Below, piece by piece: positions 1 through 64,000 of a DNA stretch of 64,000 bases (position 1 is the stretch's first letter; each line of letters opens with the position of its first letter). Position numbers and translations under genes: made by a program. Under the pieces are notes generated by a model, which had not been told where the DNA came from, searched no databases, and was given only the letters and a program-made list of their open reading frames with translations. This stretch comes from Oscillospiraceae bacterium (GTDB taxonomy: Bacteria; Bacillota; Clostridia; Oscillospirales; UBA929). The stretch spans positions 149,064 to 213,063 of the forward strand of contig WRKO01000001.1 of assembly GCA_009782215.1 (NCBI GenBank), given 5' to 3'.

Positions 1-121
1 ACAGCAGGAAGCAGAGCGCCGGGTCGGGCGCGTCGGCGAGGAAGCGGAACATCAGGAAAGCGCAGGCGAGGTCTGTGAAAAAATGCGCGGCGGAATAAAC
101 GGCCGTCAATCGCCCGGTCAC
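1..121 (-). CDS. partial CDS, N-terminal ~40 codons of an unidentified hydrophobic protein (continues past window start)
   Basis: Manual minus-strand read: GTG at 121-119 with AGGGGG 7 nt upstream; VTGRLTAVYSAAHFFTDLACAFLMFRFLADAPDPALCFLL stays open to base 1; not in ORF track because no stop in window. Confidence 0.35.
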   Translation of the reverse strand, partial: MTGRLTAVYSAAHFFTDLACAFLMFRFLADAPDPALCFLL

Positions 122-184
122 ACAAACACCCCCTTGACTTATGACGATTATAACACAAAAAAGTTCCCGGCGTGAAAAATTCTG

Positions 185-213
185 TTGACTTGCTTTCAAA
201 ACTTTGCTATTAT
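185..213 (+). promoter_or_regulatory. sigma-A type promoter for ptsH
   Basis: TTGACT 185-190, 17-nt spacer, TG-n-TATTAT extended -10 at 205-213, about 40 nt upstream of the HPr start. Confidence 0.5.
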
Positions 214-254
214 GGGAAAGGCAAGCGGATATGAATAAGAGAGGAATGGTTGTT

Positions 255-515
255 ATGGTCGCACGCGAGGTTACCGTCACAAATCCGGTAGGTCTGCACG
301 CTCGGCCGGCTACGTTCTTTATACAGAAAGCCAACGAGTTTAAGTCCAGCATCTTTGTTGAGAAAGAAGAGCGCCGGATCAACGCCAAGAGCCTGCTGGG
401 CCTGCTGAGCCTCGGCATTATCAAAGGCACGGTCATCACCATCATGGCGGAAGGCCCCGACGACGAGGAAGCCGTCTCCGCGCTGGAGGAGCTCATTCTC
501 TCCAACTTTGAGTAA
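255..515 (+). CDS. ptsH: phosphocarrier protein HPr
   Basis: GLHARPA places the active His at residue 15 if started at ATG 255 (GAGAGGA 9 nt upstream); NAKSLLGLLSLG Ser46-type site; 86 aa. Confidence 0.9.
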   Translation: MVAREVTVTNPVGLHARPATFFIQKANEFKSSIFVEKEERRINAKSLLGLLSLGIIKGTVITIMAEGPDDEEAVSALEELILSNFE

Positions 516-2382
516 AGACGACAAAACAGAAAGTGCCGCCATAGAAGGCGGTCTTTCTTCGATTGGCAAAAGGGAAAGCCTGAAGGAAAAGGCGCTGTCG
601 CTGCCCGCCGAGCCGGGTGTGTATATCTTCTTCGACAAAAAGGCGAAAATCATCTATATCGGCAAGGCCAAACGGCTGAAGCAGCGCGTCTCGTCCTATT
701 TTCAAGAACACGTTTCCCACAGCGCCAAGACCCGCCGGATGGTCGCCCGCGCCGACCGCTTCGACGCCATCGTGACCAAGAGCGAGTTTGAAGCGCTGGT
801 GCTGGAATGCAGCATGATACGCCACCACCGCCCGCAATACAACATCCGGCTCAAGGACGGCAGGGGATACCCCTTCATCCGGCTTTCGCCCGGGCCGTTC
901 CCGGAGCTGTCGGTCGTCCATGACAACAATATGCCCAAGGACGGCTCCCGCTACTTCGGCCCTTACGGCGGCTGGCGGGCGTCCCAGATGGTCATTGAGG
1001 CGCTGCGAACCACCCTCAAGCTGCCCGTCTGCGCCAGACAGTTCCCCCGGGACATCGGCAAGGGACGGCCCTGCCTGCAATTCCACATCGGCCGGTGTAT
1101 CGGCGTCTGCCAAGGGACGGTGAGCGAAGAGGATTTTAAGGACAGAATCCGCCGGGGCATGATGCTGATGGAGGGCAAGGCGGCGGGTCTGATATCGGAA
1201 ATGGAAAGCGAGATGGCCGACTGCGCCGAAAAGCTCCAATTCGAGGCCGCCGCGCAGATTCGGGACGAAATCAAGGCAATCAAAGCGTTGAGCAACCGCC
1301 AGATTGTGGTGGGCGGCGGCATGGCCGATACGGACGTCGTCGCCGCGGTGATTGGGGAAACCCGCTCCGGCGTCGCCGTGCTGCATTACCTCGACGGCAA
1401 CCTCGTGGGACGCGATATCGAACTGAGCGAGGATACCGACGAGGGCGAGCTGCTCTCCTCCTTTGTGGCTCAATACTATATGGCGCGGGGGCGCGTGCCG
1501 CGAAACGTGCTGCTGTCGGCCCCGATTGAAGACGGGGAACTGCTCAAAGACGTTTTTCTGGCCAAGGGGATGAAGGTTGATTTCACCGTGCCGCAAAGGG
1601 GCGCGAAGGCTGAGCTGATTAGAATGGCAGCCCGAAACGCATCCGAGGAGATTGAACGCGTGACCACGCGGGAAGAGAAGACCCGCTTCCTTTTGAGCGA
1701 GCTCAAGCGCCTGCTCTCCCTGCCAAGCCCGCCCAACCGAATTGAATCGGCGGATATATCCAATCTGGGCGACGACGCCCGCGTGGGCGTGGTTGTCTGC
1801 TACAAAGACGGCAGGCCGCTGAAAAAGGCGTACAGGCACTTCATCATCAAGGACAAGGACATCCGCGACGACTATCACTCGATGGAGGAGGTTCTCCAAC
1901 GCCGCTTCGCCCGTTTGCTCAAAGGCGACGCCGGGTTTGACGAAATGCCCGATTTGCTTCTGGTGGACGGAGGTGCGGCACACGCCGCGATGGCGGAGCG
2001 TGTATTGAAAGGCTTTGACCTCAATATTCCGGTCTTCGGCATGGTCAAGGACGAGAAGCACCGCACGCGGGCGGTGGTCAGTCCCGGCGGCGGGGAAGCC
2101 GCGCTGACAGGAAGTCCCGGCGTCTTTGCCCTAATCGGGCAGATTCAAGAGGAAACGCACCGTAGCGCGCTGGCTTTCCACCAAAAACAGCGCGGCCGGT
2201 TTGATTCGGAGCTGGACAACATTTCCGGCCTAGGTGAAGCGCGGCGGGACAAACTGTTAAGACACTTCAAAAGCGTGAAAAAAATCGCGCTGGCAACCCC
2301 GGAGGAGCTGGAAGCCCTGCTGCCGAAAAATACGGCGGCCGCGGTGTACAACCATTTTCATAATCCGTATGAAGAGGTTTAA
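508..2382 (+). CDS. uvrC: excinuclease ABC subunit C
   Basis: GIY-YIG N-terminus (PGVYIFFDKKAKIIYIGKAKRLKQRVSSYF), UvrBC-interaction QFEAAAQIRDEI, C-terminal HhH; TTG start at 508 is uncertain (no good SD). Confidence 0.93.
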   Translation: MSKDDKTESAAIEGGLSSIGKRESLKEKALSLPAEPGVYIFFDKKAKIIYIGKAKRLKQRVSSYFQEHVSHSAKTRRMVARADRFDAIVTKSEFEALVLECSMIRHHRPQYNIRLKDGRGYPFIRLSPGPFPELSVVHDNNMPKDGSRYFGPYGGWRASQMVIEALRTTLKLPVCARQFPRDIGKGRPCLQFHIGRCIGVCQGTVSEEDFKDRIRRGMMLMEGKAAGLISEMESEMADCAEKLQFEAAAQIRDEIKAIKALSNRQIVVGGGMADTDVVAAVIGETRSGVAVLHYLDGNLVGRDIELSEDTDEGELLSSFVAQYYMARGRVPRNVLLSAPIEDGELLKDVFLAKGMKVDFTVPQRGAKAELIRMAARNASEEIERVTTREEKTRFLLSELKRLLSLPSPPNRIESADISNLGDDARVGVVVCYKDGRPLKKAYRHFIIKDKDIRDDYHSMEEVLQRRFARLLKGDAGFDEMPDLLLVDGGAAHAAMAERVLKGFDLNIPVFGMVKDEKHRTRAVVSPGGGEAALTGSPGVFALIGQIQEETHRSALAFHQKQRGRFDSELDNISGLGEARRDKLLRHFKSVKKIALATPEELEALLPKNTAAAVYNHFHNPYEEV

Positions 2383-2438
2383 GGACTTGATTTTCCCGTC
2401 AACGGCGGGGACACCACAAAAGGAGAAAGACCGATAAA

Positions 2439-3008
2439 ATGCGTATCATAGCAGGGGAAGCGCGCGGGCGCAGGCTCAAGCCCGTGCCGGGGGAAGAGAC
2501 GAGACCGACGAGCGACCGGGTCAAGGAGTCGATGTTCAATATCCTCCAGTTTCATCTGGAGGGGCGGCGCGTCCTCGATTTGTTTGCCGGAACCGGGCAG
2601 TTGGGGGCGGAAGCGCTCAGCCGGGGGGCGAGGGAATGTGTTTTTGTGGAGCAGTCCGCCGCCGCCGCCGCCGTGATTCGTGAGAACACGCGCTTTTTTG
2701 AAGACCGGGCCGTGATTCGCGTGGCGGAAGTCCTGCGCTGGCTGGACGCCTTGGGCGAGACGTTCGACATTGTGTTGCTCGACCCTCCGTATAGCTCGAA
2801 GCTGGCGTGCAGGACGCTGATGAAGCTTTTCTCTCGCGATTTGCTCAATCCGGGCGGCCTGATTCTCTGCGAAGCCGGAAAAGAGGCCGAGCTGCCCTCG
2901 CCGCCGGAGCCGTTCCGCCTGCAAAAGGAATACGCGTACGGGAATAAACTTTTGCTATTGTATACAAGAGGGGGCAGCGGCCCCGAAGAAAGGCCGGAAA
3001 AACCATGA
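2439..3008 (+). CDS. rsmD: 16S rRNA (guanine966-N2)-methyltransferase RsmD
   Basis: MRIIAGEARGRRL..RPTSDRVKESMFNIL, LDLFAGTGQLGAEALSRGA SAM motif, LDPPY motif. Confidence 0.9.
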   Translation: MRIIAGEARGRRLKPVPGEETRPTSDRVKESMFNILQFHLEGRRVLDLFAGTGQLGAEALSRGARECVFVEQSAAAAAVIRENTRFFEDRAVIRVAEVLRWLDALGETFDIVLLDPPYSSKLACRTLMKLFSRDLLNPGGLILCEAGKEAELPSPPEPFRLQKEYAYGNKLLLLYTRGGSGPEERPEKP

Positions 3009-3487
3009 AAACCGCCATTTGCCCGGGGAGCTTTGACCCGGTGACGCTGGGGCACATCGACATCATCGAGCGCGCCGCGTCCATCTTTGACCGCACCGTG
3101 GTGCTGGTCATGCAAAACAGCCGCAAGTCATACCTGTTCACGCCCGAGGAACGCGCCGCCATGCTGCGCAAGGTGACGGCCGCGCTGCCCAACGTCACGG
3201 TGGAGACGAGCGACCGTCTGCTGGCGGCCGCCTGCGCCGATATGGGCGATGTGGTCATTGTCAAGGGCCTGCGGGCCGTGTCGGACTTTGAGTATGAGTT
3301 CCAAATGGCGCTGATGAACAAGAAGCTCAATTCCGGGCTGGACACGCTCTTCCTCACCGCGAGCGAGCATTTCCAGTATCTCAGCTCCGGCGTGGTCAAG
3401 GAGGTCTGCTCCTATGGCGGCGACGTGAGCGAGCTGGTGCCGAAAGAAATCCACGAGGAAATTGTAAGCAGATTAAGACGAAAATAG
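3005..3487 (+). CDS. coaD: phosphopantetheine adenylyltransferase
   Basis: CPGSFDPVTLGHIDIIERA (T/HxGH nucleotidyltransferase motif), 160 aa, ATGA overlap with rsmD. Confidence 0.95.
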   Translation: MKTAICPGSFDPVTLGHIDIIERAASIFDRTVVLVMQNSRKSYLFTPEERAAMLRKVTAALPNVTVETSDRLLAAACADMGDVVIVKGLRAVSDFEYEFQMALMNKKLNSGLDTLFLTASEHFQYLSSGVVKEVCSYGGDVSELVPKEIHEEIVSRLRRK

Positions 3488-3503
3488 ACAGGAGGGGAGA
3501 CCT

Positions 3504-3965
3504 ATGCCGCACGGCGTGGAGGAATTGCTGAATATGCTCCGTACCCAGATTGAGGATTCGTTTACCCTGCCCTTGGGCAGCGATAAATGCGTCCTTGACA
3601 AGGACAAGGCGATGGGCTTGATTGACGAGATTGCCAACAATCTGCCCGAGGAGCTGCGCAAGGCGACCAGCATTGTCAGCCAGCGCAGCGAGATGATTAC
3701 CAAAGCCAAGAACGACGCGGAGTCCATCCTCAGAACCGCGGAGGATCGCAAGGCCCGCTTGGTCAGCGAGGAGGAAGTGCTGACCACGGCGAAGAAAAAA
3801 GCGCAGGAGCTGGAGAACCAAACGAAAAACAAGATGCGCGAAATCCGCATGGCCACCAACGAATACGTCGAAGATATCCTCAAACGGACGGAGGAAGCCA
3901 TCAATACCGCGCTCAACGAAGTCAAAAGGTCAAGGCTTGAATTCCGCAATCAAACCAAACGGTAA
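3504..3965 (+). CDS. conserved coiled-coil protein (family often labelled ATPase / ATP synthase b-like), function unknown
   Basis: GGAGGGGAG SD before ATG 3504; charged heptad-like K/E/R-rich 153 aa; conserved position after coaD in Clostridia from memory. Confidence 0.65.
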   Translation: MPHGVEELLNMLRTQIEDSFTLPLGSDKCVLDKDKAMGLIDEIANNLPEELRKATSIVSQRSEMITKAKNDAESILRTAEDRKARLVSEEEVLTTAKKKAQELENQTKNKMREIRMATNEYVEDILKRTEEAINTALNEVKRSRLEFRNQTKR

Positions 3966-3991
3966 AACGCGCCAACCACAACATATAGCGG

Positions 3992-4019
3992 CGTCCCCGC
4001 GAGGGGACGTCTCTTTTTG
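3992..4019 (+). terminator. rho-independent terminator
   Basis: CGTCCCC-GCGA-GGGGACG stem-loop followed by TCTCTTTTT. Confidence 0.7.
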
Positions 4020-4036
4020 TGCTTTTTGAAAAATAC

Positions 4037-4104
4037 TAGAACATCTGTTTTTAGTTGCAAAAACACCCGAAACGGAGAAAAATGCCGCAATAGAACACTT
4101 GTTT
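4037..4104 (+). promoter_or_regulatory. two direct copies of TAGAACAnnTGTTT(T)TAGTT; LexA (Cheo-box)-like GAAC-N4-GTTT operators, candidate
   Basis: TAGAACATCTGTTT 4037-4050 and TAGAACACTTGTTT 4091-4104, 54 nt apart, in AT-rich DNA upstream of the dcw promoter. Confidence 0.3.
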
Positions 4105-4128
4105 AGTTATTAAATTTTTAGAAAATGA

Positions 4129-4157
4129 TTGACAGATATTCATCTGTGGGATATACT
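4129..4157 (+). promoter_or_regulatory. sigma-A type promoter of the dcw cluster (Pmra)
   Basis: TTGACA 4129-4134, 17-nt spacer, TATACT 4152-4157, 43 nt upstream of mraZ start. Confidence 0.6.
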
Positions 4158-4204
4158 ATCCACACCATACCATAGAGTGGGATAAAGGGGGATAAAACAG
4201 TGGA
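4146..4204 (+). promoter_or_regulatory. candidate MraZ operator (GTGGG-type direct repeats)
   Basis: GTGGG 4146-4150 (inside promoter spacer), GTGGGATAAA 4177-4186, GGGGGATAAAA 4187-4197, GTGGA 4200-4204; about 10-nt periodicity for the last three. Confidence 0.35.
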
Positions 4205-4622
4205 CGGACTGTCGGGCGTTTTCCGGCATACGATGGACGCGAAAGGCCGTCTCAGCATCCCCTCGCGCCTTGTGAAGGCGCTGGGAGAACCCTTTCACAT
4301 CTTCGGCAGTTCGGACGGCTGCCTCAATGTATACACCGACCAAAGGTGGAAACAATTAGCCGAGGAGATAGAAGCGCTCCCGAGGGAATATGTGCGCGAG
4401 GTGCGCCGCGCCATCTACAACAACGCGCAGGACAACCTGAAAGCGGACGACCACGGGCGCGTGCTGCTGGAAAAACCCCTGCGCGACCATGCCAAGCTGC
4501 AAAAAAACATCGTCATCGTAGGCTCCGGCTCATACGCGGAGATTTGGGACGAAACGGAATACGAAAACCGGCCTAAGGCGGAAGCCGACGTGCAGCCCCG
4601 CTTGCGGGAATTGGGTATTTAG
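4200..4622 (+). CDS. mraZ: division/cell wall cluster transcriptional regulator MraZ
   Basis: Two SpoVT/AbrB-like halves (DAKGRLSIPSRL.. and DDHGRVLLEKPLRDHA), GTG start with AAAGGGGGA SD, first gene of dcw cluster. Confidence 0.9.
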   Translation: MDGLSGVFRHTMDAKGRLSIPSRLVKALGEPFHIFGSSDGCLNVYTDQRWKQLAEEIEALPREYVREVRRAIYNNAQDNLKADDHGRVLLEKPLRDHAKLQKNIVIVGSGSYAEIWDETEYENRPKAEADVQPRLRELGI

Positions 4623-4624
4623 CC

Positions 4625-5539
4625 GTGGGCGCCGCGCACACGCCGGTTATGCCGCGCGAATGTTTGGAAGCGCTGTCGCCCCGCGAGGGCGGAGTCTATC
4701 TGGATTGCACCGCCGGGCTGGGCGGACACTCCGAAGCGATGCTGGAAAGCGGCGGGCAAGTGATTTGCCTTGACCGGGACGCCGCCGCCTTGGAACACTG
4801 CAAGGCCCGCCTCGCGCGGTTTGGAAACAGGGCTGCGTATCTGCACGGGAATTACAGCGACCTAGACAAGCTGCTCGACGGCGAGGGCATCGGGCTTTTG
4901 GACGGCATACTGATGGACTGCGGCGTCTCCTCCATGCAGTTGGATACGCCCGAGAGAGGTTTTTCCTATCGAAGCGCCGCTCCGTTGGATATGCGGATGG
5001 ATCAAACGCAGAGCCTGACGGCGGCGGAGGTCGTCAACGAATGGGAATACCGCCGTCTGGTACGCATCCTGTACGACTACGGCGAGGAGCGGTACGCGCC
5101 GCAGCTCGCGCGGGGAATCATCGCCGCGAGACCGATAACGGCGGCGGATGAGCTGACGGAGGCCATCACGGAATCCATGCCGGCCCGAGGGCGGCGGGAA
5201 GCGCAGCACCCGGCGCGCAGAACCTTTCAGGCCATCCGAATCGCCGTCAACGGAGAGCTGGACGCGCTGGAGGAAGCCCTCCCCAAAGCCATAGGGCGGT
5301 TAAAGCCCGGAGGACGGCTGGCGGTAATCAGCTTTCACTCTCTGGAAGACAGGATTGTTAAACGGGTTTTCGCCGAAGCGGCCAAGGGCTGCGACTGCCC
5401 GCCGTCATTTCCGGCTTGCGTATGCGGCAAGGTGCCGGCTGTGAAATCCATCGGGCGTTTTTTCCCCTCCCGTCTGGAGGCGGAGCATAACCCCCGTTCC
5501 GCGAGCGCGGTGCTGCGCGTAGCCGAGAAAACAGCATAA
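4625..5539 (+). CDS. rsmH: 16S rRNA (cytosine1402-N4)-methyltransferase
   Basis: HTPVMPRECLEAL, YLDCTAGLGGHSEAML, DGILMDCGVSSMQLD, ISFHSLEDRIVK signatures. Confidence 0.92.
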   Translation: MGAAHTPVMPRECLEALSPREGGVYLDCTAGLGGHSEAMLESGGQVICLDRDAAALEHCKARLARFGNRAAYLHGNYSDLDKLLDGEGIGLLDGILMDCGVSSMQLDTPERGFSYRSAAPLDMRMDQTQSLTAAEVVNEWEYRRLVRILYDYGEERYAPQLARGIIAARPITAADELTEAITESMPARGRREAQHPARRTFQAIRIAVNGELDALEEALPKAIGRLKPGGRLAVISFHSLEDRIVKRVFAEAAKGCDCPPSFPACVCGKVPAVKSIGRFFPSRLEAEHNPRSASAVLRVAEKTA

Positions 5540-5579
5540 CACGGATATCAAACGACAGAACGACATGGAGGTCATACAA

Positions 5580-6104
5580 ATGTACGAAGGAACAGCCGCC
5601 CTGACCCTAAATCCGCCGAGGAAAGGAACGTACAGCCGCCCCGCGCCGTTTTCAGAGGCTCCGGCGCCCGCCGAGCGGGAGCGGGAGCGGACGCAAACCG
5701 CCGCGCCGCCGGCGGCCATCGCCCGGCCGGCGTCAATGCGGCTGAAATTCCGAACGGTGGCGCTGTTTGCGGGCGCAATGGCGGTGCTGCTGTTCATCGT
5801 GTACAACCAAATGGAGCTGAGCCAGCTCAGCAAGGCCAACCAGACCGCCGTGGCGGAGCTGCAAGCGCTGAGAAGGGAAGAAGCCGCGCTCAACCGACGG
5901 TTTGACGCGGGCGTCAGCCTGAACGAGGTCGAAGCGTACGCCGTGGGCGAGCTGGGGATGGTCAAGCCCTCGAAGGAGCAGATTGTGTATATCGGCGTTC
6001 CGTCCTACGACCGCGCCGAGGTGATCCGCCAAGAGAGCTTTTGGATGAGCCTGAGAGGTCTGTTCGCGAATATGGGGACAAGGGTGACGGAGCTGTTTGA
6101 TTAG
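5580..6104 (+). CDS. ftsL: cell division protein FtsL-like (septum formation initiator)
   Basis: Single TM (VALFAGAMAVLLFIVY) then coiled coil and EVEAYAVGELGMVKPSKEQIVYI; position between rsmH and PBP; ATG 5580 preferred over 5565 because GGAGG lies at 5568-5572. Confidence 0.75.
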   Translation: MYEGTAALTLNPPRKGTYSRPAPFSEAPAPAERERERTQTAAPPAAIARPASMRLKFRTVALFAGAMAVLLFIVYNQMELSQLSKANQTAVAELQALRREEAALNRRFDAGVSLNEVEAYAVGELGMVKPSKEQIVYIGVPSYDRAEVIRQESFWMSLRGLFANMGTRVTELFD

Positions 6105-6155
6105 TTCTATTTATCCGAGACGGCCCGTATGATGAATGGAAGGGGGGACAGCCGG

Positions 6156-8411
6156 ATGGGGAAGGGAAAGAACCCGGACAAAAAATTTAAGCAAGACCGG
6201 ACAATCGCGGCGCGGGTGACATTCCTTGCCGTGGTTTTCGGTTTTCTGATGTTTATCCCCCTTGGGTGGGAGCTGTATAACGTCTCCATCCTCCGGCATG
6301 AGGAGCTGGAGCAGAGAGCCATCAATCAGCAGATGCGCTCCTACTCCATCACGGCGGGGCGCGGCACCATTTATGACCGCGGCCGTAATGTGCTGGCCGT
6401 CTCCGCCAGCGTGGAGACGGTTTGCATCTCGCCGAGGGACATCACGGAGGAGAAGGAAGCGGTCATTGCCGACGGGCTGTCGGCGCTTCTGGGCGTTGAC
6501 CGGGGGATGATTGTCGAGCGGATGGGGCGGAAGCACCGCGCCAATGAGATTATCAAAACGCAGGTGGAGCGCGCGCAGGCCGACGAGGTGAGGGCGTTCG
6601 TCCTTGAAAACAGCCTCAACCAGATGGTCTTTCTGGAGCCTTCAAGCAAGCGGTATTACCCGAACGGCTCGTTCGCCGCCAATGTCATCGGGTTTGTAAA
6701 CGCTGACAACAGCGGCTCGATGGGGCTTGAGGCGGTCTATAACAGCTTGCTGAGCGGGACGCCGGGGCAGACGGTGGCGGCGCGGGACAGCCGCGGAAGG
6801 CCCCTGCCCAACCAATATGAAATGTATTACGACCCGCTGGACGGGTATGACTTGATTCTCACCATCGACGAAACCATCCAGCTTTTTGCCGAACGGCACC
6901 TTGAAACCGCCGTGATTGAAAACGAAGTGGCGGAACGGGGCTGCGTCATCGTCATGGATGTAAAGACGGGCGGGATTCTCGCGATGGCGGTGAAGGGCGA
7001 CTTTGACCTAAACGAGCCGCGCGTCATCGCCGACGACGACCTTCGCCGCACGCTGGATATGATGGCCCCGGACGATATGCGTCAGCCCCTTGAGGCGGCG
7101 CAGCAGGCGCAATGGCGCAACAAAGCCGTCAGCGATACATACGAGCCCGGCTCGGTGTTTAAGATTTTCACCGCCGCCATAGCGCTGGAGGAACAGCTTG
7201 TCGATTTAGAAACGGCCCGCTTTAACTGTACCGGCATGATTGAGGTGGGGAGCCACAACATCCGCTGCCACAGAACCATCGGCCACGGGTCGCAAACCTT
7301 TTTGGAAGCGCTGCGGCATTCCTGCAACCCCGCGTATGTCAACATCGGCAACCTGATAGGGCCGCGCAAGTTTTATGACTATATGAACGCCTTCGGGTTT
7401 ATGGAACGAACCGGCATCGACCTTCAAGGCGAGGCGGGGTCAATCATCGCCCCTTATGAAACCTATTCCCGCCAAGCCTCCGCGCAGGCGGTCTATTCCT
7501 TCGGGCAGACCTTCAAGGTCACGCCTATACAGATGATTACGGCGGTCAGCGCCGTGGCGAACGGCGGGCTGCTGATGCGGCCCCACCTGCTCTCGCAGGT
7601 CATCGGTCAGGACGGCCGGGTGGCGGAACGAATCGACCCGACCCCGGTGCGGCAGGTCGTCAGCGCGGAGACGAGCAGGTTGATGCGGGAGTTTTTAGAG
7701 GAATGCGTCAATCAAGGCACCGGCTCGAACGCGTATGTCAAGGGCTATAACGTCGCCGGAAAGACGGGGACGTCGCAGAAGCGGGATATCCCCAATTCCG
7801 ACGAGCTGGGGCTGTATGTCGTTTCCTTCGCCGGCTTCGCCCCTTCGTATGACCCGCAGGTGGCCATACTGGTTATGCTTGACGAGCCGGGGCTGCACCG
7901 CCAGCAGCGGATGGGCGGCTATATGGCGGCGCCCGTTGCCGGGCGTATTTTGGCCGATGTGCTTCCCTATCTGGGCGTCCTGCCGCAGTTTAAGGCGGGC
8001 GAGGCGATGGCGTTGGACGTCACCGTGCCGTTTGTCAGGCGGTCTGCCCCGGCCGACGCCGTCACGGCGGCGCAGCGGGCGGGACTGGAAGCGCGCGTGG
8101 TGGGCGACGGCGATACCGTGACCGACCAGCTCCCGGCGGCGGGCGCGCGCGTACCGTCGGGAACGGAGATGCTTTTGTATACCGAGGGAACCAAGCCGGA
8201 GGAGAGCGTTGACGTGCCGAGCGTCGTCGGCATGACGCCGGAGCGGGCCAACGCGGCGCTGACCAACGCGGGCGTCTTCATGCGCCCGATTGGGGCGCAG
8301 CCGATGGCCAACATGGTTCTGACGGCGGCGTGGCAGGAATATGCCGGGCAGTTGGTGCCGTACGGCTCGGTGATTCGGGTAGAATTCCGAAGCGCCGATG
8401 TGAGCGACTAG
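6156..8411 (+). CDS. class B penicillin-binding protein (FtsI/SpoVD/PBP2B type) with two C-terminal PASTA-like repeats
   Basis: SVFK (SxxK), HSCN (SxN), KTGTS motifs; N-terminal TM; ATG 6156 follows GGAAGGGGGG; ORF opens at 6129. Confidence 0.9.
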   Translation: MGKGKNPDKKFKQDRTIAARVTFLAVVFGFLMFIPLGWELYNVSILRHEELEQRAINQQMRSYSITAGRGTIYDRGRNVLAVSASVETVCISPRDITEEKEAVIADGLSALLGVDRGMIVERMGRKHRANEIIKTQVERAQADEVRAFVLENSLNQMVFLEPSSKRYYPNGSFAANVIGFVNADNSGSMGLEAVYNSLLSGTPGQTVAARDSRGRPLPNQYEMYYDPLDGYDLILTIDETIQLFAERHLETAVIENEVAERGCVIVMDVKTGGILAMAVKGDFDLNEPRVIADDDLRRTLDMMAPDDMRQPLEAAQQAQWRNKAVSDTYEPGSVFKIFTAAIALEEQLVDLETARFNCTGMIEVGSHNIRCHRTIGHGSQTFLEALRHSCNPAYVNIGNLIGPRKFYDYMNAFGFMERTGIDLQGEAGSIIAPYETYSRQASAQAVYSFGQTFKVTPIQMITAVSAVANGGLLMRPHLLSQVIGQDGRVAERIDPTPVRQVVSAETSRLMREFLEECVNQGTGSNAYVKGYNVAGKTGTSQKRDIPNSDELGLYVVSFAGFAPSYDPQVAILVMLDEPGLHRQQRMGGYMAAPVAGRILADVLPYLGVLPQFKAGEAMALDVTVPFVRRSAPADAVTAAQRAGLEARVVGDGDTVTDQLPAAGARVPSGTEMLLYTEGTKPEESVDVPSVVGMTPERANAALTNAGVFMRPIGAQPMANMVLTAAWQEYAGQLVPYGSVIRVEFRSADVSD

Positions 8412-8423
8412 GGGGAGGATACG

Positions 8424-9830
8424 ATGAAGCTGTTTACACTGCTGCAAGCGCTTGACACATTGCAGACAAACGCGCCCTCCCTCGACTGCGAGGTAGACGG
8501 CGTGCATAATGATACGCGGCTGATGAAGCGGGGCGACCTGTTTGTCGCCGTTCCGGGCAGCGAGATGGACGGCCATTGCTATATCAAAAACGCCATTGCC
8601 GCCGGCGCGTCGATGATTGTCACCGAGCGCCCCCTCGACCCGTCCGTCCCGCACGTCGTCGTGCCGGACGCGCGCGCCGCGCTGGCAAAGCTGGCCGCCT
8701 GTATGCACGGATATCCCGCCGAAAAAATGATTCTGGCCGGCGTGACCGGAACCGAGGGAAAAACAACGGTCACGCATATCATCAAGGGCCTGATTGAAGG
8801 CGTGACCGGGCAAAAGGCGGGCCTCATCGGAACCATCCATATGGAACGCACCACCCCCGACGCCGTCGCGCTGAACAGGGTGTTCGCCGGAATGGTGAAC
8901 GGGGGCCGCACCCATTGCGTGATGGAGGTGTCCAGCCACGCGCTGGCGCAGTCCCGTGTGCTGGGCCTGCGCTACGCCGCCGGGGCGTTTACCAATCTCC
9001 ATCACGAGCACATGGATTACCATACGGATATGGAGGATTACTTCCAAGCCAAAAGCCGACTCTTTTCGCAATGCGAAAGGGTTATCATCAATATAGACGA
9101 CCCCTACGGACGGCGCCTGCGCGAGTCATACCCAGACGCAATCACCTTCGCCGTAGAACGCCCCGCCAACTTCAAAGCCGAAAACATAAAGCTTCACCCC
9201 AACAAAGTGACCTTCCAACTATCAACTGTCAACTGTCAACTATCAACTGAATGGCACACTCCCGGACTGTTCTCCGTCTACAACGCTCTGGCGGCGATGG
9301 CCGTCGGCCGCGCGCTGGGGCTGCCGTCGGAAGACATGGCAAGGGTTTTACCTTTACTGCCTCCAGTCAGAGGCCGGATGGAGACGGTGCCGCTCCCGAG
9401 AGACGATGTGCATGTCGTCATCGACTACGCCCACACGCCCGAAGCCGTCGCGGCGGCCTTAAAGACAGCGAAGACGTTTACCCAAGGGCGGCTGATTGCG
9501 CTGTTCGGCTGCGGCGGGGACAGGGATAAGAGCAAGCGCCCGCTGATGGGCGCGGCGGCGCGGGAACACGCCGATTTGTGCTTTGTCACGAGCGACAACC
9601 CGCGTTCGGAAGACCAGAGAAGCATCATAAACGATATTTTAACGGGGATGGGCGGCCACGGGTTTGTCGTGGAACCGGATCGCCGGGAAGCCATCCGCAT
9701 GGCGCTCGATGAACTGAAGTCTGGCGACACGCTGATGCTGATTGGCAAAGGGCATGAGACGGCTCAGGAGATTCACGGGGTCAAGCATCCGTTTGATGAA
9801 CGGGAAGTTGTGACGGAGGCGGTGAAATGA
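8424..9830 (+). CDS. murE: UDP-N-acetylmuramoyl-L-alanyl-D-glutamate--2,6-diaminopimelate ligase
   Basis: GVTGTEGKTT P-loop, Mur ligase middle domain, TSDNPRSED (DNPR, DAP-type) motif. Confidence 0.9.
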   Translation: MKLFTLLQALDTLQTNAPSLDCEVDGVHNDTRLMKRGDLFVAVPGSEMDGHCYIKNAIAAGASMIVTERPLDPSVPHVVVPDARAALAKLAACMHGYPAEKMILAGVTGTEGKTTVTHIIKGLIEGVTGQKAGLIGTIHMERTTPDAVALNRVFAGMVNGGRTHCVMEVSSHALAQSRVLGLRYAAGAFTNLHHEHMDYHTDMEDYFQAKSRLFSQCERVIINIDDPYGRRLRESYPDAITFAVERPANFKAENIKLHPNKVTFQLSTVNCQLSTEWHTPGLFSVYNALAAMAVGRALGLPSEDMARVLPLLPPVRGRMETVPLPRDDVHVVIDYAHTPEAVAAALKTAKTFTQGRLIALFGCGGDRDKSKRPLMGAAAREHADLCFVTSDNPRSEDQRSIINDILTGMGGHGFVVEPDRREAIRMALDELKSGDTLMLIGKGHETAQEIHGVKHPFDEREVVTEAVK

Positions 9831-10798
9831 TGACGGAAACCCTTCTCTCCGCGCTGGCCGCGCTGCTGGCCGCGCTGGCGTTCGGCGCGCTGCTGCTGCC
9901 GCTGCTGAGAAAGCTGAAGGTGGGGCAAAGAATCCTTGAGGTCGGCCCGAACTGGCATAAGACCAAGGAGGGGACGCCGACTATGGGCGGGTTTGTCTTC
10001 ATGCTCGCCGTCACGGCGGCGGCCGCCGTTTTCGGGTGGAGCGAGTCGGCGGAGGGACGGTATACCCACCTGTTCATCCTGCTGTTCGCGTGGATATGCG
10101 GCGGCATCGGGTTTGTCGACGACCTCGCCAAGGTGAAAAAAAATAAAAACCAAGGCCTGTCCGCACCCCAAAAGCTCCTGCTCCAGCTTTCCGCCGCGGC
10201 GGCCTTTCTGGCGCTGCTTCGGGTTTACGGCGGCATGGGGAGCGAGCTGGCCATCCCGTTTACATCGGTTGTCGTCGAGCTGCCGTGGCCGGTCTACCTC
10301 ACGCTGGCGATTTTATTTGTGGCAGGGATGATGAACGCCGTCAACTTCACCGACGGCATCGACGGGCTATGCTCCGGCGTGACGCTGCCGGCCGCCGTTT
10401 TCTTCGCCCTGCTGGCCCTGACGCTCGAAAGCGCGGGCGTATCCGTGTTCGCCGGGGCGCTGGCAGGGAGCCTGCTGGGGTTTTTATGGTTTAATTTTCA
10501 TCCCGCCAAGGTCTTTATGGGCGATACCGGCTCGCTGTTTTTGGGCGGCGCGCTGTGCGGCATGGCGTTCGCGCTGGACAGGCCGCTCCTGCTTGTCCCC
10601 GTCGCGCTGGTTCATCTGGTGGAAATTCTCTCCGTGGTGCTGCAGGTGTCTTATTTCAAGCTGACCAAGGGCAAGCGTATCTTCAAGATGTCGCCCATTC
10701 ATCATCATTTTGAGATGTGCGGCTGGGGCGAGAAGAAGATATTTGCCGTATTTACAGCAACGAGCGCGGTTTTCTGCGCCGTCGCGTGGTTTGGGTGA
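9827..10798 (+). CDS. mraY: phospho-N-acetylmuramoyl-pentapeptide transferase
   Basis: NAVNFTDGIDGL, GDTGSLFLGG, PIHHHFE motifs; multi-TM. Confidence 0.95.
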   Translation: MMTETLLSALAALLAALAFGALLLPLLRKLKVGQRILEVGPNWHKTKEGTPTMGGFVFMLAVTAAAAVFGWSESAEGRYTHLFILLFAWICGGIGFVDDLAKVKKNKNQGLSAPQKLLLQLSAAAAFLALLRVYGGMGSELAIPFTSVVVELPWPVYLTLAILFVAGMMNAVNFTDGIDGLCSGVTLPAAVFFALLALTLESAGVSVFAGALAGSLLGFLWFNFHPAKVFMGDTGSLFLGGALCGMAFALDRPLLLVPVALVHLVEILSVVLQVSYFKLTKGKRIFKMSPIHHHFEMCGWGEKKIFAVFTATSAVFCAVAWFG

Positions 10799-10802
10799 TA
10801 CG

Positions 10803-11969
10803 ATGGAAGGACTGGAGCAAAAGAGCATAGAGCAGGCGAAGCGCGACATGGAGCGCACCGCCAAGGGCCCGATGGACTTGCCGTTCGCCCTGCTGGTCGT
10901 CCTGCTCAGCGGCATCGGGCTGGTGATGATGTTCTCGGCCAGCTACGCCGTGGCGGACGTCAGGACAAGCACCCCGGCCTTCTATGTTTCGCGGCAGGGG
11001 CTGTATATGCTGATGGGCATGGCCGTCATGCTGATGGTCTCGCGCTTCAACTACAATTACTTCTCCTCGTTCTCCATCCCCGCCATGATTGCGGCGGTCG
11101 TCCTGCTGGTCGTGGTGCTGTTTGTCGGGAGCGACCAGAAGGAGGCGGTGCGCTGGATAAACTTCGGCTTTTTCAACATCCAGCCGTCGGAAATCGCCAA
11201 GGTGGCGGTCATCGTCCTGTTTGCCACCATGATTGCGGCGAGTCCGGGGCGCTTGGAGGAAAAAAGACTGCTGCCGGCGCTGTGGGGCGTCGCGCCCTAC
11301 ATGGGTCTGCTGGTGCTGATTGCGGGGCTGATGGCCTTGCAGCCGCACTTTTCCGGGATTATCCTCATCCTTGCCGTCGGAGGGGTGATGCTCTTTATGG
11401 GCGGCCTTGCCCTCCGGTGGATTGCCCTCGTGGGCGGGGCGGGCATCGGCGGGATGTACATACTGATTACCGCCACCGAATACGCCGCAAACCGCATCGC
11501 CATATGGCAGGATCCGTGGCTGGCGCCGAGAGACGGGGGCTGGCAGACGATTCAGTCCCTCTACGCGGTGGCGTCGGGCGGATGGTTCGGGCTTGGGCTG
11601 GGGCAAAGCCGCCAGAAATATTCCTATCTGCCCGAGCCGCATAACGACTTCGTGTTTGCCATCGTCTGCGAGGAGCTGGGGCTGTTCGGCGCGCTGGTGG
11701 TGCTGTTTCTGTTCATGCTGCTCATCGCCCGCGGGTTTTGGATTGCCCTCAACGCGCGCGACACCTTTGGCAGACTGCTAGTGGCGGGCGTCACCGTCCG
11801 CTTGGCCATCCAAACCTTCCTCAATGTGGCGGTCGTGACCAACCTCATCCCCGTGACCGGGATTTCCATGCCCTTCTTCTCCTACGGCGGCTCGTCGCTG
11901 GTCATCCAAATGGTGGAAATGGGCATCGTGCTGGCGGTATCAAGGCAGATACGGGCGACAAGCCCGTGA
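10803..11969 (+). CDS. ftsW: peptidoglycan glycosyltransferase FtsW/SpoVE (SEDS family)
   Basis: SEDS motifs (QPSEIAKV, PEPHNDFVFAIV, SYGGSSL); ATG 10803 chosen, the 10710 extension overlaps mraY and is Arg-rich. Confidence 0.88.
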   Translation: MEGLEQKSIEQAKRDMERTAKGPMDLPFALLVVLLSGIGLVMMFSASYAVADVRTSTPAFYVSRQGLYMLMGMAVMLMVSRFNYNYFSSFSIPAMIAAVVLLVVVLFVGSDQKEAVRWINFGFFNIQPSEIAKVAVIVLFATMIAASPGRLEEKRLLPALWGVAPYMGLLVLIAGLMALQPHFSGIILILAVGGVMLFMGGLALRWIALVGGAGIGGMYILITATEYAANRIAIWQDPWLAPRDGGWQTIQSLYAVASGGWFGLGLGQSRQKYSYLPEPHNDFVFAIVCEELGLFGALVVLFLFMLLIARGFWIALNARDTFGRLLVAGVTVRLAIQTFLNVAVVTNLIPVTGISMPFFSYGGSSLVIQMVEMGIVLAVSRQIRATSP

Positions 11970-11983
11970 AGGAGGCGGAAGCC

Positions 11984-13084
11984 ATGCGGTTTATCCTGAC
12001 CTGCGGCGGTTCGGGGGGACATATCAACCCGGCTCTGGCGGTGGCCCGCCTTTTGCGCGGAAGAGGGCATGAAACGCTGTTTATCGGGGCGAAGGCCGGG
12101 ATGGAACGCGACCTTGTGCCGCGCGAAGGCTTTGATATCGAGCTGCTTGACGTGCGGCCGCTCTCCCATTCGCTCTCGCCCAAGGCGGCGATTCGGAATG
12201 TCAAAGCCCTCGTGACGGCGGCGGGCGCGGTGGGGAAGGCAAAAAAGATTCTCAAAGCGTTCAAGCCCGACGCCGTGCTGGGGACGGGCGGCTATGCCGG
12301 GTTTCCCGCGCTCCGCGCGGCTTCGGCGCTGAACATCCGCGCGCTGGTGCATGAATCCAACGCGCACCCCGGCGTCACCACCAGAGCGGCGGCCAAACGC
12401 GCCGACGCCATACTGGTAGGGATGGAAAGCTGCCGCGCCGCGTATAAACGCCAAGACCGCGTTCATGTGACCGGCACGCCGGTACGGCCGGAGTTTTTCA
12501 CCGCCGACAGGCTGAAGGCGAGGGAAGCCCTGCGGCTGGACAACCGCCCGGTGATTGTCAGCCTATTCGGCTCGCAAGGCGCGAGGGATATGAACCGCAT
12601 GGTGCTGGAGCTGATGAAACTGGAGGACGGCGATTGGCAGCATATCCACGCGGCCGGCCCCAAACGGTATGACGCGCTCAGCAAGGAGGCGGCGGAACGC
12701 GGGCTGGTGTTTGACGGCGCCACAGGCCTTCGGATGCTGGACTATATCAGCAATATGGCGGAGGTGATGGCGGCGGCGGACTTGGTCGTCTGCCGCGCCG
12801 GGGCGTCCACGCTGGCGGAGCTGGCGGCGGCGGGCAAACCCGCCGTGCTGATTCCCAGCCCCAATGTGACGGCGGATCATCAAACCGCTAACGCCAGAAT
12901 GCTGGAAGCGGCGGGCGGCGCGGCGGTATTGCCGGAAGCCGGGCTGACGGCGGAGACGCTGTACCGCGCGGTGAAGGATTTGCTGAAGGATACGGCAAAA
13001 CGCGGGCAAATGAGCGCCGCGCTGAAAAAACTCGCGGTCGCCGATTCCGCCGAGCGCATCGCCGACATGATGACGGCGGGATAA
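11984..13084 (+). CDS. murG: UDP-GlcNAc--lipid I N-acetylglucosamine transferase
   Basis: CGGSGGHINPALAVA N-terminus, GAAGGASTLAEL-type C-domain (CRAGASTLAELAAAGKPAVLIP); GAAGGAGG SD before ATG 11984. Confidence 0.92.
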   Translation: MRFILTCGGSGGHINPALAVARLLRGRGHETLFIGAKAGMERDLVPREGFDIELLDVRPLSHSLSPKAAIRNVKALVTAAGAVGKAKKILKAFKPDAVLGTGGYAGFPALRAASALNIRALVHESNAHPGVTTRAAAKRADAILVGMESCRAAYKRQDRVHVTGTPVRPEFFTADRLKAREALRLDNRPVIVSLFGSQGARDMNRMVLELMKLEDGDWQHIHAAGPKRYDALSKEAAERGLVFDGATGLRMLDYISNMAEVMAAADLVVCRAGASTLAELAAAGKPAVLIPSPNVTADHQTANARMLEAAGGAAVLPEAGLTAETLYRAVKDLLKDTAKRGQMSAALKKLAVADSAERIADMMTAG

Positions 13085-13192
13085 AACGGCGTCCCGCCCG
13101 CGAAGAATCCCCCGGCGGTAACCACCGGGCCGAAACCCTCATAGGATGAACCGTATGCATCATTCTAAACCGGGGATTCGGAGGGAAACCGC

Positions 13193-14443
13193 ATGAGCGC
13201 GATTGTTATCACCGGAGGAAAGCCCCTGTCCGGCTCTGTCCGCGTCCAAGGCGCGAAAAACAGCGCGCTGCCCATTCTGGCGGCGTCTGTCTTAAACGCC
13301 GGGCAGTCGGTCGTCGGCAACTGCCCGGATTTGTCCGACGTAGATTCGTCCATCCGCATCCTGCGGCATCTGGGCTGCGCCGCGGAACGCGCCGGGGACA
13401 CGGTAACGGTAAACGCCTCCGGGATGAATCGGTTTGACATACCGGAAAGCCTCATGCGCGAGATGCGCTCCTCCGTGGTCTTTCTGGGCGCGATTCTCTC
13501 CCGGGCGGGAGAGGCGGTGATGAGCTATCCCGGCGGCTGTGATATAGGGCCGCGGCCGATAGATTTGCACCTGTCGGCGCTGAGGCAAATGGGCGCGGAG
13601 ATATGCGAGGAAGGCGGATTCCTTCGCTGTAAAGTAAAAGAATTTACAGGCTGCGGCATCCATCTCCCCCTCCCCAGCGTGGGCGCGACGGAAAACATCA
13701 TGCTCGCGGCGGCGCGCGCCCGTGGGACGACGCGGATTTTCAACGCGGCGCGGGAGCCGGAAATCGCGGACTTGCAAAATTATCTCAACGCGGCGGGCGG
13801 CCGGGTGTCCGGCGCGGGCAGCTCAACCATCGACGTCGAGGGCGTGCCGGAGCTGCGCGGGACGGAGCATCGCGTCATCCCGGACAGGATTGTCACAGCC
13901 ACCCTGCTTTCCGCCGCCGCGGCGGCGGGCGGCGAGGTTACGCTGACGGACGCGTGCCCGTTGGACGCGTCGGCAGTCATCTCCGTTCTGACGGACGCGG
14001 GCTGCGAAATCACGGCGCGGGGGACGGAGCTGCGGGCGTCGCGGCGGGGAACGCTTAGGGCAATGGGGCGGGTGCGCACCATGCCGCATCCGGGGTTCCC
14101 GACCGACGCGCAGGCGCTGGTGATGGCGGCGGCCTGCCGCGCCGACGGAGTCACGGTTTTCAGCGAGAAGATTTTCCAAAACCGCTATCAGCACGCGATG
14201 GAATTGCTGCGTATGGGCGCGGACATTCAAATCGAGGGGGAAGTGGCCGTCGTCCGGGGCGTGCCAAAGCTATACGGCGCGAGGGTCTGCTCAACCGATT
14301 TGCGGGGCGGCGCCGCGCTGGCGGTGGCGGCGCTGGCGGCCGAAGGCGAGACGGAGCTGTCCGGGCTGGAGCATATTGACAGGGGCTATGAGAAATTTGA
14401 GGCGATGTTAGCGGCGCTGGGGGCCGACATAAAACGCGTATAG
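13193..14443 (+). CDS. murA: UDP-N-acetylglucosamine 1-carboxyvinyltransferase
   Basis: ITGGKPLSGSVRVQGAKNSALPILAAS, active-site Cys in YPGGCDIGPRPIDLH. Confidence 0.93.
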   Translation: MSAIVITGGKPLSGSVRVQGAKNSALPILAASVLNAGQSVVGNCPDLSDVDSSIRILRHLGCAAERAGDTVTVNASGMNRFDIPESLMREMRSSVVFLGAILSRAGEAVMSYPGGCDIGPRPIDLHLSALRQMGAEICEEGGFLRCKVKEFTGCGIHLPLPSVGATENIMLAAARARGTTRIFNAAREPEIADLQNYLNAAGGRVSGAGSSTIDVEGVPELRGTEHRVIPDRIVTATLLSAAAAAGGEVTLTDACPLDASAVISVLTDAGCEITARGTELRASRRGTLRAMGRVRTMPHPGFPTDAQALVMAAACRADGVTVFSEKIFQNRYQHAMELLRMGADIQIEGEVAVVRGVPKLYGARVCSTDLRGGAALAVAALAAEGETELSGLEHIDRGYEKFEAMLAALGADIKRV

Positions 14444-14456
14444 GAGAAACAGGACG

Positions 14457-15227
14457 ATGCCGAAGGACAGAAAAAAACGCAGGCGGCGGGGAAAGGTTGG
14501 CTTTTTGCTCACCTTTCTGGTCATCGCGTTCCTCCTCCTGCTGATATTGAGCAGCGGCCTGTTTTTCAAGGTGAGCGACATCCGCGTGGAGGGGGCGTAC
14601 GCGGTCAGCCCGGAGCGGGTGATAGAGCTGTCCGGCTACGCGCACGGGGACAATATGTTCCTGCTCAACAAAGCCGCCGCCGCGCGCGCCGTCACGGCGG
14701 GGATGCCGTATGTCAGAAGTGTGAGAATCAAACGCGACTGGCCGGGCCGGGTGGTCATCGTCGTCAGCGAGGCCGCGCCCGCGGCGATGGCGGCGCACGA
14801 GGGCGAATACTGGCTGTTTGACGCGCAGGGGCGGCTGCTGGAAACGGCGCGCCTGATTCCGGCGCCGAAGCTGCCGAATGTCAAAGGGCTGTCCTTCCTC
14901 GACCCGATGGTCGGCACAAAGGTGTTCCCCATCCATGAAGACACCGCCAAGCTCGAACCGCTCCTCAGCCTGCTCAGGGCGATGCAGACGGAAAACCTGT
15001 GGCATGACGTGGCGGAAATCGACATATCGGCCCTCTCCAATGTCCGTTTCACATACACGGAACAATACAGGGTTGAAATGGGGCCGCCGGAGGCGATGGA
15101 GAAAAAATTGCAGATTATGATGCTGGCGCTTGAGCGGGAATCGGTTTCCGGCAGAGGGCCGGGGACGTTCTATCTGGCCGACGCCGCGGAGGACAAGCCG
15201 GTGCGGTTTGTGCCCGACGGCAATTAA
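14457..15227 (+). CDS. ftsQ: cell division protein FtsQ/DivIB (POTRA)
   Basis: Basic N-terminus, single TM, POTRA-like segment (VSDIRVEGAYAVSPERVIELSG), position before ftsZ. Confidence 0.75.
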   Translation: MPKDRKKRRRRGKVGFLLTFLVIAFLLLLILSSGLFFKVSDIRVEGAYAVSPERVIELSGYAHGDNMFLLNKAAAARAVTAGMPYVRSVRIKRDWPGRVVIVVSEAAPAAMAAHEGEYWLFDAQGRLLETARLIPAPKLPNVKGLSFLDPMVGTKVFPIHEDTAKLEPLLSLLRAMQTENLWHDVAEIDISALSNVRFTYTEQYRVEMGPPEAMEKKLQIMMLALERESVSGRGPGTFYLADAAEDKPVRFVPDGN

Positions 15228-15252
15228 TTTGTTACCGAAATGTAATTTACGC

Positions 15253-15281
15253 TTGACATTACTTCCCTTTACAGATACAAT
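15253..15281 (+). promoter_or_regulatory. sigma-A type promoter upstream of ftsZ
   Basis: TTGACA 15253-15258, 17-nt spacer, TACAAT 15276-15281. Confidence 0.5.
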
Positions 15282-15384
15282 ACAAAAGTACATGATTATT
15301 TCGCGGCGCGAAAGCGCAAAGAAAAAACCTTTACATACGCCCGGAAAAAGCCGGGCAGACACAAAAGACCGAGGAGATGAGGAC

Positions 15385-16530
15385 ATGGCCTTTGAGCTGG
15401 ACAGCGGGAACGAAAGCGTCGTATCCATAAAGGTAATCGGCATCGGCGGCGGCGGCAACAATGTCGTCAACCGCATGATGGAGGGCGGGGTCACCAGCGC
15501 CGACATGGTGGCCGTCAACACCGACCGACAGGCGCTTATCAAGGCGAGAGCCACGCATAAGCTGCAAATCGGCGAAAAGCAAACGGGCGGCAAGGGCGCG
15601 GGGAGCAACCCGGAAATTGGCCGCAAGTCGATGGAGGAAAGCCGTCAGGACATGGCGAAGATTCTCACCGACACCGATATGTGCTTCATATCCGCCGGGA
15701 TGGGCGGCGGCACCGGCACCGGCGCTTCGCCGATTGTGGCGGACATCGCCCGCGAACAGCATATCCTCACCATCGGCATCGTCACCAAGCCCTTCCACTT
15801 TGAAGGCCCTCACCGCATGAAGCAGGCCGAAGCGGGCATTGAGGAGCTGCGGAGCCGCGTCGATTCGCTCATCATCATCCCCAACGAACGGCTGAAGCTG
15901 GTTTCCGCCGAGAAAATCTCCTTCGCCACCGGCTTTAAGATTGCCGACGACGTGCTCAAGCAGGCGGTGCAGTCCATTTCCGACCTCATCAACACCACAC
16001 AGCTCATCAACCTTGACTTTGCCGACGTGAGCGCCATCATGCGCGACGCGGGCTACGCCCATATCGGCGTGGGCCACGCCACCGGCAAGGGCAAAGCGGA
16101 GGAAGCCAGCCGTCAGGCCATCCAAAGCCCGCTGCTGGAAACCACCATCAACGGCGCGAAGGGCGTTATCATCAACATCACCGGCGACAGCGACTTGGCG
16201 CTGGAGGACGTGGAAATGGCCGCCAACATGGTCAAAGGCGCCGTCCACCACGACGCGAATATCATCTTCGGCGCGGCCATCGACGAGGAGATGGACGACG
16301 AAATCCGCGTCATCGTCATCGCCACCGGCTTTGACGAAGGCGTCATCCGCCCCGACGATACGCTCTTTACCGGCTCCGCGGCGGCCAAGCCCGCCGCCAA
16401 GGCGGCGTCCCCGTCGGAAACGGCGGCGGAGGAGCAGGCGGCCCCCGCCCCGGCAGCCGCGGCGGAGAAAGAGGAGCCGGCCGAGGAAGACCCGTTCGAG
16501 TCTATTTTCAGGATATTCAACAAAAAATAG
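15385..16530 (+). CDS. ftsZ: cell division GTPase FtsZ
   Basis: IKVIGIGGGGNNVVNRM, GMGGGTGTGASP tubulin signature, acidic/Pro-Ala linker and conserved C-terminal peptide (DPFESIFRIF); GAGGAG SD before ATG 15385. Confidence 0.96.
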   Translation: MAFELDSGNESVVSIKVIGIGGGGNNVVNRMMEGGVTSADMVAVNTDRQALIKARATHKLQIGEKQTGGKGAGSNPEIGRKSMEESRQDMAKILTDTDMCFISAGMGGGTGTGASPIVADIAREQHILTIGIVTKPFHFEGPHRMKQAEAGIEELRSRVDSLIIIPNERLKLVSAEKISFATGFKIADDVLKQAVQSISDLINTTQLINLDFADVSAIMRDAGYAHIGVGHATGKGKAEEASRQAIQSPLLETTINGAKGVIINITGDSDLALEDVEMAANMVKGAVHHDANIIFGAAIDEEMDDEIRVIVIATGFDEGVIRPDDTLFTGSAAAKPAAKAASPSETAAEEQAAPAPAAAAEKEEPAEEDPFESIFRIFNKK

Positions 16531-16601
16531 GGGCGGATGCCCGCATCTGCCCTCGGCATGGAAACTGTATAAAAACGGGGCGATGCGGGCATCGCCCCCT
16601 A
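16529..16601. repeat. twin GC-rich palindromic units in inverted orientation (REP/BIME-like), may also act as ftsZ terminator
   Basis: GGGCGGATGCCCGCATCTGCCC 16531-16552 and GGGGCGATGCGGGCATCGCCCC 16577-16598, each a 9-bp stem; outer flanks TAGGGG...CCCCCTA; no T-tract. Confidence 0.6.
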
Positions 16602-16620
16602 CATATGTGGAGGAATCGGA

Positions 16621-17727
16621 ATGCAGAAAATCCGGCTGGGCGTCGTTGGCGCGGGCAACATAGGCCAGACGCATATCAAATACATCGCGGAGGGGAAAAC
16701 CCCGGAAATCGCCGTGACCGCCGTGGCCGACCGCCTCGGCGAGGCGCGGCGCAAGGCCGAGCCGTACGCCCCGGGAGCCGTTTTCTTTGAAGAGGGAGCA
16801 GACCTCATCCGCAGCGGCGCGTGCGACGCCGTGCTGATTGCCGTGCCGCATTATCAGCACACGGAGCTTTCCATCGCCGCGCTCAGGGCGGGGAAGCATG
16901 TGCTGTGCGAAAAACCGGCGGGCGTCTATACAAAGCAGGTCAAGGAGATGAATGCCGAGGCGGCGAAGCACCCCAAGCTGGCCTTCGGCATGATGTTTAA
17001 CCAGCGCACCAACTGCGTGTACAGAAAAATGCGGGAGCTGGTGCAATCCGGCGAACTGGGCGCCGTCAAGCGCGCCGTCTGGATCATCACCGACTGGTAC
17101 CGCCCGCAGTTTTACTATGATTCAGGCGGCTGGCGGGCGACGTGGGACGGCGAGGGCGGCGGCGTGCTGATCAACCAATGCCCGCACAACCTCGACCTGC
17201 TGCAATGGATCTGCGGGATGCCGTCAAAGGTGCGCGCCTTCTGCCATGAGGGCAAATGGCACGACATCGAGGTTGAGGACGACGTGACGGCCTACCTAGA
17301 GTTTCCCGGCGGCGCGACCGGCGTGCTGGTGACGACCACCGGCGACGCACCCGGCACCAACCGATTTGAAATCACGCTGGAGGGCGGCAAGCTGGTCTGC
17401 GAAAACAATAAGCTGACGCTGTGGCGGCTGGAGACAAACGAGCGCGAATACTGCAAAACCGCCAAAGACTACTTTGCCCCCCCGCCGCATACAGTGGAGG
17501 AAGTGGAGACGGACGGGCAAAACCCGCAGCACGCGGGCGTTTGCAACGCGTTTGCCGCCCATATCCTGCGCGGCGAGCCGCTCACGGCCCACGGGTCGGA
17601 GGGCTTGAACAGCTTGGAGCTGAGCAATGCCATGCAGCTCTCAAGCTGGCTGGGGCAGACGGTTGAGCTGCCGGCGGACGAAAATATGTATCTCAAACTG
17701 CTGAACGAGAAAAGAGGGATTGTATGA
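16621..17727 (+). CDS. Gfo/Idh/MocA family oxidoreductase
   Basis: IRLGVVGAGNIGQTHI Rossmann N-terminus, EKP motif (VLCEKPAG), 368 aa. Confidence 0.85.
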   Translation: MQKIRLGVVGAGNIGQTHIKYIAEGKTPEIAVTAVADRLGEARRKAEPYAPGAVFFEEGADLIRSGACDAVLIAVPHYQHTELSIAALRAGKHVLCEKPAGVYTKQVKEMNAEAAKHPKLAFGMMFNQRTNCVYRKMRELVQSGELGAVKRAVWIITDWYRPQFYYDSGGWRATWDGEGGGVLINQCPHNLDLLQWICGMPSKVRAFCHEGKWHDIEVEDDVTAYLEFPGGATGVLVTTTGDAPGTNRFEITLEGGKLVCENNKLTLWRLETNEREYCKTAKDYFAPPPHTVEEVETDGQNPQHAGVCNAFAAHILRGEPLTAHGSEGLNSLELSNAMQLSSWLGQTVELPADENMYLKLLNEKRGIV

Positions 17728-18620
17728 AACCGACGCTGGTGGTGATGGCGGCGGGGATGGGGAGCCGTTTCGGCGGCCTGAAGCAGATGGAGCCGATTAC
17801 GGACAGAGGCGAGGTTTTGCTGGACTTTTCAGTGTACGACGCGCTGCAAGCCGGATTCGGGAAAGTCGTCGTCGTCATCAAAAAAGCGATTGAGCGCGAC
17901 TTTGAGGCGCAGGTCGGACACAGGCTGCGCCGGCAGGCAGATGTGCGGTTTGTCTATCAGGAAATCGACGACCTGCCAGACGGCAGGACGCCCCCGCCGG
18001 GGCGGGAAAAGCCTTGGGGTACGGGGCAGGCGGTTCTGGCGGCGAAAGATGTCGTTGAGGAGCCGTTTGCCGTCATCAACGCCGACGATTATTACGGAAA
18101 AAGCGCCTTTGGCGTGCTGGCCGCGTTTTTGAGGGAGGAAGCCACCGCCAACGACTACGCGATGGTGGGCTATCGCCTAGGCAACACCCTCAGCGATTAC
18201 GGAAGCGTGGCGCGCGGCGTGTGCGAGATAGAAGACGGCTTCCTTCGGGGACTGGTTGAGCGGACGAAAATCATCAAGAGGGACGACGACGCGGCGTTCA
18301 CCGAGGACGGGGAGCGCTGGGTTCCGCTGCCGCTGGATACGGTGGTGTCGATGCAGTGCTTCGGGTTTCACCCGAGCTTCTTCGCGCATCTGGAGGAAGG
18401 CTTTCGGGCGTTCCACGCCGGCTTGGCCGACCCGATGAAGGGGGAGTACCTCCTGCCGTCGAGGGTGGGGGAGCTGCTCGAGGGCGGGCGCGTGTCGATG
18501 AAGGTGCTGGACAGCCCCGACCGCTGGTTCGGCGTGACATACCGAGAGGACAAACCGGCTGTGGCCGCTGCGATAGAAGATTTGCGGAAAAAGAACGTCA
18601 TCCCCCCGTCGCTGTGGTGA
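17724..18620 (+). CDS. sugar-phosphate nucleotidyltransferase family protein
   Basis: VVMAAGMGSRFGGLKQ (GxGxR nucleotide-binding loop), INADDYYG; ATGA overlap with upstream gene. Confidence 0.8.
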   Translation: MKPTLVVMAAGMGSRFGGLKQMEPITDRGEVLLDFSVYDALQAGFGKVVVVIKKAIERDFEAQVGHRLRRQADVRFVYQEIDDLPDGRTPPPGREKPWGTGQAVLAAKDVVEEPFAVINADDYYGKSAFGVLAAFLREEATANDYAMVGYRLGNTLSDYGSVARGVCEIEDGFLRGLVERTKIIKRDDDAAFTEDGERWVPLPLDTVVSMQCFGFHPSFFAHLEEGFRAFHAGLADPMKGEYLLPSRVGELLEGGRVSMKVLDSPDRWFGVTYREDKPAVAAAIEDLRKKNVIPPSLW

Positions 18621-18644
18621 CAGGGGCTGTGAGGAGGAAGCGTC

Positions 18645-19904
18645 ATGCCAACCATTAGCAAACTGCGGAACGGCTTGAAGGCCGGCCAATATGACGGAAA
18701 GCTGTCGGCGCTGTACGGCGACGTAACGGCGGCCAAGCGGCGGGTGCAGCGGCTGATTGACCTGTTTGTGGACGAATACAAGGACGAGGAAGCCGTCGTC
18801 TCCCTCTTTTCCGCGCCCGGCCGGGTTGAAATCGGCGGAAACCACACCGACCACAACAACGGGACGGTGCTTGCGGGCGCTGTGGAGCTGGACAATCTGG
18901 GCTTGGCCTGCAAGAGCGAGGAGCCCGAAATCCATGTGAAGTCGGTCGGGTTTTCGTCCAACGCCGTGAATCTGGAAACCTTCTCGCCGCAAGACGGCGG
19001 CTCCACGTCCGACCGCATCATCCGGGGCGTGTGCGCCGGGTTTGCCCGCGCGGGGCTGCCCTACGGCGGCTTCCGGGCCGTGTCGCAGTCCGATGTGCCG
19101 CCCGGCTCGGGGCTGTCAAGCTCGGCGGCGTTTGAAAACCTTGTGGGCGTCGTCCTTGACCACTTGTACGGCGGCGGGCGCCTCGACCCGGTCATCCTTG
19201 CCGGAATCGGCAACTTCGCGGAAAACATTTATTTGCAAAAGCCCTCCGGGATGATGGATCAGACGGTCAGCGCCGTCGGCGGCCTGCTGAAGATGGACTT
19301 TGAAGACCCGGAGCAGCCGCGCATCGAGCGCATCCCGTTTGATTTGCCGGGGTACCGGATTATGATTGTCGGCCCGATTGGCTCCCACGCGGATTTGACG
19401 CCGGAATACGCCGCCATCCCGCAGGAGATGCGCAAGGTGGCGTGGGCGCTGGGGCAGGAGACGATGCGCGGGGTCAGCAAGGCGCAGTTTATCACCGCCC
19501 TGCCTTCCCTGAACCAAACCCTGCCCGGACGGGCGCTGCTGCGGGCGTATCATTTCCTCAACGAAAACGAGCGGGCGGTAAAGCAGGCGGAAGCCTTGAA
19601 AATCAAGGATGTAAAGGGATTCCTGCGTCTCATCGCCGGTTCGGGACGGTCGTCGTTTATGTATCTGCAAAACGTCGTCACTTCGGAGGAGCAAGGCTTG
19701 GGCGTGGCGCTGGCGCTGAGCGAAACCCTGCTCGCCGGGCGCGGCGCGCAGCGCGTCCACGGCGGCGGCTTCGCCGGGACGATACAGGCCTTCGTCCCGA
19801 CGGACTTGACCGAGGCATACAGTACCGGCATGGAAACCGTCTTCGGCGCGGGAACCTGCGCCGAGGTGAAAATCCGCAAGCAGGGCGCGGTAAAGGTGCT
19901 GTAG
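18645..19904 (+). CDS. GHMP-family anomeric sugar kinase (galactokinase family)
   Basis: GRVEIGGNHTDHNNG (galactokinase signature variant) and PPGSGLSSSAAFE GHMP motif II, GGGFAGT motif III. Confidence 0.8.
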   Translation: MPTISKLRNGLKAGQYDGKLSALYGDVTAAKRRVQRLIDLFVDEYKDEEAVVSLFSAPGRVEIGGNHTDHNNGTVLAGAVELDNLGLACKSEEPEIHVKSVGFSSNAVNLETFSPQDGGSTSDRIIRGVCAGFARAGLPYGGFRAVSQSDVPPGSGLSSSAAFENLVGVVLDHLYGGGRLDPVILAGIGNFAENIYLQKPSGMMDQTVSAVGGLLKMDFEDPEQPRIERIPFDLPGYRIMIVGPIGSHADLTPEYAAIPQEMRKVAWALGQETMRGVSKAQFITALPSLNQTLPGRALLRAYHFLNENERAVKQAEALKIKDVKGFLRLIAGSGRSSFMYLQNVVTSEEQGLGVALALSETLLAGRGAQRVHGGGFAGTIQAFVPTDLTEAYSTGMETVFGAGTCAEVKIRKQGAVKVL

Positions 19905-19922
19905 CCCATCCCCCCAACGGAA

Positions 19923-19949
19923 AGAACCGCTTCTCCCCGAAGCGGTTCT
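19923..19949 (+). terminator. probable terminator
   Basis: AGAACCGCTTC-TCCCC-GAAGCGGTTCT 11-bp stem after the kinase stop; weak T-tract (CACTATTTCT). Confidence 0.5.
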
Positions 19950-20169
19950 CACTATTTCTCTATGATACCATTATAGCACATTTCAACTATAAAAAACTAT
20001 ACTCTTTTTTTCGCGATTTGACACACGCCCCAGACAAAGAAAACGCCCGTTCGCTTGTTCTGCCCCAATATCCCGAACAAAACGACCGAAAACCGCGTTT
20101 TTTTGTTATGTTCGTATTTTCAAATTTGTGAAAATTGCACAACGTCCCCCGGCGCGCGGCGCCCCCCGC

Positions 20170-20577
20170 CTAGTCCAAGTCCTGAACGCGCATTTTTTCA
20201 AGCGCGCGTTTTTTCTTGCGGCCGCCCCTGAAAGCGGCGTAGACGGCGAGCAGAATGCCCGTCGGGATGTTGCACAGCAGGAATGTAACGGCCGCCGTCG
20301 CGATAAACGAAGCCGTCTCTCCGGCGGCGGTTTGCTCCATCTGCCCGACAAGCTCTCCGTCGGCCCAAAGCGAGGTGCCTGTGCTGAACCGAAAAAGCAG
20401 AAGACCCAGCACCAACAGCAGGGAGAAGCCTAAGGATATGCCGGGCAGGATAAGCCCGGGCCATTTGCTCTCTTTTTTCGAGAGGACTGTTTGCAGCCAT
20501 ATGACGCCCGCGAAAAGAGCCAGCAGGACGATGAGACTGCCCGAAACCGCGATGGTTCCTTCATCCATTGCGTTCAT
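20170..20577 (-). CDS. small 4-TM membrane protein, unknown function
   Basis: 135 aa, four hydrophobic spans, basic C-terminus (RGGRKKKRALEKMR); ATGA overlap with upstream HTH gene. Confidence 0.65.
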   Translation of the reverse strand: MNAMDEGTIAVSGSLIVLLALFAGVIWLQTVLSKKESKWPGLILPGISLGFSLLLVLGLLLFRFSTGTSLWADGELVGQMEQTAAGETASFIATAAVTFLLCNIPTGILLAVYAAFRGGRKKKRALEKMRVQDLD

Positions 20578-20876
20578 GACGTTTTCACCCCCGTCTTTTT
20601 GTATTCGGAAATCAGAATCTTCGCCGTGTCGAAGTCGATTTTGTCGCCGACGGCCAGCCGCTTAATCAGCGCCACATACGGCTCGTTGGATACGTCCTCG
20701 CTGATTTGAATTTTCTGAATCAGCTTGTCCAGCCGCAGGCGCACGGTCGGGTAGGTCACGCCGTATTGCCGCGCCATCTCCTTCAGCGAGCCGGACGAAA
20801 GCAAAAACCGTTTGATGAACGCGACGTCCTCGTCCTCAAGGCTTGCCATCCACTCGGGAACAATGTCCACCGCCAT
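20574..20876 (-). CDS. small HTH protein, DUF2089-like (no zinc ribbon seen)
   Basis: LEDEDVAFIKRFLLSSGSLKEMARQYGVTYPTVRLRLDKL resembles DUF2089/sigma region 4-like HTH (from memory); AAAGGAGGG SD. Confidence 0.6.
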   Translation of the reverse strand: MAVDIVPEWMASLEDEDVAFIKRFLLSSGSLKEMARQYGVTYPTVRLRLDKLIQKIQISEDVSNEPYVALIKRLAVGDKIDFDTAKILISEYKKTGVKTS

Positions 20877-20903
20877 AAGCCCAACCCTCCTTTAATAATA
20901 ATG

Positions 20904-20932
20904 AGTATAACATTGAATAAAAATAAAGTCAA
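20904..20932 (-). promoter_or_regulatory. sigma-A type promoter for the HTH/4-TM pair
   Basis: Minus strand TTGACT (20932-20927), 17-nt spacer, TATACT (20909-20904). Confidence 0.6.
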
Positions 20933-21014
20933 TACCCAAATAAAAATTTATTTATATTTTTTCCGACACATCGGCGGCTTCGATTGTATTGGTAGTGAAA
21001 GGAGGGCGGAGCGA

Positions 21015-21512
21015 ATGGCAAAATCTCTGTTGCGTACGGATAGAGAGCTTGCGGACATCTACGGGCGCCATAAAGCGACGGTCTACCGCGTGTGCTTTGC
21101 CTATATGAAAAACACGGCCGACACCGAGGACGCCGTTCAGGAGACGTTCTTCCGGCTGATAAAGTCCGGGCCGGCCTTCGGGAGCGAGGAACACGAAAAG
21201 GCTTGGCTCATCAGAACCGCGTCGAATCTGTGCAAAAACGTCCTGCGGAGCTGGTGGCGCAGACGGGAAAACTTGGACGATCATCAAAACCTCCGGGGGA
21301 GCGGGCCTGCTGAAACCGACGAGGTTCTCAGCGCGGTTATGGGCCTGCCCGAGCCATACAAAACGGCGGTTTACCTGTACTACTATGAGGGCTATGACAG
21401 CGCTGAGATTTCCAAAATCCTCGGCAAGCCGAAATCGACCGTCCGCAACCATCTCCATGAGGCGCGGGGCGTCCTCCGAAAAAAATTAGGCGGTGACTTG
21501 AATGAAAAATAA
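21015..21512 (+). CDS. RNA polymerase sigma factor, ECF (sigma-70 group 4)
   Basis: Region 2 (DTEDAVQETFFRLIK..EKAWLIRTASNLCKNVLR) and region 4 HTH (YEGYDSAEISKILGKPKSTVRNHLHEAR); GAAAGGAGGG SD before ATG 21015. Confidence 0.87.
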   Translation: MAKSLLRTDRELADIYGRHKATVYRVCFAYMKNTADTEDAVQETFFRLIKSGPAFGSEEHEKAWLIRTASNLCKNVLRSWWRRRENLDDHQNLRGSGPAETDEVLSAVMGLPEPYKTAVYLYYYEGYDSAEISKILGKPKSTVRNHLHEARGVLRKKLGGDLNEK

Positions 21513-22305
21513 GCAATTTATTGACGCGTGGAACAAAATCGCGCCGGACAGCGCCGCCGACGCGCGTATGCTGGACGCGATTCTTGCCCGCAACCAAGCT
21601 ATGAGACAAACTAAAAAAGGAGAGGTGTATACAATGATTCAAAAGTTTAACCGGAAATGGCTGGCCGCCGCCGCCTGCCTCATCGTCGTCGCGGCTGTGG
21701 CCATCCCGCTGCTGAACGGCGGCGGCGAGTTTGACCTTGCCCGCTCCGCCGGGGTCAAGGTTCGCCCTGCCGCCAACCCGCCGGGCGGCACCGTCTTCAG
21801 CCTCGCGTATCTGACCGAGGCGGAGCTGTTCGCGCCCGAATGGCGCGGCATGGAAATCGCCGCGTTTGAGGGCCTCGTTCAAGAGGTGGAGAACATCGTC
21901 ATTGATTACAACGGCGAAAAGGACTATCGGGCCATCGTGAGCATTGAGGTGGTCGAAGTGTTTCGCGGGAGCGTTGAAGCGGGTTCTGTGGTAAGGGTGC
22001 TGCTGCCCGCGCCGGTCGGCGGCGATGTACGGAGAACCGACACAAGCGTATCCTCACAGATGACCGTCGGCACAAGGGGGATCTTCATGCCGATGAAATA
22101 CAACGAAACAACATACAGCGAACAAAACGGCGGCACGCTCTTTTTGCTGGACATCGCGGAATACGGGCTGGGCGACGGCGAGCGCTGGGCCTTCCTCGAT
22201 AAGCCGGACGGCCCGGTTTTCGCCCGCTACGCTTACGAAGGCGCGGCGGACGCGGCGGACATGGACGACATACGGAGGTATGTCGCCGACATGCTGGCGG
22301 ACTGA
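21502..22305 (+). CDS. putative membrane-anchored anti-sigma factor / ECF-associated protein
   Basis: 11-nt overlap with sigma gene, short cytoplasmic N-terminus, one TM (WLAAAACLIVVAAVAIPLL), ~195-aa extracytoplasmic domain with no motif I recognise. Confidence 0.55.
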   Translation: MKNKQFIDAWNKIAPDSAADARMLDAILARNQAMRQTKKGEVYTMIQKFNRKWLAAAACLIVVAAVAIPLLNGGGEFDLARSAGVKVRPAANPPGGTVFSLAYLTEAELFAPEWRGMEIAAFEGLVQEVENIVIDYNGEKDYRAIVSIEVVEVFRGSVEAGSVVRVLLPAPVGGDVRRTDTSVSSQMTVGTRGIFMPMKYNETTYSEQNGGTLFLLDIAEYGLGDGERWAFLDKPDGPVFARYAYEGAADAADMDDIRRYVADMLAD

Positions 22306-22335
22306 CATCAAGCCTCCCAAACGGACTACAAAACG

Positions 22336-22383
22336 CCCCCTCCGCATATAGTGGTTGTACCATAAACGCGGAGGGGGTTCTTT
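22336..22383 (+). promoter_or_regulatory. GC-rich hairpin: terminator of the sigma operon whose 3' arm is the SD of the ATPase gene
   Basis: CCCCCTCCGC 22336-22345 pairs with GCGGAGGGGG 22368-22377 (10 bp), followed by TTCTTT and GTG 22384. Confidence 0.45.
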
Positions 22384-24882
<2,499 letters not shown>

Positions 24883-24941
24883 AAAAATTTGGGAACAAAA
24901 CGAAACGGGGAACGTCTAAGGTTACGAAGGAGGGGATTCAA

Positions 24942-26987
24942 ATGAAAACAGCGCAACGGTTCGTTTTATCCTGCACAGCCCTTTTGGTCATCGCGGCCAT
25001 CGTCTCGGTCGCCCTGTCTCCCGCCATCGCGCCCGCCGCCGTGAACGGGCATCATCCCACGGGAGGCGGCGTCAACATCGGCGGCGCCCAGACGGCGACC
25101 GGCATCACCAGCGACGGCAAGACGTATGCCATCTCGGACATCGACGCCGTGCCGGTGGACACGGGCAAGACCGCCGCGCACGCGCTTCCCGCCGTCAAGA
25201 CGAAGGAAACGCTGCTCAAGCTGCTCCGCGAGCGCGGCGCGCTCTACGACAACAGCGGATGGGAACGGTACCACGAGGGTGATGCGATGAGGTTCGCCTC
25301 GATGGACGACGGCAGCGACTTGGCGCGCGATTCAGAGCCTAACCCGGCGCCTATGCCGTCGGCGCCCGCGCCGGGCGCCGGTGAGGCCGCGGCGGACTCG
25401 GAAACGGGCGGCGCCCATTCCTCGACCAACGAGCAGGTCGCCGGCGTCAGCGAGGGCGACATTGTCAAGACCGACGGGAAGTACCTCTACGCGCTCTCCA
25501 ACAACACCCTGCGTATCATCGACGCCAGAGGCGCGGATATGAGGCTTGTGTCAACCATCGCCTTTGACGACGTCTGGAGCGCGGAGTTCTACCTGATGGG
25601 CGATTATGCCGCCGTCGTCGGCCAGACGTACCGGGCGTGGGATGATATCATGCCCCTGCCGGAAGGCCGCGCCGGTGATATGTGGTGGGGCTGGGGCGGC
25701 AGAGACGGCACCGTCCTGCTCATCTACGACGTGTCAGACCGCGCGAACCCCGTTGAGACGCGCCGCGTAGAGATGGACGGCTGGAGGGTTTCCACCCGCG
25801 TCGTCGGCGATATCGTCTATCTCGTGACCAACAAGCACGTCTGGGCGCTGTATGACAGCGCCGACAGCGTGGTAATCCGGCCCTGCGTCGTGGATACGGA
25901 CGCTTCGGGCGAGCTGGAGCCAATCAGCCTTGACCGGGTCTTTTACCTGCCCGATTCCGACGACGCGAGCTATCTCATCGTCGGCGCGGTGGACGTCAGG
26001 GGCGGCGCGTTTGAGCCGGAAGCCTTCCTCGGCGCGGGCAATCAGGTGTACATGAGCCGCGATAACCTCTATGTCACCAAGACCCACTGGGAGCAGGCGG
26101 AATCCGACAACTGGGATTGGTCGGGCAGGCAGATGACCGACATCCTGCGCTTCGCCGTCAGCGGAACGGACATCGCCTACGCCGGCATGGGGACGGTGAA
26201 CGGGACGCCCATCAACCAATACAGCATGGACGAATACAACGGCTTCTTCCGCATCGCCACAACCGACTGGCAAGTAGGAACCCTTGTCACCGTCTTGGAC
26301 GGGAACATGGGCATCGCCGGGCAGACCGGCTATCTCTCCCCCGGCGAGTGGATGCAGTCGATGCGCTTTATGGGCGACATGGGCTATGTGGTCACCTTTG
26401 AGATGGTGGATCCGCTCTTCACCGTCGACCTCAGCGACCCCTACAACCCGAGGGTGATGGGCGAGCTGAAAATCCCCGGCTTCTCGCAATACCTCCATCC
26501 GGTGGGGAACGGCCTGCTGCTCGGCATCGGGCGGGACACGCAGGAGCTGTATACGCGGGACGCCGACGGGGTGGAGACGGTCGTGGGCTTCCGCGACGTG
26601 GGGATGAAGCTCTCGCTCTTTGACGTGAGCAACCCGTACGACCCGCTGGAAATCGACGTGCTGCGTCTGGGCGAGGGCTGGGCCGAGGTTTCCGGCAACC
26701 CGCGCGCCCTGATGACCGACCCGAGCCGCGGGCTGTATGGCTTTACGCTGGAGACGTGGAACAATGTCTTTACCGTTGAGCGGTACAACAATCATTCGGC
26801 CGCGCTGCTCATCCGCGTGGAGAACAACAGGCTCTCCGTCGCCGCCAGCCTTGACGTGGGACAGCATTTCTACACATGGAACAGCCGCCTCTGCTTCATC
26901 GGCGATACCCTCTACCTGACCCATGAGCAAGGCGTCCGGGCGTTTGACTACAACACCTTCCTGCCGCTGGGAACGCTGACCTTTTAA
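24942..26987 (+). CDS. secreted beta-propeller domain protein (Pfam Beta_propel PF09826-like)
   Basis: Signal/TM anchor, SSTNEQVAGVSEGDIVKTDGKYLYAL, YSMDEYNGFFRIATT, VDPLFTVDLSDPYNPRVMGELKIPGFSQYLHP match my memory of that family; AAGGAGGGG SD. Confidence 0.78.
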   Translation: MKTAQRFVLSCTALLVIAAIVSVALSPAIAPAAVNGHHPTGGGVNIGGAQTATGITSDGKTYAISDIDAVPVDTGKTAAHALPAVKTKETLLKLLRERGALYDNSGWERYHEGDAMRFASMDDGSDLARDSEPNPAPMPSAPAPGAGEAAADSETGGAHSSTNEQVAGVSEGDIVKTDGKYLYALSNNTLRIIDARGADMRLVSTIAFDDVWSAEFYLMGDYAAVVGQTYRAWDDIMPLPEGRAGDMWWGWGGRDGTVLLIYDVSDRANPVETRRVEMDGWRVSTRVVGDIVYLVTNKHVWALYDSADSVVIRPCVVDTDASGELEPISLDRVFYLPDSDDASYLIVGAVDVRGGAFEPEAFLGAGNQVYMSRDNLYVTKTHWEQAESDNWDWSGRQMTDILRFAVSGTDIAYAGMGTVNGTPINQYSMDEYNGFFRIATTDWQVGTLVTVLDGNMGIAGQTGYLSPGEWMQSMRFMGDMGYVVTFEMVDPLFTVDLSDPYNPRVMGELKIPGFSQYLHPVGNGLLLGIGRDTQELYTRDADGVETVVGFRDVGMKLSLFDVSNPYDPLEIDVLRLGEGWAEVSGNPRALMTDPSRGLYGFTLETWNNVFTVERYNNHSAALLIRVENNRLSVAASLDVGQHFYTWNSRLCFIGDTLYLTHEQGVRAFDYNTFLPLGTLTF

Positions 26988-27000
26988 CCCTCATTGCAAA

Positions 27001-27028
27001 AAACCCGTCACATGATTGTGGCGGGTTT
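27001..27028 (+). terminator. probable terminator hairpin
   Basis: AAACCCGTCAC-ATGATT-GTGGCGGGTTT, 11-bp stem (one G-U) flanked by A-run and T-run. Confidence 0.5.
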
Positions 27029-27063
27029 CGCATATCTTGTATAAACAGCGCTTGTGTGAGGGG

Positions 27064-27345
27064 ATGAAAGCCATGCTGACCAGTGAGCAAAGCCTCAAAG
27101 CCATTGAGGACGGGCAGAACGCCATCGCGGCGTATGAGCATTTGAAGCTGATGACCGACGACGAAAAGCATATCGGCGCGCTGAACAGGCTGATTATGAT
27201 TGGGCATAAAAATCTGCGGAAATTGGAGGAACGGCATATCCGCGAGTTCGGCGAGCCGCTGGAGTCCCCGCCGCTCGGCAAGCTGCGCGGGAGCGACTTC
27301 ACCGCCCTCCTGCGTAACGCGCGGAACGCCCTGCGCTTTTCGTAA
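27064..27345 (+). CDS. hypothetical small protein (93 aa)
   Basis: GAGGGG SD then ATG 27064; helical-looking sequence, no motif recognised; ends 2 nt from the convergent folC stop. Confidence 0.5.
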   Translation: MKAMLTSEQSLKAIEDGQNAIAAYEHLKLMTDDEKHIGALNRLIMIGHKNLRKLEERHIREFGEPLESPPLGKLRGSDFTALLRNARNALRFS

Positions 27346-27347
27346 CG

Positions 27348-28490
27348 CTATGCCCGCGCCGCGCCCGGCGCGCTCTGCATAGCCCGCTTGGCGTCCCCAA
27401 TCATGTGCAGCGAGCCGCACGCCAAGACGACGCCGTCGTCCCCCGCGAGGGAAACGGCGCGGCGCGCTTCGGCGGCGGCGTTGGCGAAGTCGGTGCGGAT
27501 GAAATGCTCCGAGCGTTGCGCCAGCATGGGCGCGCAAACGTCAAAGGGCTTGTCCGGCCCCATCGCCATCACGGTGACGAGCCGCCTGCCCCGCAGCAAA
27601 TCGTCAATCACGCCGCACAGCTTGACGACGGCGTCGGCATTGTGCGCGCCGTCGATGATGCACAGCGGCGTATCGCGCACGATTTCCAGCCGCCCGTTCC
27701 ACCGCGCGCCGCGCAGTCCGTCAAGAATGGCCGCGTCCGGGACAGCCCAGCCGCGCCCGCGCAGGGCGAAAGCCGTCTCAACGGCGACCGTCGCGTTTTC
27801 AATCTGATGCGCGCCCATCAGGGAGACGGCGTATTCGTTTCCCTTGTAAACAAAAACGGAGCCGTAAAGGTCTGAGCTTAACACTCTATCGGCGGGGGGC
27901 AGGGCGGACGCCTCGACGACGGCGCATCCCGGCTTGATGATGCCGCGCTTCTCGAAAGCAATCTGCTCCAGCGTATCGCCCAGAATCCGCATATGGTCAT
28001 ATGAGATGGAGGTGATGACGGCGGCCTCCGGCGCGCCGATGACGTTGGTGGCGTCCAGCCTGCCGCCCAAGCCCACCTCCAGCACGACGATGTCGCAGCG
28101 CTCCTCCGCGAAATAGCGCAGGGCGGCGGCCGTCTCGATTTCAAACTTGCGCGGCCGGTCGGGCAGGGCTTCGCACAGGGCGGCGGTCTGCGTAAACAGC
28201 TCCGCCAGCCTGTCCTTGGGAATCAGCTCCCGGTTGACCTGCATCCGTTCGCGGTAATCCTCCACATAGGGGGAGATATACAGCCCCGTTTGATACCCGG
28301 CGGCGCGCAGGATGCTCTCAACCATCGCGCAGACGCTGCCCTTGCCGTTGGTTCCCGCGACATGGACGAATTTAAGCCGCTCATGCGGGCCACCCATCGC
28401 CTCCAGCAGCGCGCGAACCCGTTCTAAGCCCGGTTTGTCGCCAAACCGGGCCGTACTGTTGATATAGTCTATGGCTTGCGTATAATTCAT
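27348..28490 (-). CDS. folC: folylpolyglutamate synthase / dihydrofolate synthase
   Basis: HVAGTNGKGSV P-loop, Mur-ligase fold; ATGA overlap with valS. Confidence 0.9.
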   Translation of the reverse strand: MNYTQAIDYINSTARFGDKPGLERVRALLEAMGGPHERLKFVHVAGTNGKGSVCAMVESILRAAGYQTGLYISPYVEDYRERMQVNRELIPKDRLAELFTQTAALCEALPDRPRKFEIETAAALRYFAEERCDIVVLEVGLGGRLDATNVIGAPEAAVITSISYDHMRILGDTLEQIAFEKRGIIKPGCAVVEASALPPADRVLSSDLYGSVFVYKGNEYAVSLMGAHQIENATVAVETAFALRGRGWAVPDAAILDGLRGARWNGRLEIVRDTPLCIIDGAHNADAVVKLCGVIDDLLRGRRLVTVMAMGPDKPFDVCAPMLAQRSEHFIRTDFANAAAEARRAVSLAGDDGVVLACGSLHMIGDAKRAMQSAPGAARA

Positions 28491-31114
28491 AATCGCTCCA
28501 GCTTTTCCCGCAGCGCCGCCAGCCGTTCCCGCTCGGCGGTCACGATTTTCTCCGGGGCCTTCTGCGTGAAACCGGGGTTGCTCAGCTTGGCTTCCAGCGC
28601 GTCGTATTCCTTTTGCGCGGCGGCGCGCGCTTTATCCAGCCGCGCCTTCTCGGCCTCGAGGTCAATCAGCTCGGCGAGGGGGAGATAGACGGTCGCGGCG
28701 GACGCGACGACGGCGACGGTCTGCGCGTCCTCGCAAAGGCCATCCGACCCCGCCCCTACGGGGATTACCGTGACGCCGCTTGCGCCGGCTAAAGCCCTGA
28801 AAATCTCCGCGTGGCTTTCAAACAGCTCGGCATACGGCGTTTCGACCGTCCACGCGGCCTTCTTCGACGGCGGAACCTTCATCTCGTTGCGCCTTGACCG
28901 CACGGCGCGGACGGCGTCCATCAGCAGCTCCGTCTGACCCGCCTCGTGGGTGAAGCGCAGGCGATCCTCCGGTTCGGGCCAGCGCGCGGTGACAAGGGCG
29001 GCGCCCTCCCTCAGCCCCTCCGGGAAGGACTGCCATATTTCCTCGGTGATATGCGGGGCGAACGGGTGGAGCAGGCGCAGGGCGGTTTCCAGCGCGTAGG
29101 CTAAGATTTGCTTGGTCGTGTCGGCGGCTTCGGGATTGCGGAGCTGTACCTTCGCCAGCTCGATATACCAGTCGCAGAAGTCGTCCCAGATGAAATCCAA
29201 CAGCTTCTGCGCCGCCAGATTCAGCTCATATCTGTCCAAATGCCCCGTCACGTCGTACACCAGCGCTTGGAGCTTGGTGCAAATCCACATGTCGGGCAGG
29301 GTGAGGCTGTCGGGCAGCGTCCAAGAGGCGGTATCGCCGATGCTGCCCAGCACAAACCGAGAGGCGTTCCACAGCTTGTTGCAGAAATTGCGGAAATGCT
29401 CGCAGCGTTCGGGGACAATCCGCATGTCGCCGCCTTGCAGGGTGGCCAGCGACGAGAGATACAGGCGAAGAGCGTCGGCGCCGTATTGCTCCACCATCTC
29501 CAGCGGATCCACGCCGTTGCCGAGAGATTTGCTCATCTTCCGCCCCTGAGCGTCGCGCAGCAGACCGTGCATATAGACGGTGTGGAACGGCTCCCTGCCG
29601 GTATGCTCGATGCCGGAAAAAATCATCCGCGCCACCCAGAGATAGATGATGTCATACCCCGTCACCAGTACGTCGGTGGGGTAGAAGCGGCGCAGGTCTT
29701 CCGTATCGCCCGGCCAGCCTAGGGTGGAGAAGGGCCAAAGGGCTGACGAAAACCATGTGTCCAGCACGTCGGGGTCTTGCGTGAGCGCGGTGGAGCGGCA
29801 ATGGGCGCAGCTCGCGGGGTCGTCGCGCAGCGCCATGACATGTCCGCAGGCGCCGCACGTCCACACCGGGATGCGGTGCCCCCACCAAATCTGGCGGGAG
29901 ACGCACCAGTCGCGCACGTTTTCAATCCAGTGGAGATAGAGCTTTTCAAACCGCTCCGGGACAAACACCGTCCGCCCCTCCTTGACGGCGGCGACGGCGG
30001 GCGCGGCCAGCTCCTTCATCGTGACAAACCACTGCTCGCTGGCCATCGGCTCGACGGCGCAATGGCAACGGGAGCAAGCGCCCACGTTGTGGATGTGCGG
30101 CTCGGTTTTGACCAGATAGCCGCCCGCCTCCAAATCGGCGACGACGGCCTTGCGGGCGTCTTCGCGGGTCAGACCGGCGTACTTGCCGCCGTTTTCGGTG
30201 ATGAAGCCCTTCTGATCCATGATGAGCAGCTCGGGCAGATTGTGGCGCTTGGCGACGTCGTAGTCGTTCGGGTCGTGGCAGGGCGTAATCTTCACGCAGC
30301 CGGTGCCGAACGCCCGGTCAACATATTCGTCGGCGACAATGGGGATTTCCCGCTCCATCAGCGGCAGGATGACTGTTTTGCCAATCAGATGGGCGTAGCG
30401 TTCATCCTCCGGGTGGACGGCGACGGCGGTATCGCCCAGCATGGTTTCGGGACGGGTGGTGGCGACCGTCAAATCACCGTATCGGATATGATACAGCTTC
30501 CCTTCCTGTTCCTCGTGTTCCACCTCGGTATCGCTCAGGGCGGTATGGCAGGTAACGCAGATGTTGGTGATGCGGCTGCCGCGGTAAATCAAGCCTTTTT
30601 CGTACAGCGTGACAAAGACCTCGCGCACGGCGCGGGACAGCCCCTCGTCCATCGTGAAGCGCAGTCTGTCCCAGTCGCAGGAAGCGCCCAGCTTTTTGAG
30701 CTGTTCGACAATGCGGCTGCCGTAGGTCTCCTTCCAGTCCCACACGCGCTTGATGAATTCGTCCCGCCCGAGGTCGAAGCGGGTCTTGCCCTCCGCCTCG
30801 CGCAGCTCTTCCTCCACCTTGATTTGCGTGGCGATGCCCGCGTGGTCGGTGCCGGGCAGCCAAAGGGTTTCGTAGCCGTCCATCCGCTTGTAGCGGATGA
30901 GGACGTCCTGCAAGGTGTTGTCGAGGGCGTGGCCGAGATGGAGCTGGCCGGTGACGTTGGGCGGGGGGATGACGATGGTGAACGGCGGGGCTTTCCCGGC
31001 CTTCCCTCGTTTGCCGTTCGGACAGGGCTTGAAAGCGCCGCTCTTTTCCCACATGGCGTAGATGGGCTGTTCCGTCTCGCTTGGCTGATATGCTTTGCCT
31101 AATTCTTTCGGCAT
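28487..31114 (-). CDS. valS: valine--tRNA ligase
   Basis: PPPNVTGQLHLGHAL (HIGH), KMSKSLGN, C-terminal coiled coil; ATG 31114 preferred (AAGGA 9 nt upstream), ORF opens at 31192. Confidence 0.95.
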   Translation of the reverse strand: MPKELGKAYQPSETEQPIYAMWEKSGAFKPCPNGKRGKAGKAPPFTIVIPPPNVTGQLHLGHALDNTLQDVLIRYKRMDGYETLWLPGTDHAGIATQIKVEEELREAEGKTRFDLGRDEFIKRVWDWKETYGSRIVEQLKKLGASCDWDRLRFTMDEGLSRAVREVFVTLYEKGLIYRGSRITNICVTCHTALSDTEVEHEEQEGKLYHIRYGDLTVATTRPETMLGDTAVAVHPEDERYAHLIGKTVILPLMEREIPIVADEYVDRAFGTGCVKITPCHDPNDYDVAKRHNLPELLIMDQKGFITENGGKYAGLTREDARKAVVADLEAGGYLVKTEPHIHNVGACSRCHCAVEPMASEQWFVTMKELAAPAVAAVKEGRTVFVPERFEKLYLHWIENVRDWCVSRQIWWGHRIPVWTCGACGHVMALRDDPASCAHCRSTALTQDPDVLDTWFSSALWPFSTLGWPGDTEDLRRFYPTDVLVTGYDIIYLWVARMIFSGIEHTGREPFHTVYMHGLLRDAQGRKMSKSLGNGVDPLEMVEQYGADALRLYLSSLATLQGGDMRIVPERCEHFRNFCNKLWNASRFVLGSIGDTASWTLPDSLTLPDMWICTKLQALVYDVTGHLDRYELNLAAQKLLDFIWDDFCDWYIELAKVQLRNPEAADTTKQILAYALETALRLLHPFAPHITEEIWQSFPEGLREGAALVTARWPEPEDRLRFTHEAGQTELLMDAVRAVRSRRNEMKVPPSKKAAWTVETPYAELFESHAEIFRALAGASGVTVIPVGAGSDGLCEDAQTVAVVASAATVYLPLAELIDLEAEKARLDKARAAAQKEYDALEAKLSNPGFTQKAPEKIVTAERERLAALREKLERL

Positions 31115-31162
31115 AGAACTCATTCCTTTACAGCGTGTCTGGCGCCGGGGCGCTCTTGGGGC

Positions 31163-31192
31163 ATTATAACATAATTCTTGTATTTTTGGCAA
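31163..31192 (-). promoter_or_regulatory. sigma-A type promoter for valS-folC
   Basis: Minus strand TTGCCA (31192-31187), 18-nt spacer, TG-n-TATAAT (31168-31163). Confidence 0.5.
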
Positions 31193-31225
31193 GCGTATGT
31201 TATTCTATGAGGAAGGGGGGACGTC

Positions 31226-31744
31226 ATGCCTCGTTACGGTTTTTCCGGGGAACCGGCGGATATGCGGAAGCTGGTTTTGCTGGTTTGCCGCACGATAGGG
31301 GAGCCTGTGGACGGACGGGAGCTGATTCGGCTTGCCCTCATCGACGAAAATTCCGATTACTTTCTCTTTGCCGACGCGCTTTCCGCCCTGCTGGAAAACG
31401 GCCTGCTGGAAAGAAAGGGCGAAGCCGTTTGTCTCTCCGCAAAGGGGGAGGAGACGGCGGCGGTTACCGAGAGAAGCCTTCCGGCCGCCCTGCGGCGCGC
31501 TGTCGCCGAGGAGAGCGCGGCGGCGCGGGAACGCCAGCTTCGCGGACGCTGCGTTTCGGCGGACGCTTTTGAAAATAAAGGCGCGGCCATCTTTTCCGGC
31601 ACGCTGACCGACGGCGCGGAGCTGTTGCTGGAGCTTACGCTGCAGGCGGGCGGCATGAAGCAGGCCGCCGCGCTGAAACGGCGCTTTGAAAAGGACGCGG
31701 AGCGCATTTTGCAAAGGATTTGGGAGGTTATGACGGAGGCATGA
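31226..31744 (+). CDS. hypothetical protein, DUF4364-like
   Basis: AGGAAGGGGGG SD; pattern LVLLVCRTIGEPVDGRELIRLAL..DYFLFADALSALLENGLL resembles DUF4364 from memory. Confidence 0.55.
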   Translation: MPRYGFSGEPADMRKLVLLVCRTIGEPVDGRELIRLALIDENSDYFLFADALSALLENGLLERKGEAVCLSAKGEETAAVTERSLPAALRRAVAEESAAARERQLRGRCVSADAFENKGAAIFSGTLTDGAELLLELTLQAGGMKQAAALKRRFEKDAERILQRIWEVMTEA

Positions 31745-32475
31745 AATTGCTGGTGCATGGCCGGACGGAGCCGGGCTTCAATCTGGCCTGCGAAGAATAT
31801 TTCCTCACGAAAACCGGCTTGGAACTGGATATATTCTGGCGCAACAGCCCGGTGGTGGTGGTCGGGCGCAACCAAGACGCGTTTGCCGAGGCCAGCGAGG
31901 ACTATCTGAAGGCCAACGGCATTGCCCTTGTCCGGCGGATGACCGGCGGCGGCGCCGTGTACCACGACCTTGGCAACATCTGCTACACCCATATCCGAGA
32001 CTACAACGGCCCCGTTGACTTCGCCAGATTCGCGCGGCCGATGGTCGAGGCCTTGCAAAGGCTGGGCGTGCCGGCTGAGTTTGCCGGGCGCAACGATATA
32101 CTGGCCGACGGGAAAAAGATAAGCGGTACGGCCGAAACCGTATGGAAAGGCCGCCTTCTGCACCACGGAACCCTGCTGTATGACGTGAGGATGGAGCATC
32201 TGACCGGCGTGCTGCGGGTGAGCGAGGAGAAATACGCGGGACGCGGCATCGCCTCGGTGGCGGCGCGGGTGACCAACATCCGCCCCCTGCTGCCGGACGC
32301 GCCGGATACGGAAGGGTTTATGGCGCGGCTGACGCGGGAATGGCCCCATTCGGAGCTGTACAGGCTGACGCGGGAGGATACGGAAGAAATCGAAAAGATA
32401 CGGGCCGGCGTTTATGAAAATCCCGGCTGGACACAGCATAAGAAACGCGAGCGGGGAGCGGCGTTCCCCGCGTAA
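31741..32475 (+). CDS. lipoate--protein ligase family protein (catalytic domain only, LplA/LipM-like)
   Basis: VVVGRNQ, RRMTGGGAVYHDLGN, GKKISGTAE (catalytic Lys), LHHGTLL motifs; 244 aa. Confidence 0.85.
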   Translation: MKLLVHGRTEPGFNLACEEYFLTKTGLELDIFWRNSPVVVVGRNQDAFAEASEDYLKANGIALVRRMTGGGAVYHDLGNICYTHIRDYNGPVDFARFARPMVEALQRLGVPAEFAGRNDILADGKKISGTAETVWKGRLLHHGTLLYDVRMEHLTGVLRVSEEKYAGRGIASVAARVTNIRPLLPDAPDTEGFMARLTREWPHSELYRLTREDTEEIEKIRAGVYENPGWTQHKKRERGAAFPA

Positions 32476-32493
32476 AGACAGGAGTGATATAAA

Positions 32494-33378
32494 ATGAAAT
32501 CCATAGCGATAAAATTCTTAAAGTTTATGTTATGCGTCGTGTTGTACGGGATTGTGTATATGCTTGCAATGGGGTTTATCCCCTTTTCACAGGCGTTTAC
32601 TGAAATATCCCGGCAAATAAGCGAAACTCAAACGATAGCATCAACGCTTACGATGTTATTGCCGATAATATGGAATTGCTTCACCGCTTATTTTATCATT
32701 CGGCACGCGAGTATAGGCGGAAAAAAGCTGTTTATTCGTCTGCTGTGCATGATGTTTTTCGTGGTGTATTTTGTGCCGCAGGCTTTGGGCGCGGAATCAG
32801 CCGATGCGCATGGTATGCCGTGGTATGATTTTATGCTAATCACGATACCGGGTCTGGTTTCATTATTGGCGACGATACCGCTGATGTTGAGGTTTTTCCA
32901 AGATAAAAACATGGTTGAAGCAGTTGGTGAACGCGAAAAACTCAAATTCAAAGATACGGCGATAAAAATAGGGCTTGGCGGGCTGATGGTCGCAGGCGTA
33001 TATATATTATTTTTACTTGCCGTGCAAAGGCGTTTCGAGGAATACCGTATGTTTTACGCAGACACCGCATGGATGCAAGCGGCGCACGGCGACAATACTG
33101 CCGGAATATTTTATCCGCTGTTTTCAATTCCGTTCTTTCGCGGGGTCATAAACGGTTTGCTTATACTTCCGTTGCTTACGATAATTACCAAAAGCAAGTT
33201 TGTGTTTACAACCGCTGTATGTTTAGTCGTCCTCGCCCCTGCGTTTGCTTTTATTGCGCCTAATCCACTGTTCCCTGATACAGTAAGGTTATTGCTCATG
33301 GCTTCAATGACAATCACAATGTTACTGCTTGGTATATTTACAGGGAATGTCATGTGGAGAAAAATAAAGGTTGAATAA
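32494..33378 (+). CDS. multi-pass membrane protein of unknown function on a low-GC single-gene island
   Basis: 294 aa, about 7-8 hydrophobic spans; three 60-nt lines counted at 40-47% G+C versus 68% in the adjacent lplA-like gene. Confidence 0.7.
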   Translation: MKSIAIKFLKFMLCVVLYGIVYMLAMGFIPFSQAFTEISRQISETQTIASTLTMLLPIIWNCFTAYFIIRHASIGGKKLFIRLLCMMFFVVYFVPQALGAESADAHGMPWYDFMLITIPGLVSLLATIPLMLRFFQDKNMVEAVGEREKLKFKDTAIKIGLGGLMVAGVYILFLLAVQRRFEEYRMFYADTAWMQAAHGDNTAGIFYPLFSIPFFRGVINGLLILPLLTIITKSKFVFTTAVCLVVLAPAFAFIAPNPLFPDTVRLLLMASMTITMLLLGIFTGNVMWRKIKVE

Positions 33379-33449
33379 GTACGAAACAAAAATCAAAATC
33401 CGCAGTCTGTCACAACACTGTCAACAAGCCTATTAGGAAGGGTGAGGAT

Positions 33450-34487
33450 ATGCGCGGGCTTAAAATGCTTATCCTGTGCGCGGCGATGGCCGCGCTGTGC
33501 GCCTGCGCGGGCGGCCCCCCGCCCTCCGAAACGCCGGACGCGCCGGAGGAGGATTTTGTCGTCATTGAGGATCTGGCGCTGGACTTGACGGAAATCAGGT
33601 ATCTGCTCATCACCGTGATAGACGATTACGCCCTCTTCCGCGACATCGAGCCGCATATGATTCTGTGGGACGGGCAGATTGCCGGTATCCCGGCGCGGCG
33701 GTATTTCCTTGACCGCGCCTTGGAAATGGCTGTGGCCGCGTATGTCACCCAAATCAAGGCCGCCGAGCTTGGCTACGCTCTGACCGAGGAGGAGGAAGAC
33801 GCCATAGACTGGGAAATCGCGATGGAGATTGACGCCAGAGGCGGGCGCGAAGCGCTCTTTGACAGCCCGAGGGAAGAGGAGGGCTACCGCTTCTACAGCT
33901 ACACCGTCCCGGCGCTCCGTGAGAAGATGCTGGACGATTTGTTCGGCCACGACGGGCCGTATCAGCTCAACGGGGCGGCTCTGTGGCAGTATTACCGGGA
34001 CAACTACATATCCGCCGCCTATATCTTTCTTTCCGGCACCGACCCGTACGGGGAGCCGCTGGGGGCGGATGATTTGCAGATTCAGAGGAGCGTGGCGGAC
34101 GCGCTGCGCCGCGCCGCCGCCGCCGCGGAGGATTACGAAGGCTTCTTTGAATTGGTGAGGGAGCATGACCAAAGCTATTATATGATGATTTACCCGACCG
34201 GGATGCCTGTGCCGCACGGGATGTTCGGGGAGGCGTTCGACGCGGCCCTGTCGGCGCTGGAAACCGGCATGGTCAGCGACGTTGTCGCCGCCGACGACGG
34301 GTTTTACATCATCCTGCGCCTCCCGGAGGATGTGGAATGGTTTGAGGACAACAGAGAATACATTTGGTACTACTGCGCCTACGAGGCCTTCTTTGACAAA
34401 ATTGAGGAATGGGGCAGGGAATTGAGCATTGCCGTGGGCGAAGGGTTTTGGAATCTGGATGTGCTGGAGGTGACTGCGGCGGGATGA
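33450..34487 (+). CDS. putative lipoprotein, PrsA/SurA-parvulin-like foldase (degenerate)
   Basis: Lipobox MAALCAC-AGG; C-terminal GMFGEAFDAALSALETGMVSDVVAADDGFYIILRL resembles the end of parvulin domains. Confidence 0.6.
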   Translation: MRGLKMLILCAAMAALCACAGGPPPSETPDAPEEDFVVIEDLALDLTEIRYLLITVIDDYALFRDIEPHMILWDGQIAGIPARRYFLDRALEMAVAAYVTQIKAAELGYALTEEEEDAIDWEIAMEIDARGGREALFDSPREEEGYRFYSYTVPALREKMLDDLFGHDGPYQLNGAALWQYYRDNYISAAYIFLSGTDPYGEPLGADDLQIQRSVADALRRAAAAAEDYEGFFELVREHDQSYYMMIYPTGMPVPHGMFGEAFDAALSALETGMVSDVVAADDGFYIILRLPEDVEWFEDNREYIWYYCAYEAFFDKIEEWGRELSIAVGEGFWNLDVLEVTAAG

Positions 34488-36496
34488 AAAGCATGATGTC
34501 GCCCGGAAACCGGATGTTTTTCATCCTGTTGATTGCCTTTGCGGCGACGACGGTGTATTTCGGCGCCGCGACGGTCAACGGCGCGCTGCTGGCCGCCGCC
34601 GCCGTGCAGATTGTCCTGATTGCCGCCGCCTCGCTGGTTTACCGCCGTCAGATGGTGAAACGGCGGCGCGGCATCGCGCGGTACATCGACCAACTGACCG
34701 CCAACATGGACGGGGCCGGGAAAGACAGCGCCGCCCACTGCCCCATCCCCATGCTGATTGTGAAGGTGGAGACGGGCGAGCTGATTTGGGCCAACGAGCC
34801 GTTTCACGCCGCCGCCGGGATGCGCGAGAGGTTTTTCTCGCACCGGCTGAGCGACGTTTTGCCGGATTTTGACTTCAAGTGGCTTTCCCATCCGGGGGGG
34901 ACGTCCTCCGCCGTTCTGCGCGGCAGGAGCTATGAGGTCTGCGGCAGCCTGATACGGCAGCCCGGCGGGCGTGACAGGCGGGAGTTGCTGGCGGCGCTTT
35001 ACTTCACCGACGTCACCGAGCTTGTGGGGCTTAGGCGGGAATACCGGCTTTCGCGCCCGGTGGTCAGCGTGGTGATGATTGACAACTACGACGAATGCGT
35101 CAAAAATCTGTCTGAATCGCAAAAGTCCGGCATCTTGGCCGCCGCCGACGATAAAATCACGGCATGGGCGGCGCCGTTCAACGGCTTGTTGCGCAAGTAT
35201 GACAGGGACAAATATCTGCTGCTCTTTGAGGAACGCGACTTGGCGGGCTTGGCGGAAAACCGCTTTTCGGTCTTGGACGACATACGCGCGGTCATTGGCT
35301 CCTCCGGCTTGCCGGTCACGCTCTCCATCGGCATCGGGCGGGACGGGGAAAGCTTTACGGAAAATTTTTCCTTCGCCCAGCTTGCCATTGACATGGCGCT
35401 TTCGCGGGGCGGCGACCAAGCGGTGGTGAAAAACCGCGTCACCTTTGACTTCTTCGGCGGACGGAGCAAAGAGGTGGAGAAGCGCACCAAGGTGAAAAGC
35501 CGCGTGGTGGCCTCCAGTCTTTCCCGCATCATCGGCGACTCGTCGTCTGTGTTTGTCATGGGCCACGCCTATTCGGACATCGACTCTCTGGGCGCCGCGG
35601 CCGGTGTGGTCTGCATCGCCCGCAAATGCGGCAAGCGCGCGCATATTGTCATCGACGAATCCAAGACGATGGCGTCGTCGCTGCTGGCCCGCATCCGGGA
35701 TCAGGAGGCGTACGCCGGGCTTTTCATCGACGAGCAAACCGCGCTGCTGTACGCCGACAACAAATCCCTCCTTGTGGTCGTTGACTGCAACCGCCCCGAA
35801 ATTGTGGAGTTTCCCGGCTTTCTGCGCTCGATGACCCGCGTCGCCGTAATCGACCATCACCGCCGCGCCGCCGACTACATCGACACCGCCCTGCTGGTCA
35901 TGCACGAGCCGTACGCGTCCTCGGCCAGCGAGCTGGTCTGCGAGCTGATTCAATATATCTGCCGCCACGGCGATTTGCTCCGGTGCGAAGCCGAAGCCAT
36001 GATGGCGGGCATTGTGTTAGACACCAAAGGGTTTACCATGCACACCGGGATGCGTACCTTTGAGGCGGCGGCCTTTCTGCGCGGGGCGGGCGCCGACCCG
36101 GTGGAAATCAAGCGCCTGTTTCAAAACGACATGCAGTCCTCCATCGAGCGGTATGAAATCATCACCAAAGCCCGCGCGGTTCGCAACGGGATTGCCGTCG
36201 CCGCGCTGGATCGGGAGACCGACCGCGCCATTGCCGCGCAGGCGGCCGACGAAATGCTGAACATCATCGGAATCGACGCCTCGTTTGTCCTCTACCGCTC
36301 CCGCACGGGGACGGATATATCCGGGCGGAGCTTGGATACCATCAATGTGCAGATGATTTTGGAAAAGCTGGGCGGCGGCGGGCATCAAACGGTCGCCGGG
36401 GCGCAGTTGAAGGACACCGGCGTGCCGCAGGCGCTGGAATTGCTGATACAGGTTATCAATCAATACTGTGACGAGATTGGAGTGGACGCGACATGA
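34484..36496 (+). CDS. gdpP: cyclic-di-AMP phosphodiesterase GdpP-like (DHH/DHHA1)
   Basis: Two N-terminal TMs, PAS-like and degenerate GGDEF-like regions, DHH (VIDHHRR) and GGGH (LGGGGHQT) motifs; conserved gdpP-rplI-dnaB synteny. Confidence 0.85.
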
Positions 36497-36945
36497 AGGT
36501 CATCCTGCAAGCCGACGTCAAGGGGCAGGGCAAAAAAGGCGCCTTAATCAACGTCTCCGACGGCTATGCCCGCAATTTCCTGTTCCCGCGCAAGCTGGCC
36601 GCCGAAGCGACGCCCGCGGCGCTGGCGGAGTATGAGCGCAACGAGAAAAGCAAGGCGGCGAAGCTCGACCGGGAGAAAGCCAAAGCGCGGGAGCTGGCGG
36701 ATTTGTTCAAGGGCAAAAGCGTTACGCTCAGCGCCAAAGGCGGCTCGGCGGGGCGGCTGTTCGGCTCTGTCTCCAACATAGAGGTGACGGAGGCGCTGAA
36801 CAAACAGTTCGGCGCGGACATCGACCGGCGCGACGTGGCGCTGGCGGAGCCGATTAAGCAGCAGGGGAGCTATACCGCCAAGGTCAAGCTGGGACACGGC
36901 GTGAGCGCCGAGGTCATCGTGGAGGTCAAGGTCACAGATGGATGA
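36493..36945 (+). CDS. rplI: 50S ribosomal protein L9
   Basis: [36 protein letters not shown]. Confidence 0.96.
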
Positions 36946-38266
36946 AATTCGCAAGCTGCCCCATAACGCGGAGGCGGAGCAGGCGGTCATCGGCTCGATG
37001 CTGCTTGACCCGAGCTGCGTCCACGAGGTCGTCGAGCTGGTTGGGCGCGAGGACTTCTATCTAACCGCGCACCAAAGCCTGTTTGACGCCCTCAACGCCA
37101 TGTTTCTCCAGAACGAAGCGGTGGATCCGGTCACGCTGATGGGAAAGATGCGGGAGCAGGGAACCTACGACGAGGCCTCCACCCGCGCCTATATCGGCCG
37201 ACTGCTCGATTTGACGCCCACGGCGGCGCATGTGAAGCATTACGCCGGCCTTGTCCGTGAGGCCGCCCTTCTCCGCAGGCTGGAAAACGCCGCGTCGGAG
37301 ATATCCCTGCAAGCGAGGGAACCGGGCGCGCAGGCGGAAGGGGTGCTGGAATACGCGGAAAAGAGCATCTACGATGTGCGCGAGGGCCGCGAGGCCGCCG
37401 CCCTTCACAGTATGCCGTCCGTTTTGATGGACGTTTATCAGGATTTGAAAAAGCTGGCCGAGTCGGGGGGCAAGCTGCCGGGCGTATCCTGCGGCATCAC
37501 CGCTTTGGACGAGATTTTGGGCGGCCTGCTCGACAACAACCTGATTATCGTCGCCTCAAGGCCGGGCGTGGGCAAGACCAGCATGATTCTCAATTTCGGC
37601 CTTCACGCCGCGCGGGTGAGCGGCAAGTCCGCGGTGTTTTTTTCCTTAGAAATGTCAAAAGAGCAGCTCGTGTCCCGCGTGCTGGCGGGACAGACCGGCA
37701 TCAACCTGCAAAAGCTGCGCGACGGAAATCTGTCCACCGGCGAATGGCAGCAGTTGGGCGAGGCGTCCGGGGCGCTGATGGGTCTGCCCTTCTGGATTTC
37801 CGAAACCCCCGCGATTACGGTGGAGTCCATCAAGGCAAAATGCCGCCGGGTGAAAAATCTGGGGTTGGTCATTGTGGATTATTTGCAGTTGGTTCAAGTG
37901 CCCAAGAGCAAGGAGCAGCGGTTTGAAAACAGGGTGAGCGAGGTCGGGCATATTTCGCGGAACTTAAAAATCATGTCCAAAGAGCTGGGCATTCCGGTCA
38001 TCTGCGCGGCGCAGTTGCGGCGTGAAGCCGAGCGCGGCAGCAGCAAGCGGCCGATGCTCAGTGATTTGCGCGAATCGGGCAACATTGAGCAGGACGCCGA
38101 CTCGGTCGTCCTCCTCCACCGCGAATACGCCAACAACCCGGACGCCGACCCCACCGCCGCCGAGTGCATCATCGCCAAAAACCGCCACGGGCGCACCGGC
38201 TTGGTGGAGCTGTTTTGGCGGGGCGACGTCACCACCTTCACGCAGAAAGACGCGTATTATGATTGA
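36938..38266 (+). CDS. dnaB: replicative DNA helicase
   Basis: [18 protein letters not shown]-terminus, Walker A (SRPGVGKTS), RecA-like C-domain ([20 protein letters not shown]). Confidence 0.96.
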
Positions 38267-39185
38267 CGGCTCGGTTCTCGCGGCTGTGTCCGGCGGCGCC
38301 GATTCCACCGCGATGCTGCATATGCTCGCGGCGGCGGGGGGCAAGGTCGTCGCGGCGCACTACAATCATGGCTTGCGCGAGGCGGCCGACGGGGACGAGT
38401 CGTTTGTCCAAGCCCTCTGCGGGCAATGGGGCGTGCCGTTTGTCAGCGAACGCGGGGCTGTGCCGTCCGGCGCGGGCGTTGAGGCGCGGGCGCGGGAACT
38501 GCGGTATGATTTTTTGGAGCGTGTCCGCGCCGGGCGCGGGCTGGACTGGATTGCCACCGCCCACACCGCCGACGACAACGCCGAGACGGCGATTATGAAC
38601 CTCACGCGGGGCGCGGGCCTGTCCGGGCTGTGCGGCATCCCGTACCGGCGAGGGCGCATCCTCCGCCCGATTCTGAGCCTGTCCCGGGAGGATGTGCTGG
38701 GCTATCTCGCCGAACGGGACATCCCGTACCGTAAGGACGAAAGCAACGACGACACCGCCTACCGGCGCAACTATATCCGCCATGAGGTCATCCCCGCGCT
38801 GAAAAGGGTCAACCCGTCGCTGACGGACGCCGTTACAAGGCTGACGGCCTCCCTGCGCGAGGACGAGGCGTATCTGACGGAGCTGGCGCAGGCGGAGCTT
38901 GACGCGCATACACCCTATCCCGCCAAGCGCCTGACCGGACTGCCCAAGCCCGTCGCGGCGCGCGTCTGCCGGCTGCTGGTGACGGACGCCGGAGGCGCCC
39001 CGCCGGAAAGGCTGCACGTCGAGGCGATGCTGGATATCGCGGCGGGCGGAAACGGGCGGAAACGGAATATGGCGGGCGGCTTGACAGCGGCGAAGAAAAA
39101 CGGTATGATAGTCGTTGAGAAGACAAACAGGAGGAATGATTGCTATGCACCCGGATTTGGAGAGGATACTGCTGACGGAGAATGA
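38259..39185 (+). CDS. tilS: tRNA(Ile)-lysidine synthase, short two-domain type
   Basis: PP-loop AAVSGGADSTAML; ATG 38259 overlaps dnaB stop; 308 aa. Confidence 0.88.
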   Translation: MIDGSVLAAVSGGADSTAMLHMLAAAGGKVVAAHYNHGLREAADGDESFVQALCGQWGVPFVSERGAVPSGAGVEARARELRYDFLERVRAGRGLDWIATAHTADDNAETAIMNLTRGAGLSGLCGIPYRRGRILRPILSLSREDVLGYLAERDIPYRKDESNDDTAYRRNYIRHEVIPALKRVNPSLTDAVTRLTASLREDEAYLTELAQAELDAHTPYPAKRLTGLPKPVAARVCRLLVTDAGGAPPERLHVEAMLDIAAGGNGRKRNMAGGLTAAKKNGMIVVEKTNRRNDCYAPGFGEDTADGE

Positions 39186-39687
39186 CATCGCCGCGCGCGT
39201 GCGCGAAATGGGCGCTGAAATCAGCCGGGACTACGAGGGGAAGGAGTTGCTGTTGGTCAGCGTTCTCAAGGGCTCGGTGATTTTCATGGCCGATTTGATG
39301 CGCTCCGTTTCCATCCCCGCGGCCATTGATTTTTTGGCCGTCAGCTCATACGGGATGGGGGAGAAAACCTCTGGCGTTGTGAAAATCAACATGGACTTAG
39401 GTCAGTCGGTGGAAGGAAAACATCTGCTGATTGTCGAGGATATCCTTGACAGCGGGATGACTTTGAGTTATATTAGAGACTTGTTAGGCGGAAGAAGCCC
39501 GGCGTCAATCCAAATCTGCACCCTGCTGGACAAGCCCGAGCGGCGCGCCAAGGGCGTGGCGGTCGATTGCCGGTATACAGGGTTTGTCATCCCGGACGCG
39601 TTTGTCGTCGGCTACGGATTGGATTTCGCTGAAAAGTACCGTAATTTACCGTATATCGGGGTATTATCGCCGCGAATGTACTGTTAA
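39145..39687 (+). CDS. hpt: hypoxanthine phosphoribosyltransferase
   Basis: LLIVEDILDSGMTLSY PRPP motif; tilS-hpt-ftsH synteny; ATG 39145 is 10 nt after AGGAGGA. Confidence 0.92.
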   Translation: MHPDLERILLTENDIAARVREMGAEISRDYEGKELLLVSVLKGSVIFMADLMRSVSIPAAIDFLAVSSYGMGEKTSGVVKINMDLGQSVEGKHLLIVEDILDSGMTLSYIRDLLGGRSPASIQICTLLDKPERRAKGVAVDCRYTGFVIPDAFVVGYGLDFAEKYRNLPYIGVLSPRMYC

Positions 39688-39699
39688 GGAAGTGAAGCA

Positions 39700-41541
39700 T
39701 TGAAAAAAGGCAACATGAAGGACATTTTGTTTTATGTGGTGGTTCTGGTCATCCTCATCGGCACCGCACTTCTGCTTTATGAGCTGCGGAAGCCGGTGGA
39801 GCCGACGTACGGAGAAATCATGCGCCACTTCTACAGCGAAAATGTGCAGGAATTTGTGGTGGAAGGCAACACGCTGACCCTTTGGCTGCGCAACCCGGAT
39901 GAAAGGCGCGTCCATAGGCTCTACAACGTGGGCTTCTTCTTCACGAACACCAATGAAATGGTGGAAGAACAGTTTAAGCGGGGCGTCATACGCGACTACA
40001 ACTACGACCTCGGCTTTGTAGTGCCGGGGTGGCTGATGGCCGCGCCGTATTTTGTCTTAATCATCGTCTTAATCGGGCTGTGGTATTTCATGCTCAACCG
40101 CACCGGGGGCGGGGACGCGAGGGCGATGCACTTCAAGCGCGCCAATCCGCGCATCCACGCCGACAATAAGCGCAAATTCACCTTCAAGGATGTGGAAGGC
40201 GCGCTGGAGGAAAAAGAGGAGCTTCAGGAGATTGTCGATTTCCTCAAGCATCCGGGCCGGTTTGACGATATCGGCGCGCGCATCCCGCGCGGCGTGCTGC
40301 TGGTCGGCCCTCCCGGAACGGGAAAGACGCTGATGGCGAAAGCCGTGGCGGGCGAGGCGGGCGTACAGTTCCTCTCCATCTCGGGCAGCGACTTTGTCGA
40401 GCTGTATGTCGGCGTCGGCGCGTCGCGCGTGCGCAACCTCTTTGAGGAAGCCAAGAAGAGCGCCCCGTGCATTATCTTCATCGACGAGATTGACGCCGTC
40501 GGACGCCAGCGCGGCGCCGGCATGGGCGGCGGGCATGACGAAAGAGAGCAGACGCTCAATCAGCTCTTGGTTGAAATGGACGGCTTTGTCCAAAACGAGG
40601 GCGTCATCGTCATGGCGGCCACCAACCGCCCCGATATCCTCGACCCGGCGCTGCTCCGCCCCGGCCGTTTCGACCGTCAGGTCTATCTGGGCTACCCAGA
40701 CATTAAGGGCCGCGAGGCGATTCTGAGGCTGCACGGCGCGAACAAGCCCTGCGACAAAACGGTGGACTTTTCCATCATCGCCAAGCAGACCGCCGGGCTG
40801 ACCGGCGCGGACTTGGAAAATCTGCTCAACGAATCGGCGCTGCTGGCGGCAAGGCGCAGCAAGACCGAAATCAGCATGGACGAAATCAGCGAGTCGATGC
40901 TCAAGGTCATCGCCGGGCCCGCCAAGCGGAGCAAGGTGGTGAGCGATAAGGAGCGCAGGCTGTCGGCCTACCACGAGGCCGGCCACGCCGTGGTGCGGCG
41001 CAACCTGCAAAACGTGGATCCGGTACACCATATCTCCATCATCCCGCGCGGGATGGCGGGCGGCATGACCGTCTTCCTGCCGCAGGAGGACAAGAGCTTT
41101 ATGTCCCGCAACGAAATGCTGGAAAACATCATCTCCATGCTGGGTGGCCGGGTCGCCGAAAAGCTGGTGCTGGACGACATTTCCACCGGCGCGTCGGACG
41201 ATATCAAAAAGGTGACGCGGATGGCGCGGAGCATGGTGACCAAATACGGCATGAGCGAAAGCATCGGCCCGATTAACTTCGGCGGCGACCACGACGAAGT
41301 CTTCCTCGGCCGCGATTTGACCACCGCGCGCAACTTCTCCGAGGAGACGGGCGCCATGATTGACAGGGAAATCAAAAAAATCGTTGACAAAGCCAACGAG
41401 CGCTGCGAAACGATTTTGAAAAACAGCATGGATACACTGAAGAAAGTGGCGGAGTATCTGCTGGAGAAGGAGACTATGGACAGCGAAACCTTTGAAAAAT
41501 TCTTCGATACCGGGCTGGTTCCCGAGCCGCAAGAGGGCTGA
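39700..41541 (+). CDS. ftsH: ATP-dependent zinc metalloprotease FtsH
   Basis: GPPGTGKT Walker [17 protein letters not shown] zinc site; start TTG 39700 or ATG 39715. Confidence 0.96.
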
Positions 41542-43512
41542 ATGGATATCCAATTCCTTAAAGGCATAGGCGAGAAAAGGGCCCGCTTGTTTCACAAGCT
41601 CGGGCTCTTTGCCGTTGAGGATATGGCGGTCTTTTATCCCCGGGCGTACGAGGATAGGTCAAAAATCGTCCCCATCCGCGATTTGCGCCCCGGCGAGGCG
41701 GCCTGCTTTACAGCCACCGTGGCGTCGCCGGTCACGGGAGCGCACATCCGCAAGGGGCTGGATATTTACAAGGCAAAGGTTTTCGACGAGACCGGCGAGC
41801 TGCATCTCACGTTTTTCAACGCGCCCTATGTAAAAAACGCGCTGACGTGGGGCGAAACCTATGTGTTTTACGGAAAAACAGACGGCAGCCGGGGGATGAT
41901 TAACCCGGTGTTTGAAAAGGAGGCGGGCGGCGCGACGGGACGCATCCTGCCCGTTTACAAAGCCACGGCGGGTCTGACGCAAGGCGCGCTGCGCAGCGCC
42001 GCCCGTCAGGCGGCGGAGAAAATTGAGCCGCCGGAAATCCTGCCGGACGCCGTACGGCAGCAATACGCGCTCTGCACGGCGCGTTTCGCCCTTGAAAACA
42101 TCCACTTCCCGCAGACGGAGGAGCTTTTGGGCGTCGCCCGCAAGCGGCTGGTGTTTGAGGAATTGCTGCTGCTGCAGTTGGGGCTGTCCGTCCGGCGCGG
42201 CAAGCTGGTCAAAATGCCCGGCCCGGCGTTTGAGAAAACGGACATGACCCCGTTTATAGACGCGCTGCCGTTTGCGCCCACCGCCGCGCAAATGGCGGCC
42301 ATTGAGGATATCCGCCGCGACTGCGCGACCGGCATGAACCGCCTGATACAGGGCGACGTGGGCTGTGGCAAGACCGCCGCGGCGGCGGCCGCCGCGTATA
42401 TGGCGTTCCGCAGCGGCTATCAAACCGCGCTGATGGCGCCGACGGAGATATTGGCGGAGCAGCACGCGCGCTCGCTGACGGCGCTGTTTGAGCCGCTGGG
42501 CGTGAGGGTCGGCGTCTTGACGGGGCGGGACAAAAGGTCGCTGGGCGGCGTCGCGGACGGGACGGTTGACCTTGTTGTGGGGACGCACGCGCTGCTGAGC
42601 GGGACGGTGACCTTTGCCAAGCTGGGTCTGGTGATTACCGACGAGCAGCACCGCTTCGGCGTGGAACAGCGGCAGCGGCTGTTTGAAAAGGGCGAGGTGC
42701 CGCACAGGCTGGTCATATCCGCGACGCCCATTCCGCGCACGCTGGCGCGTATCCTGTACGGCGACTTGGACGTGACCGTCATGCGCGGGATGCCGCCGGG
42801 ACGGACGCCGGTAAAGACCTATGTGGTGGACGAGGGCTACCGGCCCCGGATTGAGGCGTTTGTGAAGAAAACAGCCGGGGAGGGCGGGCAAATCTACATC
42901 GTCTGCCCGGTGATAGAGGAAAACGAGGAGCTGGGTCTGCAATCCGCCGACGCCTATGCCGAGAAGCTGAAAACGGACGTCTATCCCGACCTGCGCGTCG
43001 GGCTGCTGCACGGCAAAATCAAAGCCAAGGAGAGAGACGCGGCCATGCGGGCGTTTGCGGCGGGGGAGATTGACGTCTTGGTCGCCACCACCGTCATTGA
43101 GGTGGGCGTCGATGTGCCGAACGCGTCGCTGATGGTCGTTGAGAACGCCGAGCGTTTCGGTCTGAGTCAGCTTCACCAGCTTCGCGGACGGGTGGGACGC
43201 GGGGCGAGGGAGTCGCATTGCGTGCTGTTTATGCAGAATGAGTCGGCCAAAGAGCGCCTGAATGTGCTGAAAAATGAAAACGACGGCTTTGCCGTCGCCG
43301 AAGCGGATTTGCGCCTGCGCGGGCCGGGCGATTTTTTCGGCAACCGCCAGCACGGACTGCCGGCGTTCAAGATTGCCGATTTATCCAACGACATGGATAT
43401 CCTGTCGGCCTCGCGCGAAGCGGCGGACGCGCTGGCGCCCGCGCTGAACGGACACGCCGCCCTAAAGGCGGCGGTCGAAGCGTTACTGCATCGCATTGAG
43501 GGCGGAGACTAG
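41542..43512 (+). CDS. recG: ATP-dependent DNA helicase RecG
   Basis: Wedge domain N-terminus, GDVGCGKT, DEQHRFG, QLHQLRGRVGRG motifs. Confidence 0.95.
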   Translation: MDIQFLKGIGEKRARLFHKLGLFAVEDMAVFYPRAYEDRSKIVPIRDLRPGEAACFTATVASPVTGAHIRKGLDIYKAKVFDETGELHLTFFNAPYVKNALTWGETYVFYGKTDGSRGMINPVFEKEAGGATGRILPVYKATAGLTQGALRSAARQAAEKIEPPEILPDAVRQQYALCTARFALENIHFPQTEELLGVARKRLVFEELLLLQLGLSVRRGKLVKMPGPAFEKTDMTPFIDALPFAPTAAQMAAIEDIRRDCATGMNRLIQGDVGCGKTAAAAAAAYMAFRSGYQTALMAPTEILAEQHARSLTALFEPLGVRVGVLTGRDKRSLGGVADGTVDLVVGTHALLSGTVTFAKLGLVITDEQHRFGVEQRQRLFEKGEVPHRLVISATPIPRTLARILYGDLDVTVMRGMPPGRTPVKTYVVDEGYRPRIEAFVKKTAGEGGQIYIVCPVIEENEELGLQSADAYAEKLKTDVYPDLRVGLLHGKIKAKERDAAMRAFAAGEIDVLVATTVIEVGVDVPNASLMVVENAERFGLSQLHQLRGRVGRGARESHCVLFMQNESAKERLNVLKNENDGFAVAEADLRLRGPGDFFGNRQHGLPAFKIADLSNDMDILSASREAADALAPALNGHAALKAAVEALLHRIEGGD

Positions 43513-44091
43513 CTCGTGTAGAATCACCTTTTTGGAGAGGAATTGCAGGGTGTCCATATGCGCCATCAGGGCGGCGCGCGTCCGTTCCTCCATCGTAAAG
43601 CCCAGAACGGCGCAAAAGCGCAGGGCGCGCAGGATACGGAGCGCGTCCTCCTCGAAGCGTGTAAAGGGGTCACCTATACAGCGTATGATTTTTTGGCCGA
43701 GGTCGTCCCGCCCGCCGACCAAATCAACAATGCCGCCGTCGATATCGGCGCATAGGGCGTTGACGGTGAAATCGCGCCGCGCCAAGTCGGTTTCCAAATC
43801 GGAGACAAACTCCACCTTGTCCGGGCGGCGGTGGTCGGAGTAGCCGCTCTCGCGGCGGAAGGGCGTTACCTGAACGCCCCGCGCGGTGACGGTGCCGTAT
43901 TTGCCGCCCGTGGCCTCGCCGCCGATGATGCTGAGCAGCTCCCGGGGCCGGGCGGAGGTGGCGATATCCCAATCGCCGGGAACCCGTCCCAGCAGGCTGT
44001 CGCGCACACAGCCGCCGACGGCATAGACGGAATGACCGCGCTCGGCAAGCGCGGTCATCAGCGTGCGTACATCGTCGGGTAAAATCAACAT
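43483..44091 (-). CDS. CCA-adding enzyme-like nucleotidyltransferase, head/neck only (202 aa; truncated or minimal)
   Basis: GGCVRDSLLG..DWDI and RRDFTVNA class II polymerase-beta head motifs; ends 30 nt inside the convergent recG; ATG 44091 overlaps upstream stop (ATGTTGA). Confidence 0.7.
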   Translation of the reverse strand: MLILPDDVRTLMTALAERGHSVYAVGGCVRDSLLGRVPGDWDIATSARPRELLSIIGGEATGGKYGTVTARGVQVTPFRRESGYSDHRRPDKVEFVSDLETDLARRDFTVNALCADIDGGIVDLVGGRDDLGQKIIRCIGDPFTRFEEDALRILRALRFCAVLGFTMEERTRAALMAHMDTLQFLSKKVILHELVSALNAMQ

Positions 44092-45179
44092 TTCACAATC
44101 TCCGCAAGTCTTTGAATGATGGGCAGCTTTTGCGTGCAAAGCGGTTCGCAGGCGCCGCAGCGGGTGCAGCCAGCGGCGTCCTTAGGCGACAAGCCCCAAT
44201 GCCAGCTCAGCCTGTTTGTAATGGATTGCGTGTCGCCGGACAGCAGATAGCTGTTGTAAGCCTCCATGAGCTTGGGGATGTGGAGTCCGTTGGGGCATTC
44301 GTCGCAGTAGGCGCAGCCGGTGCAGAGGGTGTTCAGCTCATGGCGGAGGGATTTGGTCATTTCCTCAAGGCGCTCCGGCGTGACCGGCGCGGCGTCCTCG
44401 GCGGCGGCGACACATTCGGCCAGCTCCCGTTCGTTGGCGATGCCCGGAAGGGTGACGGAAATCTCGGGATGCCCGATGAGGAATTTCAGCGCCGCGGTGG
44501 CAACGGTCTGCTCAGGCGAGGTCTTGATAAATCCGAATTTATCGGCATACTGCGGGATGACGCCACCGCCCAGCGGGTTCATCACCACCACGCCGAGTCC
44601 TTTTTGGAAGCAGGCTTCGACGCCTTGGCGGCGATAGGCGAAGTTGAGGGCGTTGTAGCCCAGCGTAATCGCGTCAACCTTGCCGTCTCTGGCGATGTCG
44701 GCGATGGTCTCGCCGTCGGCGTGGGAGGTGCAGCAGATATGCTCAATCAGGCCCTCTTCCTTGGCTTTGAGAATCCCGTCGTATATCCCGCCCTTTTGGG
44801 TCATCCGCCGGTATTCGCCCATGTTCTTGATGCACCACATATTGTAGACGGTGATTTTGTCGGTTTGGAGCTTTTTAAGGCTGGCCTCAATCGCGCGGCG
44901 CGCCCCGGAAGCGTCGGTGGCGTTCCACAGGCCGCATTTGGTGGATAAGTACGGCTTTTCTTTCAGCCTTGCGTAGGCTCGGCCGACAATCAGCTCGCTC
45001 TTGCCGTCGCAGTAATCGGGCGCGGTGTCGACATAGTTGACGCCCATTTCACACGCCTTGACGACCAAATCGGCGCACTTGTCAAGGTCTTTTTGGTAGT
45101 CCTCTTTGGGGAAACGCATCGAGCCGAAGCCAACGGCGCTTACGCGCTTGCCCGTACTGCCCAGTTGTTTATAGATCAT
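44085..45179 (-). CDS. aldo/keto reductase with C-terminal 4Fe-4S cluster domain
   Basis: AKR N-terminus (LGSTGKRVSAVGFGSMRF), C-terminal CTGCAYCDECP and CTRCGACEPLC motifs. Confidence 0.85.
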   Translation of the reverse strand: MIYKQLGSTGKRVSAVGFGSMRFPKEDYQKDLDKCADLVVKACEMGVNYVDTAPDYCDGKSELIVGRAYARLKEKPYLSTKCGLWNATDASGARRAIEASLKKLQTDKITVYNMWCIKNMGEYRRMTQKGGIYDGILKAKEEGLIEHICCTSHADGETIADIARDGKVDAITLGYNALNFAYRRQGVEACFQKGLGVVVMNPLGGGVIPQYADKFGFIKTSPEQTVATAALKFLIGHPEISVTLPGIANERELAECVAAAEDAAPVTPERLEEMTKSLRHELNTLCTGCAYCDECPNGLHIPKLMEAYNSYLLSGDTQSITNRLSWHWGLSPKDAAGCTRCGACEPLCTQKLPIIQRLAEIVKC

Positions 45180-47050
45180 TCGTCAATCTCTCCTCTGTCC
45201 TCCGGTTGGGGAGTCGTTTCCGGCTCCGTGCCGGGGTCGGGATTGGGGTCGGAATCAAGGTCAAGGTCGGGGTCGGGCGACGCCGCGGGAAGCTCGGGAT
45301 CCGGCGGCGGGTCAGGGTCAGGGTCTGGCGTCGGCGTCGGAGTGGGGTCGGGGGAGGGTATCGGGCCGGGGCCGGGGTCGGGCGGGGGAATGGGGTCGAT
45401 GGGCGTCGGGTCGCTCGGCAGATCGCCCGTCGGGGGCGTGCCGACCTCAATGATTGCGTCGAATTTGATATAGCCCGTCCTCGCTTCGGGGTTGCGGTAA
45501 ACCTCGTTGCCGTCCGGGTCTACGAGGACACGGTAGGTCTGCACCGTCCAGCCGTCGGAGCCGGAGATTTTGGTGACGCTGGCTCCCGGCGCGAGCTCGG
45601 GGTTATGCACGGTGGTGGTCTGCGCCGGCCTGTGGGCGATGATATCGCTTTCCATGACCACGGTCAGGTCGTCGGTCTTGGTGCCCCAAATCTCCGCCGT
45701 GAGACGCCCGCGCTCATACCATGACACAACGCGGATGGGATATGGCGTGTCGTTGGAGAAGATAAAGTCAAACCTGCCCCAGCTAACGGCGGCGTCGAGA
45801 CCGAGAGGGACATACCAAACCGTCATCGAGTGGCTCTGGCGGTAAACGATTTGCAGGTTGGCAAGCAGGACGGCGTTGTAAAGGGTGGTGGACGTCTGGC
45901 AGATGCCGCCGCCGATTTCCTGAACCACCTGTCCGTTCAGATACGCCCCGGCGGGCAGGTAACCGCGTTCGGACGAGCGCGGGCCGACGACGTCGTTGAA
46001 GGAAAAGCTTTCGCCCGGGAGGATGATGGTGCCGGACATGGCTTGGGCGGAAATGCTGACGTTGCCGATGCGGTTTTGCGACGAGCCGGAGGTGGAGGTG
46101 GAGTAGGCGCCGAGAAGGTCGGCAAAAAGGCTGTCGTCCAAGGCCTCGTCGGTCAAATCGGGAGTGGTGAAAAGCAGGGGGATGGAGAAACGGTCAAGGC
46201 TGCGCGCCAGCGCGTCCCGCGCCGCCTGCATATCGAACGACACGCCGACGACATGAGGCATGATAAACGCGTTGCCGTCCTCGTCAAGGGTGACGGACGC
46301 GTCTCTCGGCTCCACAAAGATTTCCCGATGCAGCTCGTCCAGCGGAAGCGGTTTCGGCGGGACGGACTCGGAGAGATAGGAGAGGGGCGAAAAGTCCCGG
46401 ACGGTGAAGCCGGAAACCACGGCGCCGGCCATGTCCTTTGGGCTGGAGACGGCTCCGTCGCGCCCGGAGGTGACGCTGATGGCGGCGTCGCCAATCGACC
46501 AGCTATAGTCCTCCGCCGGACGGAAATGGGCGTCGGAAAAAGAGGAAACAATGGCAAACACAGCCTCCTCGTCTATGTAAAAAGAGGTGTTTTGATGCTC
46601 GTTCTCCAGCGCGCGCTCGGTGACAAGGGAGGAAAAGGCGAACGAGAGACGGGAGAAAACGCCGCCTTCGCGGCCCATGTTGTAGACGGCGTCAACCGCG
46701 TCCTCGGCGGACAGGCGGATGCGCGCGTCCTCAGCCGTGATGACGATAGATTGGTCGTCCAGCGTCAGCGTGACCGCCGCGCCCGCGTAGACGGCGTCCC
46801 GTTCGGCCGCGAGGGCGAGGGAGGCTTCCCCGCGGGTCATGCCGGAAAGGTCGATTCCGAACGCGGAAATGCCGGGGAAAACGCGGTCATAGGTTAAGGT
46901 GAACACAGAGGCGGCGGAAAGGGCAATCAGAAGCGAGCCAATCACGCTCAGCAGAACAAGGCTGAACGGCTTAAAACGAAATTTGCGCGCGGGGGCAACC
47001 CGCGCGGGCTTTGGCTTGACTTTTTTTTCGGCGACGGCCTGCGACATCAT
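45176..47050 (-). CDS. VanW family protein with G5-like domain and Pro/Asp-rich C-terminal tail
   Basis: N-terminal TM, GGGICQTSTTLYNAVLLANL VanW core, C-terminal (PDP/PTP)n tail. Confidence 0.85.
   Translation of the reverse strand: MMSQAVAEKKVKPKPARVAPARKFRFKPFSLVLLSVIGSLLIALSAASVFTLTYDRVFPGISAFGIDLSGMTRGEASLALAAERDAVYAGAAVTLTLDDQSIVITAEDARIRLSAEDAVDAVYNMGREGGVFSRLSFAFSSLVTERALENEHQNTSFYIDEEAVFAIVSSFSDAHFRPAEDYSWSIGDAAISVTSGRDGAVSSPKDMAGAVVSGFTVRDFSPLSYLSESVPPKPLPLDELHREIFVEPRDASVTLDEDGNAFIMPHVVGVSFDMQAARDALARSLDRFSIPLLFTTPDLTDEALDDSLFADLLGAYSTSTSGSSQNRIGNVSISAQAMSGTIILPGESFSFNDVVGPRSSERGYLPAGAYLNGQVVQEIGGGICQTSTTLYNAVLLANLQIVYRQSHSMTVWYVPLGLDAAVSWGRFDFIFSNDTPYPIRVVSWYERGRLTAEIWGTKTDDLTVVMESDIIAHRPAQTTTVHNPELAPGASVTKISGSDGWTVQTYRVLVDPDGNEVYRNPEARTGYIKFDAIIEVGTPPTGDLPSDPTPIDPIPPPDPGPGPIPSPDPTPTPTPDPDPDPPPDPELPAASPDPDLDLDSDPNPDPGTEPETTPQPEDRGEIDE
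45179..45445 (-). repeat. low-complexity GGGTC/GGTCA-rich tract encoding (P-D/T-P)n tail of VanW protein
   Basis: Plus strand reads ggggtcggg/ggtcaaggtc/ggtcagggtc repeats; peptide PSDPTPIDPIPPPDPGPGPIPSPDPTPTPTPDPDPDPPPDPELP.. Confidence 0.6.
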
Positions 47051-47146
47051 ATCCCTTCCTTTATGCCGTGCTTGGCTGTGTCAGGCGCGCAAGCGCACCC
47101 GTTCCCTATATATTGTATCACACGGGCGCTAATAATACAAGGAAAA

Positions 47147-48199
47147 TTATTCGGAAATCTGTAAAATCTCATCCCGCGGTTCCTCGGCTTCGACCTCCTT
47201 GAGGGAGCGGAGGATGCCGCGCGTCCGCACGCCGACCAGCGTGTCGAGGTCGCTGCCCGCCCTCTCAAGATTCCGCTTGGCCTTGTCGAGTACGTCCTCA
47301 AATTTGAGGAATTCGCTTTTGACCTGTCCCAGCAGCGCCCAGACCTCGCCGGAGCGTTTTTGGATGGCGAGGGTGCGGAAGCCCATTTGGAAGCTGTTGA
47401 GCAGGGCGCCCATGGTCGCCGGGCCGGCGATGCTGACCCGGAAGTCGCGCTGAAGCTCCTCCACCATCCCCCGCCGTACCGCTTCGGCATACAGCCCCTC
47501 AAAGGGGAGGAAGAGAACGGCAAACTCGGTGGTGTGGGGCGGCTGGATGTACTTGTCCCGTATCTCCTTGGCCGACTGGCGCAGGCTGCCCCTCAGCAGG
47601 GCCGCCGCGGCCTCGACGGCGGCGGAATCGCCCGTTTCATACGCGTCGCAGAGAGCGGCGTAGCGGTCAGAGGGAAACTTGGAGTCAACGGGAAGCCAAA
47701 CCGGCTCGCCGCCGCCGCCCGGCATCTTGATGGCGTATTCCACAACCGCGCGGCTGCCCGGAACCGTCGGCACGTTGACGCCGTACTGTTCGGGTGATAA
47801 AATCTCATTCAAAATCGCGCCAAGCTGGATTTCGCCCAATATCCCCCGTGTCTTGACGCCGGACAGCACCTTTTTCAGGTCGCCCACGCCGACCGCCAGC
47901 GACTGCATTTCCCCAAGGCTTTTATACACCTGCTCCAAACGCTCGTTGACAAGGGAAAACGATTGGGTGATGCGGGTGTCGAGCGTCTTTTGCAGCTTTT
48001 CCTCCACCACGCCGCGCATCATGTCCAGCCTGCGCTCGGTGGTCTGGCGTATCTGCTCCAGCTTCTGCTCGTTGGCCAGCTCGCCCCGCGCCATAGCGTC
48101 TAAAAGACGGCGTTCCGTCCCGCTCCGCAGCAGCAGGCCGACGACGGCAAGGGTCAGGATGAACGTGAGCGAGGTCAGGGCGATGACGACATATTCCAC
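47147..48199 (-). CDS. rmuC: DNA recombination protein RmuC
   Basis: N-terminal TM plus coiled coil, RmuC core (LPVDSKFP, FAVLFLPFEGLYAEA); GTG 48199 after GGGGAGG preferred, ORF opens at 48229. Confidence 0.85.
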   Translation of the reverse strand: MEYVVIALTSLTFILTLAVVGLLLRSGTERRLLDAMARGELANEQKLEQIRQTTERRLDMMRGVVEEKLQKTLDTRITQSFSLVNERLEQVYKSLGEMQSLAVGVGDLKKVLSGVKTRGILGEIQLGAILNEILSPEQYGVNVPTVPGSRAVVEYAIKMPGGGGEPVWLPVDSKFPSDRYAALCDAYETGDSAAVEAAAALLRGSLRQSAKEIRDKYIQPPHTTEFAVLFLPFEGLYAEAVRRGMVEELQRDFRVSIAGPATMGALLNSFQMGFRTLAIQKRSGEVWALLGQVKSEFLKFEDVLDKAKRNLERAGSDLDTLVGVRTRGILRSLKEVEAEEPRDEILQISE

Positions 48200-48201
48200 C
48201 G

Positions 48202-50958
48202 TCAAGCACCTCCCCACGGGTCGCGCCATGTATCCGGCGGGTCGATTAAATCGGGGTCTTCGGGCGGAAGGGCCGGGGTTTCGCCGTTGTCACCATCACC
48301 GTTGCCTTCGCCGGGGACGGGGCCTAGAGGCGGGGTTTCGGGCGGATTTTCGCCGTTCTCTCCGCCTTCACCGGGGATTTCCGGGAAAAAGTTTGAGGGG
48401 AAGGTATGGTAGGAGCAGAACGTATTGAACGGCACGGCGCCGTCCGCGGTGGTAGCCACGGCGCGGTAGCGCTCCTCTCCGCTTCCGGCGGCGGGGACGG
48501 AGACGTCGTCAGGCTCGTCCGGCTCCGCGGCGGGCGTCCCGCCCGCCCAGCGCCGGATGGTATACTGTTCGTCCGCGAGGGCGAGGTAGGGGATGGGCAC
48601 CCAGCGCGTGGTATCCAGCAGCGCCACCGTTCGGCGCATATGCTCGCCGTGCGGGCAGTAGGGTGTGGCAAGGCGGCCGGACAGCGTGCAGAGGTCAACG
48701 GCTACGTGGAGGTTGCAGCTATGGCGCGGGATGTCGTCCCTGTCCAGATAGCCGACGGCGGTGCGCGCCCCGCCTCTGGGGTCTAAGTGGCAGTTCGGGC
48801 CCACGGGCAGGCCGCTGTCGATGCAGTAGGTGTAAGCGTTTACCCCTTCGGGCCGCTCAAATTCCCTGCGCTCAAGCCCTTCATGGGCGAAGGCCATGAC
48901 GCTGCGCCACATATGGAGGGCGGGGTTTCCGACGCCGGTGGTGTTGTAGTAGGACATATCCCGCCCGATGTCATAGCCGAACCAGCAGACGGCGGTGTAG
49001 TAGGGCGTATAGCCGGCAAACCAGCGGTCGAGGTTGCGGCTGGTCGTTCCCGTCTTTCCGGCAATGGGCATATTGTCAAGCTGCGCCCGCCAGCCGGTGC
49101 CGCCCGTCCGCGTCGCCGAGATAAGAGCGGTTTCCAGATAAAACGCGGTCTTTTCTTTGATGGCGATGGTGGGGGAGGGCCTGTTTTCAAAGAAGACATA
49201 TCCGTTTTGGTCTGTGATATGGGTGTAGGTGCGGGTTTTGTTGAGGATGCCGCCGTTGGCGATGGCGGCGTACGCCGCGGTCATTTCGCGCACCGTGACC
49301 CCCTCGGTCAGCCCGCCCAGAGACAAAGGCGCGAGGTCGATATCGCTGAAAACCTCGTTTCCGATGGTTCGGCTTTCAATCAGCGAGGTCATCCCGAAAC
49401 GGTCATGGCCGTATTCAAAGGCGCGTTCCGGCCCGACCATGTCCACCACCGCGGCGGCGATGGCGTTCTTGGAGACGGTAATCGCCTGAAGGACGTTGGT
49501 AAACCCCTCGTAGCGGTTGGGCGAGTTGATCGGCCAGCCCCGGCTGCCCTCCCGCCGGAGCGGGATATCGTCAACCGGGGAGTAGGGGTGGAGAAGCCCC
49601 AAATCAAACGCGGGGGCGTAGGTGGTGAGGGGCTTGATGGAGGAGCCGGGCTGCCGTCTGGCTCTGGTGGAACGGTCAAAGACAAGGTTGCCCGTCTTCT
49701 CGCGCCCGCCAATCATCGCCTTGATATCGCCCGTGCGGTGATCCACCACGATGATGGAGGACTCGGCCGGCTCGGCGTCGGGGGATTCGGGCCAGCGGTC
49801 GTCGTCGGCCCAGATGGCGTCAACCTCCGCTTGCAGCTTGAGGTCAACGCAAGCGTAGATGTTGTAGCCGCCGGAGAAAATCTCCTGCCGGGCCACGGCG
49901 TCGCTCCAGCCGAAAGCGTCCATCAAATCCGCCGTCGCGTCGCGGATAATCTGGTCTACAAACCAAGAGCGGAGCGCGTCGCCGCCGGCGGAGGTGTCTG
50001 TTCTGGCGAAGGTGAGCGGCTGATACTTCGCGAGGTTGTATTCGTGGCGGGTGAGCATCCCCAGCTCATGCATTTTGTAGAGGATGACCTCCTGCCGCCG
50101 TTTGTTGTTGCGGGGGTTTGTGTACGGGTTGAAAACGGAGGGGTTGTTGGTGATACCCACAAGGGAGGCGCTTTCGGCTTGGGTCAGCTCGTCCAGCGGC
50201 TTGCCGAAATATTGCTCCGCCGCCGTTACGATGCCGTAGCAGCCGCTGCCGAAGTAGACGGTGTTGAGGTATAATTCCAAGATAAGCTCTTTGCCGCCCC
50301 TGCCCGGATAGTTCCGCTCAACGGCCAGCGCGCGGAAAATCTCCTCCAGCTTGCGCGCCACCGTGGCTTCGTTGTTGCCGGTGGCGTTTTTGATGAGCTG
50401 CTGGGTGATGGTCGAGCCGCCGAACTGACCGCCGCCGCCGGGCGCGAACAGATTGTAGAACGCGCCGATGGTGCGCTTCCAGTCCACGCCGTCGTGACTC
50501 CAGAAGCGCTCGTCCTCAATAGCGACGACGGCGTTGATGAGGTTTTCGGGGATATCGGCGAAGGAAATCCAAACGCGGTTTTCTCTGCCGGAAAGGGTGG
50601 CGAGGAGGACGTGCCGCTCCGGGTCGTCGGGGTCTTCCGCCCAGATGTGGGTGGTCAGGTCGAGCTGGAGATGGTCTAGGTTGAAGTCGGTGGATACGTC
50701 GAGATACCGCGTGACGTAGATTGCGCCGAAGACGCCCATGATGGAGCCGGTCAGGATGACGGTGAGGAAGAGAATGAGCAGGATGCGGGCCAAGACGCCC
50801 AGCGCCGCCCCGAACATCCGCCTCACCCGTCTCACGCCGGGCTTTATGTCGGGGCTGAACACCGCGGCGGCGCTTTTTTTGAGCGCCCGCCACACGGCGA
50901 CGAAAAAGAGCGATATGGTATGAAGGACGACCTTGCAGCGGTTCAAAAACGGTTTCAT
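48202..50958 (-). CDS. class A penicillin-binding protein (PBP1A family) with Cys-rich and Gly/Glu/Pro-rich C-terminal extension
   Basis: GT51 motifs (EDERFWSHDGVD, GGSTITQQL), transpeptidase SIKP, SKN, KTGT; AAAGGAGG before ATG 50958. Confidence 0.92.
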   Translation of the reverse strand: MKPFLNRCKVVLHTISLFFVAVWRALKKSAAAVFSPDIKPGVRRVRRMFGAALGVLARILLILFLTVILTGSIMGVFGAIYVTRYLDVSTDFNLDHLQLDLTTHIWAEDPDDPERHVLLATLSGRENRVWISFADIPENLINAVVAIEDERFWSHDGVDWKRTIGAFYNLFAPGGGGQFGGSTITQQLIKNATGNNEATVARKLEEIFRALAVERNYPGRGGKELILELYLNTVYFGSGCYGIVTAAEQYFGKPLDELTQAESASLVGITNNPSVFNPYTNPRNNKRRQEVILYKMHELGMLTRHEYNLAKYQPLTFARTDTSAGGDALRSWFVDQIIRDATADLMDAFGWSDAVARQEIFSGGYNIYACVDLKLQAEVDAIWADDDRWPESPDAEPAESSIIVVDHRTGDIKAMIGGREKTGNLVFDRSTRARRQPGSSIKPLTTYAPAFDLGLLHPYSPVDDIPLRREGSRGWPINSPNRYEGFTNVLQAITVSKNAIAAAVVDMVGPERAFEYGHDRFGMTSLIESRTIGNEVFSDIDLAPLSLGGLTEGVTVREMTAAYAAIANGGILNKTRTYTHITDQNGYVFFENRPSPTIAIKEKTAFYLETALISATRTGGTGWRAQLDNMPIAGKTGTTSRNLDRWFAGYTPYYTAVCWFGYDIGRDMSYYNTTGVGNPALHMWRSVMAFAHEGLERREFERPEGVNAYTYCIDSGLPVGPNCHLDPRGGARTAVGYLDRDDIPRHSCNLHVAVDLCTLSGRLATPYCPHGEHMRRTVALLDTTRWVPIPYLALADEQYTIRRWAGGTPAAEPDEPDDVSVPAAGSGEERYRAVATTADGAVPFNTFCSYHTFPSNFFPEIPGEGGENGENPPETPPLGPVPGEGNGDGDNGETPALPPEDPDLIDPPDTWRDPWGGA

Positions 50959-51063
50959 AACGAAGAGGCCCCTCCTTTCGCGCACAATAATACGATTATC
51001 ATTATATCAAAAATCTTGACAGAAGTCAATCAAACAGTTAGAGTGATGGTAGGGGGGATGCGG

Positions 51064-51573
51064 ATGGCTCGCGTGATGGCGGTGGACTACGGCGACAGGC
51101 GCACGGGCGTCGCGGTCAGCGACGGCCTCCGTTCGCTGGTGGGCGATTGCTTTGTCATTGACGAGCCGCATTCGGGACAGCTCGCCAACAGGCTGGAACA
51201 GGAATACGCTGCCCGGGGCGCGGATACGCTGGTGCTGGGCAACCCCATCAACATGAACGGCACCGAAGGCCCCCGCGCCGAAAAAACAGCCAAGCTCAAG
51301 CTGATGCTGGAGCGGCGCGGCCTGCGCGTCGTCCTTCGGGACGAACGCCGCACCACCGCCGAGGCGGAGAGCATCCTGACGGAAACAGGGGTCAGGGGCG
51401 TCAAGCGCAAGGGCAAGGTGGACGCCGTGGCGGCGTCGCTCATTCTTGAGGGCTTTCTGTTTGCCGAGAGGGTCGCCGCATCGCGCCCGTCATCCCTTGC
51501 CGCTCCCGGTTCGGCGGAAGAAGAGTTCCCGGAAGCCGATTACGGACGTGAGGACGCCAAACCCGGCCCGTAA
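51064..51573 (+). CDS. ruvX: Holliday junction resolvase-like RuvX (YqgF)
   Basis: VMAVDYGDRRTGVAVSD, LVLGNPINMNGTEGP, DERRTT motifs; about 30-aa C-terminal tail overlaps convergent gene; start 51058 or 51064. Confidence 0.85.
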   Translation: MARVMAVDYGDRRTGVAVSDGLRSLVGDCFVIDEPHSGQLANRLEQEYAARGADTLVLGNPINMNGTEGPRAEKTAKLKLMLERRGLRVVLRDERRTTAEAESILTETGVRGVKRKGKVDAVAASLILEGFLFAERVAASRPSSLAAPGSAEEEFPEADYGREDAKPGP

Positions 51574-52248
51574 CGGCGCGGCGTCAATCCGGGCCGCCAG
51601 AAACGCGCCGAGGAACGCGAGGGGCAGTCCGGCGCAGTAAACCGCCGGAACCGGCTTCCAGTCAATCTGCTTGTTCTTGATATGCCCCGGTATCGAGCCG
51701 ACGGCGCAGAGAGGGAAGGTCAGAAGGTTGGTTCCCTGCGCCGCGTGCTGGTCCAAGCCGCCGAAGGCGGTCATCCAAATCAAAAGCAAGACCCCGCCGC
51801 CCAAGCCGAAGCCGCTCAGGATGCCCGTCCCCGTCCCGGCCGCCGCGGACGGAAAGAGACCGTCCACGCGGAAAGGTGTCTCAAGGCTGAAAAAGGAGCG
51901 CGCGGCGCCGAGCAGCAGTAGAAAACCGAACGCGCGGCGCAGCCAGCCCGGCGCGGTTTTCTGAAACAAAAACCCCGCGAGCAGGCCGCCCGCCAAGCCG
52001 CCCAGCGCGTATGGCCAAGCGTCCTGCCAAGGCAGCTTGCCGCGCAGCGCGTACATCGCGGTGGCGGCGGCGCAGAGGGGCGCGACGCAGACGACCGACG
52101 TCGCCATCGCCTTTTTCGCGTCCAGCCCTATCCAGTCGCGCAATAAAGGGACGAGCAGCGCTCCGCCGCCCGCCCCCAGCAAACCGCATATCAGTCCTGC
52201 TCCCGCTCCGGCCGCGAGCCCCTTAATCGTTTGGTGAGCTTTAACCAT
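51490..52248 (-). CDS. TauE/SafE family sulfite/anion exporter-like membrane protein
   Basis: GLLGAGGGALLVPLL and second-half GFGLGGGVLLLIWM repeats typical of TauE/SafE; ATG 52248 (AAGGAG upstream) or TTG 52287. Confidence 0.8.
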   Translation of the reverse strand: MVKAHQTIKGLAAGAGAGLICGLLGAGGGALLVPLLRDWIGLDAKKAMATSVVCVAPLCAAATAMYALRGKLPWQDAWPYALGGLAGGLLAGFLFQKTAPGWLRRAFGFLLLLGAARSFFSLETPFRVDGLFPSAAAGTGTGILSGFGLGGGVLLLIWMTAFGGLDQHAAQGTNLLTFPLCAVGSIPGHIKNKQIDWKPVPAVYCAGLPLAFLGAFLAARIDAAPLRAGFGVLTSVIGFRELFFRRTGSGKG

Positions 52249-53852
52249 AAGGGGAGTATGCTCCTTTCGGCGGTCAATATACCCCAAATGGCAGGGCCGA
52301 TGCTCCGGGCGACGGCTTTGTCAAACCGCAGATTTTGAACGTCGGCGGAAAAACGGCCATGATTTTTATGCTTGACGGGGACGCTGGCAATGGCGGGGTT
52401 GTATTCGGCCAGAGCGTCGGGCGGCACCTCGCGGACGATGGCCCGCTTGGCCAAGGCGTCCATCATATCCCGCCCCTTCTGCGTATGCGCCAAGACCAGC
52501 GACGCGCCCCTGTTGTCGTCCAAATCGGGGATATGCTTGCGGCCGCCGGAGAAGCCGCAAAGGGTGAGGTCGCTGCCGCGCCGCTCCCCGCGATAGGGGC
52601 AGTTGTAGCATTCCTCGCGCAGAAACAGTCCGGCGCGGTATCCACGGAGGAAGGGGTCGCGGTTGACGGAGGATTCGTATGTACCGTTTTCGGAGCCGAT
52701 GCGGGCGACGGGTTTGCCCGAACCAATCGGCTTGCCGGACATCTCGACCGCCGTGGCGCGCGCGCGGATTTTCGTTTCGATGTATTTCAGGTACGCGATG
52801 AAGACGGATTGGCTGACCGTGCCGCCGCAGACCATGCCCACGGTGAGCAGCAGGGGGTGGCCGGGCTTGCCGGCCGGCAGGTGGGCGTAAAGACGGTCGA
52901 TTTGACAGGGCGTCCCGGTGAAAAGGACGTGCTTGCCCTGATGGAGACAGGACACAGCTTGGGCGTAAATGCCCTCCGTTTCGCCGAACGCGTACTTGAC
53001 CCCGCGCATCGGGGTACACTCGGGCATCCGGTCGGCCTTGGCCTGTATGGTCTGGAAGTATTCATCGTAGCGGGCGCCGAAGACGACGCCGCCTCGCCCG
53101 ATAATCTCCTCGCAGAGCAGGGTGAACACGCCCCCGGCGGAGCTGACCGCGCGGACGTTTTCGTTGCGGTTGACCACGCCGTAAGCATGGATGCCGGACG
53201 AAAAACGGAATGTGGTGGGCTTGGCAAGCTCCGGTATCGGCTCAAGGTCGGGCAAATCGAGCGTGGGCAGGGACTCCGGGGTCAGCAAAGGCTCCGTTTC
53301 GGTTTCCGCCTTGGGTTCGGCGATTGGCTCCCGCCGCGGCTCCGGTTCGGGCGCTTGGGGTTCGTCCGGCACAGGTTCCGGCTCAGGTTCCGGTTCAAGC
53401 TCCGGCTCAGGAGACGGCTCAGGCGCAGGTTCCGGCGCAATGGCTTCAAGCGGCTCGGCGGGCTCGGCCGGCTCGGCAGGGGAGGGCGCGTCCTTGGGCA
53501 GAACAACATTTTCATACCCCGCCATGCGGAGCGCCGTAAACGCCGCCTTGTCATGCGCGAAGATCAGCTCAAAAAGCGGCAGCACGGCGTGGCCGCGCGA
53601 AATCCAGTCCGTCTCGCAGCCCCAAAGCGCCAGCATACAGCCGCATTTTTTGGCGGCGGCGATATACGGCTTGTATTTCGGTTCGCCGCCGTGGATGGCG
53701 ACGTCGGCCTCCTCCGCAAGGGCTTTGAAGCTGGAATTGACAAAGGAGGACAGCGGCGCGTCATAGCTCAGAAGCTCCGCGCGCCCGAAGTTGCGTACGA
53801 CCCGCGAATGGTCGCCGCCAAATTGCCCGAATAATAAAATCTTAATAATCAT
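52191..53852 (-). CDS. fusion protein: unknown N-domain, Pro/Glu-rich linker, coenzyme F420 hydrogenase/dehydrogenase beta subunit-like (FrhB C-terminal type) domain
   Basis: C-terminal two-thirds (AVSSAGGVFTLLCEEIIGRGGVVFGA..VLFTGTPCQI..VGMVCGG) resembles FrhB/FdhB family from memory; start ATG 53852 or GTG 53858. Confidence 0.7.
   Translation of the reverse strand: MIIKILLFGQFGGDHSRVVRNFGRAELLSYDAPLSSFVNSSFKALAEEADVAIHGGEPKYKPYIAAAKKCGCMLALWGCETDWISRGHAVLPLFELIFAHDKAAFTALRMAGYENVVLPKDAPSPAEPAEPAEPLEAIAPEPAPEPSPEPELEPEPEPEPVPDEPQAPEPEPRREPIAEPKAETETEPLLTPESLPTLDLPDLEPIPELAKPTTFRFSSGIHAYGVVNRNENVRAVSSAGGVFTLLCEEIIGRGGVVFGARYDEYFQTIQAKADRMPECTPMRGVKYAFGETEGIYAQAVSCLHQGKHVLFTGTPCQIDRLYAHLPAGKPGHPLLLTVGMVCGGTVSQSVFIAYLKYIETKIRARATAVEMSGKPIGSGKPVARIGSENGTYESSVNRDPFLRGYRAGLFLREECYNCPYRGERRGSDLTLCGFSGGRKHIPDLDDNRGASLVLAHTQKGRDMMDALAKRAIVREVPPDALAEYNPAIASVPVKHKNHGRFSADVQNLRFDKAVARSIGPAIWGILTAERSILPLWLKLTKRLRGSRPEREQD
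53214..53489 (-). repeat. low-complexity tract encoding (P-E/A-P)n linker
   Basis: Peptide PAEPAEPAEPLEAIAPEPAPEPSPEPELEPEPEPEPVPDEPQAPEPEP..; plus strand ggctcggc/ggttccgg repeats. Confidence 0.6.
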
Positions 53853-53908
53853 CACCACACATCATCATAGCACATTCAACAAAATACGTCAAGATAGGAA
53901 GTTTTCGC

Positions 53909-55612
53909 ATGATTTTTCAAGCGTCGGCGGGCCGGGAGGCTGATTTTCTGCTGATTACGGGCGACGAGTGGGCCGACCATCCCGCGTTCGGCGCGGCGGT
54001 CATCGCCCGCGTGCTGGAAGCGGAGGACTTCAGCGTCGCCTATCTGTCCCGCCCGCAATGGAAGGGCGTGCCGCCGCTCGACGGGATACCGCGCCCGCGT
54101 CTGGCGGGGCTGGTGACGGCGGGCAGTCTGGATTCGATGGTGGCCAACTACACCGCCGCGAAAAAACGCCGCGCCGAGGGCGGGCATATTCCAGACAGAG
54201 CCTGCATCGTATACACCGGCTTGCTCAAGACGGCGTTTCCGGGCCTGCCCGTCATCCTCGGCGGGCTGGAGGCCTCCCTGCGCCGCTTTGCGCATTATGA
54301 TTACTGGGAGGACAAGGTGCGCCGTCCCATGCTCATGGACACCGGCGCGGACGCGCTGGTCTACGGCATGGGCGAACGCGCCGTGAGAGAGCTGGCGCGG
54401 CAATTAAGTAAAGGTGAACCGCTTTACACCCGCGGCGTGTGCGTCATGGCGGACAAAGCGCCCCAAGACGCGGTGATGCTGCCCTCGTTTGAAACGGTCG
54501 CAAAGGACAGGCGCGCCTATGCCAAGGCGGTGATGCTGGAACACAGGGAGCATGACCCGGTGCGGGGGCGGACGCTCTGCCAGCCGGCGGGGAAAAAGTT
54601 TCTGGTCTGCGCGCCGCCCGCCCTGCCGCTGACCACCGCGGAGCTGGACTTTGCCGCGGAGCTGCCGTTTACCCGCGAACCCGCCGTGAAGGCGGCGGAG
54701 GAGGTGCGGTTTTCGCTCATCCACAACCGGGGCTGCTTCGGCGGCTGCAATTTCTGCTCCCTCGCCTTTCATCAGGGGCGGACTGTCACCGCGCGAAGCC
54801 ACGCCTCCCTGCTGCGCGAGGCCGAGGGACTGACCAAGCTGCCCGGATTTAAGGGGTATATCCACGATGTAGGCGGCCCGACGGCCAACTTTCGCCGTCC
54901 GGCCTGCAAAAAGCAGACGCAATCCGGCTCCTGCGCCGACCGGCAGTGCCTTACGCCCAAGCCCTGCCCCGCCCTCGACGCGTCGCATGAGGATTATCTT
55001 GCTTTGCTGCGCAAGCTGCGGGCGCTGCCCGGGGTGAAAAAGGTGTTTATCCGCTCCGGCATACGGTATGACTTTCTTCTGCTGGATCAATCCGGGCGGT
55101 TTATGGAAGAGCTGGTCAGCCATCACATCAGCGGGCAGCTCAAGGTCGCGCCGGAGCATTGCCAAGACCATGTCCTTGACCTGATGGGCAAACCGCGCTT
55201 CTCGGCTTTCCGCGCGTTCGCCAAACGCTACGAGACGCAGAACCTCAAGGCGGGGAAGAAGCAGTTTTTGGTGCCTTATCTCATTTCCTCCCACCCCGGC
55301 TCGCGGCTGGAGGACGCCGTTGAGCTGGCCTTGACACTGAAAAAAATGGGCCGCCGCCCGGAGCAGGTGCAGGATTTTTACCCCACGCCGGGAACCATTT
55401 CGACTTGTATGTACCACACCGGCCTTGACCCGCGGACGATGAAGCCGGTCTTCACCGCCAAGTCGCCGCACGAAAAAGCCATGCAGCGCGCCCTGCTGCA
55501 ATGGTTCCTGCCGCAAAACCGCAAGCTGGCGGCGGAAGGCCTGAGACTGGCGGGGCGGCCCGACTTGATTCCGGTTCTGCTCGGCCCGTTCAAAAGAGTG
55601 AAACGTAAATAA
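53909..55612 (+). CDS. ygiQ: YgiQ family (UPF0313) radical SAM protein
   Basis: N-terminal ADFLLITGDEWADHPAFGAAVIARVLE, radical SAM CFGGCNFC (CxxxCxxC). Confidence 0.9.
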   Translation: MIFQASAGREADFLLITGDEWADHPAFGAAVIARVLEAEDFSVAYLSRPQWKGVPPLDGIPRPRLAGLVTAGSLDSMVANYTAAKKRRAEGGHIPDRACIVYTGLLKTAFPGLPVILGGLEASLRRFAHYDYWEDKVRRPMLMDTGADALVYGMGERAVRELARQLSKGEPLYTRGVCVMADKAPQDAVMLPSFETVAKDRRAYAKAVMLEHREHDPVRGRTLCQPAGKKFLVCAPPALPLTTAELDFAAELPFTREPAVKAAEEVRFSLIHNRGCFGGCNFCSLAFHQGRTVTARSHASLLREAEGLTKLPGFKGYIHDVGGPTANFRRPACKKQTQSGSCADRQCLTPKPCPALDASHEDYLALLRKLRALPGVKKVFIRSGIRYDFLLLDQSGRFMEELVSHHISGQLKVAPEHCQDHVLDLMGKPRFSAFRAFAKRYETQNLKAGKKQFLVPYLISSHPGSRLEDAVELALTLKKMGRRPEQVQDFYPTPGTISTCMYHTGLDPRTMKPVFTAKSPHEKAMQRALLQWFLPQNRKLAAEGLRLAGRPDLIPVLLGPFKRVKRK

Positions 55613-55625
55613 CTTGGAAAAACGC

Positions 55626-55654
55626 TTGACAAGCGGCGCGCGGCTCTGTATAAT
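55626..55654 (+). promoter_or_regulatory. sigma-A type promoter for the tRNA pair
   Basis: TTGACA 55626-55631, 17-nt spacer, TATAAT 55649-55654, 11 nt before tRNA 5' end. Confidence 0.65.
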
Positions 55655-55665
55655 ATTCTAGGTAC

Positions 55666-55742
55666 GGCGGCGTAGCTCAGATGGCTAGAGCATGCGGTTC
55701 ATACCCGCAGTGTCGTTGGTTCAATTCCGACCGCCGCTACCA
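55666..55742 (+). tRNA. tRNA-Met (CAT), elongator type (Ile2/lysidine identity not excluded)
   Basis: Hand-folded cloverleaf: acceptor GGCGGCG/CGCCGCT, D arm GCTC..GAGC, anticodon stem TGCGG/CCGCA with loop TTCATAC, T arm GTTGG-TTCAATT-CCGAC, encoded CCA. Confidence 0.9.
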
Positions 55743-55812
55743 TCTGAAGCGCCCCTCCCTTGGTTCGCTGAAGGAAAACCCATCCTCGCGAACCTCGGAC
55801 GGAGCGTTACAC

Positions 55813-55887
55813 GGCCCGTTGGTCAAGCGGTTAAGACTCCGCCCTTTCACGGCGGCAACAGGGGTTCGAGTCCCCTACGGGTCACCA
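55813..55887 (+). tRNA. tRNA-Glu (TTC)
   Basis: GGCCCGTTGGTCAAGCGGTTAAGA.. closely resembles Firmicutes tRNA-Glu; anticodon stem CCGCC/GGCGG with loop CTTTCAC; encoded CCA. Confidence 0.9.
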
Positions 55888-55903
55888 GTGACAGTCAAAG
55901 GCG

Positions 55904-55940
55904 AACTCCGGCAATCGTTGCGGTTGCGGGGGTTTTCCTT
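55904..55940 (+). terminator. possible terminator after tRNA genes
   Basis: Imperfect AACTCC..GGGGGTT stem with inner GCAA/TTGC, followed by TTTTCCTTT. Confidence 0.3.
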
Positions 55941-56012
55941 TGTTGTATTCCTTGCGAGTTGCTTTGAGATATGTTATACTTATGTCAATACTGTTTTTAA
56001 GGAGTGGTTGGC

Positions 56013-56750
56013 GTGATAAGAGATTTTTGCCGTGATGACTTCGACGTCATCATACAAGGCGGGCAGTCAAACGCGGATGGTGCGGGCTTCGGGATTGCGG
56101 AAAAGCCGTATGAGCCGAGCGCGGATGTTTTATATTTGAACAGGGACTTTACCATCTGTCAGGCGGCGGAAATGGTTTACGGCAATGAAATCAAAGGGGA
56201 TTTTTCATTGGCGTTTGCCGCGAGAACCCGGCAAGCCGGGTTGCTGGCTGAAGGGCGCAAACTGCTTATCATCCGCGCGGCTGTGGGCGGGACGGGATTT
56301 TCTGATTGCCGTTGGGGGCCGCAGGACGATTTGTTCCTCACCATGATGGATTTGATAAAAGCCGCGCTGTCTTTGAACCCCCGAAACCGACTCGCCGCGT
56401 TTATATGGCATCAGGGCGAAACGGATGTGGGTCATCCCGCCGATGGTCATAAGCAAAACCTAACCCGCATGGTAGGGCTTGTGAGAGACACTTATAACTG
56501 CCCCGATTTACCCTATATCGCGGGAGATTTTGTCCCGCAATGGAAGCAGAGCTTGTCCGGCGGCGCCGAGCCTGTGTCCCGCGCCATCCGTGAGGTTTGC
56601 CAAACACTCAGGAACGCCGCCTTTGTGGAAACCGAAGGCTTGACATCAAACGCCCAGCAAAACGGCACAGACGACACCATCCATTTCAGCCGTGACGCCT
56701 TGAATAAACTTGGTGAACGGTATTTTGAAGCGTTTGCGCCGCTGCGTTAA
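56013..56750 (+). CDS. SGNH/SASA-family carbohydrate (sialate-type) O-acetylesterase-like protein
   Basis: IIQGGQSNADG (GQSN nucleophile motif), WHQGETD; GTG 56013 is 8 nt after AAGGAG; visibly lower GC. Confidence 0.72.
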   Translation: MIRDFCRDDFDVIIQGGQSNADGAGFGIAEKPYEPSADVLYLNRDFTICQAAEMVYGNEIKGDFSLAFAARTRQAGLLAEGRKLLIIRAAVGGTGFSDCRWGPQDDLFLTMMDLIKAALSLNPRNRLAAFIWHQGETDVGHPADGHKQNLTRMVGLVRDTYNCPDLPYIAGDFVPQWKQSLSGGAEPVSRAIREVCQTLRNAAFVETEGLTSNAQQNGTDDTIHFSRDALNKLGERYFEAFAPLR

Positions 56751-56790
56751 TAATCACATTATCGCGGTGCCTGCCCGCGCAAACTCGCGC

Positions 56791-56818
56791 TTGACAAACG
56801 CGGGGGAGGGTATATAAT
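56791..56818 (+). promoter_or_regulatory. sigma-A type promoter of the signalling operon
   Basis: TTGACA 56791-56796, 16-nt spacer, TATAAT 56813-56818. Confidence 0.5.
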
Positions 56819-56858
56819 ATATAAGGTTTATTACAACTTTTTGGGCAGGGGATGACGC

Positions 56859-57896
56859 ATGAAGACTATATTTATCGTGGATGACAACGACACCAACCTG
56901 ATGACGGCCAAGACGGCGCTGGACGGCGCGTACCGGGCGTTTGCCCTGCCGTCTGCCGCGAAAATGTTCAAGCTGGCGGAGAAAATCATGCCGGATTTGA
57001 TTCTCTTGGACATAGATATGCCGGAAATGGACGGATTTGAGGCGATGCGGGCGCTGAGGGCGGATGAGCGGCTGAAGGATGTCCCGGTCATCTTCCTTAC
57101 GGCAAAGAATGACGCCGCGACGGAGATACAGGGCTTTGAAATGGGCGCCCTTGACTTCATCAACAAGCCCTTTTCCCCGCCTGTGCTGGTGAGACGCATT
57201 GAGACGCACATCGAAACGGATAAGCTGATTAAGAAAAACCAAAAAGCCGTGCGCGATATCCACAACGCAACCATCAGCGTCATCGCGGATGTGGTGGAAA
57301 GCCGCGACAAGGTGACCGGCGGACACATCGAGCGGACGCAGGTTTATCTGGAACTCCTTGTCAATGAACTCATCCGCACGGGCGTTTACGCTGAGGAGGT
57401 ATCGGCTTGGGACATCCATCTGCTGCTGCCGTCGGCGCAGTTGCATGACGTCGGGAAAATCAATATCAGCGATTTGATTCTCAACAAGCCCGGAAAACTC
57501 ACCGACGAGGAATTTGCCGTCATCAAGACCCATTGCATCGAGGGAGAGAACATCATCGACCGCATCATCTCCAAAACAAAAGACGACGGCTTTTTGCTCC
57601 ACGCCAAGAGGTTCGCGGGCTATCACCATGAAAAATGGAACGGCGGGGGGTATCCGAGAGGTCTTTCTGGCTTGGACATTCCCCTTGAGGGGCGGCTGAT
57701 GGCGGTGGCGGACGTATATGACGCGCTGGTGTCCGAGCGCCCGTATAAAAAGCCGTTTAGCCACGAGCAGGCGGTTGAGATTATCAAGAAAGAGAGCGGC
57801 GCGCAATTTGACCCGAAGGTCGTTGAGACGTTTCTGAATATTGCCGATGATTTTTGGGTGGAGTCTACAACACAGGGAAGCGAGACGTCTGAATGA
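56859..57896 (+). CDS. response regulator with HD-GYP output domain (RpfG-type, putative c-di-GMP phosphodiesterase)
   Basis: REC (IVDDNDTN, LILLDIDMPEMDG, LTAKND, INKP) followed by HD (QLHDVGKI) and HHEKWNGGGYPRGL (GYP). Confidence 0.9.
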   Translation: MKTIFIVDDNDTNLMTAKTALDGAYRAFALPSAAKMFKLAEKIMPDLILLDIDMPEMDGFEAMRALRADERLKDVPVIFLTAKNDAATEIQGFEMGALDFINKPFSPPVLVRRIETHIETDKLIKKNQKAVRDIHNATISVIADVVESRDKVTGGHIERTQVYLELLVNELIRTGVYAEEVSAWDIHLLLPSAQLHDVGKINISDLILNKPGKLTDEEFAVIKTHCIEGENIIDRIISKTKDDGFLLHAKRFAGYHHEKWNGGGYPRGLSGLDIPLEGRLMAVADVYDALVSERPYKKPFSHEQAVEIIKKESGAQFDPKVVETFLNIADDFWVESTTQGSETSE

Positions 57897-58888
57897 GACA
57901 TCTTTTTGTCATCAACCCCCACTCCTTCCGAACCATCGGCAGCTTGAAACGCATTCTGATGGATATGGAAAATTGCTTTTCGGTCGGGCGCAGAATGGAG
58001 TATAAAATCTATATTTCGCGCCGTCCGCGCGACGCCGTCGCCGCGGTGCGCCGGTATCTCCTTACCGTTCCGCCCCAAGAGACGGTGCGCGTCTATGCCG
58101 TGGGCGGCGACGGTATTCTTTTTGACTGTCTGAACGGCATGGTCAGATTCCCGAACGCCGAGCTGACAAGCGTGCCTTACGGGAGCGCAAATGATTTTGT
58201 GCGCGCGTTCGGCGACGACGCGGCCCCGGCGTTCCGCGACATTAAGGCGCTGTCCGCCGCGCCCTCGCGCCCGGTGGACGTTATACACTGCGGCCCGAAC
58301 TTCGCGCTGATTGAAGTGAATGTCGGCCTTGTCGGGCAGACGGTTATACACGCGAATACGTTTCTGCGCCATACCAACCTAAATCGGATGCGCCGTTTCA
58401 CACCCCACGTCTATACCCTTGCCGCGCTGAAGTCTGTGACGAACATGGATATTATACGGCAGAAATATACCGTTTCAATCGACGGGGAGGATATGTCGGG
58501 CAGTTACTGCAATATCCACATCGCAAACATCCCGTGCGACGGCGGCGCTTTTGTGCCAAGCCCCTATGCCGTACCGGACGACGGGCTTTTGGACGTGATT
58601 TTTCTCTCCGGCAACCGAAGCGTTGATGTGATAAAGCGGATTGGCGACCGCAACAGCGGGCATTTTGAAAAGCACACTGCCTTTGTGTACAAAAAATGCA
58701 GGACGGTAACGATTCAAAGCGACCTCCAGCTCTGTACCCAGATGGACGGCGAGGCGTTCTATACGCATGAGGTTACGCTGGAAATCATTCCGGGCGGAAT
58801 CAAGTTTTTCGCGCCGCAGGGTTTAGACTTCGCGGATTACTCGCACAGGGCGTACCGGAAAGAGAAAGGCGGCGGGAATCATGGGTAA
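57893..58888 (+). CDS. diacylglycerol kinase catalytic-domain (YegS/LCB5-like) lipid kinase
   Basis: FVINPHS, YAVGGDGILFDCLNGM (GGDG), VPYGSANDF; ATGA overlap with the regulator gene. Confidence 0.85.
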   Translation: MRHLFVINPHSFRTIGSLKRILMDMENCFSVGRRMEYKIYISRRPRDAVAAVRRYLLTVPPQETVRVYAVGGDGILFDCLNGMVRFPNAELTSVPYGSANDFVRAFGDDAAPAFRDIKALSAAPSRPVDVIHCGPNFALIEVNVGLVGQTVIHANTFLRHTNLNRMRRFTPHVYTLAALKSVTNMDIIRQKYTVSIDGEDMSGSYCNIHIANIPCDGGAFVPSPYAVPDDGLLDVIFLSGNRSVDVIKRIGDRNSGHFEKHTAFVYKKCRTVTIQSDLQLCTQMDGEAFYTHEVTLEIIPGGIKFFAPQGLDFADYSHRAYRKEKGGGNHG

Positions 58889-61607
58889 AGCAGCAAGCAA
58901 CCACAAAGAGAATCGCCGCAGGCTAAAAACTTGGCTGATTCTATCGACGGGCATCCTCGTCATATACGGCGGGATCCTTCTGCTTGACGCGTTTTTCTTC
59001 GGCGGCAGCACCCGCGTCGCGGGCGTATCCATACTGGCTGGTTCGCCGATCATTATATTCGCTTATATCGTGTATTACCTTTTCCCGCAGTTTCGCAGTA
59101 TTCCGCTTTATGTCGGGATCATGACGAATATCGTCTTTATCGCGGTCGGCGCGTATCTGCAGTATTTGGATTTTTATTTCTTTGTGATGATTTTGGTCGT
59201 CGGCACGATAACGACAACCAAAAATGTCAGGCAGATGTCGATTTTTGTAGCGGTATCGGGCGTTATAAACATCTTGGCGATGATTTTCTTAATCCCTAAT
59301 TTGGAATGGCTGAGTACCTTCCGCTTTTTCATGCAGTTTGTCATGTACTTCTTCGGCTCGGGGCTCATGCTGATTCAGACATATCACGTCGAGCAAAAGG
59401 ACAACCGCTCAGAGCGCGCCCTCGCGGCGTTTTCCGCCCTTTTACGCAGCACGCCGAATTTAATGGCCATCACCGACGCGGAGAGCAGGGTGTTGTATCT
59501 TTCCGACCCTATGGCACGGTTTATCCGCTGTCCCATCAAGGAATACGCGGTCGGACAGCCGCTGATAGACCTTGTGGCCGACGAGGATTTGAAGTTTATG
59601 TTTGCCGATATGCTGGACGCGGACGGATTCTTTGAAACCATCATGGAGCTGGACATGGACGGGGAACGGCGGCATTTCAAGATTGTGGCGGATAAGCTCG
59701 GAGGCGAGAACGAGGGGGTGTTTATCGACATCGCCGATATTACGCCTACGGTTAAAAGCCGGCAGGACGCCATAGAAGCGCAAAAGGCCGCGGAAGAGGC
59801 CAATAAGAGTAAAACAAACTTTTTGACCTCCATGTCCCATGAGATCCGCACGCCGATGAACGCGATTCTGGGCGTAGCGCAGATCCAGCTTCAGAGGGCG
59901 GATCTGCCGGAGGAATATGCTTCGGCGCTTCAAAAGATATATCAGTCCGGCAGCAATCTGCTCGGAATCATCAATGACATTCTGGATATGTCGAAAATAG
60001 AATCGGGGAAAATGGAAATCAACCCTATTGAGTATGACGTGCCGAGCCTGATAAACGACGCGGTGCAGCTCAATATCGTACGTATCGGCTCCAAGCCAAT
60101 CGAATTTCTGCTCGACATCAACGAGAACCTTCCCTCAAGGCTCATCGGCGATGAGCTGCGGCTGAAGCAGATATTGAGCAATCTGCTTTCCAACGCCATC
60201 AAGTACACGGAGGAAGGATATGTGAAGCTGTCTATAAGCCATTCGGCCCAAGACGGCGATATTGTGCTGCGGTTCATCGTGGAGGATACGGGGCAGGGGA
60301 TGACCCCGAAAGACCAGAAGCGGCTCTTTTCGGAATACTCACGCTTTAACGCCGAAGCAAACCGTGATGTTGAGGGGACGGGCATTGGACTGAACATAAC
60401 AAAAAACCTCGTGCATCTGATGGGCGGCACGATTGAGGCGGAAAGCGAGTTCGGCAAGGGCAGCATATTCACCGTTACGGTCAGGCAAGCGCCGGCCGAG
60501 TGCCTGCCTATCGGCTCCGAATTGTCGGAAAGGCTGCGGAATTTTACCTTCACCGGAGAAAAGCAGACGGCAAGGCAGAGGGTTGAGTCTATGCCGTACG
60601 GGAAAGTGCTGATTGTGGACGACGTGGAAACGAATCTATATGTGGCGGAGGGGCTGATGTCGCCCTATAGGTTGCAGATTGATACGGCCATCAGCGGGTT
60701 TAAGGCCATAGAGATGGTGAAAAGCGGCAAGAACTATGACGTCATATTCATGGATCACATGATGCCGCAAATGGATGGGATAGAGGCGACGCAAAAGCTG
60801 CGCGGCATGGGGTATGAAGGCGCCGTCATCGCGCTGACGGCCAACGCTTTGGTGGGCAATGACGTGATGTTTAAGCAAAACGGCTTTGATGATTTCATCT
60901 CCAAGCCGATAGACGTGCGGCGTTTGAACGCCGCCTTGAATAAATTTGTCCGGGACAGGCATTCCCGTAGGGACGCCATACATGGCGTCCGCACAGCCGC
61001 ACCGCACATGTATGGCGTCCCCGCAGCCGAACCAACGGACGCCATGTATGGCGTCCCTACAATGGCCGCAATTCCCCCAAAGCTGCGGGAGATATTTTGC
61101 CGTGATGCGGGGAAAGCGGTGGCCGCGCTTAGAGAAACCTCCGCGAACGGCGACGTCAAGCGGTTCACCACCACCGCGCACGCCATGAAATCCGCGCTGG
61201 CGAATATCGGGGAGGATGAAAAGTCCGGGCTGGCGCAGGCGCTTGAACACGCCGGATTGAACGGCGATACGGACTTTATAGCCGCCAACACGGAAGGCTT
61301 TATCCGAACGCTTGAAGCCCTGATTGCGCGCTTTGCGCCGCCGGGAACCGAAGCGGACGAAGCCGCGGACAGACTGGAGGACACGGCGTATCTGGCGGAG
61401 CAGCTTACGATGATTCAAGCCGCGTGCGGGAATTACGACGATACGGCGGCCTACGCCGCCCTTAACCGGCTGAAGGCGCAGCCGTGGAGAAAGGAGACGT
61501 CGGACGCGCTTGAGGCTATCCGCGACGCGCTGTTTCTGCACAGCGACTTTGACGGGGCGGCGGCGATGGCGGCGGCGCTGGCTGAAACGCGCGGGGCGTC
61601 TGGATGA
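58881..61607 (+). CDS. hybrid sensor histidine kinase 1 (6-TM sensor, PAS, HisKA, HATPase, REC, Hpt)
   Basis: H-box SHEIRTPMNAI, N/G boxes (LLSNAIKYT, DTGQGM, GTGIGL), REC (LIVDDVETN..IFMDHMMPQMDG..LTANA), Hpt (TTAHAMKSALANIG). Confidence 0.9.
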   Translation: MGKAASNHKENRRRLKTWLILSTGILVIYGGILLLDAFFFGGSTRVAGVSILAGSPIIIFAYIVYYLFPQFRSIPLYVGIMTNIVFIAVGAYLQYLDFYFFVMILVVGTITTTKNVRQMSIFVAVSGVINILAMIFLIPNLEWLSTFRFFMQFVMYFFGSGLMLIQTYHVEQKDNRSERALAAFSALLRSTPNLMAITDAESRVLYLSDPMARFIRCPIKEYAVGQPLIDLVADEDLKFMFADMLDADGFFETIMELDMDGERRHFKIVADKLGGENEGVFIDIADITPTVKSRQDAIEAQKAAEEANKSKTNFLTSMSHEIRTPMNAILGVAQIQLQRADLPEEYASALQKIYQSGSNLLGIINDILDMSKIESGKMEINPIEYDVPSLINDAVQLNIVRIGSKPIEFLLDINENLPSRLIGDELRLKQILSNLLSNAIKYTEEGYVKLSISHSAQDGDIVLRFIVEDTGQGMTPKDQKRLFSEYSRFNAEANRDVEGTGIGLNITKNLVHLMGGTIEAESEFGKGSIFTVTVRQAPAECLPIGSELSERLRNFTFTGEKQTARQRVESMPYGKVLIVDDVETNLYVAEGLMSPYRLQIDTAISGFKAIEMVKSGKNYDVIFMDHMMPQMDGIEATQKLRGMGYEGAVIALTANALVGNDVMFKQNGFDDFISKPIDVRRLNAALNKFVRDRHSRRDAIHGVRTAAPHMYGVPAAEPTDAMYGVPTMAAIPPKLREIFCRDAGKAVAALRETSANGDVKRFTTTAHAMKSALANIGEDEKSGLAQALEHAGLNGDTDFIAANTEGFIRTLEALIARFAPPGTEADEAADRLEDTAYLAEQLTMIQAACGNYDDTAAYAALNRLKAQPWRKETSDALEAIRDALFLHSDFDGAAAMAAALAETRGASG
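60967..61060. repeat. in-frame palindromic repeat module (two 24-nt inverted arms plus a half unit)
   Basis: GTAGGGACGCCATACATGGCGTCC 60967-60990 is the exact reverse complement of 61037-61060; half copy 61007-61020. Confidence 0.85.
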
Positions 61608-61630
61608 ATACAGAAAAGGGGGCTGTCTCA

Positions 61631-64000
61631 ATGAATGTTGAAAAGCTGTACAAGTATAATTTAAGGGCGGTCATCATCATCACGCTGTTCCTTGGCGGGC
61701 TGAACGTGCTGACCAACCAGTACGCCGCGGCGGGGGCTTTGCTCGGCTTCCTGATGCTGCTGATGGTTGTTTGCGGCATTCTGGCCAGCCGTATTTCCTT
61801 AACGGCGAGAATTTTATTGGTCGTTATCGGGAAATCCGCGATGACATTTTTGAATCTGTTTATGAAGGATACGGTTTATGAGTCGTTCCCGGCATTCCTC
61901 GCGGTCGTTATCCTGACGCAGATTTACTTCAACCGCAAAATTATTGTCATTCAGGGGATTACGCTGACGGCGATACTGGTGACCTATACGGCTCTGAATT
62001 ATGAGATTCTGTTTGAAAAGCATGAGCCGATGGCGATGGCGATATGTATCGCGACGTTGATTCTGGGGGTTATCTTCTCCTACATGATTGCCGGGCTGAA
62101 CAACAGCTTTGTCAAGACCGCGGACGATAAAACCAAAAGCGCCGAGGAAGCGCAGGCAAGAGCTGAGATGGCAAACGCAACCAAAACAAAGTTTCTGGCC
62201 ACCATGTCGCATGAAATCCGTACGCCGATGAACGCGATTATCGGGATAGCGCAAATCAATCTGCAAAAAAGCGGCTTGCCGGAGGAATACGCTTCGGCGT
62301 TCGGCAAAATCAATACGTCCGGGAACAATCTGCTGGGCATCATCAATGATATCCTCGATATGTCAAAGATTGAAACAGGAAAAATGGAACTCATCCCTGT
62401 TGAATATGATATCCCGAGCCTTGTCTACGACACCGTGCAGCTTAATGTCGTTCGGATTGGCTCCAAAGAAATTGAGTTCATCCTCGACATAGACGAGAAC
62501 CTTCCGTCAAGGATGATTGGCGACGAGCTGCGGTTAAAGCAGATTATGAACAATCTGCTTTCCAACGCCATCAAGTATACCGAAAAGGGGCATGTGAAGC
62601 TGACGGTAACCTACGCGATGTGCGGCGAGGATATGTTCCTGCGGTTTATTGTGGAGGACACGGGGCAGGGCATGAGGAAAGAAGACAGTGAAAGGCTTTT
62701 TTCGGAATATTCGCGCTTTAACATCGAAGCCAACCGGACGATTGAGGGAACCGGCATCGGCTTGAGCATTGTGAAAAACTTGACCGACTTGATGAACGGG
62801 ACGATTGCGGTTGAGAGCGAATACGGTAAAGGCAGTACCTTCACAGTCTCCGTCAAGCAAACGGCGGTGGCGTGCAGCGTCATCGGGCCGGAGCTTTCAG
62901 AGCGGATACGGACTTTCTCGTTTGTGGTGGATAAGCAGACCTCGAATATGCAAATAATCCGCGAGCCCATGCCGTACGGGAAAGTGCTGATTGTGGACGA
63001 TGTGGAGACGAATCTATATGTGGCGGAGGGCTTGATGTCGCCCTATCAGCTAACGATTGAAACGGCGATCAGCGGCTTCAAGGCCATAGAGAAGGTGGAG
63101 CGCGGCGGGGCCTACGACATTATTTTCATGGATCACATGATGCCGCTGATGGACGGGGTCGAAACAGCGAAGAAGCTGCGCGCGTCGGGGTATGGCGGGG
63201 TGATTGTCGCGCTGACGGCCAACGCTTTGGTGGGCAATGATAAAATGTTCAAGGAAAACGGCTTTGACGGATTTATCGCAAAGCCGATAGATGTGCGGCA
63301 CCTGAACACGGTCTTGAATAAATTTGTCCGGGACAAGCATTCCCGTAGGGACGCCATACATGGCGTCCGCGCAACGGCTGAACCACCGGACGCCCACGGC
63401 GTCCCCGCAGCGGCGCCAACGGACGCCATGTATGGCGTCCCTACAATGGCCGAAATCCCCCCAAAGCTGCGTGAGGTGTTTTGCCGGGATGCGGGGAAAG
63501 CGGTGGCCGCGCTTAGAGAAACCTCGGCAAACGGTGACGTCAAGCTGTTTACCACCACCGCGCACGCCATGAAATCCGCGCTGGCGAACATAGGGGAAAG
63601 GGAGATGTCCGAGCTTGCGCTTAGGCTGGAAAACGCCGGACTGAATGGAGACTTGGAATACATAGCCGCCGGTACGGAAGAATTTGTGCGCAAGCTTGAA
63701 GCCCTTGCGGAAAGCTTTTCCCCGGAAGCCGCGGAGGAAACCGGGGACATACAGGAGGACACGGAAGCCCTGATTGCGCAGCTTTCAATCATCCAAACCG
63801 CCTGCGGGGATTATGACGACACAGCCGCCTACGCGGCGCTTGACTGGCTGAAAGAGAAGCCGTGGGGGAAAAGGACGTCGGACACCCTTGAGGCTATCTG
63901 CGACACGCTATTTCTGCACAGCGACTTTGACGGCGCGGCGGCGATGGCGGCGGCGTATTTGGCGTTTTGCCGCGGAGACCCGATTCACCCGCCGGGCGCG
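61631..64000 (+). CDS. hybrid sensor histidine kinase 2 (different TM sensor, no PAS; HisKA, HATPase, REC, Hpt), 3' end outside window
   Basis: Manually translated: ATG 61631 after AAAAGGGGG; open to base 64000 (790 codons); SHEIRTPMNAI H-box, REC and Hpt near-identical to kinase 1; absent from ORF track because no stop in window. Confidence 0.85.
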   Translation, partial: MNVEKLYKYNLRAVIIITLFLGGLNVLTNQYAAAGALLGFLMLLMVVCGILASRISLTARILLVVIGKSAMTFLNLFMKDTVYESFPAFLAVVILTQIYFNRKIIVIQGITLTAILVTYTALNYEILFEKHEPMAMAICIATLILGVIFSYMIAGLNNSFVKTADDKTKSAEEAQARAEMANATKTKFLATMSHEIRTPMNAIIGIAQINLQKSGLPEEYASAFGKINTSGNNLLGIINDILDMSKIETGKMELIPVEYDIPSLVYDTVQLNVVRIGSKEIEFILDIDENLPSRMIGDELRLKQIMNNLLSNAIKYTEKGHVKLTVTYAMCGEDMFLRFIVEDTGQGMRKEDSERLFSEYSRFNIEANRTIEGTGIGLSIVKNLTDLMNGTIAVESEYGKGSTFTVSVKQTAVACSVIGPELSERIRTFSFVVDKQTSNMQIIREPMPYGKVLIVDDVETNLYVAEGLMSPYQLTIETAISGFKAIEKVERGGAYDIIFMDHMMPLMDGVETAKKLRASGYGGVIVALTANALVGNDKMFKENGFDGFIAKPIDVRHLNTVLNKFVRDKHSRRDAIHGVRATAEPPDAHGVPAAAPTDAMYGVPTMAEIPPKLREVFCRDAGKAVAALRETSANGDVKLFTTTAHAMKSALANIGEREMSELALRLENAGLNGDLEYIAAGTEEFVRKLEALAESFSPEAAEETGDIQEDTEALIAQLSIIQTACGDYDDTAAYAALDWLKEKPWGKRTSDTLEAICDTLFLHSDFDGAAAMAAAYLAFCRGDPIHPPGA
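63345..63444. repeat. in-frame palindromic repeat module (same 24-nt inverted arms, different middle palindrome)
   Basis: Arms 63345-63368 and 63421-63444 identical to those in kinase 1; middle GGACGCC-CAC-GGCGTCC at 63388-63404. Confidence 0.85.

Follow-up and report, generated by a model that had tools for sequence, protein, structure and literature searches.

The window, a stretch of 64,000 nucleotides of DNA from an Oscillospiraceae bacterium, ends in two tandem hybrid histidine kinase genes, HK1 and its paralogue HK2, which are positioned so closely that the ATG of HK2 overlaps the stop codon of HK1 (Table 1). The HK1 protein is identical to MCL2002544.1, from an Oscillospiraceae metagenome-assembled genome (MAG), and its Pfam matches are HisKA (residues 311-376), HATPase_c (423-536) and Response_reg (576-686), with a further match to Hpt (735-814) that falls below the cut-off. 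Both genes contain a block of palindromic repeats in the linker between the receiver (REC) and Hpt domains, and the block of HK2 occupies the same linker position as that of HK1.

Table 1. Features of the window, with positions counted from its first nucleotide.
Feature	Position	Strand	Description
Intergenic REP-like head-to-head dimer	16528-16602		Different stem: TAGGGGCGGATGCCCGCATCTGCCC, 24 nt, GGGGCGATGCGGGCATCGCCCCCTAC
HK1, hybrid histidine kinase	58881-61607	+	908 aa (open reading frame and translation); hosts the first repeat block
REP unit 1, HK1	60967-60991	+	GTAG tag, 9-bp-stem palindrome GGACGCCATACATGGCGTCC, then G; left arm of head-to-head dimer
HK1 spacer	60992-61035	+	44 nt; includes the degenerate third unit
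Half copy and degenerate third unit, HK1	61007-61020 (half copy); 61007-61021 (unit)		Half copy CATGTATGGCGTCC, part of degenerate unit CATGTATGGCGTCCC; within the HK1 spacer
REP unit 3, HK1	61036-61060	-	Opposite orientation, + strand reads CGGACGCCATGTATGGCGTCCCTAC; right arm
HK2, tandem paralogue of HK1	61604-64000	+	Leaves the window; complete in locus L121, where the called gene has 796 aa
REP unit 1, HK2	63345-63369	+	Base-identical to 60967-60991
Middle unit, HK2	63388-63404	+	Own small palindrome GGACGCC CAC GGCGTCC; predicted 7-bp hairpin in the loop
REP unit 3, HK2	63420-63444	-	Base-identical to 61036-61060

The block of HK1 is an inverted repeat whose two arms are complementary at every position. 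An earlier note on this DNA, made from the sequence alone, had described a perfect inverted repeat of 24 nt; the perfection holds, but the arms measure 25 nt each, and the gap between them is 44 nt. A single arm consists of the tetranucleotide GTAG and, after it, the palindrome GGACGCCAT[AC/GT]ATGGCGTCC, in agreement with the 9-bp-stem palindrome that the note had seen in each arm, and the combination of a 9-bp stem with a 2-nt centre is common to all four units of the two genes. The GTAG tags lie at 60967 and 63345 on the given strand and at 61060 and 63444 on the complementary strand. The half copy reported between the arms is present as well, and forms part of a degenerate third unit. The spacer of HK2 is 50 nt long and its sequence is unlike that of the HK1 spacer. 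The 20-mer of the repeat has four matches in the window, all of them inside the two kinase genes, compared with 0.03 expected from dinucleotide-preserving shuffles.

The whole block is translated, as the earlier note had it, in the linker between the end of REC (residue 686) and the start of Hpt (residue 735). The peptide encoded in the open reading frame of HK1 is RRDAIHGVRTAAPHMYGVPAAEPTDAMYGVPT, within which unit 1 is read as RRDAIHGVR and unit 3 as TDAMYGVPT. A single unit is free of stop codons in five of its six reading frames. The observation that the HK1 spacer would stay open in frame if it were inverted is correct, but it carries little information, because most frames of a unit are open in any case.

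The GTAG hairpin of the kinase arms, GTAGGGACGCCATNNATGGCGTCC, is by no means peculiar to this locus. A scan for GGACGCCATNNATGGCGTCC in one genome per bacterial species located the hairpin at no fewer than 120 loci in other genomes, and the matches listed come from Clostridiales/Oscillospiraceae, from Anaerolineae and other Chloroflexota, from Bacteroidota, from Patescibacteria and from other taxa. Some MAGs among these matches hold at least 8-13 separate loci each, including RUG11088 (at least 13), SIG356 (at least 11), Th196P3bin17 (at least 9) and Anaerolineae maxbin.031 (at least 9). The hairpin appears to be rare on viral contigs, where 2.9 million contigs yielded only 5 matches. Among the matches listed, GTAG accompanies 121 of the 154 exact copies, standing on one side in 120 of these and on both sides in a single copy, and the hairpin is usually followed by GC. 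The earlier note had taken the outer flanks of the HK1 block for one 28-nt palindrome that was split or duplicated. This interpretation finds no support in the one-sidedness of the tag nearly everywhere else, which instead makes the block a pair of units in opposite orientation, that is, a head-to-head dimer, as pairs with outward GTAG tags are defined by Di Nocera, De Gregorio and Rocco (2013, PMC3733652). With its decayed middle unit, the HK1 block counts as a small group of repetitive extragenic palindromes (REPs).

The location of the copies in other genomes is consistent with an extragenic habit. Among the matches listed, the longest open reading frame that covers a copy has a median length of 208 aa, compared with 410 aa for random positions, and 33% of copies lie under open reading frames of at least 300 aa, compared with 70% of random positions; in G+C-rich DNA this comparison is a crude measure of intergenic location. 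Pairs of the same hairpin also occur among these matches, in head-to-head (9), tail-to-tail (10) and tandem (19) arrangement, with spacers of 8-32 nt. The earlier suggestion that an element of extragenic type has been captured in coding DNA is thus borne out by a one-sided GTAG hairpin that is multicopy in other genomes and depleted from long open reading frames there. Where the hairpin does lie under open reading frames elsewhere, it is read in all open frames, which give peptides such as GTPFMAS and GRHxWRP. In one protein from Anaerolineae (locus L106) it is in frame at residue 292, in the linker of a Ser/Thr kinase between a kinase domain (26-279) and a 2TM domain (575-631), and in a protein of the Oscillospiraceae MAG Nt197P3bin116 (locus L004) it stands at residue 1996, inside the match to a GH94 catalytic domain (1711-2170).

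The source genome also has repeats of this dimer architecture in the usual intergenic place. The dimer at 16528-16602 lies between ftsZ (15130-16530) and a Gfo/Idh/MocA gene (16621-17727), and the TAG of the element serves as the stop codon of ftsZ.

Repeats of this kind are thought to be mobilized by REP-associated tyrosine transposases, and five loci in other genomes, which were picked solely for containing the hairpin, have it in or beside a gene for such a transposase. The product of the gene at locus L025 matches the NCBIfam model NF047646 (REP-associated tyrosine transposase) with E=1.9e-13, under the curated cut-off because an insertion splits the match; related transposase genes were found by tblastn at L032, L044, L050 and L075. 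The transposase motifs of the five loci are NH[VI]H (DHFH in L032), WQ and YIxxNP. Except in L050, where it lies ~20 nt upstream of the transposase start codon, the hairpin is read in frame and comes immediately after the HuH motif. In ~74 kb of the source genome (the window together with L121), a search by HuH-motif regular expression and tblastn revealed no gene of this transposase family, and the same ~74 kb holds no copy of the exact hairpin beyond the four in the kinase genes.

Comparison with homologous kinases indicates that the block is a departure from an ordinary linker. None of the best 120 homologues of the REC-Hpt region, which reach identities of at most 61%, contains the repeat-coded peptide. 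Their linkers are of the type HPEEAKKYKPE / RDRHPEEAKKYKPE...NPKL and are ~17-19 aa shorter than those in the window. The termite-gut Oscillospiraceae MAG Th196P3bin17 (locus L007) encodes two homologous hybrid kinases in tandem, each with the ordinary linker and without the block. It follows from the homologues and from this pair that the block is specific to the lineage of the window. The block takes the place of the conserved PEEAKKY segment and is not a clean addition, so the original insertion event cannot be reconstructed. The protein collection contains no strain variants of either kinase, each being the sole member of its 90%-identity cluster. Two candidates were rejected: the odd repeated linker peptide of homologue P0025 is encoded by a 24-nt direct tandem repeat and not by a palindromic REP, and the likeness at the left junction between CCCGTAGGGACGCC and the CCCGAGGAAGCGGCC of a homologue is too weak to indicate a target site or an origin de novo.

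The linker that carries the repeat is predicted to be disordered. An AlphaFold2 model built from 82 aligned sequences has a mean pLDDT of 88.8, with values above 90 in REC and in the helical bundle of Hpt, while the means of successive ten-residue blocks across the repeat-coded residues (123-154 of the model) are 66, 47, 51 and 67, mostly in coil. The linker, which had been presumed to be flexible, is modelled as low-confidence coil between two domains predicted to be well folded. At the RNA level the arms are predicted to fold into a 25-bp stem in each gene, with energies of -70 and -80 kcal/mol and z-scores of -5.3 and -6.7. A long duplex of the kind envisaged earlier is therefore possible, which is the extent of what the prediction conveys, and the stem is to be regarded as a by-product until shown otherwise. 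A permissive Rfam search of 58000-64000 returned only plant miRNA-precursor matches at chance level (30 bits against a cut-off of 268 bits).

The divergence between HK1 and HK2 is uneven along the genes, with four-fold-site differences of 0.42-0.52 in HisKA/HATPase and 0.11-0.24 in REC/Hpt. It is clear from this lower divergence that the 3' halves have been homogenised, for which gene conversion is the simplest account. Since gene conversion offers a route from one gene to the other, a single insertion could have reached both.

Taken together, the data make it very likely that the block is a cluster of GTAG-tagged REPs, non-autonomous and tolerated in the REC-Hpt linker of the hybrid kinases. 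Two opposite units with GTAG outward form a head-to-head dimer that resembles a REPIN, with a decayed third unit between them. Being non-autonomous DNA, such repeats are believed to owe their spread to REP-associated tyrosine transposases (RAYT, or TnpA_REP), and in the source genome too a RAYT would have mobilized the block. The cluster would then have replaced most of the sequence that encodes the linker, in which it is translated as ~31 of ~40 residues. Because a unit has only one closed frame out of six and the linker is predicted to be disordered, an insertion of this kind could be tolerated, and it is probably neutral for the protein. Its presence in both paralogues would mean either that it is older than the duplication or that it was copied across by gene conversion. 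The membership in the GTAG-REP family, the coding location, the absence from homologues and the predicted disorder of the linker are shown by the analysis; the mobilization by a RAYT, the sequence in which insertion and duplication took place and the neutrality are what we infer.

A point against a purely passive repeat comes from the comparison of the two copies. All 23 arm codons are identical between HK1 and HK2, compared with 8 differences among 13 aligned codons and an indel of 2 codons in the spacers. Identical arms beside a diverged spacer are one unexplained point, in that a neutral relic does not predict the pattern. Around the block, in REC and Hpt, 20-28% of the codons that specify the same amino acid differ synonymously, and at a local rate of 0.2-0.28 the chance that 23 codons remain unchanged is ~0.2%, for a comparison that was chosen after the data had been seen. 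If these figures are combined with the strong predicted RNA stem, they favour a co-option of the REP arms under selection at the nucleotide level, either as a site of RNase III cleavage or ribosome pausing that would set the synthesis of the kinase-receiver part apart from that of Hpt, or as a DNA site that would drive gene conversion between the two tandem kinases and so keep their phosphotransfer modules similar. However, the comparison involves just two sequences from one genome, and as such it hints, weakly, either that the arms are constrained at the nucleotide level or that the palindrome corrects itself. The 3' halves have already been homogenised, and identical runs as long as the arms occur twice in the Hpt domain. 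In addition, the block recurs in no independent lineage among the 120 best homologues from the protein collection, and template switching at a quasi-palindrome could keep the arms perfect in the absence of any function. Co-option is for these reasons considered unlikely.

Two further explanations address the inverted symmetry and the peptide respectively. The 25-nt inverted repeats might flank an invertible segment, so that the linker would be phase-variable and would exist in two peptide versions; the repeats are indeed perfect, and the spacer is open in both orientations in HK1 and in HK2. The open frames are nevertheless accounted for by the five open frames of a unit, and a REP origin accounts for the inverted repeats themselves. 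The genes called in L121, over a region that begins ~8 kb upstream of HK1 and ends 10 kb downstream of it, include no recombinase or invertase, and repeats of 25 bp are rather short to support inversion by homologous recombination. Phase variation is consequently very improbable. The other explanation is that DA[IM][HY]GVP is a protein tandem repeat selected for the function of the linker, the palindromy of the DNA being incidental. Although three peptide-like units can be recognized in the HK1 block, at a spacing of 30-36 nt, the same GTAG-tagged DNA is widespread outside long open reading frames, it is read in other frames where it lies under open reading frames elsewhere, and the peptide is found in none of the 120 best homologues. 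Perfect inverted repeats of 25 nt are, moreover, not a product of selection on protein. A protein repeat is on these grounds scarcely credible, and the earlier note's preference for a DNA element is upheld. The reading of the block as a tolerated REP cluster is therefore retained in what follows.

REP dimers that lie in frame within genes, a sensor kinase gene among them, have been published before, as has the tolerance of linkers for such insertions. The present case adds members from Oscillospiraceae (Firmicutes) to the catalogue of translated intragenic GTAG REPs, and it adds an instance of one dimer in two tandem paralogues. It also has a bearing on annotation: the peptides RDAIHGV, DAMYGVPT, GTPFMAS and GRHxWRP in proteins of gut Clostridia and Chloroflexota are translated REP DNA and not conserved protein motifs. 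Given strain-level data, the pair of paralogues would provide a small natural test of constraint on the arms of intragenic REPs.

Among known systems, the transposases of subclass 2.4 of TnpA_REP have an in-frame REP in the segment that separates the HuH motif from the Tyr motif, which is the unique feature of the subclass, and a REP that inserts into an unrelated gene may do no harm where it falls in a flexible linker or loop (Quentin et al. 2018, PMC6006769). The genes associated with the present hairpin share the NH[IFV]H, WQ and YIxNNP-type motifs described there and likewise carry the hairpin in frame between HuH and Tyr; in contrast to that system, the link to the kinase block rests on other genomes, the 74 kb covered here being free of such a gene. 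A REPIN consists of two inverted REPs that are able to fold into a single long hairpin and are believed to be mobile together, and it is defined by a population of near-identical doublets within a genome (Bertels and Rainey 2011, PMC3116915). The kinase block is similar in that its two inverted REPs are predicted to fold together, but its spacers of 44-50 nt with a third unit differ from the 8-32 nt of the homo-dimers elsewhere among the matches listed. Rickettsia palindromic elements, according to the account of them given in PMC3733652, are inserted in frame and translated, and the genes that receive them are likely to remain functional; the kinase block is likewise an in-frame translated palindromic repeat, a similarity of behaviour that implies no membership.

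The closest resemblance is to the GTAG super-family of REPs, short stem-loops that carry an unpaired GTAG on one of their ends and fall into 24 families (PMC3733652). Members of this super-family have stems of 6-13 bp and a short loop, a range that includes the 9-bp stem and 2-nt centre found here, and the correspondence in architecture extends to the head-to-head dimer. The published head-to-head dimers mostly have spacers of 20-100 bp, which may hold small stem-loops, and more than half of the intragenic GTAG insertions are dimers or groups that encode 20-30 aa; one of them, a GTAG-7 dimer, lies inside the Stenotrophomonas maltophilia sensor histidine kinase Smlt4296 (PMC3733652, Additional file 3). 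The published repeats can also supply a stop codon through the TAG of their tag, just as the intergenic dimer does for ftsZ. GTAG repeats have been reported in Proteobacteria, Cyanobacteria, Chloroflexi and the PVC group, and Firmicutes are not mentioned in the main text of that survey (PMC3733652). What sets the present locus apart from those systems is that the dimer occurs twice, in two tandem paralogues.

The two kinase genes that carry the hairpin arms, HK1 (58881-61607) and HK2 (from 61604), share the ATGA at window positions 61604-61607, where the stop codon of the first overlaps the start codon of the second, and the pair is therefore probably translationally coupled. Their divergence is uneven along the window interval 58881-64000. 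The N-terminal sensor parts have an identity of only 20%. At four-fold sites the differences are 0.42-0.52 in HisKA/HATPase and fall to 0.11-0.24 in REC/Hpt, a fall which suggests that the 3' halves have undergone gene conversion.

The REC-Hpt linker of a homologue of these kinases, P0025 (GCA_001462255.1), also contains a repeat, in the linker that holds the block in HK1 and HK2. It consists of four direct copies of a non-palindromic 24-nt unit, translated as (RSRDAVIE)n (1490-1585 of its DNA locus, L122), and is a further sign that this linker is tolerant of DNA-level repeats.

The window also holds an intergenic REP-like dimer directly 3' of ftsZ, and the TAG of this element itself serves as the ftsZ stop codon. 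The dimer is listed in the table below with copies of the kinase hairpin found at loci of other genomes in the scan of one genome per bacterial species.

Coordinates of the REP-like dimer in the window and, at loci (L) in other genomes, of hairpin copies or of the transposase genes that lie with them
Feature	Locus	Positions	Details
Intergenic REP-like head-to-head dimer	window	16528-16602	TAGGGGCGGATGCCCGCATCTGCCC ... GGGGCGATGCGGGCATCGCCCCCTAC; stem differs from kinase hairpin
Tandem array, Clostridiales MAG	L017	7662-7932	period 83-84 nt
Tandem array, Clostridiales MAG	L112	26-165	period 40 nt
Tandem array, Clostridiales MAG	L076	5154-5305	period 44 nt
In frame, Anaerolineae Ser/Thr kinase	L106	3030-3049	directly C-terminal to kinase domain
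In frame, Oscillospiraceae enzyme	L004	1992-2011	within GH94 catalytic-domain match
Contig ends, Herpetosiphonaceae F20_78	L022, L046, L056, L057, L074, L120		
REP-associated tyrosine transposase gene	L025	841-1212	in frame, 3' of HuH motif
REP-associated tyrosine transposase gene	L032	496-1029	in frame, 3' of HuH motif
REP-associated tyrosine transposase gene	L044	1100-1661	in frame, 3' of HuH motif
REP-associated tyrosine transposase gene	L050	3-310	hairpin about 20 nt upstream of start codon
REP-associated tyrosine transposase gene	L075	7725-7909	in frame, 3' of HuH motif

The F20_78 copies look as though they belong to a longer repeat at which the assembly breaks, because the sequence downstream of the hairpin is common to them; in one case (L046) the contig begins at the hairpin itself. 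Five of the six have GGAG...CTCC on both flanks, which replaces the one-sided GTAG.

The REP stem that accompanies the transposase genes has the same base at all 18 positions in Clostridia and Bacteroidota, despite an identity of 31-50% between the transposase proteins of the two groups (tblastn matches). The location of REPs inside the transposase gene is a known trait of subclass 2.4 of the REP-associated tyrosine transposases (PMC6006769).

Follow-up and report, generated by a model that had tools for sequence, protein, structure and literature searches.

The palindromic module in the second of two tandem hybrid histidine kinase genes of an Oscillospiraceae genome is very probably a head-to-head (HH) dimer of GTAG-tagged REPs, that is, a doublet of the REPIN type, which contains a decayed third REP in its spacer, is read in frame in the flexible REC-Hpt linker of kinase 2 (K2) and has a history of insertion and conversion. 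The arms of the module were assigned to the REPs because a GTAG foot together with a GC-rich hairpin is the signature of these elements. According to the proposed course of events, a single REP doublet would have been inserted into the linker of one kinase by way of a RAYT-type single-strand transposase, and the insertion would have survived because about 33 residues were added without a stop codon in a disordered stretch. Gene conversion would then have transferred the module to the tandem paralogue, after which the spacer would have drifted neutrally, decaying differently in kinase 1 (K1) and K2, while a constraint acting on the DNA or RNA, be it pairing within the hairpin or homogenisation of the REP copies, would have kept the arms identical.

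The features on which this interpretation is based are compiled in Table 1, in coordinates of the window, which denotes the whole stretch of 64,000 nucleotides that was analysed. The source assembly comprises 2.36 Mb in 54 contigs and is 93% complete.

Table 1. Features of the tandem kinase locus in window coordinates
Feature	Position	Strand	Description
Hybrid histidine kinase 1, tandem paralogue	58881..61607	+	ORF list and Pfam; stop codon overlaps the start of kinase 2
Sister module, kinase 1	60967..61060	+	Arms identical to those of kinase 2, 46-nt spacer, half REP at 61007-61021
Hybrid histidine kinase 2 (HisKA-HATPase-REC-Hpt)	61604..64000	+	ORF list, full contig ORF and Pfam; ORF continues to window-equivalent 64021
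High-identity K1/K2 tract (approximate)	63266..63600	+	About 88-92% nucleotide identity versus 74% overall; includes the module; read as gene-conversion tract
Module, kinase 2	63345..63444		100 bases; two inverted 24-nt arms and a 52-nt core
REP arm 1	63345..63368	+	GTAG foot and 9-bp stem hairpin GGACGCCAT-AC-ATGGCGTCC; encodes (R)RDAIHGV
Spacer (core)	63369..63420	+	52 nt; homologous to the 46-nt spacer of kinase 1; no other genome copy
Central 17-nt palindrome GGACGCC-CAC-GGCGTCC	63388..63404	.	Probable remnant of a third REP copy; located at the apex of the long hairpin
REP arm 2	63421..63444	-	Arm 1 repeated exactly in inverted orientation; minus-strand GTAG foot; encodes DAMYGVPT

Architecture of the module and its position in the kinase

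The two arms of the K2 module (GTAGGGACGCCATACATGGCGTCC at 63345-63368 and GGACGCCATGTATGGCGTCCCTAC at 63421-63444) are exact reverse complements of each other, and the arms in K1 (60967-60990 and 61037-61060) have the same sequence. The original prediction had described these identical arms as well as a 52-nt interior with the palindrome GGACGCC-CAC-GGCGTCC, and both statements agree with the sequence check. An inverted-repeat search lengthened the K2 arms to 25 nt with 100% complementarity, 50 nt apart. The GTAG foot of arm 1 occupies 63345-63348 of the plus strand, that of arm 2 63444-63441 of the minus strand. With a unit of 24 nt, a 9-bp stem and a 2-nt centre, the arm has the dimensions of the GTAG-tagged REPs, a class of GC-rich imperfect palindromes of 20-40 bp. 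The 20-nt unit is present in four copies in the window, versus 0.05 copies expected from shuffles, and Tandem Repeats Finder detected a 36-nt period with 2.5 copies in the K2 module.

The spacer of K1 retains CATGTATGGCGTCCC, which corresponds to the centre and the right half of the REP, and the spacer of K2 retains both 7-nt half-stems about a shortened centre. The half unit of K1 and the 17-nt palindrome of K2 are best read as different decay products of one ancestral third REP copy, an interpretation drawn from two sequences in which the decay is not polarised. The predicted RNA fold of the K2 module is a perfect 25-bp stem that carries the 7-bp palindrome at its apex (-74.1 kcal/mol, z=-8.58), and a similarly deviating value was predicted for the K1 module (-59 kcal/mol, z=-8.6). 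As in a REPIN, inverted REPs are separated by a short spacer, a single hairpin is predicted and the REPs change less than the spacer.

Both kinases carry HisKA, HATPase, REC and Hpt domains according to Pfam, and the ORF of K2 ends 21 nt past the window edge. The module corresponds to residues ~581-614 of K2 and is located in frame between the REC (aa 461-571) and Hpt (aa 622-701) domains. The ORF translation yields the peptide RRDAIHGVRATAEPPDAHGVPAAAPTDAMYGVPT, in which three D-A-x-x-G-V units are spaced with a period of 12 residues. That both orientations of the palindrome encode D-A-x-x-G-V, as had been pointed out before, follows from the stems GAC GCC and GGC GTC. In an AlphaFold2 model of the REC-linker-Hpt region, built with 37 aligned sequences, the module reached pLDDT values of 48-55 versus more than 90 for REC and Hpt, and the length of the REC-Hpt linker varies greatly among the kinase homologues. 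The region is predicted to be disordered, and the module is translated there as a floppy peptide. Its presence is tolerated by the linker and is probably neutral for the protein.

Divergence of arms, spacer and flanks between the tandem kinases

A comparison of K1 with K2 revealed no differences in the 48 arm positions, along with 38 differences in the 298 positions of the ungapped flank and 23 in the 100 third codon positions of the flank. The cores can be aligned with 35 of 46 positions identical and 11 different, plus two 3-nt indels (6 nt). The arms accordingly differ from the flanks (p=0.005, Fisher), from the flank third positions (p=6e-5) and from the core (p=2e-4), whereas core and flank third positions diverge at the same level (24% versus 23%, p=1.0). 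Since the cores align and diverge at the neutral rate of the flanks, the core is homologous and drifting, not swapped; its divergence is plain drift of an unconstrained spacer. Since the arms are unchanged with respect to both flanks and core, they appear to be held at the DNA or RNA level.

These data lead to a revision of the original prediction, in which the middle unit was regarded as swapped between the kinases, a view that is not borne out by the alignable, neutrally diverging cores. Its argument that plain divergence of a duplicated linker would not produce this pattern applies to the arms, which in the proposed rate comparison fall below the flank divergence, and fails for the core, which equals the flank third positions. 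The assumption of a structured element was upheld, as the arms are part of a structured DNA element that is conserved beyond the surrounding coding sequence. That arm identity is a mere result of the high-identity tract, in which identical runs of 38 nt are present elsewhere, was partly rejected by the contrast with the flanks (p=0.005).

The low divergence of the arms can also be viewed from the protein side. If selection on the peptide had preserved three DAxxGV motifs, for instance for docking or spacing, the DNA palindromy would be a by-product, and the 12-residue period as well as the exact retention of the outer two motifs in both paralogues are in line with this idea. Against it, however, stand the equally unchanged third positions inside the arms (0/16, compared with 23/100 for those of the flanks, p=0.04), the ongoing decay of the middle motif and the predicted disorder of the region; moreover, the closest homologues lack the motif, and the same DNA is intergenic or read in other frames elsewhere. 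Such selection on the peptide is very unlikely and the least probable of the explanations considered.

A function of the nucleic acid structure itself is compatible with a REP origin and was considered in two versions. In the first, the perfect 25-bp mRNA stem, situated between the coding regions of REC and Hpt, would be regulatory, acting as RNase III target, ribosome pause or stabiliser, and the perfection of the arms would thereby be explained; the predicted hairpin is very stable in both genes (z about -8.6), the arms change less than neutral sites, and K1 and K2 hold the only HH homodimers of the genome. Translating ribosomes would nevertheless melt the stem, the Rfam search of the module returned sub-threshold hairpin noise and no relevant family, and homogenisation among REP copies explains the arm identity equally; a regulatory stem is regarded as decidedly improbable. 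In the second, the K1/K2 homodimers would have been exapted. The stem would either act in the mRNA, as an RNase III site or as a ribosome pause by which Hpt is uncoupled from the kinase, or flip as a short intragenic inverton, and the arms would remain identical through selection for such a role and not through REP homogenisation. This version is unlikely, although less so than any other alternative to the REP doublet.

Module-free homologues and exchange between the kinases

The interpretation of the module as an insert in a kinase linker is based on the five closest kinase homologues, all of which lack it and have a short, unrelated linker instead (L006, L007, G000 C7, L008 and L033; the sources are G021, at 67% identity, G005, a third paralogue of the source genome and a tandem pair in G023). 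Homologous sites that are free of the element, the form of insertion polymorphism expected of a REPIN/RAYT system, are thus present among related kinases. The best other match to the module region, K1 and K2 aside, was only 54-58% identical in a search of 5.8 billion proteins. In G013, which belongs to another genus, two hybrid kinases (L009 and L034) contain a different GTAG REP of the GTAGGGCGCAACGCCCTCGGTGCGCC type in the same REC-Hpt linker, which entered this permissive site in frame and independently.

Phylogenetic trees of separate parts of the kinases yielded conflicting groupings. Residues 185-550 of K2 formed a clade with the G021 orthologue (support 100/98), and a grouping of K1 with K2 was rejected (AU p=0.006); the catalytic and receiver part of K2 is thus sister to an orthologue from another genus. 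The linker flanks without the module (74 columns) combined K1 and K2 in one clade (support 92/93), with rejection of the K2-G021 grouping (p=0.014), and the remaining Hpt part likewise resulted in a K1-K2 clade (support 85/93, p=0.028). These p-values are somewhat optimistic because the tree regions were picked after viewing a sliding-window table. The trees show an exchange of the linker and the Hpt part between the tandem kinases, during which the module was probably transferred. The simplest account would be a single insertion event and subsequent gene conversion from one tandem paralogue to the other. The original prediction of a recombining element, for which a test for gene conversion had been suggested, is in agreement with these groupings insofar as recombination was involved.

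The K1/K2 region (58881-64000) presents itself as a mosaic, which points to gene conversion or to an exchange of domains between these tandem genes.

Separate insertion of one REPIN into each kinase was rejected, since the spacers of K1 and K2 have no further copy in the genome, the insertion points coincide to the nucleotide and K1 groups with K2 in the tree of the module-free flanks.

Distribution of the REP in the source genome and in other genomes

The source genome contains approximately 95-105 GTAG hairpins with varied stems. Of 95 such hairpins, 67 are located outside of gene calls, a fraction that is approximate as the genes were called with a crude home-made tool based on codon usage. 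The GTAG hairpins are thus dispersed in many, mostly intergenic copies, as characteristic of GTAG-tagged REPs. Among the REP dimers of the genome, 16 are arranged head-to-head with GTAG outside, four tail-to-tail (TT) and six in tandem (HT), and the modules of K1 and K2 are the only perfect homodimers within the HH group, a distinction that could mean that they are special in some way. The exact REP subfamily comprises eight genome copies, four of them within the kinases; the exact unit GGACGCCATNNATGGCGTCC occurs at four further sites that are all intergenic or at a gene end. Three of these four non-kinase copies have the GTAG foot, and the copy at C3:125227 is without it.

One of the four non-kinase copies (G000:C16:40831-40858) is of the 'double-foot' type, with GTAG...CTAC enclosing one hairpin, and overlaps the end of the upstream gene, whose stop codon appears to be the TAG of this copy.

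The exact 24-mer was moreover detected in more than 106 stretches of other genomes among the matches listed, and more than 140 copies of the exact unit were counted in loci from other genomes. The hosts of the exact 24-mer among the matches listed include rumen and gut Clostridiales, Oscillospiraceae MAGs, Chloroflexi, Patescibacteria and Bacteroidota. In the loci from other genomes the 24-mer is read in several frames or in none, and the peptides VGTPYMAS and GRHxWRPY result from other reading frames. A scan of metagenome contigs for dimers with the same arms revealed three intergenic dimers and no further kinase. The three contigs carry HH dimers with the exact kinase arms, including the asymmetric AC/GT centre, and their spacers are unrelated, AT-rich and non-coding.

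The wide distribution of the arms bears on a further explanation, according to which the module is an intragenic inverton, with arms of 24-25 nt as recombination sites and a core that flips to give two linker isoforms. Intragenic invertons are a described phenomenon, perfect inverted repeats surround a short segment in the module, and the flipped core is in frame and free of stop codons in K1 as well as K2 (the latter giving ...GVRWRRCGDAVGVRWFSRCADAMYGV...). The arms, however, are a generic, dispersed REP with more than 100 unrelated locations in several phyla, not repeats specific to this locus or to an invertase regulon. In DNA of 58% GC an antisense frame can be expected to be open, the flipped peptide is rich in Trp, Cys and Arg and looks arbitrary, and an inverted copy of the core was not seen in the metagenome contig scan. 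An inverton is therefore regarded as highly improbable, if not quite as much so as selection on the peptide.

REP-associated transposase genes

A Y1_Tnp or RAYT gene was not found in the 93%-complete source assembly with the profiles PF01797 and NF047646 or by tblastn with the RAYT-like protein of a relative, and hence the cognate RAYT of a REPIN/RAYT system is missing from this assembly. As a consequence, present-day mobility of the REPs in the source genome is unsupported. Dense mixed clusters of GTAG REPs were noticed on an 11-kb contig (G000:C36:8312-8761 and 10423-10986), one of them at the contig end. Clusters of this kind may break the assembly, and a RAYT gene could hide in the unassembled part.

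A RAYT-like protein of about 165 aa is encoded by several relatives, including two from the same genus. This protein matched the NCBIfam model NF047646 'REP-associated tyrosine transposase' with E=8e-20 and 71 bits, which is below the cut-off of 80 bits. GTAG REPs are located in frame within the RAYT-like ORF in five of the six copies examined, as an HH dimer in L006, L154, L155 and L158 and as a single REP in L157, and none was detected in L156. The exact 24-mer of the kinase arms is present inside or beside a RAYT-like gene at three loci (L061, L066 and L078).

The sequence of the REP within the RAYT-like ORFs varies by genome and its position is kept. In G021, the RAYT-like gene (L006:3003-3500) lies about 540 nt downstream of the K2 orthologue.

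Comparison with described palindromic elements

GTAG-tagged REPs have been surveyed by Di Nocera, De Gregorio and Rocco (2013, BMC Genomics 14:522, PMC3733652), who described HH dimers with spacers of 20-100 bp and sometimes a small stem-loop in the spacer, as well as trimers. That survey reports the same bias in dimer orientation, an excess of HH, as observed in the source genome. Dimers in frame inside ORFs were found to encode 20-30 aa in linkers and loops, and GTAG can provide a neighbouring gene with a TAG stop codon (PMC3733652). The kinase arms correspond to this description in their GTAG foot, GC-rich stem-loop, HH arrangement and translation, and the TAG stop has its counterpart at G000:C16:40831. 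In contrast to the elements of the survey, which includes no Firmicutes/Clostridia, the host is an Oscillospiraceae MAG and the dimer is common to two tandem paralogues.

REPINs consist of two inverted REPs and a spacer with a predicted single hairpin, the REPs showing stronger conservation than the spacer (Bertels and Rainey 2011, PLoS Genet 7:e1002132, PMC3116915). The kinase module resembles them in its inverted REPs, one predicted hairpin and a freer spacer. REPINs are extragenic and accompanied by a single-copy RAYT in the same genome (PMC3116915), whereas the kinase doublet is translated and a RAYT was not found in the assembly. A further parallel exists to subclass 2.4 of TnpA_REP, for which in-frame REPs inside the transposase gene and 'double-foot' REPs have been reported (Quentin et al. 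2018, BMC Genomics 19:475, PMC6006769). The relatives have RAYT-like ORFs with in-frame REPs and the source genome has a double-foot copy; the source assembly, however, is without such a gene, and the RAYT-like proteins of the relatives are likened to this subclass by the trait of in-frame REPs and not by phylogeny.

With respect to insertion into coding regions, the module can additionally be compared to the Rickettsia palindromic elements (RPE), which were reportedly found in protein-coding genes by Ogata and co-workers in 2000. Both are selfish palindromic repeats in frame that are tolerated in surface loops or linkers; the likeness is one of description, as the host phylum differs and so does the sequence family, with a CGTC tag or the longer RPE-1 elements on the side of the RPE. 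RPE-4 and RPE-6 have been equated with CGTC REP families (PMC3733652).

The module is accordingly a clear but ordinary case of an already described phenomenon and opens no new question. It supplies a clean and quantified example of REP doublets that are translated as linker peptides in gut Oscillospiraceae, a group missing from the 2013 survey, and also an example of an insert that gene conversion would have spread from one tandem paralogue to the other while the spacer was decaying. The present analysis adds divergence figures for the three segments of the module region, trees that reveal the mosaic structure, and evidence that the exact REP is widely distributed and associated with RAYT-like genes in other genomes. 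With regard to genome annotation, the data serve as a warning that palindromic peptide repeats in linkers, such as DAIHGV/DAMYGV, are hitchhikers at the DNA level and not protein motifs.

Further translated REPs in the source genome

Translated REPs were also observed in other genes of the source genome. In a fused E1 alpha-beta dehydrogenase (G000:C14:27502-29991), a translated HH dimer of REPs constitutes the linker between the subunits. The neighbouring dihydrolipoyl dehydrogenase on the same contig (G000:C14:30298-31689, L160) contains a translated REP dimer, at residues ~316-342 in a loop, and a translated single REP; the 27-residue stretch of positions 316-342 is absent from most relatives. 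In a predicted surface-type protein of 496 aa (G000:C35:179-1666), a single GTAG REP is translated as VGDAVPSVP between two domains.
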